Shown one piece after another: positions 1 through 64,000 of a stretch of DNA of 64,000 bases. The stretch lies in NCBI GenBank assembly GCA_951406725.2, contig OX597828.1, positions 60,512,001 through 60,576,000 on the forward strand. Direction: 5' to 3'. The first letter of the stretch is position 1. Every line of letters starts with the position of its first letter. This DNA comes from Octopus vulgaris. Lineage: Eukaryota. Made by a program: the position numbers and the translations under genes. The notes beneath the pieces were generated by a model. That model was given only the letters and a program-made list of their open reading frames with translations, was not told the origin of the DNA and did no database searches.

Positions 1-329
1 ATTCTAGTTTTTCACTAACATAAAAAAAAAAAAAAAAAAATCCTGAAGTGCAAAGTACCAGCTAACTAAAAGTACTACATGGTATTCCAGCAGTAGATGT
101 TTTGGGAGTACAGTTGCTTGAAGTAAACCAAAAGTAGTCTTAAAAAATATGTTCAAATGCAAGCAAGCGAACTGGTTAGATGAAAATGATGTATCTGAAA
201 CAGAAAAGTAACATCAAGCAGTTTTCAATAGATGGAGTACATGACAAGCTATCAGCTAACTCACATGCAAATGCCTTGCTAGAAAAGGAACTTCAATGTC
301 TAATGGTGTAGGACAAGAGTTAAATGAAA

Positions 330-640
330 TCAGGTTCCTGCTGAGAGAAGTGTATGATTTCCAGAAAGGTGGAAATGCACCAATGAAGAGTAAGTTAGCT
401 CGCACTTCTGCACTGAGATAGATGATATCATAAAGGGCTAGCAAGTACACTTTAGGCTGGTATTAAGGGGCCCTCAACAATTTCTTGTGAAGAGCTAGAC
501 TGTCTACCACAAATTCTGAAAGATTTCAAGAAGGCTTTCAATAATGCAGAGAGGAGAGGGATTATGAACTTGCTCAAAAGATCTGGTTATCTGGATAAAT
601 ACATGGAAATAGTCAACCAATTTAAGATAGAATGTCCATG
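330..640 (+). pseudogene. Highly decayed LINE (RTE-like) reverse transcriptase fragment
   Basis: A + strand translation, LKDFKKAFNNAERRGIMNLLKRSGYLDKYMEIVNQF, resembles the LINE RT motif (F.D..KAFD.V.R..LW..L...G.P...I). It is broken by stops. Confidence 0.3.
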
Positions 641-722
641 ATCTCTTTTTGAGGCAAAAGCTTGGATACTTTTCCAGTTGTCCATAGTGCAAAACAGGTT
701 TATGTACTCATTCCAATACTAC

Positions 723-749
723 CTGTGTTAGATCAGTTTCTCTTCTATA
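723..749 (-). CDS. Candidate 27-nt microexon (YRRETDLTQ) of the divergent unknown gene
   Basis: - strand: ...atttaaatcttacag|TATAGAAGAGAAACTGATCTAACACAG|gtagta. Phase 0 and open in frame after the exon ending at 3887. Confidence 0.3.
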
Positions 750-814
750 CTGTAAGATTTAAATAAAAGTTCATCTCAGTTACACTACTTATTTCAACAT
801 TATTATTAGATTGT

Positions 815-3510
815 ATCATCATCATCATCGTTTAACGTCCGTTTTCCGCGCTAGCACGGGTGGGACGGTTCAACCGGGGTCTGGGAAGCCAGGGTCTGCA
901 CCAGGCTCCAGTCTGATCTGGCAGAGTTTCTACAGCTAGATGCCCTTTCGGATGGTGCTTTTTATGTGCCACCAGCACTGGAGCCAGTCGAGGTGGCGCT
1001 GGCATCGACCACGTTCGGATGGTGCTTTTTAAGTGCCACCGGCACAGAAGCCAGTCGAGGCGGCGCTGGCATTGGCCACGTTCGGATGGTGTTTTTTATG
1101 TGCCACCGGCACTGGAGCCAGTCGAGGCGGGGCTGGCATCGGCCATGTTTGGATGGTGCTTTTTATGTGCCACCGGCACAGGTATCACAACTACTATTTC
1201 CATTGATATTTATTTCGATGTTCATGTACTTGACTCAACAGGTCTCCTCAAGCACAGCGGGATGTTCTGGAATCCAAGGTACTTTGAATGGGCAGGGGCT
1301 ATGCGGAACTGGTGCAGGAAGCAGCCCGGGTCTTTGCATATCTCCAGAGATCTCGGTCCTTCGCCATTGCCTCAGTGAGGCCCAACGCTCTGAGGTCATG
1401 CTTGACTACCTCATCCCATGTCTACCTGGGTCTACCTCTCCCCCTGATACCTTCAACTGTTTGGGAGTGGCACTTCTTCACACATCTCTCCTCATCCATC
1501 CGCAGTACATGACCATACCATTGCAAGCATCGCTGTTGCACACCACATCTGATGCTTCTTATGTCCAGCATTTCTCTTAGGGTGCTTACCCTGTCATGCG
1601 CGCACACTGACATTACATATCCAGCGGATCATGCTAGCTTCATTCCTTTCAAGTCTACGCATGTCCTCTGCAGTCACAGCCCATGTTTCACTACCGTGAA
1701 GCATGGCAGTTCGCACATATGCATCATACAATCTATCTTTCACTTTGAGTGAGAGACCCTTTGTCGCCAGTAGGGGTAGGAGCTTTCTGAACATTGCCCA
1801 GGCTATTCGTATTCTAGTGGTGACACTCTCTGAGCATCCACCTCCACTACTAACTTGGTCACCCAGGTGGCGGAAACTATCAACTACTTCTAGTTTCTCC
1901 CCCTGGAGTGTGATGGAATCTGTTTTCTGAGTATCTGTGGTGTCTATTGTCCCTGTGCATCTGCCGCACATGAAAGCTATCTTATCAGTTAATTTCCCTT
2001 TGATGTTGCTGCACCTCTTATACATCCATAGCTTACACTGGGTGCATCTTATGGAGTTTCTACCTACACCTTTCCTACAGATCGAGCAGGGCCACCTGCC
2101 TGAGGGTGTGTGTGCTGAGTTCGCCTTTCTGCTTACTATAACTTTGGTCTTTGCTACATTTACTCTAAGGCCCTTTGATTCTAACCCTTGCTTCCACACC
2201 CGAAATTTCTTTTCTAGTTCTGGTAGTGATTCTGCTATGAGAGCCAGGTCATCAGCATAGAGGAGCTCCCAGGGGCATCCTGTTTTGAATTCCTCTGTTA
2301 TTGCCTGGAGGACTATGACGAATAAAAGGGGACTGAGGGCTGAGCCTTGGTGTACACCTACTTCTACCCGGAATTCTTCACTATATTTGTTGCCAATCCT
2401 AACCTTGCTGACAGCCTCTCTGTATAGGGCCTGTACAGCCCTTATTAGCCATTCGTCAATCTCCAGTTTCCGCATCGACCACTAGATAAGGGATCGGGGG
2501 ACCCTGTCAAAGGCTTTCTCCAAGTCCACAAAAGCTATGTAGAAGGGTTTATCTTTAGCTAGGTACTTCTCCTGCAGTTGTCGGACCAGGAATATAGCAT
2601 CAGTGGTGCTTCTACCTTGCACAAAACCGAACTGCATCTCATCTAAGCAAAGTCTCTCCCTAATGAGATGACCTTCATCACATGATCCAACAGTTTAATA
2701 TCCCTGTAGTTATTTCTATCTAGAGCATCACCCTTACCCTTGTAGCAGTTGACTATGGTGCTGCTATGCCAGTCATTGGGTATGACTCCATTATGAACTA
2801 CCTGGTTTACAATGCAGGTGACTAGGCCATAGCCCACATAGCCAGCTGTTTTAAGCATCTCAGCAGTGATTCCTGATGGGCTGGGGGCTTTACCTGGTTT
2901 CATATCCTTAATTGCCTTAACTACAAGGGAGCTGTCTATTCGGATAGCTGGTCCCTCTACTGGGTCAACATTTGGCAGGCTCTCCTCCTCCCATTCATTC
3001 TCCACATTCAGCAGTCTTTCATAATGGCTTCTCCAAGCCTCTTTCTTTTCACCAACATTAAAAGCAAGTACCCCATCATCCATGCGGACACATTTCTCTC
3101 CTGTAACATCACACTTCTTCTTTTCTGCTACATCTTTGGCTATGTATACCTGCCACCCAGCCTCCCTTTTGGCTACCTGGTACAGTTCCCTGCTACCCCC
3201 ATCCCTCCAGGCTTTCCAGGCCTGTTTCTTTGCACTAATAGCTTTGTCTACTGCACTATTCCACCACCATGTAGCTCTAGGTCTGGAAGGGACTTTGCAC
3301 CATCCGCAGACTTGGTCTGTGGCACTCAGCAAGCTGTCCCGTAGGAATTCCCAGCTACCTTCTATGTCCGACGTCTGAAGCTCCTCCTCCCTCTCATCAA
3401 ATTTCTTGATGAGGATGTCCCTAAATCTCTGACCATGTGAAGGGTTCTTTAGCTTCCAAATCCTTCTTTTCGGGATTGGTTTGTTTCTTGGAGTCCTTCT
3501 GGCCTCGCTA
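815..3510 (-). mobile_element. RTE-clade non-LTR retrotransposon, 5'-truncated, frameshifted
   Basis: ORFs 2643..3677 and 1594..2475 give RT motifs (GVHQGSALSP, LLYADD). C-terminus RLQWYGHV...GRGRPR, 3' UTR, and (ATG)n tail at 815-829. Confidence 0.95.
949..1180. repeat. 67-bp tandem repeat (~3.5 units) in the RTE 3' UTR
   Basis: Units start at 949, 1016, 1083 and 1150 (cggatggtgctttttatgtgccaccggcac...). Confidence 0.9.
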
Positions 3511-3886
3511 ATTATAATTCCAATATATGATTGTACTGGATGAGTTGCTGTTTTTTCAAGAGTATTCTTTTTACTTTTCATTTCTATATGTACTATGTAC
3601 AGGAATAAATCAGTGTGTGTGTAGATAAGAACATCTGTGTTGTACATGTGAATAACGTTAAAGAAGAGAACAACCACTGAATGTAGTTATACTCAAGAAA
3701 AATGTACACATTTCTCTTCACCTATAACTAAAAATCAACACATACCTTGCTAAGAAATTACATATTAAAATAATTATTAAACATAATTGCTATGAAACAG
3801 ACAAGAAAAGAAAGATATGGTCCTGGTTATCATATAAAACTTAACTTTAAAGATACTATGATAAGATCAAATTTAATCATTCTGAC

Positions 3887-4300
3887 CTTCTCATGTAACT
3901 GTGGCAACCCTTTTTCAGGACAGCTCTCATCATAGTTTACAGCTTGATTCATCAATTGCTGGTTGGCCTTCTTCTTCCTGTAGACAGTTGGTTCACTTCT
4001 TGATAATGGAGGTGGGGAACAGCTGAAAGAAGGGTCTGCAAAAGTCTTGTAGAAGTTTTTGCCAAGAGATCGAATTGGGCGATTGTCATATGCCTCATAT
4101 TTGGATTCTGTCATTGGCCTTTGTATGACAGAAGAATACAGTTTACTACAAGATGTAATTCTGCCATCATCATTGCTTACTGAGTTATTTGGATTTTCAG
4201 TGGTGGTTGGTGAAAAGAGAGGGGTGTAAAATATTGCAGGTTTAATCAAAGAAGCATCCTCATTAAGCTCACTTAGATAAATGGGTATATCATTAGCCAT
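3887..4300 (-). CDS. First coding exon of an unidentified host gene (MANDIPIYLSELNEDASLIKP...CPEKGLPQLHEK)
   Basis: Non-repetitive ORF with 138 codons up to the donor. Acceptor tttcttttttatag| at 4318 with exon start 4317, in-frame TGA two codons before the ATG, donor AAG|gtcaga at 3886. Function not recognised. Confidence 0.65.
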
Positions 4301-5099
4301 ATTTCAGTAGATGTTATCTATAAAAAAGAAATAATTATTTTCAGCTGAGTACAGTAAATACCGATAGATTCAATAGACAGTAAGGAAATATATACAGCAG
4401 ATCTTTAAACTGTTACAACTTTTGCTACTGCAAGTTCTTTGGTGACTTTTAGCATTACAGCCAAATATTTTGCTCTACAGCTTTTTGTCAATTCTCTCTT
4501 ATACGCAGTTTCAAAACATACTTAATTGCTTGGCATAATAAACTTCTTTAGAAGAATTTTCTTACTTGCACTTCTTTCACTTTCAGCATTGAGTGCATTT
4601 ATATACATATCATGAACTTTTCCCATTTTCACACTTTTGGACTCACTTTCTGACTTCACATCAGAAGGCTGCATTAAAGACTCACACTTAAACTGTTCTA
4701 TACAATATATTTTGAAATTTCAATAACCTTTGTTTGTTACACACAATTTACTGTCGTTGCTTTTTTTTATGTGCTTTCTTGATTTTTGCTGTTAGAGATA
4801 ACAGCAATTTTCTAAAGGCTTCATCTCGAACTGTTATTAACATTTTCAACCATCAATATGAACTTTTGGCTGTGTTTTCACATTTACTGTATTGTTCATT
4901 TTTATTGGACACTTTTTACTCGTTTTCTTTCCTTTTTGCAAGTACATTTTTGTTAACATTTGTTGTATATGTTTCTCTTGGCTATATTTTTTTTTTCTGG
5001 TTTTCGATTATCACTCTCATGGTTGATTCTCTGGTGAGAGGGTAGATGTAGCAGAAGCATGATTACTCTTGAACTTTAGCTACCTACATTTTGGCTTTA

Positions 5100-7250
5100 T
5101 ACTTTTAGCTACCCATTTTGGTTCACCACGTGACAATCAGGTTCATTTAACTTTATTTGGATCGTCCACGCCTTAATGTGATGGACTAGCCTAGTGTCTG
5201 TACATCAGCTATAAAATGGGAGTATTTTGGTCTGTTAAACTAAAGAAGGTGAGTTTTGATATGAGCAGCCTGTGAAAACAATTTGATTTTACTTTGCAAT
5301 TTTCAGCTTGAACAGAATTCAAACCAAAATTCTTGACAATACCATTAGTATTAAAATGTTTATTAATAATCATAGAAATAGATTTTACTAAATTATTTTT
5401 AATTTGCATAGCAAAAGAGATTATCAGCCAAATTTTATTATTGGATTTTTCTGTGCTATAATCAATTATAGGTGTATTACCTATCACTTATATTTATTAT
5501 TCTTATACTTATTTCTATTATCTAGTGTGGTATATGTTATTTTTTTTTTATTATGATTATTATGCTTAATATTTTTAGTATTAGTTGTATTTAACAAATT
5601 GTAATGATTATCATTATTGTTTTTATTATTTGCTATATGTTTATATATGTTTTCATTATAGTTTGTAACTATAGTTAGCCCTTGTGGCCAATAAACGAAT
5701 TAATTATAGGTTGTAACTATATTATTATTATTTGTAGTTTTTTCCTGATTATTATTGTTAATAGAAACTATACTAATGTGAAAGAAATAAACATTATTCT
5801 TACTGCCCTTAGATCTATTATTGAAATTGATAATAAACTATGGGCCAGAAAAGATACCCCCAATTGTTTCCCTATTACTATAGCCATGCCAGACACAGCC
5901 AATTAACCAACTTAGTAGGAATTTACTTAGTAGGAATCTACATGAAGAATTCCTAGAAATTGGAGATGGATTGTATAGAGATTATGTGCTTTTTATTGTA
6001 AAAATTTTTTCTAATAGACGTCTTGAATTAATTATAAGGCAAATATATAAATTCTTTAAAAGATTTGGCCTCTCCATTACCATTGAGAGAGAAAACAACT
6101 CTATTAACTTCTTGGATGCTGATTGTAATTTATCAACTGGTTTTCATGAACCTTTCAAAAAACCTGATTTTAACTTAAAATACATACACTCCCAAAGTAA
6201 TCATCCAGGATCAATTAAAAATGCACTTATTCACAATATTAGTAAAATATCTTATCTATCTTTTAATGAGGATATATTTAATAAACATATGAACCAATAT
6301 GATATTGTTTTATGTAAGGCGGGTTATAAAGATAAAATAAAATGTTATATACCAAATAGTAATAATAGTAATAACAACAATAACAAATAAATATAATTTA
6401 AATTTAAAAACTAAGTATTTACACTATTGCAAGTGTAAATACTTATTTTTTAAACATGGTAAAAATTAAACATAAATGGGAACCTTTAAGAAGGGTTCAC
6501 AAACCATAATGTAGTTAATTTAACTTGTTGAATTGACCCATATTTAAGCCCTTATTATTACTTTTATTACCATATATTTATTCCCTTTAATTCTTATTTA
6601 TGTTAAATACCATATCTCCATACCTGAGCCACTTAACATATTTACATCTAGTATATCACCAAGCAAACGCTGCACATCTGAAACCTTTAAATTAAATTTC
6701 ATCCAATAGTTCTTTATCTTTATTAGTCTAGCTCAATAATAAATTTTTAAGGGGTGAAAAGTAATAATTTATAATTCTTTATTTATTCATTTTTCTCTCT
6801 CGATCTATTTTCACTCTTTACTCTGCCAATTTTGGTTTATTTATTTTACTTTATTCTTGTTTTTATTTTATAATCTTTATGTATCCTAACATTAAGTTAA
6901 TATTCTTATTGGTCTTCTAACCCTTTCGATATTTATAAGTAATAGATTGCATGGAATGTCCTCAACCTTAGTTAAATATTAATAACTATATACACTTGAA
7001 TTAAATTCTACGTACTAATTTTCTATTGATTTTATAAGGATAGACATAATATCACAATATGACATTTTCACCAATTATATTTACTTGAGCCTTCTTATAT
7101 ATAACATTCCAGATGAATATATTGTTATATTCTTACTTTACAACTCCAGTATACACAACCTTACAGGTTTGGAATTGAAACAGTTGTAAGGGGTGTTTGT
7201 CAATTTTTTAATCAATAAATAATAATTTATTAATTACCTCTCTAAAAAAG
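5100..7250 (+). mobile_element. Degenerate Penelope-like element (RT C-terminal/thumb fragment and 3' end)
   Basis: GLYRD..., GLSITIE, NFLD, YIHSQSNHP motifs at ~5960-6390 are typical of PLE RT. Decayed hammerhead-like motif at 7107-7192. Boundaries approximate. Confidence 0.7.
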
Positions 7251-7259
7251 GCCAAATTC

Positions 7260-8350
7260 ATACATGAACCTCCTGTATGTGTGTATTTTATAGGAGAAAA
7301 ACATGTAATAATTGAAGTAGAAAAAAGATTGATTTCATTCTTGAATGTAATGGCAAATTAAGTTATTTAAGCATCCATGTTGCATTTAAGGGTGAATATT
7401 TCTTTATAAACAGTATTCTTTGTTTTATTTCGGAGTGCATAAGGAAAAAGATTTGCTTTTGCTCCCACACATGATACTCCAACATAAAGTTTTGAATCTG
7501 AACCATGGTGAGACTACCACTATAGATTTAGATATATTCCTCCTGTATGTGTGTATTTTATAAGAGAAAAACATGTAATAATTGAAGTAGAACAAAGATG
7601 GATTTCATACACAAACTCCTGTTTGTTTATTATATGACAAGAATAAATGAGTTCTATGAGTTATTTTATTTATCAATATGGTAATGGCAATTATATAATA
7701 CAGTCAATTTAAATAGGTAACTTAGTCATTCTTGAATGTAATGACAGTAATGGCAAATTAAGTCATTGAAGTATTCATGTTGCATTAAGAGTGAATATTT
7801 CTTTATAAACAATGTTTTTTTTGTTTTATTTAAGGGTGAATAAGCAATAACATTTGCTTTTGGTCTCACACATGATGCTCCTACATAAAGTTGTCCATGT
7901 GAAAAGCATGGTTCTTCAAGTTGCAACCCAGCAACTCTTAGTGCCTGAGTTTTATTAATGCTTATAGCAAAAGAAAGTGGGATAAGAAACTGTGACCACT
8001 TTCATTGGAATGGGACATTAGATGGTATAACTGGTATGCAAAGAATGAAGACGGTGTCACCTTTACCACAACCAGTGAGAATATTTGCCTCAATGCAGTT
8101 CCTCATAAGTTGGTGTACAATTAGTGTTGTGCCACTGCATAATAGCTTCCCCTGAAGCAGGAACTTTCATTTTGCCGAAGAAAGAAAGAAAACAGAATTT
8201 CAATTTTATATATATAGAAAAAGCATAATGGCTTCCCTTGAACCATTTACTTTCATTTTGCTGGACAAACAAATAAACAAACAGAATCTCTCTTATTTAA
8301 TATGAGAGATTCTGAACAAACAAATGGACAGAATCTCTCTTTTATATTAT
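7260..8350 (-). mobile_element. Non-autonomous Helitron remnant with PIF1 helicase C-terminus and a local duplication
   Basis: Translation SFAISINKTQ..RVAGLQLEEPCFSHGQLYVGASCV matches helicase motifs V/VI of the Helitron at 19.2 kb. The segment starting tcctgtatgtgtgtatttta occurs twice (~7270 and ~7541). Confidence 0.75.
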
Positions 8351-8370
8351 ATATATATATATATATATAT

Positions 8371-8772
8371 TGTTGTGTCTGGGGAGAGTCATTATCTTTT
8401 AGTGCCTTATAATTTAACACACTCACTGGTAAAGTTCCCACTCATTTACTTATTTATTTTTCCTAAAATTTTTGTTGGGTCTTACAACCCTTTTCAATAG
8501 TCATTAACTGTCCTTTATCCGAGCTGTGTTCTTTCTGTTTGTTTGTACATATGTGTGTAGGTCAGTGTGTGCATGCATACACATGTATGTATGTATGTAT
8601 GTATGTATGTATGTATGCATGTGTGCGTGCATATGTATATATATATATGTATGTATTCTGCATATACATGTGTTTGTGTTTTTATGTGTGTGTGTGCATG
8701 TCTGGGTCTGTGTGTGTGTATGGGGTTTTGTGACTATGTACTGTGTCTGTATGTATGAAGATGTATCTCCAT
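8371..8772 (-). mobile_element. Penelope-like 3' terminal fragment (same family as 63410-63930)
   Basis: Collinear reverse-complement match to 63410-63930, including the complex microsatellite and a hammerhead-like core. Ends in (TA)n. Confidence 0.75.
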
Positions 8773-11400
8773 ATCCAAAAAACTCTCTCAGTAGAAGAAA
8801 TATATTGTCAAAAGGCCTAAAATTTACCCTGACACCACAGCACCCTAACTCCAATGAAATATAGAACGATATTTCATAGTTCTCTAGAAAACTATGCCCA
8901 ACAGAGGAATTGTACGATAAAGAAAACAGGGACGAATCAATTGTAAGAAACACAAGCAATTACAAGCCCCCTATGAAAGGTAAGAATAAAGCTTTAGATA
9001 AATGTCTTGATTTTATATCTACCTTCCCTTATAATGAACTTTTACACCCTAAAATCAAGCCCAATACCAGTCGAAAGGAATGGGATATGAATTGAAAAAC
9101 AATAATGACATTATAATTAAGGAAGCTGATCAGAGAAGTGCTATAGTTATTATGGATATTGAACACTACAAAAGAGATATACTACCTATATTACAAGACA
9201 TGACCTACTATGAAAAGGTAAATAATTACAAAAAATCAAAGACAATGACTAAACTGAACACATTTATTGACAGACATCTAAACGGTTTAACAAACAAAGA
9301 ATGTGACTACCTAACTGATTTTGATTGCAAGACTAGCTACTTCTATAATCTCCCAAAAATCCATAAGAATCAAACTATTAAGAATATGTGTAAAGAACCG
9401 ACTTCAAGTTGCATAAACATACAATATCCCACTAACCTTAAGTTTAGACCAATCATAGGCCTGAACTGTGAAACACACAGACTCAGCAACTTTTTAGATA
9501 TATTACTGAAACCAATTTTAAAATACATACCAAGTCTTGTAAGGGATGACCTAGACCTGTTAAACCACCTTCCAAAATCCATAAACAATGAAATCATTAT
9601 TGTATCTTTTGATGTGGTAAATCTCTATACCACAATCCCACACCAATATGGACAATAAATTTCTGGCTTGAGAAATACCCTCATGAAATTCTAGACAGAA
9701 CTGAAAAGAGTTTCATCACTGAATGATTAAAGTTTATCCTTGAAAACAACTCTTTTGACTTTGATGGCAATATTTACGAACAAATATCTGGGACTGCGAT
9801 GGTGACAAAAATTGCTCTGACATTCCAATCTAGTCATGTCATACAGGGAGGTCCAGATATATGAACAATCTAAATTAATATATAGCTTTAGCTTTCACAA
9901 ACATCTACTAGAAAACTGGAAACGTTACTTAGATGACTGCCTAATCCTATGGATACACACAATTGAACAACTTATATATTTCAGAAATCTAATCAATAGC
10001 ATAAACAATAATATTAACTTTACCATGGAATACAGTAAAACTCAACTACCATTCCTGGATATACTAATCATCAAAAGAGATAAAAACATTGAAACAGATA
10101 TTCACCACAAACAAGCAGATTCTAAACAATACTTATTGTTCTCCTTCATGCCATCCCAAACACATGAAGAATAACATCCCCTTTAATCTAGCAAGAAGAA
10201 TCTGCACAATTGTCTCAAACCCTGAAATTTGCAATAAAATGCTCCAGGAACTAAAATAAGTACTACTTAAAAGACAATATCCATTAATGGAATAGAATGT
10301 GCCAAAGTAATAAATTTTGAAGTACGAAAGTCAAAAAGTTTGGCCACCCCAATTGTGGGATCTGCATCAACCTTATTGTAGACACAACCTACAAATTCAA
10401 ATCAGGACAGATTTTTACCATAAAAAAATCACTTTACATGTTCTTCAAGGAATTTAATAAATGCTATCAAATGTCAAGGATGTAATAAAAATTACATGGG
10501 TCAAACAAAGCTTACTCTAAGAAATAGACTGACCATTCACCAACAACAAATACAAGATCCCAGTACTTGACAGATTCCACTGAGTGGACACATAGACATA
10601 TGTTAAAAAAATAAGTCACCCAAATTCCAGGTCTTCTAACCCTACCTATGTTCAGTGAATACCACAGATGAAGCATGGATAAACAAAGAAAATACTTTCA
10701 TACAAAAGTACAAACCAAGACTTAATAAACTTTAACAGAGAACATACACAGGTAACTACTCACACACAAAACTCATTCTGCCACTTATGATGAAGAACCT
10801 ATACAGCTAACAACCTAAACTTTAGCCACTAGACTACATACGAACAATTCCTGTCCACTCTCCCACCAGACAGATTAAATTTGGAGTGACTTGATTATAA
10901 CTAAACATGTTCAGTCAACTGTGTCAGCTTTTTTTAAGGAGCAAAATATACATATTGGGAAATGTATAAAAGGTTATAAACTTAATGTTCATTCTCTACA
11001 AACACTTGACAGAAAACATTCAGAGCATTGATTGTTTGAACACGTTCAGTCAACCATGTCAGCCTTAACTTACCATGCCAAACTTTATCACTAGATACTA
11101 ACACATGGACATAACAGGGAAAACATACAAAAATTTCTAAGACCAGTCATGTGACTATCCTCTATAAATCAAATCCTTTTCAAAACATACTAATTTGAGC
11201 CATGAACTCCCTATGAAAATAGGGCAAGCATCAAACACAAGTCAGAAGAAAGGCAGCTGTGACATAAGCCATGTCTTTCTATTTGAACATTTTGAAAGTT
11301 GAGTGTAAACTGTGAAATCGGTTAAAGCTTTAAATATATTAATAAAAAATATTTTAACTATTCTCAGTGCATTTTCAACTTGTATTTTTCCTACACACAC
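8773..11400 (+). mobile_element. Penelope-like retroelement (RT + C-terminal GIY-YIG, Neptune-like), disrupted
   Basis: Motifs LSKGLKFT.TP, IIIKEADQRSAIVIMD, FYNLPKIHK, SFDVVNLYTTIP, WKRYLDD, LPFLD, and the GIY-YIG remnant NLINAIKCQGCNKNYMGQT at ~10450-10510. Several stops and frameshifts. Confidence 0.9.
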
Positions 11401-11544
11401 ACACATGTATAAGGTTGTGGTTTTCGTGGACATGAAACCTTTGGTAGCTCCATGATCAGAATTAACTTTTAGCTTTAATAATAATATATATATACATATA
11501 TATATATATTTATGTAATATATTGCTGCATGCAATCAAGCCCTA

Positions 11545-13220
11545 TGCACAGCACTTGTGGAAACTCATCTTAGGCCTGATATAGAGGATGCATGTACCAA
11601 CATATACCATATTGCAAATGGACAGAAGGGAAAGGGGCCATGGTGGAGTTGCTGTATACATCCATGAAGACTTCATGCCCCAAGTCCTACAGTCATATTC
11701 AAATTCAGTATGAGACACTGAAGTTGTATACATAAGACAATACAATATACTCATATGCAATAGATATCACCCACCAGATGCTCTAAGCCACACAATCAAA
11801 TTTGAAGATTGCCTAACAAAAATAAGAGCCCCCCATGAAACTGGAAAATTATGTCTTTCTTATGGGTGATTTCAACTTACCCAGAATTAGATGGTCTGAG
11901 GGCCTCATGCTCTCAGGAATGACGCATTGTAAACAAGTAGAAGTGGAGTCCCTGCTCAATCTCATTAATGCCCTATTCATGGAGCAAATTGTGCTCCGAC
12001 CAACCAAAGCAAATAAGATACTGGATCTCTGTTTCACAAACAATATGGACATTGTTCATGATGTGAAAGTGATGCTGACATTAGTTTCGAATCACAACAT
12101 AATAGAGCTGTCTATATATCGACCAAAAGTAGCCAGAGACATACAACCTAAAGGAAGCACTCAAAATCTCTCCAATCTGAGCTTCCACAAAGCAGACTGG
12201 AAATCGATCCAAAAAGAGATCCTCAGACAGGACTGGCTGAAATATCTCTCCACACCAGACATTGGCATGAAACTAGAATATTTCATGTCTGTTATACAAA
12301 CCGTATGCCAGAAATATGTCTCAAAGCACAAAGCCAACAGAAAAAGGAACAAGATTCCAAAGGAGGGGAAGATCCTCATGAGATGACAGATGAAGGTTGC
12401 AAATTGCCTCAACCAACATCCCCAAAGTAGTGAAAGGTCCTGACTAAAAACAATACTGATGGTGATTGAAAAACGCCTGCAACAATCCTATGTGAGGGAG
12501 AGAGAAGACAAAGAAGCCTGGGTTATAAAAAACATTAAATCAAACCTAAAGGCCTTCTTTCATTATGCAAAAGAAACTGCCTCAGTACACTGCAAGATAG
12601 GACCCCTCACAGACAGTGAGGTAGTAAATGACCAGTTGAAAAGTGTCTTTACCACCCCATTGGAACACAGACAAGTGAACGAACAAGTGGATTTCTTTGC
12701 CACCTCACCGATAACCAGCAAGGCAGTTGTGATGGAATACATCGACATCAGCAAAGAAGATATACTACTAGCCATAGATGAGGTGGACATAAACTCAACT
12801 GCTGGTCCTGATGGTTTCCCAGCAATCCTCCTCAAATCGTGCCCTGGCAAAACCCCTCCAGATTCTCTTCCAGAGCTTTCTTGCAAATGGCAGGCTGCCA
12901 AGCAAGCTGAAGGAGGGAATAATATGCCTAATCCATAAAGGGGAAAGCAGAGCAGATGCCAAAAACTATAGGCCTATCTCTGTGACTTCACACATCAGCA
13001 AAGTTATGAAACAGGGAAGCTAATTGCATTCCTTGAAGAAAATAACCTGCTGAGTGATACCCAGCATGGCTATCGACCAGGTAGGAGCTGCCTGACCCAG
13101 CTCTTACAACATTATGACTGGGTGTTGAGGCAGTTACTCAACAACTCAAATGTGGACATAATATACCTTGATTTTGCAAAAGCATTTGATAAAGTGGATC
13201 ATGGTATATGCTACAAACTG
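11545..13220 (+). mobile_element. CR1-group LINE fragment (APE endonuclease + RT N-terminal part)
   Basis: Motifs MGDFNLP, LDLCFTN, SNHNII, NYRPISVTS, YLDFAKAFDKVDH. Homologous to 27330-28520 and 57595-61490. Confidence 0.9.
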
Positions 13221-13988
13221 CATGTTTTTGACATGAACTCAAAAGAAAGGTTTTTGGTTGATACAGGAGCAGCCTGTTCAATTTGGCCTTTAAAGCTTTT
13301 AAAAGAGAAACCAAAACCTGTTTATTTGACTTTTCAAGCAGTTAATCAATCTGATATCTGAACATTTGGAGAGATTAGTTTAACTCTATAAATTTACGAA
13401 GAGAATAAGTGGATCTTCATAGTAGCAGATTTGCCTTACCCAATATTAGGGGCAGATTTTCTGGCATACTATTATCTAATGGTAGATGTAAAAAAACAAA
13501 AACTGATAGACACAGAAACTTCATTAAAAATTCAAGGAATGAGATGCAGAAAAGCCACAGTCAGTCCATTGTATTTCATAGCGTCCTCAGAAAATCGTTA
13601 TCACAGGATTTTGAAGAATTATCTGAATATCACGAAACAGTTAGCTCTAAATACCAAGTGTGTGCATTCGGTAACACATCACATCATCACACAAGGACCA
13701 CCAAGTTTTTATAAGCCAAGAAGACTATCTCTGGAAAAATTGAAGGTTGCTAAGGCCGAGTTTAGTCATATGTTGGACCTTGGTATAATTTGTCCTTCCA
13801 GTAGTAGCTGGTCAACACCATTAGTTATGGTGAAGAAGAATCTCATTGACTGGCGTCCTTGTGGAGATTTTAGGCAACTTAATTCAAAAACAAAAGCAGA
13901 TAAATATCCAATTCCTTACATTATGGATTTTGCAACTTCTTTGAGTGGTTGTACTATTTTTTTGAAAACTGATTTAGTTAGGGCATAT
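13221..13988 (+). mobile_element. Ty3/Gypsy pol fragment (aspartic protease + RT start)
   Basis: Motifs FLVDTGA, PILGADFL, SSSSWSTPLVMVKK, WRPCGDFRQLN, KYPIP, DLVRAY. Confidence 0.9.
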
Positions 13989-14059
13989 ATACATGTGTGT
14001 CCGCACACCCATGTACATGTGCCTATATGTATATATAGATATAGGCGCATGTTGGTTCT

Positions 14060-14470
14060 TGTATGTGGTGTGAAACAGTGCTGTTTACTGTTTATAGTGG
14101 TTATCATTTTAAGTAATTAAATATTTCTAGATATTCTAGGAGTTTTTGAATGATTATGAATCATTTTTTGTTATAATGGTGACAACATAGTGGTTTTGTA
14201 GCATTTTCTTCTCTGTCCTTTCCTGGCAACTCAATCAACTCTGTTTCTATGTTTATAAATGACGTATTTGTGCTCCTGTGTAGATATCTTAGTGAATATG
14301 TGTGAGGTATACTGTAGAAACTCATGTACGTTGCATACCTGTGTAATTTACACAGGTGATTTTCAGGATAACAATTGTTAAAAAAAGCTTCTACTTGTGT
14401 AAAATTTGCATCCAAAAGTTTTCAGAATTGTCGATATGGCCAGAGGGAAAAGGTTTTCAATTTAGTTGTA
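14060..14470 (-). pseudogene. Possible very old piggyBac transposase remnant
   Basis: KPLCCHHYNKK resembles the piggyBac KP.....YN..M motif. Otherwise decayed. Confidence 0.3.
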
Positions 14471-15230
14471 TTTAGGATAATTTCACTTACTTATGATTAG
14501 ATTTTATTAAATTTTCATTAAATAAAAATAATTTATGTTTAACAGGTATCACATTGAAAGCTATTAAATTACGAAATGTTTGTGTTGTTTATAATAAACT
14601 TTAATCTACAGTTCTTGCCCACAAGAGATTATATCGAATCTTTAGCATACTTCTGTATGTCTTCTCAAATCACGATAGTCCTTATCAACAAAAAAACAAA
14701 GCTGATAAGTACACACATGTGTTGCAAAATAAGTTTAATTACCAATAAACATCATTTGGATGACACTTTACTCAGCCGACAGAGGAAGGTGACTGATCAA
14801 ACTGATTATGTAAACAGAATTCTGATTGGTCGAAAGTGTCTTCTTGTCTCAAGCTCTGATTTTCTGCCTATTCTTGTTGGAACCTTTGATATGGAGGACT
14901 GAAATTTTAATCTCTTTCCACACCCTCAGAAAAAAATTTTTAACCACACATTCCAATACAATCAGAATCTACACCATTTGAAGTATATTTATAGAAAATT
15001 TCATTAAAAAAATATCTTTATGAAAGTTATGAGGAAACAAAGTAGCGGGGGGAGGGGGACACATGAGTAGGAATATCTTTTTTGAATGAAATTTTCTACC
15101 AATACCTGTCGGGATGTATCGATTCCGAGTACATCAAAATTTAATGTAAAAAGGAAAATATTGGTGGGCACATACATACAAACACATTACATGATGTATA
15201 TCTTCAAAATGAAACTAGAATTTTAGAAAA

Positions 15231-15612
15231 GGCCCAGGCATGGCTGTGTGGTAAGAAGCTTACTTCCCAACCACATGGTTCTGGGTTCAATCCCACTTTG
15301 GGCAAGTGTCTTCTACTATTGTTTTGGGCTGACCAAAGCCTTGTGAGTGAATTTGGTAGACAGAAACTGAAAGAAGCTTGTCCGCCTTCCATGTTGGTAT
15401 GGGTAGTATATATTTATGTCTGTGTTTGTCGCCCCATATTGATTGACAACTGATGTTGATGTTTATGTCCTTGTAACTTAGTGGTTCATCAAAAGACAGT
15501 GATAGAATAAGTACTAGGCTTACAAAGAATAAGTCGATTTGTTTAACTAAAAAACCCTTTAAGGTGGTGCTCCAGCATGGCTGCAGTCAAATGACTGGAA
15601 CAAATAAAAGAA
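15231..15612 (+). mobile_element. tRNA-derived SINE, family A
   Basis: A box TGGCTGTGTGG, B box GGTTCAATCCC, and a body and tail shared with copies at 32619, 34407 and 51545. Confidence 0.9.
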
Positions 15613-16420
15613 TCTGTATCCGGGCATTGCTATAGATGTGCACCCCCAAGGGGGAGGAGGGCATGAGGGGCACGTGCCCACCTCAAGAAAAGAAGTGCAC
15701 CCTTCTAAACAATGTTACCACGCCCTTTTCTCCTGGAATTGCATTCCCTTCTGACCTTGTGCCCTCCTTTCGAAAAATTCCTGGGACCATGCCTATAACT
15801 TCCAGAAAAATGGATACTTTTTTAGGGATTTGCTAGAAAGAATTTTTCCGAGAGGGTCGGAAAATTCACATGACCCGACTTCTTTCCCTCATCACTTTCA
15901 GGAAAATGGGTACCATTCAATGAAATTTTATAGAAATACTTTTCAAATGGTATTGATTACGAGTATAAAGAAATTTGTCGGGAAAATGTTTTCTGAAAGG
16001 GTGAGGAGAGGACTGTCGGAAATTTCACACGATCCGTTTTTTTCTAACTTTCAGGGTCTAGTCTAGCGCCCGCTCATCAAAACGAACCCCCCCCCCCCCA
16101 GTCTAATAGATGTAAAAAAAAAAAAAAACGTGTAGAAAACGTGACCAGGGCTTAAACTGTATATTGATTGACCACAACAAAGTCGGTGGGGTACACATGT
16201 GTAGTTATGCCACTTTAGAAACTGGCTCAATTCTTTAATGGTGATGAATTCGAAATACCCCAAAACATAAACATCCATTTGACAATCATCAACTGCGTAG
16301 TTTTAGCCGATGAAAGAAGACGCATTGCACACTAGGGACTATCTAGAAGGTTTCCTAGATACCAATAAAATTTTAATAGAACTACAATATTGTTTAAAAA
16401 CATAATTACTGAGATTAATT

Positions 16421-16675
16421 ACTTACATTAAAGTTAGTTTTCTAAAACGTCTTCCATCTTGAATTTGAATTCCGAGGTAACTAATTAAAAAAAAATTATA
16501 TTTAATATACTTCTATAAAATAATGGATTTGAAAATTAATATTGTAATTTAAAAGTAATATTAGCGTACACATTTCTGAAATTCTTCTTAGTTTCGGTGT
16601 TAACTATTTAGCGCGTAAATATTAGGTGTGATACTGTTGTCATTTCCTTATCCGGTCTCTTGTAAAGTCGTCATC
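16421..16675. promoter_or_regulatory. Probable bidirectional promoter/5' UTR region: RPL24 (+) and non-coding exon 1 of the divergent gene (-)
   Basis: Pyrimidine tract tttccttatccggtctctt (16643-16661) just before the RPL24 ATG (5'TOP/TCT-like). On the - strand a consensus donor AAT|GTAAGT lies at 16426, preceded by AAGATGG. Confidence 0.45.
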
Positions 16676-16680
16676 ATGAA
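16676..16680 (+). CDS. RPL24: 60S ribosomal protein L24 (eL24), coding exon 1
   Basis: ATGAA|gtaagt joins exon 2 to give [10 protein letters not shown]. Confidence 0.9.
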
Positions 16681-16809
16681 GTAAGTATTACATTAAAGAC
16701 TTATCCGCAAAAAAATCATATTTCAATTGCTAAATCTAATTTATTGTTTACTAATATTGATAATTTGTTGTATATATTTAAATATATGTATGTATTTTTA
16801 TACTTACAG

Positions 16810-16885
16810 GATTGAAGTTTGCAGTTTCAGTGGTTATAAAATATATCCTGGTCATGGGAAGCGCATGGTTAAAGCCGATGGCAAG
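16810..16885 (+). CDS. RPL24: RPL24 coding exon 2
   Basis: ttacag|G ATT GAA ... [25 protein letters not shown]|gtaact. Confidence 0.97.
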
Positions 16886-17419
16886 GTAACTTTTGAAATT
16901 GGTTTCGTATGTCCTAGAACTGTGTGATTGTTCAAGGTGTAGCTACAATTTATATTCTTATTCCTAACGGTTATCTTTCATGTCAAACAGCAGTTTTTTT
17001 TTGTCATATTAAAAAATGCCAATATCAATGCACAACGATTATATACATATACATATACACACAAACACACACGGTGCTTTGAAGAAATTGTTTAAATTAC
17101 GAATATGCAAAACACGTTTTCAAAATTTTTAATTTCCCCATTCCTCAATTTTAATTTTAAATTTTTTGGAAATGTTTATTTCAATCTACGTGGAATCTGT
17201 AGTTATGCCCTTTGAGGAAAATGGATATCTTTTTACTTCACACTCGCGTAGGAAACGAATCTGAAATGCGCAGAAAGAAACTGGGAAAGGTGGAGGATTT
17301 CGTTAAATTCACATGATCCTTTTGAAATCACAAACTAGGTTTTTCCGTAGGAACAGATGCTAAACACCCCTTTGAAGGGTTCGGGGTCCTTCATATTTAT
17401 ATATATATATATATAATGC

Positions 17420-17730
17420 GGGTACTACTTGAGAACAGTGGTCCCGGTGCGCGCATCCGCGCCAGCTAGTCATGACTAGTCGATCCTTTGTGTTTTATTT
17501 ACAAAGAAATTATTTTAAAAATTTGCCGGTCAAATTGAAAAGATCCTTTTAAAATATTATTTACTTTGTTCGAAAAATATAAAAACCCCATTTTCTTTGA
17601 TATTTATTCAGCCTTGAAATACAAACATGTATGCGCGAAACTATTCGTTTGCATACGCGCAAGTCGTTGTAGGATCGACTACTTACGACTAGCTAGCGCG
17701 CACCGGGACCACTGTTCGCTAGTGGTACCC
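17420..17730. mobile_element. MITE-like element with ~60-bp imperfect TIRs
   Basis: Left end GGGTACTACT..GAACAGTGGTCCCGGTGCGCGC..AGCTAGTC..TAGTCGATCCT is mirrored by the right end ...CACCGGGACCACTGTTCGCTAGTGGTACCC. No clear TSD. Confidence 0.75.
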
Positions 17731-18084
17731 TTCCTCTAATTTCAACGGATCCCCATAAATTAGAGAAAATTGAGGCTTGCAAAACGGCAGTTCTGTAAAT
17801 TTCTTCACAAAAGAGTTCCCAGTTGACGGGCTGTTGCAACAAGTTTCCAATGTATATTTTACAAGTTACCCTCAAAAATATATTGTGTGATTTATATACG
17901 TAATATGAGTTTACAAATATTTTATTCAAAATTAACTCATTTTTATTTACATGTAAAGTGAGTGAAAAATTTTGATTAGTAATGATCATGTTCAAACAAA
18001 ATTGAAATAATTATATATTTAGTTGAATTTACCTGTAATGCTACTACTATTAAATTACCTTCAGTTAGTTAAAGATTTTTTCTT

Positions 18085-18381
18085 TTTGTTTCATGCTGGG
18101 ATAGCACCTTGAAGAATTTTTAGTTGAATGTATTGATCCCAGTACTTATTTTTTAAAAGCCTGCTACTTATTCTATTGGTCGCTTTTGCTGAACTGCTAA
18201 GTTACAGGGCCATAAATACATCAGCACTCATTGTCAAGTGGTGGTGGGGAGGACAGACACACATGTCTATATATATGACAGCTTCTTTGAGTTTCTGTCT
18301 ACCAAACACACTCCAGGCCATAGTAGAAGACAATGCCCAAGGTGCTACCATGTGGTTTTGGAAGAAATCTTACTACAAGCC
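18085..18381 (-). mobile_element. Decayed SINE family A copy
   Basis: Reverse-complement similarity to the SINE at 15231. Confidence 0.7.
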
Positions 18382-21300
18382 TTTTATTAAATTGTTCCAG
18401 AAATCACTATGACCATATTTGAATTTAATTGAAACACATAAGGGGTCTATTTGGGTTAGAAACATAGTAATGGACCGCTTAAAGAATGAAAGAGGTATAT
18501 GAGTGGGTGGTGAAAAGTTCTTGGCTTTAAGGATATTGCAAAGGGCCTGGTTGGAGATCCAAGATTCCATTGGTTTAAGTTTGTTCCCCCTGTGCATACT
18601 ATTGGCTGTTGTATAGCTGTAGGTGGACCAGTGCCATTTGAGTGAAATTTGATAGATGGAAACTGGAAGAAACCTTCTCCATGTGTGTGTGTGTGCTGAT
18701 ACTAAATAAGGTACCAATTATACAGTGACTTATGACAAATATAAAAATTTGCTATGGTAGAAAATATATTTGAAACACAGGCAATGCTGATTGCCTTTGC
18801 TTGATATGTAATGCTTCTTTTTTTCTTCTCAAATTTCCTTTTAAAACTTGATAGCTTATTGTCGATGATCTACTCTTATATTGTACTCTATTGCTTGGTG
18901 TGCATGGTCTTAGGTTTTGACGATTGTACATTACATTAGGTAGGGCATCTAGCCATAGCTGACCTCTGCCTTGCCTGCTTCTAGTTAAACTGTCCAATCT
19001 ATGCTGGTGTGGAAAATGAACATTTGAGGATGAGGTTGCTTGTTTGTATACATTTACATATCTCTGTATTTATGCTTTCACTAGCAGCATAGCCTGGCGT
19101 TGCCCGGGTATGTAAGAGTAGGCAACGACTAATCCCAATCTAGTCCTTTCCCTCTAGGGAACGAAGGCGCATGTGTAGGTTGCAATGTCTTCTCTTCACC
19201 TGAATACTTCTGTTTATACGATGTTCCTAGCTGTCCCTTTGGGCGAAAACATGAAAACATCATTGCGCCTCCCAACGCGTGAACAGCCCACGTAGAGTTG
19301 ACCGTGGGCGAAGCACTGTTCGCCCAAATGTAACCCAGCGACTTGTAGCATTTGGCCTTGGGATTTATTGATGGACATTGTGAAGCAGAGTTTAACAGGA
19401 AACTGAGAACGCCTGAAGTGGATTGGTAGGTCAGCGCCCGACGGTGCATGCATGGAATGAAGACGTCCTCTCCCTTCCCACAACCGGTAAGTATTGTGGC
19501 CGTTATTAAATGTGGTGCCAAATGTTTCACAACCAGACATGTGCCGTTGCACTGTTTAGGTGGAACCAAATTCCTGATGAGCATAATGGGCGCACCGACT
19601 TTTAACTTCAGGATGTGTGGCGGCAGGCCTGGCAGTTCAAGTGAATTCGGGAATTCAACAGGATAATCGGCAAGCTTGGCGGGGTCTGCTGTCCTATCTA
19701 TAGATTTGTAGATGTGGACATCACCAGGAATAGCTTCAAGTAGCTGGATATTGATGGAGTTGACGGTTGTATTTTTGGGTGCGAGAATAGCTCTGCCTGC
19801 CAGCCATTTTAGGTCGCGTAAATTGTTTTGTAGGTTGTGGAAGACAGCGTCCTGGAGGCTAGCAGGGGTGTCGACAGTGGTGCAAAGTGAGTCCAATTGA
19901 ACGCAGCCATCCGCATCAGCCGGCATCCTATTTTCACCGAGCGATAAAAGGTCCCTGGAGAATGCAGCGGATCCACTGTCACCAATCAACTGCGCGCACA
20001 TGTTAGTTTGGAGGTGCAAGGGCCGCACATGTGCCCAAAGAGCTGACGACTTGAGGCACGCGCGCACGGGTTCCTTTTGGAATAACAGGTAGAGTCTGCC
20101 TGAAGTCTCCTGAAAGAAGTAAAGTCAATCCTCCCATGGGGGCCGTAGAGTCTCTGATGTCTTGCAGGGACCTGTCCAGTGCCTCAAGGGCGTCTTTGTG
20201 TGCTATAGTGCACTCGTCCCATACGATGAGTTTGCAACTGCGCAGAATGTCGGCCTGTTCTTGGCGATGTTGCAGATAGGTGACTCGGACTTTGCCAGAT
20301 CGAGCGGGAGTCTGAAGGCAGAGTGGGCGGTTCTGCCACCCGGAAGCAACGTGGCCGCGATACCAGAGGAAGCTGTCCGTGTTGCGTCTGACCTCCGCCA
20401 GAATTAGTTTCGTGACGAAGGTTTTGCCAGTGCCGCCAGGTGCGTCAAGGAAGTAAATCCCCCCACGTTGCTGTCTGTCAGAGTCTACGATGGTGTTGTA
20501 GGCTATGCGCTGGTCTGGAAGCAGTCGTGGTTCATTATCTTGGACGTACTGGTGCAGTTCCTCAATGCAGTAGGAAGTTTTGCATAACAATTCAGCAGAC
20601 ATAACATTAGCGTGTTCAGGTGTGGGTGGTGGAAGGCCGTACTCTGTTAAAGCAGAGCCACCCATATCGATGACAGCGTCTTCGAGTTGAATAAGCGCAA
20701 AATTGTAAATGAAGTTGGTGAACGTGATCTCGGCGGAAGGGCATGCGACATGTCATCCCTGTATTTCATCCAGAGACTTAGTGGGTCACTAAACTGACAT
20801 TTTTGAAGAAGGATTGCGTAAAGATGTCGTAGGGCTGAAGGCGTTTGCAGTAAAGCGCCCTCTGCCATATTGGCGTCCCACTGGGAGTCATCCTCTAGAA
20901 GGCCAAGTCTCATACATGCTTCCCTGAAGGTGTCGCACAGAACCCCATTGACGGTACGTATATTGCCGAAACCTGTTGGACCAGTGACCTCATGTAGAAG
21001 GAGACGGCGGTAGAAGCATTCTTGCTGGTTTGGCGGGATGTTGTAAACTCGACCCAGGCAGGAGTCAAACTTGACGCCTGGGAAGCCTTCAACGTTTTTG
21101 CCGGATTTCCGTCGAACCCAGGTGTTGTTAGACCACACGAAGTACGATGGGACCTGTGGGTACAAAAGTGTTCGAGCGAAGTCATCACATTGGCATAATT
21201 TGAAGAAACTGGTCAACGTTGTGTCTTTAGGGTTGGTGGCTACCTGCGCAGCACTTTGCTCTGTGAAGTAAATCCGCTGTCCATTTTCCAAGTGTACAGC

Positions 21301-21464
21301 AAGCTGTACCACAGCCGGGTGTCTCTGATGGGGCGGGAAGCCGTAAATGTGCCAAAACGCTTCGTTGCTGCTGAGGTACCGGCCTGCCAAATAGTTAGAC
21401 ACTTCGTCGCGACTGGTGGTCCCCTGAATGCTGAACATGGCAGCATCGCTGCCCTTGTTGATAT

Positions 21465-22186
21465 TGATATGGGGGTCAATTTGGGGACAGTGCTTGCGAC
21501 CTACTTTTTGTGAGCTGGCATTGAGCAGATGAGTAAATCTTTTGTTCCGTCAGATTCTGGAAAGATTAACGAGTTTCGAAGAGACCTCTGCCCTTTCCGG
21601 TCAAAGAAAGTTTAAGGAAAAAAATAAATCTGCTACCCTTTAAAATGTGGGAGCTGTGGGTTTGTGGAGTCAGTTGGAGGGTAGCTGTCGTGAGGGTCAA
21701 TGCAGAGATGACAAGCGTGGCGAGAAAGACAGACAGTGAGAGGAGGACGGGCAGATAGGATTAAGCAGAGCAAGAGAGAGGGACTACGGCATGAAGGCAT
21801 GGCTGTTCGTAGCGGGAGTTTGTAAACGAAGAAATGTAACGGTATGTGTTGTATTTTGATGTGAATTGTGTTAAAAAAGAGTTGTTAAAGAAAAGAATTG
21901 TTGAACTAAAAAAGAGAATTGATGTGAAAAAAAGAGGAAAAAGAAATGAAATTGTAAAGACATTGTGAATTAAGGAAAAGAGTTGTTGAAATGTAAAAGA
22001 GAAAGACTTTAATGTGATTTGAACATTGAACTGTATCGTTAATGTGAACATTATTTGTTTTAATTTGATCTGAACTGTTGTCTCCGGACTGTATATTGTA
22101 TTTGCATGCTTTGATTTTGTTGCTTGTATTTTCTTTGATGTATCTGATGTATTTTACATTGTATCTGATGTCGTAATTGTTATAAC
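21465..22186. mobile_element. Truncated LTR-like insertion inside the Helitron
   Basis: Interrupts RepHel between GGRTITV and YINKGSD, begins TG, and resembles in reverse the solo LTRs at 34908 and 44129. Part of the Helitron coding sequence is missing at the junction. Confidence 0.65.
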
Positions 22187-23095
22187 CGTAATCGTGCGGC
22201 CTCCATTGGCTGGACTCCTTCGTTTGTATAGCGGATACCCATTGCCACCTGTTTGAGTCTCCAAAGTGAACCATTTAGGGAATCCCTTTGAGCAGGCTAA
22301 TCCGTTTTTGCAGCATGGTGTGTTGGTGTAATTTGGTCCACAGGGTCCGTGTACCATGGTAGTGTGGGCAGTTTCGTACAGTTCGGGGTCCTCATCGGGG
22401 TCAGGAATCTCGGCGGAAATGAATTTGTCAATGTCATTAGTCTCGATTTTATTAGTTAGCCAAATTAAGATGTGAGCATGTAGCAAGCCCCTCTTTTGCC
22501 ACTCGACCGAAAGCATGTGGCACCTGACATGCCTGAAAAATCTGACCCTTAACTATCAAATCCATCATTTTGCCCAAATTCAGACGGAAAACCCTAGCAA
22601 CGATGTCGTGCCGATGGGTGTGAGACTGACCTGGGAGGAGTTCACAAGTGATTTTGTCGCAGCTGGGATTGCACGTGTAGGTGATAAAGAGGTCTGGCCG
22701 GCCGTAAATGCGCACGTAGGTCAAGGCGTCTTGGGTTTTTTCGCGCATATATCGCGGTCCTCCCGTGAAGGTGGAGGGTAGAATGCATGACTTGCCGATA
22801 TTGTGAGGGTCATTTTCTTGTTGCAAGCCGTCACGGAGATGAATGTAGGAGTTGGAGCGAAGTTTGGTCTGATTAAGTTTAATGTATAGCAGCCTTTCCG
22901 ATTCCATTTTGGCGGCCATGTTGACGGCGAACTGGTTGAATAGCTGACGACAACGGGGCAATAAGCTGAACTCACCCTCCCTGACCATGAACCAGTATGA
23001 GTAGAACGCCCTGCAGGAAACCGTCTTTGATGCCACAGTAGTTTGATTGGAGGGCTGCCGTAAAGGAATTCCGAAGTGGTAGCCGTCTTCCCCAT

Positions 23096-23480
23096 GGATG
23101 GAAGCACTCCGTCGGTTCCGACGACGAGGGTTCCGGTTGATCTGATCAATGGAACAGCCTGCTCGTGAAATTAACGTGTAAGTGGCTGAGCACTCCACAG
23201 ACACGTGTACCCATAACGTAGTTCTCGGGGATATTCAGCGTGACACAGAGTGACAAGGCCGGCCCTTTGAAATACAGGTACAACAGAAACAGGAAGTAAG
23301 AGTGAGAGAAAGTTGTGGTGAAAGAGTACAGCAGGGATCACCACCATCCCTGCCGGAGCCTCGTGGAGCTTTAGGTGTTTTCGCTCAATAAACACTCAAA
23401 ACGCCCGGTATGGGAAACGTAACCGCGATCCTACGACCGCGAGTCCACTGCCCTAACCACTGGGCCATTGCGCCTCCAAT
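23096..23480 (-). mobile_element. tRNA-derived SINE, family B, inserted in the Helitron ORF
   Basis: Head GGAGGCGCAATGGCCCAGTGGTTAGGGC...GGTTACGTTTCCC. Exact 11-bp TSD gtcttccccat at 23085-23095 and 23481-23491 duplicates the YGED codons. Confidence 0.93.
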
Positions 23481-26400
23481 GTCTTCCCCATAAGAGAAAA
23501 GCAATGGATACTGAAGCGCGTCATAAGATCTGTGAGTCTCGCTGATCCTGCGTCGGCTGTTACCACGGGAGGAGATTATTATGTCACGGCTGTTGTTGCT
23601 CTCCGTGTATGACCGGCAATTTCGTTGCATGCAGGTGCATTGAAACGGCGTTCGTGCTCCCCGTGGAGTCGTTTATCAGCATCAATGACAACGGTGAAGT
23701 TTGGAGACGGAGCACTGTCCAAGGCATACCTGTAGCTGCAGACGTAGCTGTTGATATCATGAAGCATGGTTTGGAGACGGAGAAGAACGTCTTTGCGGGG
23801 AACATAGCATGTACTCGGTATTATTCCAAGGCGTGCATCAACCTGCTGGTTGTAGTCGGCAATGAAGTAGATTTGGAGGAAAGGAGGCTGTTGAATCTCG
23901 TCTGGCAGAAGTGACCCAATAAGATGGCAGACCTGTCCCTGCACTTTGAAAGTAGGCATCTAGCCTTCTCTAGGAGGAATTTTGGCCCCGAAAGAGGTCA
24001 TTTGGAATGAGCAGTTGTACTTTCGAATGATTTCAAGGAATTGTGACGATTCGGGGGTTAAACCCGCCGTGAGATCCTTCAGTGGTTGAAGTGGTTCCCG
24101 TAGGGGTGGCAGGTCCACTTTGCCACCAGAGCAGCACAAACCAGGTGGCTCTCCGGGCCATTTCTTGGCTTTGCAAAACTGGCATACAATTGTCATTGAC
24201 CACGCAAGAAGTTAATTGTGGCATTGTAGTTGAATGCTAGTGACGACCAGAAAGCGGGGGTAGGGGTACGTACACCACAAATGATATCCCGATTTTGGTT
24301 GATACTCTCAAGTCGAGTGCGCTGTGCCCCAGCAGATTGAGATGCGCATGCGACAGCGGTAGCAGTGGCATCCCTTGAAAGCCTTTCAGCTCTCGCCTCA
24401 GCACCCTCTGAAGTCTGGAGCAGCAGCAGTGTTAATGGCATCTCTGGATGTCCGAATAGTTCGTTGGTCTGGAGTTTCGGCAGATCGAGTCATGGCTGTG
24501 TTTGCGGCGTTAGCAGCTTGGCGAGCTCTCTTCTGTTGAGGTGTTTTGACAGATCGGGCCATGGCTGTGTTTGCGGCGTTAGCAGCTTGGCGAGTTCTCC
24601 TCTGCTGTGAGGTTTTGACAGATTGTGTCCTGGCAGTGCTAGTGGCGTTAGTTGCATCCCGAATGGGCTTTTGTTCGGGGTTCTCGCGAGCTCTGCGGAT
24701 GGAAGCACAGGAAGAAGCCCGCATGTTTTGGCTGGACTGTTGCTCTTTCGTCAACCTCGAGTGGAGGGAAGATCTGTACGCTGCGGCCCTTGCAAGTCAG
24801 GTAGAATGGTCGCTAGTAGTTTCAGATGCCTGAGCAGCAGCAGAACGGGAAGCGTTTTGCGAGAGGCGCAAAGCGGTTTCCTCGTGGGTCTCGCATGCCC
24901 TTCTAGCCCTAGCAGCCGATGCCTTGGCCGTCCGAGGGCTGAGGAGGGCCCTTCTCATCTCGGGTGGCATTTTGGTGGATAGCAATGTGTTTGGCAAAGG
25001 TGTAATAAAAAGGAACACGTGGGGTAAGTATCCCAAAATGTATAAAAATGTACAAAAACGGCAAAAAAGCGGGCAGCAATGTGAGTGACAACAACGAAAA
25101 AGCGAAAAGTGACCAAACTGAACAAACGAATGGAAAAGGTTTTTTGGTGCATACGACAAAAGCGGCTTATAATAAACCAAGAGTTCGCAAGTAGTGTCCG
25201 AGGACCCTTAGGGTACGTCAAAAATTGAAGGTAAAATGTTTGGGATGGTAGTTATAAAGAAAGTTTAAACAAAAAAAGTATTCGAATAACTTGCGGCTGC
25301 AGCAGCTATTAGCAGAAGTTGCGGTGTTGGGGGTAAAGTCTCGAATGTAATTTCTTCCTGGTAGGAATTGGTTGGGTTGAATTATCGATAACTGTTTGAT
25401 AGTTATTTCAGAGTGTAAGAGTTAAAAAGGTTGAGTTGCGTCCCCTAGACAGTCTGTGGTTTGTGTTAAATACACAAATCGGTTTGCTATGTGTGCCACA
25501 TATGATTTAATTAACCGATTTTTTCCAGTAATAAAGTATCCTATTGGATTAAAAAGGGCCATATAGCTCCTTGGATCAGATATGATGCTCGCTGTGAATT
25601 TAAAAAAAAATTCCTGCCAATTTGTGAAAGATATTGTCGTAAATATGTCATCTTGAATTTGAACGCGATTTCCCAAAAGGGCATGATTTTATCGATTTTT
25701 TTTTCTGATGGTAAGGTATTGCATGGAAAACTAACGTTAGAATTAAGTTCCTTGGGGTAACATTAAGCTTCACCATGAGTTTGGTGAAAATCGATTGCAA
25801 GTTGCGAAAACTACAACAGAAAATGCGTTGCATATAAAAAGCTTAGATTCTTGACCCCATGTCGAATATATCGATTTTTTTCAGAACTGGGGGAACTTTT
25901 CAAAATTTTCGCTGTGTTAGTTTTGAATTATGACATTGGGCTATGTGTATGTCAAGTTTCATCAGAATCGGTTTAAAGCCGTGGTCAGGGTGAGGGTACA
26001 ACCTGACAGACACACAGACTGACAAACTGCCGTTTATTTAGAGAGAGATCTTCTTTCAAGTTTTTTCTAACTTATATGGTCTTTTGAATATTACCATGTT
26101 TAATACTCCCTATTAATAAATACTGCATGGCAGGAAACACATTCCACTGATAGAGGTTTTTATATTTCTGCCAATGGCTGTTGTAGAAATTAGTGAGCAT
26201 TATGTGCGTGTATGTGTGTGTGTATACATATACATCATGATGTTGCAGTTTGTTCCTGTGATTTCACTCCTTATTAGCAGAGATGCATATTATTAGCAAA
26301 ATGTGTTACCAGATACTATTAATACATTTAGAGTAAAAGCAAGTATCATTAATACCTCAGGAAGAAAAGAAATTAAATTACATCACTTGAAATACAAGAG

Positions 26401-26528
26401 ATGTTTTTTTTAATTTTTTGATACAAAATATGATATGCCTATAAATGTAATGCAAGAAATTTGCTTATAACTTTTTGGATATTAGTACAGTGAGCCTAAA
26501 AGCTTCATTATCTATATTTTATTGATAG

Positions 26529-26776
26529 GTTCTGCAGTTCCTTAACTCAAAATGTGAGCGGTCCTTTAAAATGAAACGTAACCCTCGAAAAATAAACTGG
26601 ACTGTCTTGTATCGGCGAAAGCATAAAAAAGGTCAGACTGAAGAGGTTGCAAAGAAGAGAACTCGGAGGACGGCCAAGTTTCAGAGGGCCATTGCTGGAA
26701 CCACTCTCAGCGATATTTTGGCCAAGCGTAATCAGAAGCCTGAAGTAAGAAAAGCTCAACGGGAACAGGCCATAAG
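26529..26776 (+). CDS. RPL24: RPL24 coding exon 3
   Basis: gatag|[35 protein letters not shown]...[14 protein letters not shown]|gtaat, 248 nt. Confidence 0.97.
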
Positions 26777-27329
26777 GTAATTTTCTTCTTTAGTTCATGA
26801 TAATTTTATATATTGTGTATGTATGTATCATTTCCTCATCAAATATTATCTGTGGAGAATTATATATCATTTGAAAGTTCTGGTTGTGAACTTCCTTCTG
26901 ATATAATTTTAATTAAAATCTGGCAGTTACATATATCAATGTCCCTCAAACACCCTGTATTTCCAAAGTTTGTTATAACCAGAAATGAAAGAAGCATTAA
27001 TTTAAGTTGTTCAATTTTGCTCAACTGAGTATACCTATCAGTAACAGCTGTAAGCTAAATTTGTTCTAATAAAGGTAAAATATGTAATGACCATTATCTA
27101 TAACTGGTCTTATATATCACTGTATAAAGACTAGTTTGTCTGGAGCCCAGCAACAGGTTTACAATGTAGAATTGTGATGAACCATAACCTTGGACTCTGT
27201 CATAAGAATACTTGTACTTCACTAATCTAAACAATATTGTTAGCCTGGTGTGCCAACAGAGAGCTTATGAAGTATTTTGCCCAGATTGATAATCCCTCAT
27301 TATTAGCTATATATATATACTTGGAAATG

Positions 27330-28520
27330 GATGCATGACATTCATTCAATATAAAAGAAGACAATGTAATAAGGGCTATAGATGAAATGAATCCAAACTC
27401 AACTACTGGCCCTGAGGAATTCCCAGCAATCCTTCTAGCGAGTCTTAGCAAGACCACTGCAGTCCCTTTTTCAGAGCTTCCTTGCAACTGGCAAACTTCC
27501 AAGAAAACTGAAGGAGGGTATAATATACCCTATTCATAAAGGAGGTAGCAGAGCAGAAGCCAAGAACTACAGACCTATCTTTCTGACCTCACACATCAGC
27601 AAAGTCATGGAATGAATAGTCAGAAGAAAACTAATCGCCTTTGAAGAAAAGGACTTGCTGCCTAACACCCAACATGGTTTCCGACCAGGAAGAAGCTGCC
27701 TGACTCAGCTCTTACAACACTATGACTGGGTGCTGAAATGGGCTGAAAGAATGGCATGCAAAACTAAATGCAATACCCATTAAATACACTGGATCTGAAG
27801 GGATTGCAATCTGAGAGGCACAGTCAGTGCAAGACCTGGGCATTTACATGAGTAATGATGCATCCTTCCATGTGCATGTTGCTAAATTGGCAATGAAATG
27901 CAGTTGGCTGAGCGGATGGATTCTTAGAACTTTTAGAACAAGAGATCAGGAAACCATGATGGTCCTCTGGAGGACACTTTGACTATTGCTCTCAGCTATG
28001 GTCACCAACCAGTGTCAAATTAATCTCAGAACTTAAGGCAATCCAATGAAGTTACACAAAGAAGATAGCCTCTGTGCAGCATATAAGCTATTGGGAAAGA
28101 CTCACAACTCTATTCCTTAGAGCGTAGGTTAGAAAGATATGCCATAATATACATCTGGAAGATCCTGTAGGACTTCTTCCAAACTTTGGCATCGAGAGTT
28201 ACGCAAATACTAGAACTGGGCACCACTGCATAGTGCCAAGGACTCCAAATTTGCCATCAAGATGTAGGACAAGATACTGTGATAGCCTGGGCTTCAGAGG
28301 TTCACAGCTCTTTAATATCCTCCTGAATGACCTGAGAGACCTGCATGGGGTGGATGTAGGTGTCTTCAAAATAAAGCTGGACCTCTTCCTGTCAAGTGTT
28401 CCAAATGAACCAACTTCGTGGCAGGAGGTGCAGCATTTGTGAAGTAAAATTATGTCGCAATACCAAATGGCTGTACCCCAGCATGGCCACAGCTCATGAG
28501 CTGAAACTAGATAAAATAAA
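27330..28520 (+). mobile_element. CR1-group LINE 3' fragment with internal deletion
   Basis: RT fragments (NYRPI, QHGFRPGRSCLTQLL), C-terminus (FKIKLDLFLSSVPNEP) and a 3' end matching the copy at 57600. Confidence 0.9.
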
Positions 28521-28924
28521 AAATCAAATAATAATATAAAATATATATATTTGCATATATGGGTACAGGACATCAACATGAAATGTGAAAGCAAATGAGA
28601 GAAACAAATGGCATAGAGGATATCAGTCGTCAGCTGTCTGTCTACTTCCCATTTCGAGCATTGAACGACAATATGAGTCTTCGAAGACGGTTGCTCCCAG
28701 AATAAAATTGGGATTTATGTAAATGTAAGATCTAAGGATCCAGGTGTAGGAAGTTAGTAAGCTTTGAGCAGTTTGTAGGCATTGTAAAAAACAACTTTCG
28801 GGAACAATCGTTTATTGACATAAAAGGTTGTAAATTTTTCCATTGTTGAAGTTCGATAAGCTGAAAAAAGTTATTTTATGCTTCTCGGTTACCAACTAGG
28901 TCACCAACTAAAAATCCAGATTGA

Positions 28925-29206
28925 GGGAATAGAGCTGGTAAAATCCAGGCTACATATGTTTTCTTGCTAGCAGAACCTTGGAAGTAATAATTACCCTGCT
29001 AGCTGCTTGTTGGGCCAAAGATGCCTTAGTTAAATCTTCTGTGAGTGAACTCTGGATCCTATGACGACAATTTAATCTTCATTTAACTAAGGTATCTTTG
29101 GCCTTGATGCGTAGCTAATGGAATGCATCTGGTTGAGTAATTAGTACTTCCAAGGTTCTGCTAGCTAGGGAACATATGTAGCCTGGATTTTACCAGCTCC
29201 ATTCCC
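28925..29206. mobile_element. Fold-back/MITE-like element with long inverted termini (possibly DIRS-type ITRs)
   Basis: GGGAATAGAGCTGGTAAAATCCAGGCTACATATGTT...CAGAACCTTGGAAGTA is mirrored at 29137-29206, with an inner inverted pair ggccaaagatgccttagttaaat. Confidence 0.75.
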
Positions 29207-29329
29207 CATTCCCCAATTATATTTGTTTTATAACTACTAACACAAAACTCTTGGCCTTTGGGTCCAAATACTTGTATTGGTGTTGCGGTACTTGGATCCC
29301 ATTGGTGAACAAGCGGTCATTTTGGTGAA

Positions 29330-30200
29330 AAAGTCATCAACAGCAGTTTCTAGCCAAATGCTTTTTCATGTTAGCCTGATGGGATCAAATCTGGAGAATT
29401 GGAGTGGGTGATTAGCCAGCTGAAACTCAGTCGTGTGCAACAGCCATTGAAAGTAAGTGCTGAAGCATTGTCCTGATGAAACAAGACCTCATTGGTCAGT
29501 TTCCTTGGGTGTTTGGTCTTGCTATCCTTTTTTTTAACTGCTTGAACAAGTTGGCATAGTACTCTCCATTGATGGTGTAGCACTTTTGAAGATAGTCAAT
29601 AAATGCAGTCCAAAACCTGAGGCCATTACCTTCTCTGTGGATGAAATGACCTTGGCCTTCTTTGGAGCAGGTAAGGAGGAGTGTATCCAGTGCATGGATT
29701 GCCTGTTGCTCAAAGTGATGGACCCAATACTCCTGCAAGGTTAGGAAATGTTGAAAGAAACCAGCTGGATCTGCCTCAAACAATGTCAGATTTTCCCATG
29801 TAATTAGCATGGTGTACTTTTGATTTGGTATCAGGACATGACACTCACTGAGCAGAAATTTTTGTCATGCCAAGTTCATTGTGCAGAACATTCTCAACTC
29901 GTATGGGATATGCTACTAGCATTGGCTATTTGATTTATTGCCATTACGTGTCCTCCATCACCATGTGATGAAAACAATGTTATCATCGGTGGTGGCAGTT
30001 GCAGGATATGCAGACCATGGTCATTTTCAAGACTCTCCTTCCCCTGCTAAATTCAGTTTCCACTTTTGCACTGTTGATAAAGCCAGAGTGTCATTTCCTA
30101 ATGTAGCAATTGTGTCAGCATGAACGATATTGGGAGGCTAAGTCCTTTTTCTGCAGGTATTTGGTAACACGAATTCTGTTCCTTTTCAAGAAAAGTAGCT
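29330..30200 (-). mobile_element. Mariner (DD34D) transposase pseudogene
   Basis: Motifs WVHHF, FIDYLQKCYTINGEYYANL, VLFHQDNA, SPDLIPS. Confidence 0.88.
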
Positions 30201-30261
30201 ACTAGTTCTAATTTATATAAGACAATTATTCTGAAAATCTGACAAATATATATGACACTCT

Positions 30262-33200
30262 ACTGCAGACTACCTCGTTGACGAACGACAGAGACCTTAT
30301 CTTTGTGGCTGGTGACTTCAATGGTCACGTTGGACGACATGCTGGGGGCTTCCATGGCGTACATGGAGGCTATGGCTCCCGCAACGAGGAGGGAACCAGG
30401 CTGCTGGAGTTCTGTGATGCAAATAATCTTATGATTTGCAACACTAACTTCAGGAAACCTACCAACCACCTAGTCACTTACCGATCGGGCCAACATACCA
30501 GCCAAATTGACTACATCCTTGCAAGGCAAAGGGAGAGATGGCTGCTTATAAATGCCAAAACCTTCCCAGGTGAAGAATGTACCCCACAACATAGACTGGT
30601 AGTTAGTGACTTTAGGATCAGGACTAGGAGGACTACCAGAAGATGACCAATATGGAGAAGAAGGATCTGGAAGCTTAAAGATCCTGCAAATGGACAGAGA
30701 TTTAGGGGCATATTACTTGAAGCCTTTGACGAAGCAGAAGGGGATAGAGCATCACAGGGGGTAGAAGACAGCTGGACGTTTCTAAGGGACAACCTGCTGA
30801 GAGCCACTGACCAGATCTGTGGCTGGTGCAAAGTCCCCTCTCGACCTAGAATAACGTGGTGGTGGAACAATATTGTAGACAGGGCTATTAGAGAAAAGAG
30901 ACAGGCTTGGAAGGTCTGGAAAAATGGGGGTAGCAGGGAATTGTATCAGACTGCCAAAAGAGAAGCTAGGAGACAGGTTTATTTAGCCAGAGGGGAAGCA
31001 GATAAGGAAAAATTTGCCAGTGTTCTGCGCTGTGAGGACCAAAGACTGGAGGTGTTTCGCGTTGCAAGACAGTGTGTGAGAGAGAATCGTGATGTGGTAG
31101 GAGAGAAGGGTGTTCGCATGGAAGATGGTTCACTTGCACTAAATGAGGATGCAAAGAGAGAGGTTTGGAGATGCCACTATGAAAGGTTGCTGAATAAAGA
31201 AAATGAATGGGATAAAGAGAGTCTGCCGAATGTTGACCCAACAGAGGGATCAGCTATCAGGGTTGATAGTTCCTTGGTAGCTAAGGCAATTAGAAGCATG
31301 AAGACAGGGAAAGCCCCAGGCCCATCAGGAATCACTGCAGAGATGCTCAGAATGTCTGGTAGTGTCGGCTATAGCCAAGTCACCTGTATAGTTAATCAGG
31401 TGATACACAAAGGAGTCATACCCAATGACTGGTGTAGCAGCATAATAGTCAACTGCTACAAAGGTAAATGTGACGCCCTAGATACAAATAACTACAGAGG
31501 TATCAAGCTGTTGGATCAGGTGATGAAGGTTACGGTGAGGGTCATAGCCCAACTAATTAGAGAGAGAGGTAGTTTAGATGAGATGCAGTTTGGGTTTGTG
31601 CCAGGGAAAAGTACTACTGATGCTATATTCCTGGTAAGGCAGCTGCAGGAGAAATACCTAGCCAAAGATAAGCCCCTGTACCTGGCTTTTGTTGACATGG
31701 AGAAAGCCTTCGACAGGGTCCCCCGATCCCTTATCTGGTGGGCAATGAGGAAACTAGGGATAGATGAATGGTTAGTGAGAGCTGTGCGGGCCATGTATAG
31801 GGACACTGCTAGTAGGGTGATGGTTGGGAACGAGTACAGTGAAGAATTCCGGGTAGAGGTAGGGGTCCACCAAGGCTCAGTACTCAGCCCCCTCCTATTT
31901 ATCATAGTCCTCCAGGCAATAACGGAGGAATTCAAGACAGGATGCCCTTGGGAGCTCCTCTATGCTGATGACCTTGCTCTAATTGCTGAGTCGCTATCAG
32001 AACTGGAGAAGTTTCAGGTGTGGAAACAAGGATTAGAATCGAAGGGCCTTAGAGTCAATCTAGCTAAAACCAAAGTCGTAATCAGTAGGAAGGAAGACAA
32101 ATCACAAACGCCTTCAGGTAGATGGCCCTGCTCGATCTGTAGAAAAGGTGTAGGTAGAAACTCTATAAGATGCACCAAGTGTAAGCTATGGACACATAAG
32201 AGGTGCAGCAATGTCAAAGGAAGGCTAACTAGGAAGATGGTTTTTGTATGTGGCAGATGCTCAGGAACAATAAACACTGAAAATGCTCTGAGACCAACTT
32301 CCGTCACTTTCCAGGGGGAAAAACTAGAAATAGTTGATAGTTTCCGTTACCTAGGTGACCAAGTCAGCAGCGGGGGCGGGTGTGCTGAAAGTGTAACTGC
32401 TAGAGTAAGAATAGCTTGGGCAAAGTTCAGAGAGCTCTTACCTCTGCTGGTGGCAAAAGGCCTCTCGCACAGAGTGAAAGGCAGACTGTATGATGCGTGT
32501 GTACCAACAGCCATGCTACATGGCAGTGAAACATGGGCCGTGACTGCTGAGGATATGCGTAAGCTCGCAAGAAATGAAGCCAGTATGCTCCGATGGATGT
32601 GTAATGTCAGTACTCATAGGCGCAGGGGTGGCTGTGTGGTAAGTAGCTTGCTAACCAACCACATGGTTCCGGGTTCAGTCCCACTGCGTGGCATCTTGGG
32701 CAAGTGTCTTCTGCTATAGCCCCGGGCCGACCAATGCCTTGTGAGTGGATTTGGTAGACGGAAACTGAAAGAAGCCTGTCGTATATATGTGTATATATAT
32801 ATATATATGTATGTTTGTGTGTCTGTGTTTGTTCCCCTAGCATTGCTTGACAACCGATGCTGGTGTGTTTACATCCCCGTCACTTAGCGGTTCGGCAAAA
32901 AGAGACCGATAGAATAAGTACTGGGCTTACAAAAAGAATGAGTCCCGGGGTCGAGTTGCTCGACTAAAAGGCGGTGCTCCAGCATGGCCGCAGTCAAAAT
33001 GACTGAAACAAGTAAAAGAAAGAAATACCCGGCAGAGTGTAAAGTAGCTTGAGAGAAAAGCTGGAGCTAAGAAGCATCAGTTGTGGTGTGCAAGAGAGAC
33101 GTTTGCGCTGGTATGGTCATGTGGCGAGAATGGATGAAGATAGTTGTGTGAAAAAGTGCCACACCCTAGCTGTTGAGGGAACCTGCGGAAGAGGCAGACC

Positions 33201-33863
33201 CAGGAAAACCTGGGACGAGGTGGTGAAGCACGACCTTCGAACTTTAGGTTTCACTGAGGAAATGACTAGAGGCCGAGACCTGGAAGTGTGCTGTGCGCGA
33301 GAAGACCCGGCAGGACAAGTGAGTCCATAACCCGTGGCCTTCTACATGGGATGGAGCCAGCCTACGTATGCATACCTCCCTTCTTGGGACACAAAACTCT
33401 ACTTGTGAAGACCCGTTGAGGCAAGTGATGATCAGGATCAGAATCGAAATCGATCAATGGAAATTGCAGTTGTGTTACCAGTGCCGGTGGCATGTAAGAG
33501 AACCTTCCATTTCGTGACCGTTGCCAGCACCGCCCCGACTGGCCTCGTGCCGATGGCACGTAAAAAGCACCATCCATTTGTGTCCGTTGCCAGCCTCGGC
33601 TGGCCCTCGTGCCGGTGGCACATAAAAAGCACCATCCGTTCGTGGCCGTTTGCCAGCTCTGTCTGGCACCTGTGCGGGTGGCATGTAAAAAGCACCCACT
33701 ACACTCACGGAGTGGTTGGCGTTAGGAAGGGCATCCAGCCGTAGAAACACTGCCAGATTTGACTGGGCCTGATGAAGCCTTCTGGCTTCACAGACCCCAG
33801 TAGAACCGTCCAACCCATGCTAGCATGGAAAAACGGACGCTAAACGATGATGATGATGATGAT
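30262..33863 (+). mobile_element. RTE-clade LINE, young, 5'-truncated within APE, interrupted by a SINE
   Basis: One frame from the APE motifs (AGDFNGHVG, QIDYIL, QHRLV) through RT (LLYADD) with a single TGA at 30644. C-terminus resumes after the SINE. (GAT)n tail ends at 33863. Confidence 0.97.
32619..33024 (+). mobile_element. SINE family A, full length, inserted in the RTE ORF2
   Basis: GGCGCAGGGGTGGCTGTGTGGTAAGTAGCTTGC...GGTTCAGTCCC...GGCGGTGCTCCAGCATGGCCGCAGTCAAAATGACTGAAACAAGTAAAAGA. RTE sequence is contiguous across it. Confidence 0.95.
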
Positions 33864-34406
33864 ATAAAAGTGTGTAATGATAGAGTTTGTTAAATATGGA
33901 TTTGAAAAGATTGTCGAAAACACCGAAAAAAGTTATACTAATGCATATTTATAATTTATTTTAATCAATTTAGTTACTGAAAGCAATCTCTCTCACTTTC
34001 TTTGTGTGTACACACAACATATTTAGGTACATGCACATGTACACAAATGTATGCATGAGTGTGCGAGTATTTATGGCCTGTGTGTGTGTGTGTGTGTGTG
34101 GTAAGAAGCTTCAGGGAGGGATTGTAGAGGTTTTTTGCCTCCAGTTTGTGTATAAATTGTGTTTTATAATTGTATGGACTTTTTGGTCCAAATATATTGT
34201 ATTTTAAATTGTAAGAGGATTAATACCTCTGTATATGCGTTTTTAAAGATCAATGATTTAGAGAAGCAGAGCGTCGGCAGGCGCTTTCTGTCTTCTCCCA
34301 TCTTTATCATTATTGTATCATAATCATTCGCCTCATCAATGTCTGTGTCCAGTCTGCAAAGCTACTTTATATATGTAGTGCCTACATGGCAAATTTAATG
34401 AATAAA

Positions 34407-34548
34407 AGAAGCTTGCTTCCGAACCACATGGTTCTGGGTTCAGTCCCACTGCATAACACCTCAGGCAAGTGTCTTCTACTATAGCCTTGGGTCGACCGAA
34501 GTCTTGTGAATGGATTTGATAGGCAGAAACTGAAAGAAACCCGTCGTG

Positions 34549-34587
<39 letters not shown>

Positions 34588-34768
34588 TCCCACCATTGCT
34601 TGACAACTGATGTTGGTGTAACTCACTGTAACTTAGTGGCTCTGCAAAAGAGACTGAGAATCAGTACTGACCTTACAAAGAATAAGTCCTGGGGTCAATT
34701 TGTTTGACTAAAGGCGGTGCTCCAGCATGGCTGCAGTCAAATTATTGAAACAAGTAAAAGAATAAAAG
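34407..34768 (+). mobile_element. SINE family A, 5'-truncated
   Basis: Matches the 32619 copy from the anticodon-arm region to the tail. Confidence 0.9.
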
Positions 34769-35286
34769 AACATATCTGTATGAGGCTGTATAAAGATATC
34801 TACATTTATATATCATACACATGTATATTTATTTATACACACAGATACATATGTATGTATATGCATACAAGAATACACTGTGTGTGTATGTATGTATATA
34901 TATATATTGTTATGGAATCCCAAAGTTGTTACGGAATCCCACCTGCCGTCGCTCAAACTTGAACCCGGGATCCCAATAAGTTGATCGGGAAAGTTCGCCA
35001 CGGAACTCAGAGAGGAGAGAGACACAGAGATAGACACGAAGGCAATCGGCTACATTTAACAACTAGTTTATAACAATTATTACATCATCGAATACATTTA
35101 AAGAAAACACATGCAAGAAACAGGTGTACAACAGATCAAAGCATTTAAACATGCAGATACAATATACACGTCGAATCAAACAAATCAATACATTATACAA
35201 TGTTCATATCAGATCAATTCACGTTACAAATCAATGTTCAAATCCAATTAAAACAAATAACGTTCACAGTTCTTTAAAGTCTTTAA

Positions 35287-37901
35287 CCCTTTAGTGTTCA
35301 AACCGGCCATATCCGGCCAGAATTAATTCCCCTTTATTTGTTCAAACCGGCCAAATCCGGCCGTAAATGACCACTCTACGAAATCGCTAAAAAAATAAAC
35401 AAATCACGTTATTAAATTCTCGTAGCTTTGAGATAATGCGAGATGAAGCCTTTCCCGCCTTTATTCAAGTATAAATACTGTGAAATTGTTTCGACCACAT
35501 GGTTATTTCCACGTGTGAAGAGAACTGTATACGTTTGTTGTGAAAAAAATGGCGTCAGCAAGTAGCGATTCCGATTTTGAAGGCTTTACCATTGATGATG
35601 TTGAAGATATCAACGAAAACAAAAGTCTTTTGACTTGGGATGAGTCTGATATTGATATCAGCGATTATTCGTCAGACGAAGAAAATTTCGATGACGAAAG
35701 TGAAGAAAATGAAAGTGATGAAAACGATAGTGTAAACAAGGCAACATGGTCGAAAATTATGACACCAGTAACAATTTCTGATTTTACAGAAAACACTGGT
35801 CCACAACATGATTTACCTCCTGATGCTCAACCACTGGATTATCTATTTTTATTTTTGCCACAAAGTTTTTTTGAAAATGTTGCGGAGCAAACGAACAAAT
35901 ATGCCCAACATTTAATTTCTGTTCGTGGAAGGAGCGATCCGCTATGGCTGCCAACAAATACTGCGGAAATAAGAGCATTTTTTACGATTAACATTATGTT
36001 TGGAGTCAGACAGCTTCCTCGACTGTGGAACTATTGGAGTCCCGATGTAAGGTATGGCGATCCATATATTTCAAGCATCATGTCGAAGATGAGGTATTCG
36101 AAAATATCTCAGTATTTGCATTTGACTGATTCTTCCAATGCCCCCAACAAAAACGACCCAAACTACGATCCCCTGTACAAAGTACGTCCGGTAATTGATT
36201 TACTCGTACATAATTATAAAACTACTTATTTACCTGGAAAAAATCTCAGTGTAGATGAAGCGATGATAGGATTTAAGGGCAGAGTACATTTTCGGCAGTA
36301 CATGCCTGCCAAACCTACTAAATGGGGGATCAAGGTATGGGAAGTTTGTGAATCGGAGACAGGATACTGTGTAAACTTCGATGTTTACACAGGTAAGAAA
36401 TATAATGCGAAAAGACCACATGGATTGGGACATGATGTTGTATGGTCTCTTACACAACCTTTTCACCATCAGCACCGACACCTCTATTTCGATCGTTTTT
36501 TTTCTTCAGTGGCTTTGGCAGAAAATCTTGCACGTGTAAGCACTTACATGTGCAGCACTGTTATGGGAAATCGTAAAGGTTTACCCCATGAAATAAAAGC
36601 AAAATTAAAAAAAAGAGGGGACATTTTGCAAATGCAAAAACAAAATTTGTTAGTTACTGCATTTAAAGACAAAAGGCAGATTTTATTTCTGTCTTCTAAT
36701 GAACAAACTGGTGTTGGGGCTGAGGGGAAACCCCTCGTGAATATTTGCTACAACAAATATATGGGTGGCGTAGACAAATCCGACCAATATCGGGCATATT
36801 ACCCAGTTGGTCGACCTGGGAAGAAATGGTGGAGGTACATTTTGTGGTTTTTAGTTAATTTAACTATAGTAAATGCCCACATTGTTTACGTAAAAAGCCA
36901 CAAAGTACCTCCGCCACCGAAAGACTACGACCACTTGAAATTTCGGGTTGACATTGCATCTCAGTTACGTGAGGGCTTTTCTTCTAGAAAGCACAGAGCT
37001 GGGAGAAAAGCAAAATTAACTGAGGTGGATGTCAACAGAGAAAATGTTGACTTCCATCAAATGGAAAAAATAGATGGAAGAAAAAAGTGTGCAGACTGTG
37101 TTCGCAACAAAAAAGAAAAACTGCGAAAGGGTACCAGATCGAAACATCCTACATGTGTTCGTTTTGCCAAGTGCCCTTGTGTAAAGGGTGCTTTGGACAG
37201 TTTCATGACAGAAATATGCCATAAATGTATAATTTTACATATTCCTTTTAATTTTATAATATAATATGTGAAAGTGAGAACTACATATTAATTTTCAGTA
37301 TGTTACACACCTGTATTCACCTTTGTCTCACCTGTTAATGAGATTTTTTTATTAGATGCATTCTGTTACGTGAATGAATTCATTAAATTGTATAAGAGTG
37401 CATAGCCAATGGTATATTGACTAGTAAAAGAGTTTTTGTACTTTCTTTTCAATGATGACGTTTGAATGAAATATAGAAAAAGAGTAAAATCTTGTACTGA
37501 TTACACCTGTATTTTAATTCATTCAAATTAATGTACCTCATCTTGAAAAATGTAAAATTGTTGGCCGTTGACATCTGGGATAATTTTAGCAGCAAATCAA
37601 ACAGGTAAGATGTATTAAGAATATGAATTTTAGTGTTTATTCATAATGTTATTGTTTTTACACCTGTTAATTAAATTTACCTGCCCATAAAAGTCAAATG
37701 TAGTGAGAAAGATCAGCTAAAATTATGTAATTATAAACCACTGGCATTTAAGCACCCATTTACAAAGTTTCAAATCTGTATGTAGAAAATTAACAAAGTT
37801 ACAAGTAAATATTGTGGACACCCCACTTGAACCTGAATAAATCCAAATTAATCTGAACAGATAAGCATTACATTTGACAAGTTAATCTGAACACTAAAGG
37901 G
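35287..37901 (+). mobile_element. Autonomous-type piggyBac DNA transposon (2615 bp)
   Basis: TTAA TSDs at 35283-35286 and 37902-37905, perfect 14-bp TIRs CCCTTTAGTGTTCA, one long ORF. Confidence 0.98.
35549..37264 (+). CDS. piggyBac (PGBD4-like) DDD transposase; the Cys-rich C-terminus lies in the -1 frame (stop at 37224)
   Basis: Acidic N-terminus; SVDEAM, YFDRFF and GGVDKSDQ catalytic Asp motifs; YMPAKPTKWGIK. The -1 frame after ~37114 reads KTAKGYQIETSYMCSFCQVPLCKGCFGQFH. Confidence 0.95.
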   Translation: MASASSDSDFEGFTIDDVEDINENKSLLTWDESDIDISDYSSDEENFDDESEENESDENDSVNKATWSKIMTPVTISDFTENTGPQHDLPPDAQPLDYLFLFLPQSFFENVAEQTNKYAQHLISVRGRSDPLWLPTNTAEIRAFFTINIMFGVRQLPRLWNYWSPDVRYGDPYISSIMSKMRYSKISQYLHLTDSSNAPNKNDPNYDPLYKVRPVIDLLVHNYKTTYLPGKNLSVDEAMIGFKGRVHFRQYMPAKPTKWGIKVWEVCESETGYCVNFDVYTGKKYNAKRPHGLGHDVVWSLTQPFHHQHRHLYFDRFFSSVALAENLARVSTYMCSTVMGNRKGLPHEIKAKLKKRGDILQMQKQNLLVTAFKDKRQILFLSSNEQTGVGAEGKPLVNICYNKYMGGVDKSDQYRAYYPVGRPGKKWWRYILWFLVNLTIVNAHIVYVKSHKVPPPPKDYDHLKFRVDIASQLREGFSSRKHRAGRKAKLTEVDVNRENVDFHQMEKIDGRKKCADCVRNKKEKLRKGTRSKHPTCVRFAKCPCVKGALDSFMTEICHKCIILHIPFNFII

Positions 37902-38094
37902 TTAAAGACTACATCAGAGTCTTTCTTTTCCACAACAATTCTGAACATAAATACCACAACTCAATAATCAACACATCAACAAGTCCTTTACTCAATTCAC
38001 ATTGTTCAATTCTTTAGCATTTCTTTAGCCTTTAGCACTGTTCTTTCTTTTTACTCTTTCCTTCTTTTTCTTCACATATCAAAACATAATTAAA

Positions 38095-38430
38095 CACGTA
38101 CCGTCAACAACAGCCAAAAGACACAAACAAAACTTTACCGGACGTTCCTTTCCGTCTGCAACAATTTCAGACGATTACTACTGTAATTACCAAGCCCTCT
38201 CTCGCTCTCAGTCCTCTGTGTATCTCCCTCTCTTTTACGTTACTGTCATACTCTCGCCTGTCACGTACCGTCAACAACAGCCAAAAGACACAAACAAAAC
38301 TTTACCGGACGTTCCTTTCCGTCTGCAACAATTTCAGACGATTACTACTGTAATTACCAAGCCCTCTCTCGCTCTCAGTCCTCTGTGTATCTCCCTCTCT
38401 TTTACGTTACTGTCATACTCTCGCCTGTCA
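38095..38430. repeat. Exact 167-bp tandem duplication in the solo LTR
   Basis: Units start at 38095 and 38262 (cacgtaccgtcaacaacagcc...). Confidence 0.95.
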
Positions 38431-38707
38431 GCTCTCATGACTGTGTGTCTGTCTTTCTCTGCGCTTCCTTCGTAATCCCGTCTGCCATGTTACTACCTCA
38501 ATTTCTCTGGAACTGACTACAGATTTACAGCTCCCCCTTTTTATAAGGTAGTTTCTTTGACCCTTCCTTGACCGGCAAAAGGGGAGGGGTCCTTCCAAAA
38601 GCCATCACTCTTTCCAGAACAAAGGACTATAACTTTACATTGTAGACTTTCAGTCTCCAAGCCAAGCAAGGTAGGTCATAGAAGTGTCTCTGACTGACCT
38701 ATTCACA

Positions 38708-38745
<38 letters not shown>

Positions 38746-38751
38746 ATATAT

Positions 38752-39334
38752 GGAGACCTATTGTGTCAAGTTCATCAACATCAAAAAAAAAATCGAATGG
38801 ATATTGTAGTTGTGATACCCGTGCTGGTGGTACGTAGGGCCTCACAGAGGAAATGACAAAGACTGAAACCCCTGAGATATGCTGTGACTGTGAAGACCCG
38901 ACAAATGAAGTGAGTTCATGGCTCGCAGGACGGCCTGCTGTGCTAACCTTGGATCGTAGAGTTAAGGAGACCTATTGAGTCAAGTACGTCAACATCAAAA
39001 TAAAAATCAAATGGAAATTGTAGTCAAGACACCCATGCCGGTGACACGTAAAAAGCACCGTCCGAACGTGGCAGATGCCAGAGCCGCCTGACTGGTGTCC
39101 ATGTCGGTGACACGTAAAAGCACCAACCGATCGTGGCTGTTTGCCAGCCTCCTGGCCCTTGTGCCGGTGGTATGTATAAAACACCCACTACACTCACGGA
39201 GTGGTTGGCGTTAGGAAGGGCATCCAGCTGTAGAAACACTGCCAAATCAGACTACAGCCTCCATGGCTTACCAGACCCCGGTCGAACCGTCCAAACCATG
39301 CTAGAATGGAAAACGGATGTTAAATGATGATGAT
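38752..39334 (+). mobile_element. RTE 3'-end fragment(s)
   Basis: Matches the RTE 3' UTR (gtaaaagcacc repeats, GGCGTTAGGAAGGGCATCCAGC) and ends in (TGA)n. Confidence 0.85.
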
Positions 39335-39642
39335 ATACACACACACACACACACACATATTTGGCATTGGTGTCAAAGCATTAAATAGAACATGTTAGAT
39401 TTTAAGGGAATACTATAGTCCAATGCAATATTAAAACAAGAATCTTAACTAGCACACACAGATGTGCGTGTGCATTGCCTGCTACATGTGTTTGTTTCTT
39501 TCACTGAGTTATGGGCGTGTAAACTCAACAACACAAACTTAAGTAAATTTGAAACTAAGAAAAGCATGTTTTCAAGTTTCTTACTACATTTAGGTACAAA
39601 TTCCTTTTTATTATTACTGTCACAATTTGCAAAATTGTTTAA

Positions 39643-41092
39643 CATTTTCGTTACTAACCCGGCTATAGCCGGCCGAAAAATTTTTTGGTTCATAATACCA
39701 ACCCGGCCGTGAGAACCTATTGTTATTTAAGTGTAAATTTGAACCCAAATCTCGTTGGTACATTCGTTAAAACATGTGATTTCACATTGTAAATAGTTAA
39801 GTTATAGTATCCGACATTGCTTGAAGTGATATCTCAACTCAGTGAATTTTGGGAGATTTTTTTCCACATGTTTTTCGGCATCGATATTTCTTCAACTTTG
39901 AAAATGGATAGGAGTTTCATGTTATCAAGCATTGATTCCGAATTTAAAGCTTTTTCAACGGAAAATAGGGAGATATCGAGAAAAAGAATGAAATAGGTAC
40001 TAAAGCACGTGGTGTACAAAATAATGAATATTTTTTTATCCGAAAATGAAAGCAGCGCCTTCCAAAGAAACAAAGCTGCGAAGGCGACAGCGAAGACAAT
40101 TTTACATCGGAATGAAGTAAAAAAAACTTTGAAAATGTTTTTATTAGCAATTTTTCTGAGGAGATAAAGTTTATCTATAGCCTTTCTTAGGAAGTGAAAC
40201 CATTAGACTTTTATTTTTTTCAGTATGCTAGTTTGAAGCGATCACTTCGGAAACAAACTTACACAGATTGTAAACAAACACAAAATGGGGGTTCAAAGTT
40301 TGGAGAATTTGTGAAGCAAATACTGGGTACTGCGTGGATTTAGTTTTTATACAGGGAAACTAATGTTAGTCAGCATGGCTTAGGGTACGATGTGGTCTGG
40401 AAGTTATTGTTTGAAGCGATCATTGCGGAAACAAACTTACGCAGATTGTAAACAAACGCAAAATCGGGGATCAAATTACGGAAAATTTGTGAAGCAAATA
40501 CTGGGTACTGCGTAGATTTAGTTTTTATACAGAGAAAATAATGTTAGTCAGCATGGCCTAGGGAACGATGTGGTCTGAAATTTATCACTTCCATACCATA
40601 ACCAGGGCCGTATATTATTTTTTGACCGATTTCTTTAGTTCGTTCAAACTTGAGGTGGATTCCAGTATTTCACTTTATTCCACCTTTATGGTACACCTGT
40701 TGTGCATTAAATTCAACTGATGATATAGTGATGTGCACAATTCTTCTTTATCAAAATTTTGTTGCATACCCATTTGAATATTAGCTGATGATTCATTTTC
40801 TATAGTGATGTTTAAACAAAATTTTAATTTTTTACCTTTTGCTCAATTTAAAATTTTAATATTTTTACCTTTTGCTCAATTTACCTGTAATTAAAGTCAC
40901 TTTGAGACAAAAGTTATGCAATAGAATTGATTAAGAACCCTTTCTTTAATTATGTTCCAAATATCACATTAATATGTTGATGAGTAAAAAAGTTAGTTAT
41001 TTAATGAAACAAGCCTAAATTCATGATTATTTTAGAATTTAATTGAAACTCATGAGGGGTGTATTTTGGTCAGAAATATAGTAACGAAAGGG
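39643..41092 (+). mobile_element. Non-autonomous piggyBac deletion derivative
   Basis: TTAA flanks, right TIR GTAACGAAAGGG, transposase remnants (SIDSEFKAFS; WGFKVWRICEANTGYC), and an internal ~180-bp duplication. Confidence 0.88.
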
Positions 41093-41973
41093 TTAACTTC
41101 CAAAAATAGAAATATCTGATTCATAATCATGTGGTTTTTATGTTTGCTATATATTTTCTTAGCTTTTTCTGGCGGCTTCTTTCAAAACTTCAAAACTCAG
41201 CTGTTTACATAGTGAAATCACATGTACTAAGTTTGTGCTGAAATCCTCATTTAAATATGACTAAGGTTATTTTGGCCATTTTAGACTAGGTTGGTAATGA
41301 AGGAATAGTTTGAAAAACACTTTTGAGCAAGAAACTTCTGATCACTGGAAGAAAGAAGCAGATTCAAAATACAGTGCAATTTATAAACATCTAATTTATT
41401 AAATGCTATTTCCATTCATTTGTTTTTTAAATATATACTACTGTACCAAGGACTTTGTAATTCTGTGTGTGTGACTGCAGAGGACATGCATAGGCTTAAA
41501 TCAAATGAAACCAGCATGCTCTGCTGGATATATCATGTTAGTGTGCATGTACAAGAAGGTGTGAATGGTTTTGAGATGAAAATTAGGCACAAGAGGCATT
41601 AGTGCGCAAGACAAGATGGCACTGATATGGTTACATGATGTGTATAGATTAGGACAGCTGCATAAAGTGCTGCTCTCTAATATGCAGGGAACCTATGGAA
41701 GAAGACAAAGTGGTGTGAAAATTATATTTTGAGCCTCACTGAGATGACAAAAGACCAAGTCAATCAACTATTTATTGTGGCTGAGAGTACATTCTCAGCT
41801 AAGTAAAACCCTAGACATTTTATACTTGCTTTCCTTTTGCAATCTTTTGATCTCACCCTCTCCCATCTCTGGGCTGGTGTACGAGCCCCATCCCCTCTCT
41901 GCTCTCACACTTTTCTCATTTTCTGGTAGCCATATTTCTCTTCTACTGCAGCACACCTTTTTCTGTCCCTTAA

Positions 41974-43380
41974 CCCATTCGTTACTATATTTCTGACCAA
42001 AATACACCCCTCATGGGTTTCAGTTAAATTCTAAAATAATCATGAATTAAGACTAGTTTCATTAACCAACTGTAACTTTTTTTTTACTTACCAACATATT
42101 AATGTGATATTTGGAACGTAATTAAAGAAAGGGTTCTTAGTCAATTCTATTGCACAACTTTGGTCCCTAAGTAACACCAATTACAGGTAAATACAAATAA
42201 ACTGAGCAAAATATAGAAATATTTAAATTTTGTTTAAACATCACCATAGAAAATAAGTCATAAGCTAATATTCAATTGGGTATGCAACAAAATTTTTAAT
42301 ATAGAATTGTGCCCATCACTAGGATTATCAGTTGAATTTAATATACATAAGAACAAGTAAAGGTAAAATAAAATGAAATACTGGAATTTGTTTTTGAAGA
42401 AAACTTGAAGATTAAATACATCAACTAAATGAAATATACTCACAGACATACACAAGAACATATATAATAAAGATTTACCATAGAATTTAAATCAAAACTT
42501 GTCACTTACCTTCAGGCAAATTAAAATTATAGGTAAATAAACAGTAAAAATTAAGTAAATTTGAAAAATATTTATACAACCTAATACATACATGCAATAT
42601 TCACACAATATTTCTATCATGGAAACTAGTAAAACATCTATAAGGGATCAAAGTTTGGTTCTCCACGTACTGGGGTATCGGTTCAATTTCACAAATCGTA
42701 TTCTTGACTTTATACTGGAAATATACTGATCTTAAAAAGGTTCCTAATCCTGGGTAACTGTCTTATACCCATAATAATATTTGTGGCAAAAAATAACCTG
42801 TATTTCTTCCACAGTTGTGGGAAACCACAAGCTATCTTTTTTTCCAGTTTGTTTCTGCACTTCAAATAAGCTTTCAGGAAAAAATAAGAGAAAAAGGTCT
42901 AACGGTCTTACTTCCTCAGAAAAATTAATAAAAATATTTTTTAACTTCTTACTCCATTTGGGTATAAAATTATCCTCACTATCACTGCTTTCAGTTTCAG
43001 ATCCAGAAATATCTGATTCATTCTCATACACCACGTGCTTTTGTACTTCACTGATTCTTTTTCTTGATTTCTCCATATCTTCCGTTGAAAAACTCTCAAA
43101 TTCAGAATCACTGCTTGATAGCATGAAAGTCATATCCATTTTCAAAGTTGAAAAAAAAAAATGAGGAGAAAAGTTTCCCAAAATTCATGTCAGACAGTGT
43201 TGGATACTATAACAACTATTTACAAAGTGAAATCACATGTTTTCATGAATGTACTAATTGAGATTTGTGTTCAAATTCACATTTTAATAACAATGAGTAC
43301 TCTTGGCTGGCTACAGCTGGGTTGGTTGTTTGAATCAAAAACCCTTTCAACCGGCTGCGGCCAGGTTGGTATCGAAAGGG
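41974..43380 (-). mobile_element. Non-autonomous piggyBac deletion derivative
   Basis: TTAA at 41970-41973 and 43381-43384, TIR CCCATTCGTTAC / GTATCGAAAGGG. ORF 42744..43181 (SSSDSEFESFS...WFPTTVEEI) is a transposase N-terminus. Confidence 0.9.
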
Positions 43381-44033
43381 TTAATACTACTGCTTCTCAG
43401 TTGAGGTGTCTTGTGCTGTAGGTTACTTTGTGACCTCAATGCTGTTAGGACCCCATAAAAGGCACCAAGTAAAATGATTGTAATTAGGTAGTAGATCCAA
43501 CTGTAGACATCCTGCCAAAACAAACTGCAGAGCTTGGTGCTGTCAGGCTGTCCAACCCATGCCAGCATGGAGAATGGACATTAAAGGATGTGTGTGTGTG
43601 TGTATATGTATTTTTGTTTGTCCTCATTACTGCTTGACAACCACTGTTGGTTTGTTTACATCCCTGTAAAAGAGAGCAGGATGAAGAATAAGTCCCAGAC
43701 TTGAAGAAAAAAAAAGTACTGGAGTCAATTTGTTTGACTAATTATCCCTTCAAGACCCCAGTCATAATTTTTCATAGTTGTAACATTTTGATTGTTTCAA
43801 ACCTTTTGTCTGTGATGATTCCTCTCTTTATGGTTGAAGAATGATGATAATCATAAGATTGGTCTTTCTGAGACAATTGAGATAACTGATACAGTTGCTG
43901 ATGTTAGTTGTTCTGATAAAATGCATGATGGTAGCTGCTCTTGTGAGTACATCTTTCTTTGTATTACCATTTGTTGATTTTTACATATTTAGTTTCCATG
44001 GAAATTTCTTGGTTTGACCAATCAAAAAAAGAA
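43378..44033 (+). repeat. Copy 1 of a ~656-bp direct duplication
   Basis: Nearly identical to 46614-47270. Confidence 0.95.
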
Positions 44034-44128
44034 TGTTTTGCAATTCTTCACCACCCCACCATGGTGTTTTTGAAAACTATGATAGGGGGATGGGACTTCG
44101 TAGATATCTTAGTTTTCATTTACTTTAT

Positions 44129-44959
44129 TGTTATGACCTGCCGTCGCTCAACTCAGCTCAGGACCCTAAGTTGAGCGACGACGACTACGCTCAGTCAAAT
44201 CGGAAATCCACTGCAGAAAGCGGTGGGGTTGGCACCGAACGCAAACCAGTAACCGGAGACAACAACAACAACAACAGGAAGAGAGAGACAGCGGAAGGCA
44301 GTTGCTTACATTTAACAATTTTTACAACATCAATTAAAACGTAATACATTTAAAAACATTTAACAGATCGTACGCAGAGTAAAAAAAAACAATCTATGCA
44401 TTTAAACTGAGTACAACATCCGAAAACAAATAGTCTCTTTCTTTCCCTGGTCTCTTCTTTTTTCTGACACAATGTTCTTTTCCTTTTAGAAACACATCTT
44501 ACAGATCTTTTTACAGAGTCTCTTTTCTTTTTCCAAACATCAGAATTCAAAAACATAAATAAACATTACCGCAGGTTTCTCGTCCGCAACAACACATCAC
44601 AAAACCCTACTATCAGTAGTCCAAATCCTTCGCTGTCATCCTCTTCTCTACCTCTTGCTTGTCATCTCTCACATTCACTGTCTGTCTTTCTCAACGTTGT
44701 CATTACCTCTCGCCATCACCACCTTCATGGCTGACCGTCCGTATCGACTGCTGTCTGATCCCTCTAACACCAGTTCGTCGCATTTTAATTTTTTTGTAAC
44801 CTTTCCCTGACCGTGTAGGGATCAAAATGCCACTTCCTAACTCATTAATTTCCCTTACCGTTGACAAGACAAAGAACCATTATTTTTTTTTCCTGCCAGT
44901 TCGACTCCAACCAACGGAACTAGGTCATAGCGTTTTCCCATTTATTCACCTCCGTAACA
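44129..44959. mobile_element. Solo LTR (Gypsy-type)
   Basis: TGTTATG...CGTAACA termini and a 4-bp TSD TTAT (44125-44128, 44960-44963). Confidence 0.88.
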
Positions 44960-45269
44960 TTATGAAAGGGCTTATAAGAGCAGGAGTTTAGGTCTAGGTA
45001 TGCAATACTTCCTCATATGATTTTTCTTTTAACTCCCCCTTCCCCCCTTTCACCAGTTTAGCATATGCAGGTGATAATTCTGTCTCTTTAGCTATGCCTT
45101 TTCTTTGTTGATATGCTTTACTATCAAAGTTAGAAGTGTTCTTAGAGTACCAGGAATGTGGCCTTGGTTATGAAATCCATTATGAAATGTTCACTTATCT
45201 TTTTGTTTTTCTACTTGGTGTTTGGTTGTTTCTGGGCCCAAAGTGTGAAGTTTATTAGCATAAAGCTCC

Positions 45270-45622
45270 ATCAAGAAGTGCCAACCTCTCAAAGTAGAAG
45301 TGGGAGACCCAGGAAGAGATGGGATGAAGTACGGATGACTTCAGGACACTGAACCTTTCAGGCAAGATGACAAAAGACTGAGATGCCTGGCACATGCTCC
45401 ACAGCAGAAGTTCTAAGGCTGTTCCTCTTTGTTAAGAGGATTGATCTGCAAGTCTTGTGCTAGTGCCATGTAAAAAAACATGCATGCCAGTGCCACTAAA
45501 TGGTACCTGGCACACTGGTAAGTGGTTGGATTTAGGAAGGGCATCCAGCTATAGAAACGGAGCTGAATCGGACTGTAGCTCGATGCAGCTTGCCAGTATG
45601 GACAACAGATGTTAGATGATGA
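45270..45622 (+). mobile_element. Old RTE 3' fragment
   Basis: SGRPRKRWDEV plus UTR motif ttaggaagggcatccagc and a gatgatgat tail. Confidence 0.7.
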
Positions 45623-46326
45623 TACCAACATTGAAACTTGTTGGGATGCTCCTTTCTGGGACAGTGAGTAGGATGTATTTGGAAACATCCATGTCTTGTA
45701 TTGATGGGCATAAAGAAGACTTAGTTGTTGTGTTGAGGATTTTTTCTTTCTTTAATCAAGCCTCCAAAGATTTACTGAAAACACATTCAAAATAACAAAC
45801 CTTTGCTCTCCAGTTAACTTCCAGATTTTTTTGTAAACTAACTCATATCTGGTATGAATTTCCTGTAAATATATCTTTCATGATGAATCTCTCAAAATGA
45901 TGAATGCACTAAATAATTATGCAGTATCCTGAGTGCTTCCTTTTTCCTAATATATAAAATCTATACACCACTTTAACCAGTATACATAGATTACCTCATT
46001 TTCATTTTTTAAATAACTGTAAGATGTGTGACAAATTTTGAGTAATTTGGATAGTGAAACATATGCTAAATCATTTTATATTTAGTTGTAATCAGATTCA
46101 TTTGAAACAACTGTTATGAAATAAGTTTAGTGAGTGTTCTAAAAATCACTTGTTGATTGATAAAGTTGTTTTATGAAACCAGTCTAAATTCATGATTATT
46201 TTAGAATTTAATTGAAACACGTAAGAAGTGTATTTGAGATGACGTTGCGATTTAAATTCCTTTTGGACTTGTGCAATATGATAGATTTGCAAGCTTATTT
46301 TATAGTTATAATGTTTATTTCTACAG

Positions 46327-46390
46327 GGCTGCTAAAGAAAAACAAAGAGCTAAGGAAGCGCTGAAGAGGAGTGTCAAAACCCCTGCAAAG
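46327..46390 (+). CDS. RPL24: RPL24 coding exon 4
   Basis: ttctacag|G GCT GCT AAA.. AAKEKQRAKEALKRSVKTPAK|gttggt, 64 nt, phase compatible with exon 3. Confidence 0.93.
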
Positions 46391-46613
46391 GTTGGTAACC
46401 TTTTTGATTTTATAGAAATGTTCTGCTTATTTGTTTTTTTATATTTTTACATGTGTACGAAAATGCATGTTGCTTGGTACACTTGCTACTTTTGGGGCAC
46501 CTACAAAACTTTCTTTACATCTGACTGGTTATGTCTCAGTATCTCCTGATGTCTGTTTTTATCAATTCTTAAAAAAATAAGATGGAGTTTATCAAGATTA
46601 TATAATCTAAACT

Positions 46614-47270
46614 GGGTTAATACTACTGCTTCTCAGTTGAGGTGTCTTGTGCTGTAGGTTACTTTGTGACCTCAATGCTGTTAGGACCCCATAAAAGGCA
46701 CCAAGTAAAATGATTGTAATTAGGTAGTAGATCCAGCTGTAGACATCCTGCCAAAACAAACTGCAGAGCTTGGTGCTGTCAGGCTGTCCAACCCATGCCA
46801 GCATGGAGAATGGACATTAAAGGATGTGTGTGTGTGTATATGTATTTTTGTTTGTCCTCATTACTGCTTGACAACCACTGTTGGTTTGTTTACATCCCTG
46901 TAAAAGAGAGCAGGATGAAGAATAAGTCCCAGACTTGAAGAAAAAAAAAGTACTGGAGTCAATTTGTTTGACTAATTATCCCTTCAAGACCCCAGTCATA
47001 ATTTTTCATAGTTGTAACATTTTGATTGTTTCAAACCTTTTGTCTGTGATGATTCCTCTCTTTATGGTTGAAGAATGATGATAATCATAAGATTGGTCTT
47101 TCTGAGACAATTGAGATAACTGATACAGTTGCTGATGATGTTAGTTGTTCTGATAAAATGCATGATGGTAGCTGCTCTTGTGAGTACATCTTTCTTTGTA
47201 TTACCATTTGTTGATTTTTACATATTTAGTTTCCATGGAAATTTCTTGGTTTGACCAATCAAAAAAAGAA
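46614..47270 (+). repeat. Copy 2 of the ~656-bp direct duplication (RPL24 intron 4)
   Basis: Nearly identical to 43378-44033. Confidence 0.95.
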
Positions 47271-47496
47271 AAGATAGGAAGTTTTCAGTTTTTATCCATT
47301 TTTTACAAGCAAGAAGTAATATCTTCTCTCAGACACCCTTCTCCCCATCAAACTGAATCTGTTTTACTATTTAGCCTGGAGATGTTTGTTCTGTAAGTTC
47401 AATCACTAATATTAATGTGTGCTTGTTAGATATTTGTTGAATTGTTATTGTAGGGTTACTTTATAAATAAATATTCATTAATGTCTTTATTTACAG

Positions 47497-47580
47497 CCTG
47501 CTTCAAAGACATTGAATCCAAAAACAAAAGCAGCTAAGTCAATTCCTGTTAAAGCTCCGAGAGTTGGAGGCAAACGTTAA
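47497..47580 (+). CDS. RPL24: RPL24 last coding exon
   Basis: ttacag|PASKTLNPKTKAAKSIPVKAPRVGGKR*, ending in the conserved eL24 C-terminus PRVGGKR. Total CDS 477 nt (158 aa). Confidence 0.96.
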   Translation, partial: PASKTLNPKTKAAKSIPVKAPRVGGKR

Positions 47581-47598
47581 AGAATCTGGTTATGTATG

Positions 47599-47604
47599 AA
47601 TAAA
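47599..47604 (+). terminator. RPL24 polyadenylation signal
   Basis: AATAAA 18 nt after the stop codon, followed by T/GT-rich sequence. Confidence 0.8.
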
Positions 47605-47907
47605 ATGATTTCAATCTTATAAATTGTTCTGCAAGTTCTTTTCATTCTAATTGTGATTTAAACCAGGGGTTCTCAGTTGGAGTCCTCAGATGCAATGTAG
47701 TAAATTGGAGGTCCACAGTAATTTTTCAGGGGACATGAAAAAAATGTGCTTTAGACCAATAGTTTCCAATGTGGACTCTCTGTGTCATGATGCACTCAGA
47801 GTAAGAAACGTGTTTTAAAAATGTTGCTAGAAGTCTTGTCTTTACTAATTTACTACTTTAACTTTCAAAACAAAAATAAAGGAAAATTGTGTGTGTATAT
47901 ATGTATG

Positions 47908-47963
<56 letters not shown>

Positions 47964-48273
47964 CAAATCAAAAATACAGTCAAAAGGATGTACAGAGTGT
48001 ATGTGTTAGTTTGAGGATCAAAGAATGATACACACACACACATATTTGGCATAATGAACCCACTGGTCTACTGGTCAGTTCTTTAAGCAAAAGTCCCCCA
48101 GATATATCAACTAGCAACTGTAGTTTGCCAAGGACTTAATTACACACATACACTCACACACTTGGTATTGGTATCAAAGAACATAGTTCACTGCTTCCCA
48201 GAGCAATTATTTGTCTTTCAGACTGTGCAGACAGGTGTGTGTGTGTGTGTATATGTATATATTTATATGTATA

Positions 48274-48307
<34 letters not shown>

Positions 48308-48323
48308 GGCTATATGAAAACAT

Positions 48324-48363
<40 letters not shown>

Positions 48364-48849
48364 CATACACACACATATATTATATATACATATACATGCA
48401 TATATGGGTACAGGACGTGACCAATGGTGCAAATAACTTGAAATATGTAAGCAATGAGAAAAGAATGGAAAACAGGACAAGTAAACGCAAAGGTCTCTTC
48501 ATCAGTTGTCGGCTGTCTACTCATTCCAAGCATATATGATGGTTGCCAACTTGATTTCGAGTAGAGCCATTGCTTGATTTCTTTATGCCTTAGAATATCG
48601 TCGATGAGCTGCACAAATATGGCTTTTGAGGCCTCTCAATGACTTGCATGCTTTTTGGCAATTAGTGCAAGAAAACTTCGTGATTGTACAGTTTACAGGT
48701 CCAATTATATTTACTTACTATACCTTTACAAGCCACTTTTTGATATGCATGCTTTATGGCAGAGTATGCATTCGAAATCATCTGTCCACCTACAATCAAT
48801 GTGCGGTGTGTGATTTCATATGGCTCTCTAAGCCAGTCATATTCATTAA

Positions 48850-49650
48850 GCCTTTTGTTACTATATTTCTGACCAAAATACACCCCTCATGAGTTTCAAT
48901 TGAATTCTAAAGTAATCATGAATTTAGACTAGCTTCATTAAACAACTGTAACTTTTTTACTTGACATATTAATGTGATATTTGGAACATAATTAAAGAAA
49001 GGGTTCTTAATCAATTCTATTGCATAACTTTTGTCTCAAAGTGCCTCTAATTACAGGTAAATCCAGGTAAACTGAGCAAAAGGTAAAAATATTAAAATTT
49101 TGTTTAAACATCACCATAGAAAATGAATCATCAGCTAATATTCAAATGGGTATGCAACAAAATTTTGATATAGAAGAATTGTGCACATCACTGGATCATC
49201 AGTTGAATTTAATGCACAACAGAACAGGTGTACCATAAAGGTGGAATAAACTGGAATCCACAGCAAATTTGACTGAACTAAAGAAATTGGTCAAAAAATA
49301 ATATATGGCCCTGGTTATGGTATGGAAGTGATAAATTCCAGACCACATTGTACCCTAGGCCATGGTGACTAACATTTTCCCTGTATAAAAACTAAATCCA
49401 CAGTAGTACCCAGTATTTGCTTCACAAATTTTCCAAACTTTGATCCTCCATTTTGTGTTTGTTTACATTCTGCATAAGTTTGTTTCCGCAGTGATCGCTT
49501 CAAACAAGCATACTGAAAAAAATAAAAGTCTAATGGTTTTGCTTCCCATGAAAGACGATAGATAAACTCTATCTCCTCAAAAATTGCTGGGTTGGTCTTA
49601 TGAAACAAAACATATTTTGGCCAGCTACAGCCGGATTAGTATTGAAAGGG
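48850..49650 (-). mobile_element. Non-autonomous piggyBac deletion derivative
   Basis: TTAA at 48846-48849 and 49651-49654. Reverse-complement match to 39643-41092. Confidence 0.9.
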
Positions 49651-50053
49651 TTAATGCTTGTTAGAGCATCATTCCTGTCACTTTTTCTCATCTTTCTTTT
49701 CTTCTCTTCAACTTCATTTTTTGCCTTCATACACAGCTTTTTTCCATTTTTCTTGGCAATGTTCTAAATCTTTCCGTTAGTCAATTGGAACATCTTATTC
49801 AATCCCAACTTCAGACAATCTTTGTAATTCATTTTTGGTTTGTGGGACAGGCAATTTTTTGATGCATATTATATTACATTATATACATATGTATATATAC
49901 ATATATATGTTTTCTTTCCTCAGTCAAGTTCCAGATTATCTTTGCAACTTTGGAGGAAAGAAAACTCCGAATGATCTGTCCTTGTTTTCTGCGTATTGTC
50001 TGTCTGGATGTTTTGCATTCTTGTCCCATTTTTATATATATATATATATATAA

Positions 50054-50087
<34 letters not shown>

Positions 50088-50120
50088 ATCAAAATAAGCA
50101 ACAAGGATATCCAAAGGTCG

Positions 50121-50209
50121 TGTAGTACAATCGTTTCATGCTACTTCATTTAATTAAGCAATGTAAGTATTACATCAGTTTTAAAAATGCAGAGCACTCT
50201 TCGGCCACA
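50121..50209 (-). ncRNA. Penelope-type hammerhead ribozyme with long stem-II insert (degenerate)
   Basis: TGTGG-CCGAAGA-GTGCT..~50 nt..AGCAT-GAAA-CGATTG-TA-CTACA. Confidence 0.55.
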
Positions 50210-50716
50210 TATGGAACTTTTTAAAATTAAATTGACATTGTTCATATTTATACTTATTCCATTTGCCAACATTGCAAAGAGGGTATGTATACAGACACGT
50301 GAATTTCATCAGTAAGAACATGGTAGTAGATCTTTCTTCACGGGCAGATTTTTTATCACTGAGTTCACTATGTTATTTCGATTTACCAATGGGGAGGGGT
50401 TTTTTTTAGAGTTCAGTGGAGACAAGAATTTTTCTATTTATAGATAGAGGAAGGGGCAGTTTAAATGGCAGAGCCATAAATCCAACCCTTTTATGAGGAA
50501 TTTAACTTTGGTACATTTGCTAAAGCTAGTAGGCTGAAGCTAGTGGGGTAGGGAGAATAGAGACTTCAAATGCCCTTAACCTATTGAACACTCATAATCC
50601 TGCTTGTGATTTTAAATAAATATCCTTTAGATAGTTATTTCCAAAGGATTCTAATAAATTTTAGTATCTTATATATGGATGGGGAGTATAGAAATCATTT
50701 CACATTTATAAAAATA

Positions 50717-51108
50717 CTAGCAGTATCACCCGGCGTTGCTCGGGTTTGTAAGGGAAATAACTATATAAGCATTTTTAGAGATGTAAAGTATAATAGCCAT
50801 CTCAATATGGCTAACCACATAGGGGTGGGTGTTACTGTAGCTTTTTATATTCTGAGATTTAATAAATTTTTAGAGTTACTTCCCTTATGCCAAAAATGCA
50901 TTAAAAATGGGAAAAAATTATGGTAATTTTTTTTTTAAATCGTAGACTCATCGTAGACGCGCGCTAATACTCAGAAGGGCTCGATATAAATCACGACTAT
51001 AAGATACCCGGTTTTGATTAAACTGCACCGCAAAATGTGGGAGTAGTTAGGAATCTAAATCGTAGGAGACAGACAGCACACAACCTTACTTTTATATATA
51101 AAAATAGA
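50717..51108 (-). mobile_element. Non-autonomous Helitron
   Basis: CTAG at 50717-50720, hairpin cccggcgttgctcggg like the large Helitron, and a TC/TA-rich 5' end. Confidence 0.85.
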
Positions 51109-51544
51109 TTATTATTAATATAGATTTTATAGTTAGTTAGTAAATAGGAATTTATTTGTATTAATGAGTTAGATTAAAGGAATATGCTAAACATATTTAT
51201 TTCCTGTAAAAAAAAAAAAGAAACTTATCATTTAGCAGAAATATCAAGAGCGTATAAAATATTTTAAATTGTAATGGAAGGGAGGTAATCAAGATGAACT
51301 TAATAAATTTCCCTAGATATATGGAATTTATGCAATCAAGAGTATCCTGCATTCAGTGTGCCACCCGTACTTTTAAGTATTTTAAATAACATTCTGACTA
51401 TTCCTAAATTTTCAAATCTTACTGTTTTGTAACCAAATAAGGAAATAATATACCATACTAGCATTTATTTAACCTACATGAATTATTAAGAAACTTTATA
51501 ATATAAAGTGAAATAAAATCTTTTAAAACTTTCCTATATAGGAT

Positions 51545-51719
51545 TGTCAAGCGATGTTGGGAGGACAAACACACACACACACACAGATATACATATATAT
51601 GACGGGCTTCTTTCAGTTTCTGTCTACCAAATTCACTCACAAGGCTTTGGTCGGCCCGAGGCTATAGTAGAAGACAATTGCCCATGGTGCCACGCAGTGG
51701 GACTGAACCCAGAACCATG
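51545..51719 (-). mobile_element. SINE family A body (B box onward); its head lies at 54949-54986
   Basis: Reverse complement of the 32619 copy from CATGGTTC onward. Confidence 0.9.
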
Positions 51720-52977
51720 AAGCCTCATCAGCCACATCCACCTCTCTCTTTGAGCGGGTAGGGGACTGTTCCAGGACCATACCATGGTCCTGGGGGCAGT
51801 TCTTTTTAATGTGGCCTGGCTGTAGGTACGGGTGACACTTGAAGGGACGTCCCTCGAGTATCACCGGATACCTGCAGTCAGCCATTTAAAAATAAATCTG
51901 GTAAAACCAGATCTGTTGCGGCCGATGTGGTCCATAGGGTCAAAATCGCTTTTTACCCTTCCCAATCGACCGCCGGCAATACTCTTACATTTAAGAGCCT
52001 GGGCCCGCTATCCCCTAGTCCCAGTCGGATGGTATTATCAATCCAACCCGCCTCGGTGCCTGGGGTTGACCCACATACCAAGGCTCTTATTAATTTCCTC
52101 CCACAGTACGACAGGAGGAACAGAATTTCGTTGCCTTCCAAGGGCTTGCTCGCAGAATTGCGAGCCTCCCCCGGAGTGTCAAACAGCAACATACGGTTGC
52201 ATGCTTGACACCGCGAGATATGTATTTCACAGAAGACAAATAGTCTTTCAGTTCTTTCTCTATAGTTGGATTTGGGAAGACGGTGATGGTATCAAGAACT
52301 TTAACCACCACCGTTCTCTCCATATCTTTTAACCACTGCTTGGGTGGGATAATTTTCCACTCCAAGACAGGTTCTTCTTTTTAAGTTCCTTCTCTGCCAT
52401 GTCCCCCGCCAAAAAAAAAAAAAAAAAGATCAAAGGCAGTTCGCAAAAATTAAAACCGAATAAAAACAAGAAAAACAAAATAAAAGAAGGAAAAAACTGA
52501 AATTAAAATAATGAGAAAAAAAATGAACCGAAATTTAGGAAGAAAGGAAAAATTAAAAGGAAACAATGCACACAAGTAGAACAGACAGGGAATCCTGGGC
52601 CCTGTATAATACTCCAACAGGTAAATCCGATAGTCAGGGTCCTTCTCAATAGTACTCCAGTTAGGTAAACACCACAGGGTACCACTTTTTCTAGCGAAAT
52701 ACGCCCACCAGTATGTACAAGTTATTTGGCGAAAAAACACCACAGAATTTTACTCCAAAGAAGTTTTCAAAAAATTTTCAGTCCACCGTTAAGGCGACGA
52801 GAGCACAATATTTTTTACTCTCTAGAGCAAGCTACAATTTAAAGCCGCCAAGGCAAACGAAATTGCCCCAGGGCTAGGCAGGAACTTACTTGACGATTTT
52901 TCTTTTTGTTTTTCTTTTTCTATTCACGGAACCAAAGCTCTCTCTTTAAGCAACAGGCTTTCTAGCGGCGCATGCCT
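51720..52977 (-). mobile_element. Tx1/L1-like ORF1 retroelement, copy 1 (3' part lost)
   Basis: Frameshifted ORF (EWKIIPPKQWLKDMERTVVV...KCHPYLQPGHIKKNCP) homologous to copy 2. Its 5' end abuts the SINE target sequence. Confidence 0.8.
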
Positions 52978-52992
52978 GTAAGCAAGCTACTT

Positions 52993-54948
52993 TATTTCAT
53001 AAAATTTGTCATATAGACAGTACAAAGATTGTGTAGCTTTGCGGGCTGGACAAACACATTAATGAATGAAAATGAAATAAAATGAGTAAATGAGAGACGA
53101 AACCCCACACCCTCCGGTTGGATTTTTCTCGAAATCATATTTTCTTTTTTTTAAAAAATCAATATGAGGTTTCAAACCTCTTACAAGAAGGAGGCACTAA
53201 AACCTCTTACTTAACATGTTTTTTTTAAAAAACAATTGAAGTTATAAACCACTACAAATAATACAATAAGATGAGATTTCAAACCTAACGTGGTTTTTTC
53301 ACCTCCTACTCATCGATATATTCATCATTATCTTCCATATTAAGTTCATATATCCCGCCATTTCCCATGCCTCACTCATGTAAGTCATGTAAGGGCCACC
53401 CGGCCATATGCGACGCTCCTCCCCAAATCCTTTAAGCCTTTCCCACAAGGGAAACCTTATGACCTACACAGCTATCTGCAGTGGCCATTCGGGATCCCTT
53501 GTGAAGGGCATATCTACTGTCTCTTTATGTTCTACTTTTTCCATCTCCCCGCCCTTGTAGAAAAAGATAATTAATTCATCATCTTTAAGGGTGGGGGTCG
53601 TTTCTTCCATCGAGGGTGGCACAACTTTCTTTTTTTCTTTTCTTCCTGACTTCGAGAGAGTGGAGCTCTTCCGCTTTGTCCAGAGTCTCCACCACCTCCC
53701 GAAGCCTTAGGGTTCTTCGGCGGGCAACTATTGCTTCCCGCCTTCTTCCTTTTTAATCCTTTTTTGGGCTGAGGAGGCTTCACATCCACCTCTCCCTTTG
53801 ACTGGGTAGGAGAGGTGGCTTCCAGTGACTGTTCCAGGACCTTACCATGGTCCTGGGGGCAGTTCTTTTTAATGTGGCCTGGCTGCAGGCACGAGTGACA
53901 CTCGGGGGTGGGGGAGTACGTCCCTGAAGTATCACCGGATACCTGAAGCCAGCCATTTAAAAAATAATCTGGAAAATCGCTTTTGACCCTTCCCAATCGA
54001 CCGCCGGCAATACCCTTACATTTAAGAGCCTGGGCCCGCTATCCCCCAGTCCCAGTCGGATGGTATCTTCAATCCAACCCGCCTCGGTGCCTGGGGTGAC
54101 CCACATACCAAGGCTCTCATTAATTTCCTCCCGCAGTATGACGGGAGGAACAGAATTTCGTTGCCCTCTAAAGGCTGACTCGCAAATTTGCGAGCCTTTT
54201 CCCGGTTGTCAAACAGCAACCATACGGTTGCATGTTTGAAATCACGGGATATGTATTTCACAGAGGACAAATAGTCTTTCAGTTCATTTTCTATAACTGG
54301 TTTTGAGAAGACGGTGATGGAATCAAGAACTTTAGAATATGTTCTAACCACCACCGTCCTCTCCTCCATATCTTTTAACCACTGCTTGGGTGGGACAATC
54401 TTCCACTCAAAAGCAGTGACACCATTCTTTATCACCATGACGAAGAAAGTTCAAATGTCCACAAAAATAGAAATGCACTAGAAAGAAAAGAAAAAAAGTC
54501 CGAACGAAAAATAAATAGCAGAAAATAAGACAAAAGTAAACAAAAAGGACAGTTCAAAAAACAAGGTAAAACACGGAAGAAATAAAAATATGGTTCCAAA
54601 AGGCAACTACACAATTCCGGACACAGGTACTCCTGGCCCTCTTCTTTGGCTGTTACTCCGAGCTGGAATCTTAAATCCACAGAAGACGAATCTTCGACAC
54701 AATGGGCCATAAAAATTTTCAATGACTGGAACAAACTTCAACAAGCAAAAATCACAATAGCCGCCGAGAGCAGGCGAAATTGTCCCCGAGCTGTGCGAAA
54801 TTTACTGAAAAAAATTCCAAAACAATAAATCACACCCAGTTCAAAACCTCAAACGGACTTCTTAATTTTCAGTTTTAGGACGGAGCACACTAGCTTATGT
54901 CCTCCTTGTTCAAGTGTTGAAGCAAAACACCAATGCACATGTGCAGAA
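52993..54948 (-). mobile_element. Complete ORF1-only (HAL1-like) non-LTR retroelement, copy 2, 1956 bp
   Basis: 15-bp TSD GTAAGCAAGCTACTT (52978-52992, 54949-54963). ORF1-like protein from 54438 with CCHC knuckle CHSCLQPGHIKKNC. No EN/RT motifs seen. 3' end ...GAAATA|AAG forms AATAAA with the target. Confidence 0.85.
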
Positions 54949-54986
54949 GTAAGCAAGCTACTTACCACACAGCCATTCCTACACCT
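54949..54986 (-). mobile_element. SINE family A head (A box)
   Basis: GGTGTAGGAATGGCTGTGTGGTAAGTAGCTTGCTTAC. Confidence 0.85.
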
Positions 54987-54994
54987 ATACTAAT

Positions 54995-55824
54995 TGACTC
55001 TAGTTGTCCGTTTACACTCACTGATGGTCGTTCTCACTAACTAATTGAGTCGTCACGAGCCGCCTCGCTCCGTTGTCGCCAAGTTACTAACTGCTTGAAT
55101 CGTCATCGAAGTGACTGATTTTTGTAGGGTATTCTTGCTTTTATAACTATCCAGAAGGATAGACATATCATTGAGAACAATAGAATTAGTTGGTGGTCTT
55201 GTTATCTCTATTCTGGTTTTTGGTTAAGTAGAAGAGGTTATAAGGGTCAAGTGGTGAAGACATTATTTCGGTCTAGCTAAAGGCATCTGGAAAATGTAAA
55301 ACTGCTGTCAGAGAGAAACCATCGTTCAACCGTGAGAAGCGTTCTGTTGAAGTATTAATTTAAATTTGACAAAGGTGGATTGAATCCACTTCATACATGC
55401 AAGATCCACTACATATATATATATGAAGTGGATTCAATCCACCTTTGTCAAATTTAAATTAATACTTCAATAGAACGCTTCTCACGGTTGAACGATGGTT
55501 TCTCTCTGACAGCAGTTTTACATTTTCCAGATGCCTTTAGCTAGACCGAAATAATGTCTTCACCACTTGACCCTTATAACCTCTTCTACTTAACCAAAAA
55601 CCAGAATAGAGATAACAAGACCACCAACTAATTCTATTGTTCTCAATGATATGTCTATCCTTCTGGATAGTTATAAAAGCAAGAATACCCTAAGCAAAAA
55701 TCAGTCACTTCGATGACGATTCAAGCAGTTAGTAACTTGGCGACAACGGAGCGAGGCGGCTCGTGACGACTCAATTAGTTAGTGAGAACGACCATCAGTG
55801 AGTGTAAACGGACAACTAGAGTCA
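54995..55824. repeat. ~400-bp near-perfect inverted repeat with 26-nt spacer
   Basis: Arms 54995-55395 and 55422-55824. I saw one substitution and one small indel. Confidence 0.97.
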
Positions 55825-55954
55825 TGGCCACAAGCAGGCAGTCACTAGAGATCAAACGGCCAGAGAGAAAAAGAAAGTTACACTCAGCGACTATGCGGGA
55901 CACAACTTCCCTCGACTCTCACTTTCACTAACTCACTTTCTTTTCTCTGCAACA
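55422..55954 (-). mobile_element. LTR-like sequence forming the right arm of the palindrome
   Basis: On the - strand, purine-rich AGAGAGATGGTAA precedes TGTTGCAG. The left arm carries the matching end ...GATCCACTACA (55413). Confidence 0.5.
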
Positions 55955-56129
55955 TTACCATCTCTCTATATATATATGAGGACGTGTACACACATACTGG
56001 CCGAAATTAATTCTTTTTACCTCACATACTTTTCCATTTTCTAATTATACATACCAACCCGTTGTGGTTTTGGATATATACAAAGTAACGGTGGTGACCC
56101 TGAACAAGAACATTGCAGCCTTCCTTAAA

Positions 56130-56171
<42 letters not shown>

Positions 56172-56246
56172 TGTATGTGACCGCGTGTGTACCGTTGGCG
56201 ATTTTTTTCCTCCGCCTTCCCTTCTCTGGATCTTTCCTTTTCCTAT

Positions 56247-56281
56247 GTTTCTGACGAAGAGCTCCGCTCGAAACGTAAAAC
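56247..56281 (+). ncRNA. Minimal type I hammerhead ribozyme (Penelope-type)
   Basis: GTTT-CTGACGA-A-GAGC-tcc-GCTC-GAAA-CG-TA-AAAC. Stems I and II pair, stem III is the palindrome ACGT, and the cleavage triplet is GUA. Confidence 0.8.
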
Positions 56282-56366
56282 CCTCCTTCTCTCTTCCTTC
56301 CTGAGCGTTCAATAATACTATATTTGTTCCACGTCCTCGCGTTGTTGTGTTTTCATGTTTGGATTA

Positions 56367-56370
<4 letters not shown>

Positions 56371-56460
<90 letters not shown>

Positions 56461-56461
56461 C

Positions 56462-56552
<91 letters not shown>
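56371..56552. repeat. (TA)n microsatellite
   Basis: ~180 bp of TA with occasional CA. Confidence 0.98.
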
Positions 56553-56560
<8 letters not shown>

Positions 56561-56989
56561 CATCTAATATAGGATAAAATTTTTTCGAAAAAATTCTATC
56601 ATTGGCCAGCATATTAAACAATACCTTTAGAGGTTAAATTTATAAACAATTTATAAGTAAGGGCAAAAGGAAAAATTTCTAATGCCAAAATATGCCGAAA
56701 ATAGACACAGCGTCAATAACCATGTAATTTATCACGTGTTTCGAAGAAAGCCGACAGAAATTTCTAAAAAATCCCGTTATTACCACATCGGACCCGATTT
56801 CTGAGTTAGTTCATAAGAACCTTCCCTTCATCTGTGATAAATGCGCAAAGAAATAAGCGAAATACTTACTTATACCCATGGAAGAAGTGAACACTAAGTC
56901 ATGAGCACAATTAAGTACCCCAAATATATCCAAAATAGAAACTCTCTAGCCCATCCCGAGACATATACATATACCTCATAGTTACTTTC

Positions 56990-57410
56990 ATCACATCATA
57001 TGACTTTAACCATTGCTCACTGGTCCAATTTAAGTGGTTTTTGGCCCACAGAAGACGTTTTTCAATATTCGCTTCAGAAACCTATGGCTTCTTCCTGGCT
57101 TTACAGCCTTTCAGACCGTACTCTACAAGCATTTTTCTAACAGTTCTGGTTGATATTTGGGAAGTATTTGCCTTGTTGAAATCCACACAGAGCTCCGACG
57201 ATGTTTTTCTTCTGTTTCTGGGCGACATTGGTCTAACTGATAATTGGTTGCATATGTACAGTATAAAAGCAATAATTGATGCTAAAGGAGGGCCAACCAG
57301 ATATTAAAACTAATGCACATTGTGAAATTACCATAATCTACTATGTGAACGAGTTTCATTAACATTGAGATAGTACAACCCCAAAATATTGGGGTGGCCT
57401 GATACAAAAG
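56990..57410. mobile_element. Rearranged Tc1 remnant
   Basis: - strand ISTRTVRKMLVEYGLKGCKARKKP..RLLWAKNHLNWTSEQW (HTH region); + strand AIIDAKGGPTRY* (Tc1 C-terminus). Confidence 0.8.
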
Positions 57411-57430
57411 TATATATATATATATGTATG

Positions 57431-57461
<31 letters not shown>

Positions 57462-57500
57462 ATGTATATATATATATGTATGTATATATATGTGTGTATG

Positions 57501-57594
<94 letters not shown>

Positions 57595-57595
<1 letters not shown>

Positions 57596-60500
57596 GATTT
57601 GATTTGATTTATTTTCAGCTCATGAGCTGTGACCATGCTGGGGCACCGCCATTTGGTGTTGCAACATAATTTTACTTCACAAATGCTTTTTAGGAATTGA
57701 CATTTGGTGCATGAGAGAGTTTGATGCAGCTTCCCTCATCTGCACCTCCTGCCATGAAGTTGGCTCATCTGGAACACTTGACAGCAAGAGGTCCAGTTAT
57801 GTTTTGAAGACACCTACATCCACTCCATGCGCGTCTCTCAGGTCCTTCGGAAGGATATTGAAGAGCTGTGGTCCTCAGAAGCCCAGGCTATCACAGTATC
57901 TTGTCCTACATCTTGATGGCAAATTTAGAGTCCTTGACACTATGCAGTGGTGCCCAGTTCTAGTATTTGCGTAACTCTCGATGCTAAAGTTTGGGATAAG
58001 TCTTTCGAGGATCTTCCAGATGTATATTATGGCATATCTTTCTCGCCTACGCTCTACGGAATAGAGTCTCAATCTCTTGAGTCTTTCCCAGTAGCTTATA
58101 TGCTGCACAGAGGCTATCTTCTTCGTGTAGCTTCGTTGGATCGCCTCAAGTTCTGTGATTAACTTGATGGTGACCATAGCTGAGAGCAATAGTCAAAGTG
58201 GTTTAGGATAAGTGTCCTCCAGAGGACCATCATAGTTTCCTGATCTCTTGTTCTAAAAGTTCTAAGAATCTATCCGGTCAGCCGCCTGCATTTCATTGGC
58301 AATTTAGCAACATGCACATGGGAGGATGCATCATCACTCATGTAAATACCCAGGTCTCGCACTGATTGTGTCTCTGGGATTGCAATCCCTCCAGGTCCAG
58401 TGTATTTATTGGGTATTGCATTTAGTTTTGCATGCTGATAGCACAAAGCTTGAAACTTTTCAGCATTAAACTGCATGCTATTCTTTTCAGCCCACTTGTA
58501 TATTTTATCCAACTCGCATTGCAGGTGCATAGTGTCTTCAGGGTTCTGTATTGCCTGTGAGACTTTTGTATTATCTGCATAACTTGTGATCGTGGCTCTC
58601 TGTGTGGCTGAGGGCCATTATAAACAGTAGTGGTCCCAAAACAGTGCCTTGCTGGACATTGCTCACTATTTGCGTGTCGTCGAAGGTGTCTTCATTAGCT
58701 ACTACCACCTGACTTCTATTCTTCAGAAAGTCATGCAACCATTTTCCAACTATGCCAAGATCACGCAGTTTGTGACACATCATTCCATGATCGACTTTAT
58801 CAAAGGCCTTTGCAAAGTCGAGATATATCACTTCCACATTTCAGTCGTTGAGCAGCTGTTTCAGTACCCAGTCATAGTGTTGTAAGAGCTGAGTCAGGCA
58901 GCTTCTTCCTGGTCGGAAACCATGTTGGGTGTCAGGCAGCAAGTTATTTTCCTCAAGGAAGGTGATTAGTTTTCTTCTATTTGTTCCATGACCTTGCTGA
59001 TGTGCAAGGTCAGAGAGATAGGTCTGTAGTTTTTCGCCTCTGCTCTGCTACCTCCTTTATGAATAGGGCATATTATACTCTCCTTCAGTTTTCTTGGAAG
59101 TTTGCCAGTTGCAAGTAAGCTCTGAAAGAGGAACTGCAGTGGTCTTGCTCGGACTCACATGCTTTTAGAAGGATTGGTGGGAATCCATCAGGGCCAGTAG
59201 TTGAGTTTGGGTTCATTTCCTCTATAGCCCTTATTACATCGTCTTCCTTTATATTGATGTAATCGATTATCACTCCTGCTTTTTTTATCTGTAGTGGTAA
59301 AAAAGTCAGTTGGATTGCTGACTTGCAAGTGTCCTAGTGAAAACACTTTTGAAATGCTCATTTAGTATTTCACTTATCCTCATTGGGTTTCCTGTGAGTG
59401 AGCCATCTTTTTCAAGGAGTGGCCCTATCCTACAGTGCACCGTAGCTGTTTCTTTAGCAAACTTGTAGAAAGCTCTGGGGTAAGATTTTATATTGTCTAT
59501 AGCCCAGGCTTCTTTGTTTTCATAGTAGAGTTGCAGACTTTTTTCAATTTCCAGCAGTTGTATTTTCAGGCAGGACTTTTCACTGCTTTCAATATGTTTG
59601 TTTAGGCGATTTGATGTTTTTGTATGCCGTCTCATAAGAATTTTCGTCTCCCTGGGGATTTTGTTCTTGTGTACAGTGACCTTTCTCTCCAGGACACATT
59701 TGTAGCATATGGCTTGCATTACAAACATGAATTGTTGAAGTTTCATGTTGATGTCCGGAGAGGAGAGACATTTAGGCCAGTTTTGTTTGAGGATCTCTTT
59801 CTCAATTTGTTTCCAGTTTGCCTTATGGAAGTTCAATCTGGAAAGATTCTGAGAGTTTCTTGTAGACTGCATGTCCATGCTTTCCTTTGGCCCGTACATG
59901 GTTAACTCTACCATGTTGTGATCCGAGAGTAGTGTCGGTGTCACTTTCACATTATGGATGAGATCCATATTATTTGTGAAGCAGAGATCCAGTATGTTAC
60001 TTGCCCTGGTTGGTTGGAGTATTATTTACTCCATATACAGAGTGTTGATGAGGTTCAGGAGGGACCTCGCCTGTCCTCGTTCGCATCGTGTCATTCCTGG
60101 GAGAGAAAGGCCCTCGGGCCATCTGACATTGGGCAGATTGAAGTCACCCATAAGAAGTACACTTATGTGTTGTTCTAATGTGACTAGAACTTCTTCCATT
60201 TTTATAAGGCAGTCTTCAAACTTGTCTGCATGATTTGGAGCATCTGGAGGGCAATATGTAGCGCATATAACTACACCGAGTTGCCTTATATGTACAATTA
60301 GTGTGTCACATACTGAATTTGAGTGTGACAAAAGGACCTGGGGTATGATGTCTTCGCGGATGTACATAGCAACTCCACCACAACTCCTTTCTTTCCTGTC
60401 GGTCAGTAATACAACATACTGTGCTATGTGTATTTCTGCATTTGCTGGTTTTATGTGTGTTTACATAAGTGCTATGCACAAGCATTGATTGCATGTAACA

Positions 60501-61490
60501 AGGTCTCTCAGGAAAGGAATTTTTGTCCTGTTACTAAGTGTTAACAGTCCTCTGATGTTCAGTAAGAGCACCGATGTGATGTCAGTGTTGTTGCCAGAGG
60601 TGCCCACCTTGGGTCTATTTGCTGTGGTGGTCTTGTGTATTGGGGATAGTCCCACCTGTGAGATTGATGTAGCCAGGTCAGCTGCTGTACAATCTTTTGT
60701 GTTATGCACAAAAAATATTGTTGTTCAGCAGCAACCCTTTCAACAACATGTTGATAGGACTGGTTTGTAACACGCACTACATCTGCGTACCTCCGTTTTG
60801 GGGCAGGTGGTGCACAGTTCTTTCCTTTTGGCAGGTGGTTTCCGGCCTGTTTCATGTTTATGTGGCAGGGTCTTTAGTGTGCAAAACAGCAGCTTGCACC
60901 TCCCTCTCCATGCCAGCAGACACTTTTCAAGTTAAATTTGCACATTCGTGTGTGCTGTCTCTTTTTATCCTTTTTGTTATATGAGCAGTCAGGTTTGCGT
61001 CTTTCTTCGGTTGTTTCATCTTTTGTTTTTGCTTTTGCTCCTTTTAGTTGTTGTTTCTTGGCTCTTTCACCTCCATGGTTTTTCCCTTTGATTGTGGTTG
61101 GGGCACTTGCACGTGGGTTTACTTTTCGGGCAGGTTTCTTGCTTGAATCTTCTTTGTTTTCTTGAGTGTTTAACAAGTGTGGGTAGCATCTTTCATCTAC
61201 ATCCGTGCCTCCATCCTTGTCATCTTTGCTGTGTTCATTATCAAAGATGGCGTCAAGAGTACTGATGTGGGATCGCATAGGGGCATGTAAACTCCTGTTT
61301 CTTTCCTTCTATCTATGCTAAAGTTCTTGTGTAACCATTGCTCTTCAGTGCAGCTGTGATTATATTGTTTGGGTTATCTCCTTTAGCACAGTACCAGGCT
61401 CTCAAAAACAATGACAATTCCATGCTCCTTCAGTTTCTGGACATTTTTAGGGATGTTTTATTTATTTATTTATTTATTTATTTTTAATTT
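57595..61490 (-). mobile_element. Near full-length CR1-group LINE (N-terminal CCCH-like finger, APE, RT), many stops
   Basis: Motifs LLLNIRGL, MGDFNLP, LSDHNMV, YLDFAKAFDKVDH, QGTVLGPLLFI, LYSVERRRERY; (AAATC)n tail. 5' boundary approximate. Confidence 0.93.
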
Positions 61491-61809
61491 AACGGTGTGA
61501 TGGAGGGTAGTGAAGAAATAAAGAAAGTGTGTCTATATATTTAGAGAGATTGACAGGCTGATAGAAGAGAGGAAAAAAGAGAGAGAGAGAGACAGTATTT
61601 GCGTCTATATATTTAGGGAGATTGAGACGCCGAGAGAAGAAAGACGGTGTGACGGAGAGAAGTGAAGAGACAGAGAGAGAAAGAGAGAGAGAGAGGGAGT
61701 ATGTATTTATAATAGAGGTTGAGGGTCTGAGAGAGGAAAGAATGTGTGTTGGAGAGAAGTGAAAAAATACAGAGGAGAGAGAGTCTCTCTCTCTCTATAT
61801 ATATATACA

Positions 61810-61905
<96 letters not shown>

Positions 61906-62272
61906 TGTATGCATACTCACATATATACTATATTTAGGGAGTTTGAGGGGCTGAGAGAAGGACGGTGCGATGGAGAAAGGTAAAGAAAAAGAGAAAGAGA
62001 GACGGAGTGTCTATATCTTTAGAGAGACGAACGAAAGAGAAAGAGAAACAAAAAAGTGAGTGTGATGAAGAAAGATGGTGTGATGGAGTGAAGAAAAGAG
62101 ACGGAGCGAGAGAAAGAGAAGAGGCAGGGAGAGTGTCTACATATTTAAAGAAAGAAAGAGAGCAAGGGGAAATTACGGTGTGATGGAGAAGAGAGAGTAA
62201 AGTTATGCAAATTCTTGAAAAGGATTCGACTTGGATGTGGAAAAATAAATAAAGGAATAAATAAATATATAC

Positions 62273-62559
62273 CTGTCCTATATTTAAGAGATGAAGAATT
62301 ATGTACATTATTTATATTTGACGGATATTTGTCCTCATCTTGTTTGTTGTTAATACGTTTCAGCTGATACATCCTCCAGCCTTCATCAGGTGTCTTGGGG
62401 AAATTTTGAACTTGGTTTCTCATTCCTAATGTATTTTTTGATGTTGTTATTATTATTATTATTATTATTATCATTATTATTATTAAGGTCACTACCTGGA
62501 ATCGAACTCGGAATCTTGGGGTTAGTAGCCTGCGCTCTTAACCACTACGCCATATGCCC
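62273..62559 (-). mobile_element. tRNA-headed SINE-like element (family C) carrying a hammerhead motif
   Basis: Head GGGCATATGGCGTAGTGGTTAAGAGCGC...GAGTTCGATTCC (62559-62486), then (AAT)n, then a hammerhead core at 62393-62354. Confidence 0.75.
62354..62393 (-). ncRNA. Minimal hammerhead ribozyme (stem I 3' strand decayed)
   Basis: ACAC-CTGATGA-A-GGCTG-gaggatgtat-CAGCT-GAAA-CG-TA. Confidence 0.65.
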
Positions 62560-62995
62560 ACGGGCAAACATCAGTGCGGGCAATACGATACGGTGTTTAC
62601 CTTTCGTATATTTGTAAGGGCTTTTATTTTTTCTGTTTTTTTCCTTCTCTATATTCAAGATGGTTTTTCTTTAAATGTGTTGGGTTGTGTTTCACTCAAA
62701 AGTTATTCAGATTGGGATTTTTTCTTCTGATCGAAAATAGCAAATATTTTAGAAATTTCGTAAAATCCACGTGTTGTTATTAGCAATGTTAATAATTCGT
62801 ACATTCGCAAAAGATTATTCCTGCTTAATATATTTCACTTTATATTTCCTCAAGTGTATTCTTTATCACTCAGGAGGACATTCAAGGCTTTTTGCTTTTT
62901 TTAAAATAGAAATCGGAGTATTTTAGAAATTTCTTAGCGATTGTCTAGGATTTTTCTAAAAAAAAAACGTGTTGATCAGAGGTCGCCATATTTAA

Positions 62996-63035
62996 TATAT
63001 GTATATGTATATGTATATGTATATATGTATATATA

Positions 63036-63089
<54 letters not shown>

Positions 63090-63119
63090 TATGTATATAT
63101 ATATATATGCATATGTATA

Positions 63120-63167
<48 letters not shown>

Positions 63168-63255
63168 TATATACATATATATGTATGTATATATATATAT
63201 GTACATATATGTATATGTATATATATATATACGTATATATATGTATTTTTATATA
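62996..63255. repeat. Compound (TA)n/(TATATG)n microsatellite
   Basis: Visible directly in the sequence. Confidence 0.95.
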
Positions 63256-63289
63256 CAGATAGACATACAGACGGATAGGTACATAGGTA

Positions 63290-63930
63290 ATATGAATAGA
63301 CAAGCACGCATACACACACATACGCAAATGAAGACTGAAACACATGACCATACACACACACACACACTTCACTTTACACAAGGACACATATGGAGACACA
63401 CTCCATACGTATGGAGACACAGATCCATACATACAGACGCAGTACACAGTCACAAAAACCCATACACACACAAAGACACACTCAGACATACACACACAAG
63501 GAGACAGAGGTACACACACACATGCAAACACACACACACACACAAAACACGCAAACACGAATACACAAACACATGAATATGCAGAATACATACATACAAA
63601 CGTACACACATACATATATACATACGCGCACATACATACATACATACATACATACATACATGCATACACACACTTACACGCATACATACATGCGCATGCG
63701 CGCAACTCACTGACCCCACACACATGCGCACAAACAAAAAGAACGCAGCTTGGATAACGGACAGAGTCAACAACTGAAAAGGTTGCAAGATGCAACGAAA
63801 ATTTTAGGAAAAATAAGTAAGTAAATGAGTGGAAATTTTACCGATGATATTTTACCGAATGATATTTTACCGAAATTTTACCGTTAAATGATAAGGCACT
63901 AAAAGAGAATGACTCTCCCCAGACACAACA
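63290..63930 (+). mobile_element. Penelope-like 3' region with CA-rich tract and hammerhead-like motif
   Basis: Homologous to 8371-8772 (inverted). Core CTGAAAA-G-GTTGCA-aga-TGCAAC-GAAA-ATTT-TAG at 63774-63807. Confidence 0.7.
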
Positions 63931-64000
63931 GAATATGCTTCAACACACGAACTCACATAAAGAATCTTGCAAACCAAATCCAAAAACGAAATGAAGTAAG

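What the first reader, a model, noticed from the sequence alone, without database searches (positions are those of the whole stretch)
51545..54986. Two ORF1-only retroelements inserted successively at the same 15-bp site of a SINE: candidate SINE-targeting HAL1/Tx1-like system
Seen: one SINE copy is split into a head (54949-54986) and a body (51545-51719). Between them lie two related elements in the SINE's orientation. The SINE sequence AAGTAGCTTGCTTAC occurs at 54949-54963 and again at 52978-52992, so it is an exact TSD around copy 2 (1956 bp) and also abuts the 5' end of copy 1. The copies share a diverged ORF1-like protein with a CCHC knuckle but have dissimilar 5' UTRs, which points to independent insertions and not a tandem duplication. 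Copy 2 runs 5' UTR, ORF1, 3' UTR, AATAAA with no endonuclease or RT. Established: Tx1-clade L1 elements are often sequence-specific (U2 snRNA, 5S, tRNA spacers, microsatellites, and Xenopus Tx1L inside the Tx1D transposon), and HAL1 elements encode ORF1 only. Inference: a non-autonomous family uses an abundant SINE as a safe harbour and disables it by separating the A and B boxes. I do not know of this being described in cephalopods.
Basis: partly seen in the sequence, partly recalled or inferred. Interest (0 to 1): 0.85.

Follow-up and report, generated by a model that had tools for sequence, protein, structure and literature searches.

The report
Octopus retrotransposons that target one SINE
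These are two decayed copies of an octopus retrotransposon family that encodes only an RNA-binding protein and, like a full-length L1-type partner that likely supplies the cutting and copying enzymes, sits almost always at one exact position inside an abundant SINE, where several elements can stack up head to tail.

Summary
Confirmed and extended. The 15-mer, the split SINE and two ORF1-only elements are at the stated coordinates; copy 1 has lost its 3' end by deletion. Genome-wide, 26 of 29 other copy-2-type 3' ends and 38 of 40 sampled 5' ends lie at this SINE site; at least 1,362 such junctions exist against at least 66,147 empty sites. An autonomous partner turned up: a young 5.4-kb L1-group element (ORF1 plus APE, RT, zinc domain; several intact ORF2s) with 30 of 30 3' ends at the same site. 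Young ORF1-only families with intact ORF1 (predicted two RRMs plus CCHC, dN/dS 0.08-0.28, about 27% identical to the partner's ORF1) share only a ~37-nt 3' end with it. Flanking SINE halves are not co-mobilised. One correction: only about 9-10 bp of the 15-mer is a true duplication; the rest is likely the element's own 5' tip, which rebuilds the target, and arrays reach eight elements. Tx1-clade membership is likely but untested. Tx1 targeting of transposons and HAL1 are known; a SINE target with long-lived ORF1-only passengers was not found in ten paper searches.

The parts
54964..54986 (-). SINE head upstream of the insertion point, with an A-box-like motif (box consensus recalled)
   Evidence: 89% to intact SINE head at 32616-32652
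54949..54963 (-). 5' copy of the 15-mer; 54954-54963 likely true target-site duplication, 54949-54953 likely the element's own 5' tip
   Evidence: exact repeat; split inferred from young relatives
52993..54948 (-). Copy 2: full-length but decayed ORF1-only element (5' UTR, broken ORF1, 3' UTR), with small internal deletions
   Evidence: full-length relatives 2035-2174 bp bounded by target on both sides; no ORF2
53300..54438 (-). Broken ORF1 of copy 2 (frameshifts near 54100 and 53975, stops); end approximate
   Evidence: tblastn with intact relatives hits frames -2, -1, -3
53853..53903 (-). CCHC zinc knuckle of copy 2
   Evidence: PF00098 E 6.4e-4, 20.1 bits against cut-off 20.8
52993..53029 (-). 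3'-terminal ~37 nt shared with the autonomous partner, holding a predicted 4-bp hairpin at 53007-53019; no poly(A) tail
   Evidence: 84% over 37 nt; pair counts
52978..52992 (-). Junction 15-mer between copy 2 and copy 1
   Evidence: exact repeat; same junction type in 1,362 places
51720..52977 (-). Copy 1: ORF1-only family member with a different 5' UTR, ORF1 start at 52400, 3' part deleted
51545..51719 (-). SINE body with B-box-like motif, 3'-truncated
   Evidence: 91% to 32662-32794
34103..34414 (+). Third, 5'-truncated insertion of a related family at the same site of another SINE copy, 9-bp duplication carrying a private base on both sides
32619..33030 (+). Intact SINE with an empty target at 32641-32655; end approximate

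Best explanation
The two elements are dead copies of a long-lived family of ORF1-only non-LTR retrotransposons that sit at one fixed site of an abundant octopus SINE and are likely inserted there by the endonuclease and reverse transcriptase of a full-length L1-group (probably Tx1) partner found at the same site. Shown: the shared site, the shared ~37-nt 3' end, the partner's APE-RT-zinc ORF2, and purifying selection on the passengers' own ORF1. Inferred: the partner's ORF2 binds the 3' hairpin of the passenger RNA, nicks the bottom strand opposite GGT|AAG, primes on the target without a poly(A) tail, and nicks the top strand about 9-10 bp on (sometimes ~15); the RNA's 5' tip carries 5-6 target-like bases, which restores the whole 15-mer on the head side, so the site can be used again. 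Copy 1 would have gone in first, copy 2 later on its head side; a deletion removed copy 1's 3' half. The passengers' ORF1 (predicted RRM-RRM-CCHC) would package their own RNA.
For: 3' flanks: 27 of the 30 best 3'-UTR loci (26 of 29 without the window) start with the target within one mismatch, 24 run on into SINE body. 5' flanks: 16 of 20 copy-2-type and 18 of 20 copy-1-type loci have the SINE head, 3 and 1 follow another element's 3' end. Partner: domains PF03372, PF00078, PF13966; intact 1133-aa ORF2; best solved relative L1 ORF2p E 4e-67 against R2 8e-20; 18 of 18 copies picked by endonuclease similarity have the target at the 5' end and 17 of 17 visible 3' ends enter SINE body; 30 of the first 30 of 108 terminus matches likewise, 29 with SINE body. 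Young ORF1-only copies: 23 elements in 20 loci, all bounded by the target, 1976-2265 bp, none with an ORF2 match. dN/dS 0.08-0.28 over 15 pairs of six lineages. ORF1 model pLDDT 93; best matches are RRM proteins for both halves. SINE bodies behind young partners are 92.8% alike, empty SINEs 94.6%, the elements 99.4%. Hairpin: 94.6% of cells paired, one pair C-G in 23, U-A in 8, U-G in 4 of 37. 5' tip: where the target reads T at position 13, the 5' repeat has the family's A in 10 of 11 young copies, and a family-specific one-base-short variant recurs in three insertions.
Against: No biochemical or cell test; trans-mobilisation is inferred from shared site and terminus. The partner's ORF1 is only 23-28% identical to the passengers', and the young partner is younger than the window copies (closest relatives 85-88% in ORF1, 95% in the 3' UTR), so the direct partner was an older relative. 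Three of 30 copies (L016, L021, L025) lie off target, sharing only AAGT; one 5' end in each set of 20 lacks the head. The 9-10 bp figure is not uniform: four short or 5'-truncated copies show ~15 bp, and five private variants at positions 5-9 in young copies are not shared by both repeats. The hairpin has four pairs and the sequences are related, so the covariation may be one or two events. Samples favour the best-scoring, younger copies.
Confidence: 0.85

Rival explanations
1. The real target is a tRNA or other small-RNA gene, and the SINE is hit because its head resembles that gene.
For: Sequence-specific non-LTR elements are known to target tRNA and snRNA genes (PMC4640811, passages). The SINE head has A- and B-box-like motifs (consensus recalled).
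Against: In 30 tRNA loci from G000 the closest match to a 13-nt target core has 4 mismatches, but these are only 30 of 34 listed hits, from 63 scored candidates and six or seven isotypes. 29 of 30 young partner ends run into SINE body and the 30th into another element. The target variant carried by young families matches a SINE subfamily variant.
Confidence: 0.06
2. SINE head, element and SINE body form one composite that moves as a unit, so the 'target' is the element's own ends.
For: Part of the 15-mer is indeed element-carried; nearly every copy has both SINE halves.
Against: SINE flanks are no more alike than empty SINEs while the elements are 99.4% alike; heads join many unrelated 5' ends, including 5'-truncated ones; private bases are shared by both repeats in four loci.
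Confidence: 0.02
3. The pair and the long arrays arise by local duplication or by read-through transposition of dimers rather than by repeated insertion.
For: In the seven-unit array units 1/2 are 99.9% and 4/5 are 99.7% alike; in the triple partner array neighbours (99.4%) beat outside copies (99.2%); three loci share the same A-then-B order.
Against: The window's two copies have unalignable 5' UTRs and 86-88% ORF1 identity; arrays mix families; in the C10 array a unit is closer to a copy on another contig (99.5%) than to its neighbours (98.8-99.3%). It may explain some array units, not the targeting.
Confidence: 0.05
4. The ORF1-only elements are private or recent deletion products of autonomous copies, not a self-sustaining lineage.
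For: Copy 2 and many relatives carry internal deletions.
Against: Six ORF1-only lineages form one clade (SH-aLRT 100, quick tree) on a long stem away from the partner's ORF1, with an Octopus sinensis protein inside it; synonymous sites are near saturation with dN/dS 0.08-0.28; young families have intact ORF1 and uniform length.
Confidence: 0.02

Closest known systems
Transposon-targeting Tx1 families: Xenopus Tx1L in Tx1D; crocodilian Tx1-Mar in Mariner-N4_AMi, Tx1-8_Crp/Tx1-4_AMi in LTR elements, Tx1-9_AMi in Harbinger (PMC4494074, passages and section 15 read)
   Same: APE-type L1-group element inserting at a fixed site of another abundant repeat.
   Different: The target here is a SINE, which none of those passages lists; specificity in the samples is 90-100% at one base position; ORF1-only passengers come with it.
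SINEU-3 (PMC4494074, passages)
   Same: Non-autonomous passenger of a target-specific Tx1; 90% in one repeat; tandem copies sharing a duplication.
   Different: SINEU is short, snRNA-headed and non-coding; these passengers are ~2 kb and keep a selected ORF1.
HAL1 (half-L1) (PMC5753468, passage; the 2010 primary paper was not held)
   Same: Non-autonomous L1 derivative encoding only ORF1, arising more than once.
   Different: Described there from mammals; here a cephalopod, predicted RRM-RRM-CCHC ORF1, no poly(A) tail, strict target site.
Drosophila HeT-A with TART/TAHRE (PMC5537684, passages)
   Same: ORF1-only element with its own conserved protein, borrowing RT from a partner and forming mixed head-to-tail arrays.
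   Different: HeT-A adds to chromosome ends and serves the host; these arrays grow inside dispersed SINE copies by a likely endonuclease cut, and no host role is known.

Membership tests
Tx1 clade (autonomous partner) | ORF2 with APE endonuclease, RT and C-terminal zinc domain | tested here: met
   PF03372, PF00078, PF13966; intact 1133-aa ORF2
Tx1 clade (autonomous partner) | Belongs to the L1 group | tested here: met
   L1 ORF2p E 4e-67 over residues 6-870, R2 only 8e-20
Tx1 clade (autonomous partner) | RT groups with named Tx1 elements rather than other L1 lineages | not testable with these tools
   No hit carried a Tx1 name, so no reference tree could be built
Tx1 clade (autonomous partner) | Target sequence preference (common, PMC4494074) | tested here: met
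   30 of 30 3' ends at the target
Tx1 clade (autonomous partner) | ORF1 with CCHC knuckle (feature recalled) | tested here: met
   PF00098 E 2e-5
HAL1 | L1-group derivative encoding ORF1 only | tested here: met
   ORF1 homologous to the partner's (tblastn E to 7e-14); no ORF2 between the junctions
HAL1 | Spreads as a family with target duplications | tested here: met
HAL1 | Derived from mammalian L1 (PMC5753468) | tested here: not met
   Named relatives are Octopus and Argonauta proteins; fold is predicted RRM-RRM-CCHC. HAL1-like, not HAL1.
HAL1 | Poly(A) tail (recalled for L1 derivatives) | tested here: not met
   3' ends join the target directly in the 37 aligned termini
tRNA-derived SINE (target) | tRNA-like head with A and B boxes | tested here: inconclusive
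   Box-like motifs by eye (consensus recalled); no Rfam tRNA match at E<=10 and no ARAGORN call in the window or 18 SINE loci
tRNA-derived SINE (target) | Short, non-coding, very abundant interspersed repeat | tested here: met
   ~410 bp intact copy; 35,899 + 30,248 exact 29-nt matches
Octopus OR2 CORE-SINE | Identity to the published OR2 sequence and CORE domain | not tested
   PMC4758252 (passage) says OR2 is an octopus CORE SINE; the resemblance is recalled, no sequence was compared

The most novel reading that the evidence does not exclude
A still-active community of retrotransposons uses a SINE as a self-renewing landing pad: the SINE multiplies the sites, one autonomous L1-group lineage supplies a site-specific endonuclease, at least two independently derived ORF1-only lineages ride on it with their own selected RNA-binding proteins, and each element carries a 5' copy of the target tip that rebuilds the site and has changed along with the SINE's subfamilies, so that HeT-A/TART-like mixed arrays grow inside dispersed SINE copies.
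Probability: 0.5. Interest if true: 0.8.

Novelty: new variant of a known kind. Interest (0 to 1): 0.68.

Why it matters
It adds SINEs to the list of repeats used as fixed targets by sequence-specific retrotransposons, and it shows ORF1-only passengers persisting to synonymous saturation beside a partner with a very different ORF1. That makes an open question testable: why keep ORF1 in cis when ORF2 is borrowed? Hundreds of young copies with both junctions give a natural read-out of first- and second-strand cleavage and of 5' junction formation by target homology. Naturally intact ORF2 copies offer an APE endonuclease with base-precise targeting for structure and specificity studies. For octopus repeat annotation, these nested arrays are likely to be mis-assembled into chimeric SINE/LINE consensus models and mis-annotated as genes (one relative is an 'uncharacterized' O. 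sinensis protein).

Tried and rejected
Expression: no RNA holder listed; laying four runs gave contigs only, with RNA status a guess, so nothing is claimed about transcription. Preference of the young partner for the younger SINE variant: 15 of 18 in the first sample but 19 of 30 in the second (p 0.066 against 46%; the samples overlap), so dropped. Naming Tx1 relatives: two homologue searches, one cluster look-up and one Atlas search returned no Tx1 name. Profile comparison of passenger and partner ORF1 is circular because the profile held a partner sequence; not used. ORF2 matches downstream of L094 and L115 lie 1.2-2.4 kb beyond the 5' piece with no ORF1 between and are 58-61% identical to the partner; taken as separate insertions, not proven. 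L1 ORF1p was not among the listed fold matches; this excludes nothing. The careful ORF1 tree did not finish; the quick tree is quoted. The scan's own earlier findings held nothing. The window-wide repeat search was swamped by microsatellites. For the hairpin I aligned 37 termini chosen by hand, 36 from the rows (98 matched, many not true junctions or near-duplicates) plus the window's third insertion.

Full report
Observation. On the minus strand the window reads SINE head, 15-mer, copy 2 (52993-54948), 15-mer, copy 1 (51720-52977), SINE body. The 15-mer is exact in both places and unique in the window. The copies are 86-88% identical in ORF1 and do not align in the 5' UTR. Both ORF1s are broken; copy 2 keeps a CCHC knuckle. 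Copy 1 ends where relatives continue about 880 bp; the join to the SINE body uses a CA microhomology and lacks the third 15-mer and about six SINE bases, so it is likely a later deletion. A third insertion of a related family sits at the same site of another SINE copy at 34103-34414.

Targeting. A search of G000 with copy 2's 3' UTR, blind to flanks, gave 1,205 candidates, 40 scored, 30 fetched. Counted by eye, 27 of 30 (26 of 29 without the window) continue with the target within one mismatch over ten bases and 24 go on into SINE body; three share only AAGT. For 5' ends I fetched the 20 best copy-2-type loci after the window and 20 copy-1-type loci of the 36 matches: 16 and 18 have the SINE head, 3 and 1 follow another element's 3' end, one in each set has neither. 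A junction pattern occurs 1,362 times (control 7); exact empty targets number 35,899 and 30,248 for two SINE variants, about 1.2e-5 of strand positions.

Partner. Of 20 junction loci fetched with long upstream flanks, three held a 5.1-5.5 kb two-ORF element between SINE head and body, with APE, RT and zf-RVT. Its endonuclease finds about 80 copies at 92% or more amino-acid identity, several with 1,140-1,150-codon open frames; one ORF2 was read in full (1133 aa) and is closest to L1 ORF2p among solved structures. All 18 single loci taken from the top of that list have the target at the 5' end and all 17 visible 3' ends enter SINE body; so do the first 30 of 108 exact terminus matches, one via another element (the two samples overlap). 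SINE bodies behind these copies are 92.8% alike, empty SINEs of the same variant 94.6%, the elements 99.4%, so the SINE halves do not travel with the element. Related ORF2 and ORF1 proteins are on record for Argonauta hians and Octopus species, and contigs of a run with another species label cover 28 of 30 bins of a young passenger locus at 90% or more.

Passengers. An ORF1 search (top 150 of 11,611 candidates) showed young ORF1-only families. Twenty loci held 23 elements of 1976-2265 bp, all bounded by the target, with open ORF1 frames of 401-473 codons in the output shown and no ORF2 match (part was cut). Six lineages are 62-85% identical in the first 210 residues, with dN/dS 0.08-0.28 and dS mostly above 1, and 23-28% identical to the partner's ORF1. 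They form one clade in a quick tree. The AlphaFold model (pLDDT 93) matches RRM proteins in both halves, Z up to 9.2 (rmsd 2.8, 82 aligned) and 8.4 (rmsd 2.3, 71 aligned). Passenger and partner 3' UTRs share only the last ~37 nt, which hold a four-pair hairpin with one covarying pair (related sequences, so weak on its own). A 1.5-kb ORF1-only element outside this clade, 40% identical to the partner's ORF1, was seen once in an array, suggesting a second loss of ORF2.

The 15-mer. In young copies the two repeats can be compared base by base (35 young and 29 older elements with SINE body). Where the target side reads T at position 13, the 5' repeat has A in 10 of 11, and a one-base-short variant recurs in three insertions of one subfamily whatever the target. 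Private bases at positions 4-9 are shared in four loci and unshared in five young ones. 5'-truncated copies show 9-11 bp (five cases) or about 15 bp (four). I infer a duplication of about 9-10 bp plus a target-like tip on the element. Window-type copies never have the A variant at the target (0 of 27, p 9e-8 against 46%) and carry the T tip, while young families carry the A tip; this fits a tip that follows SINE subfamily turnover, though simple age explains the first half. Arrays reach seven passengers plus one partner in one SINE. An extra T at one junction recurs in all four head-side junctions of another array, and the youngest family stands head-side in five arrays, which suggests addition at the head side; one array (partner, passenger, partner) is uninformative and some neighbours are alike enough for local duplication.

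Known and new. Tx1 families aimed at other transposons, a non-coding passenger with tandem insertions (PMC4494074; passages and section 15), HAL1 (PMC5753468; passage) and HeT-A/TART arrays (PMC5537684; passages) each share part of this. Target lists in PMC4640811 (passages) and PMC4494074 name RNA genes, microsatellites, telomeres and transposons, not SINEs; PMC8869645 has no occurrence of 'SINE'. An octopus repeat annotation (PMC13282606; first third read, term search of text and of its one held supplement) lists 80 L1-Tx1 families, 13 recently active, with no mention of targets, nesting or HAL1. PMC4758252 and PMC3747384 were seen as passages. Ten searches found no report of this system; Repbase Reports, Dfam, repeat libraries deposited outside the paper and subscription papers (Bao and Jurka 2010, Kojima and Fujiwara 2004) could not be seen and may describe it.

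Verdict. Real, system-wide and mechanistically coherent: a SINE-targeting L1-group element with long-lived ORF1-only passengers. New variant of a known kind; interest 0.68.

Noticed in passing
window 55125-55692: Near-perfect inverted repeat (274-nt arms, 99%, 20-nt AT spacer) just upstream of the SINE head; looks like a foldback or two inverted copies of a short repeat.
   Followed up: no
window 43378-43890 and 46614-47124: Direct duplication at 3.2 kb spacing, 98-100% identical over about 510 bp; recent duplication or assembly artefact.
   Followed up: no
window 1348-3364 and 30762-33281: Two opposite-strand copies of an RT-encoding LINE (76-82% alike); the second holds the intact SINE at 32619.
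   Followed up: partly
L251 4588-6109 (-): 1.5-kb ORF1-only element with an open 420-codon frame, outside the main passenger clade, at the SINE target inside an array of at least eight elements.
   Followed up: partly
L065 3529-6507 (+): 3.0-kb decayed element between SINE head and body that seems to hold two different ORF1s, one from each passenger lineage, with no junction seen between them.
   Followed up: partly
L057 centre (G000:C1:111116880-111116970): Two element 3' ends facing each other as a short palindrome around one junction.
   Followed up: no
L005, L006, L008, L014, L023, L119, L120: Copies with nearly the same ORF1 and 3' UTR carry several different 5' UTRs, some mosaic: promoter swapping within one passenger lineage.
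   Followed up: partly
L161 2070-4378 and L162 2818-3467: Other L1-group ORF2 fragments, 58-61% identical to the partner, not at the SINE site; possibly sister families with other targets.
   Followed up: no
L158-L160 (G000:C1:2101842-2102771): Tandem array of SINE heads at 167-189 bp spacing, a SINE-derived satellite with several targets; the window has similar 167- and 178-bp tandem pairs at 38095 and 40231.
   Followed up: no
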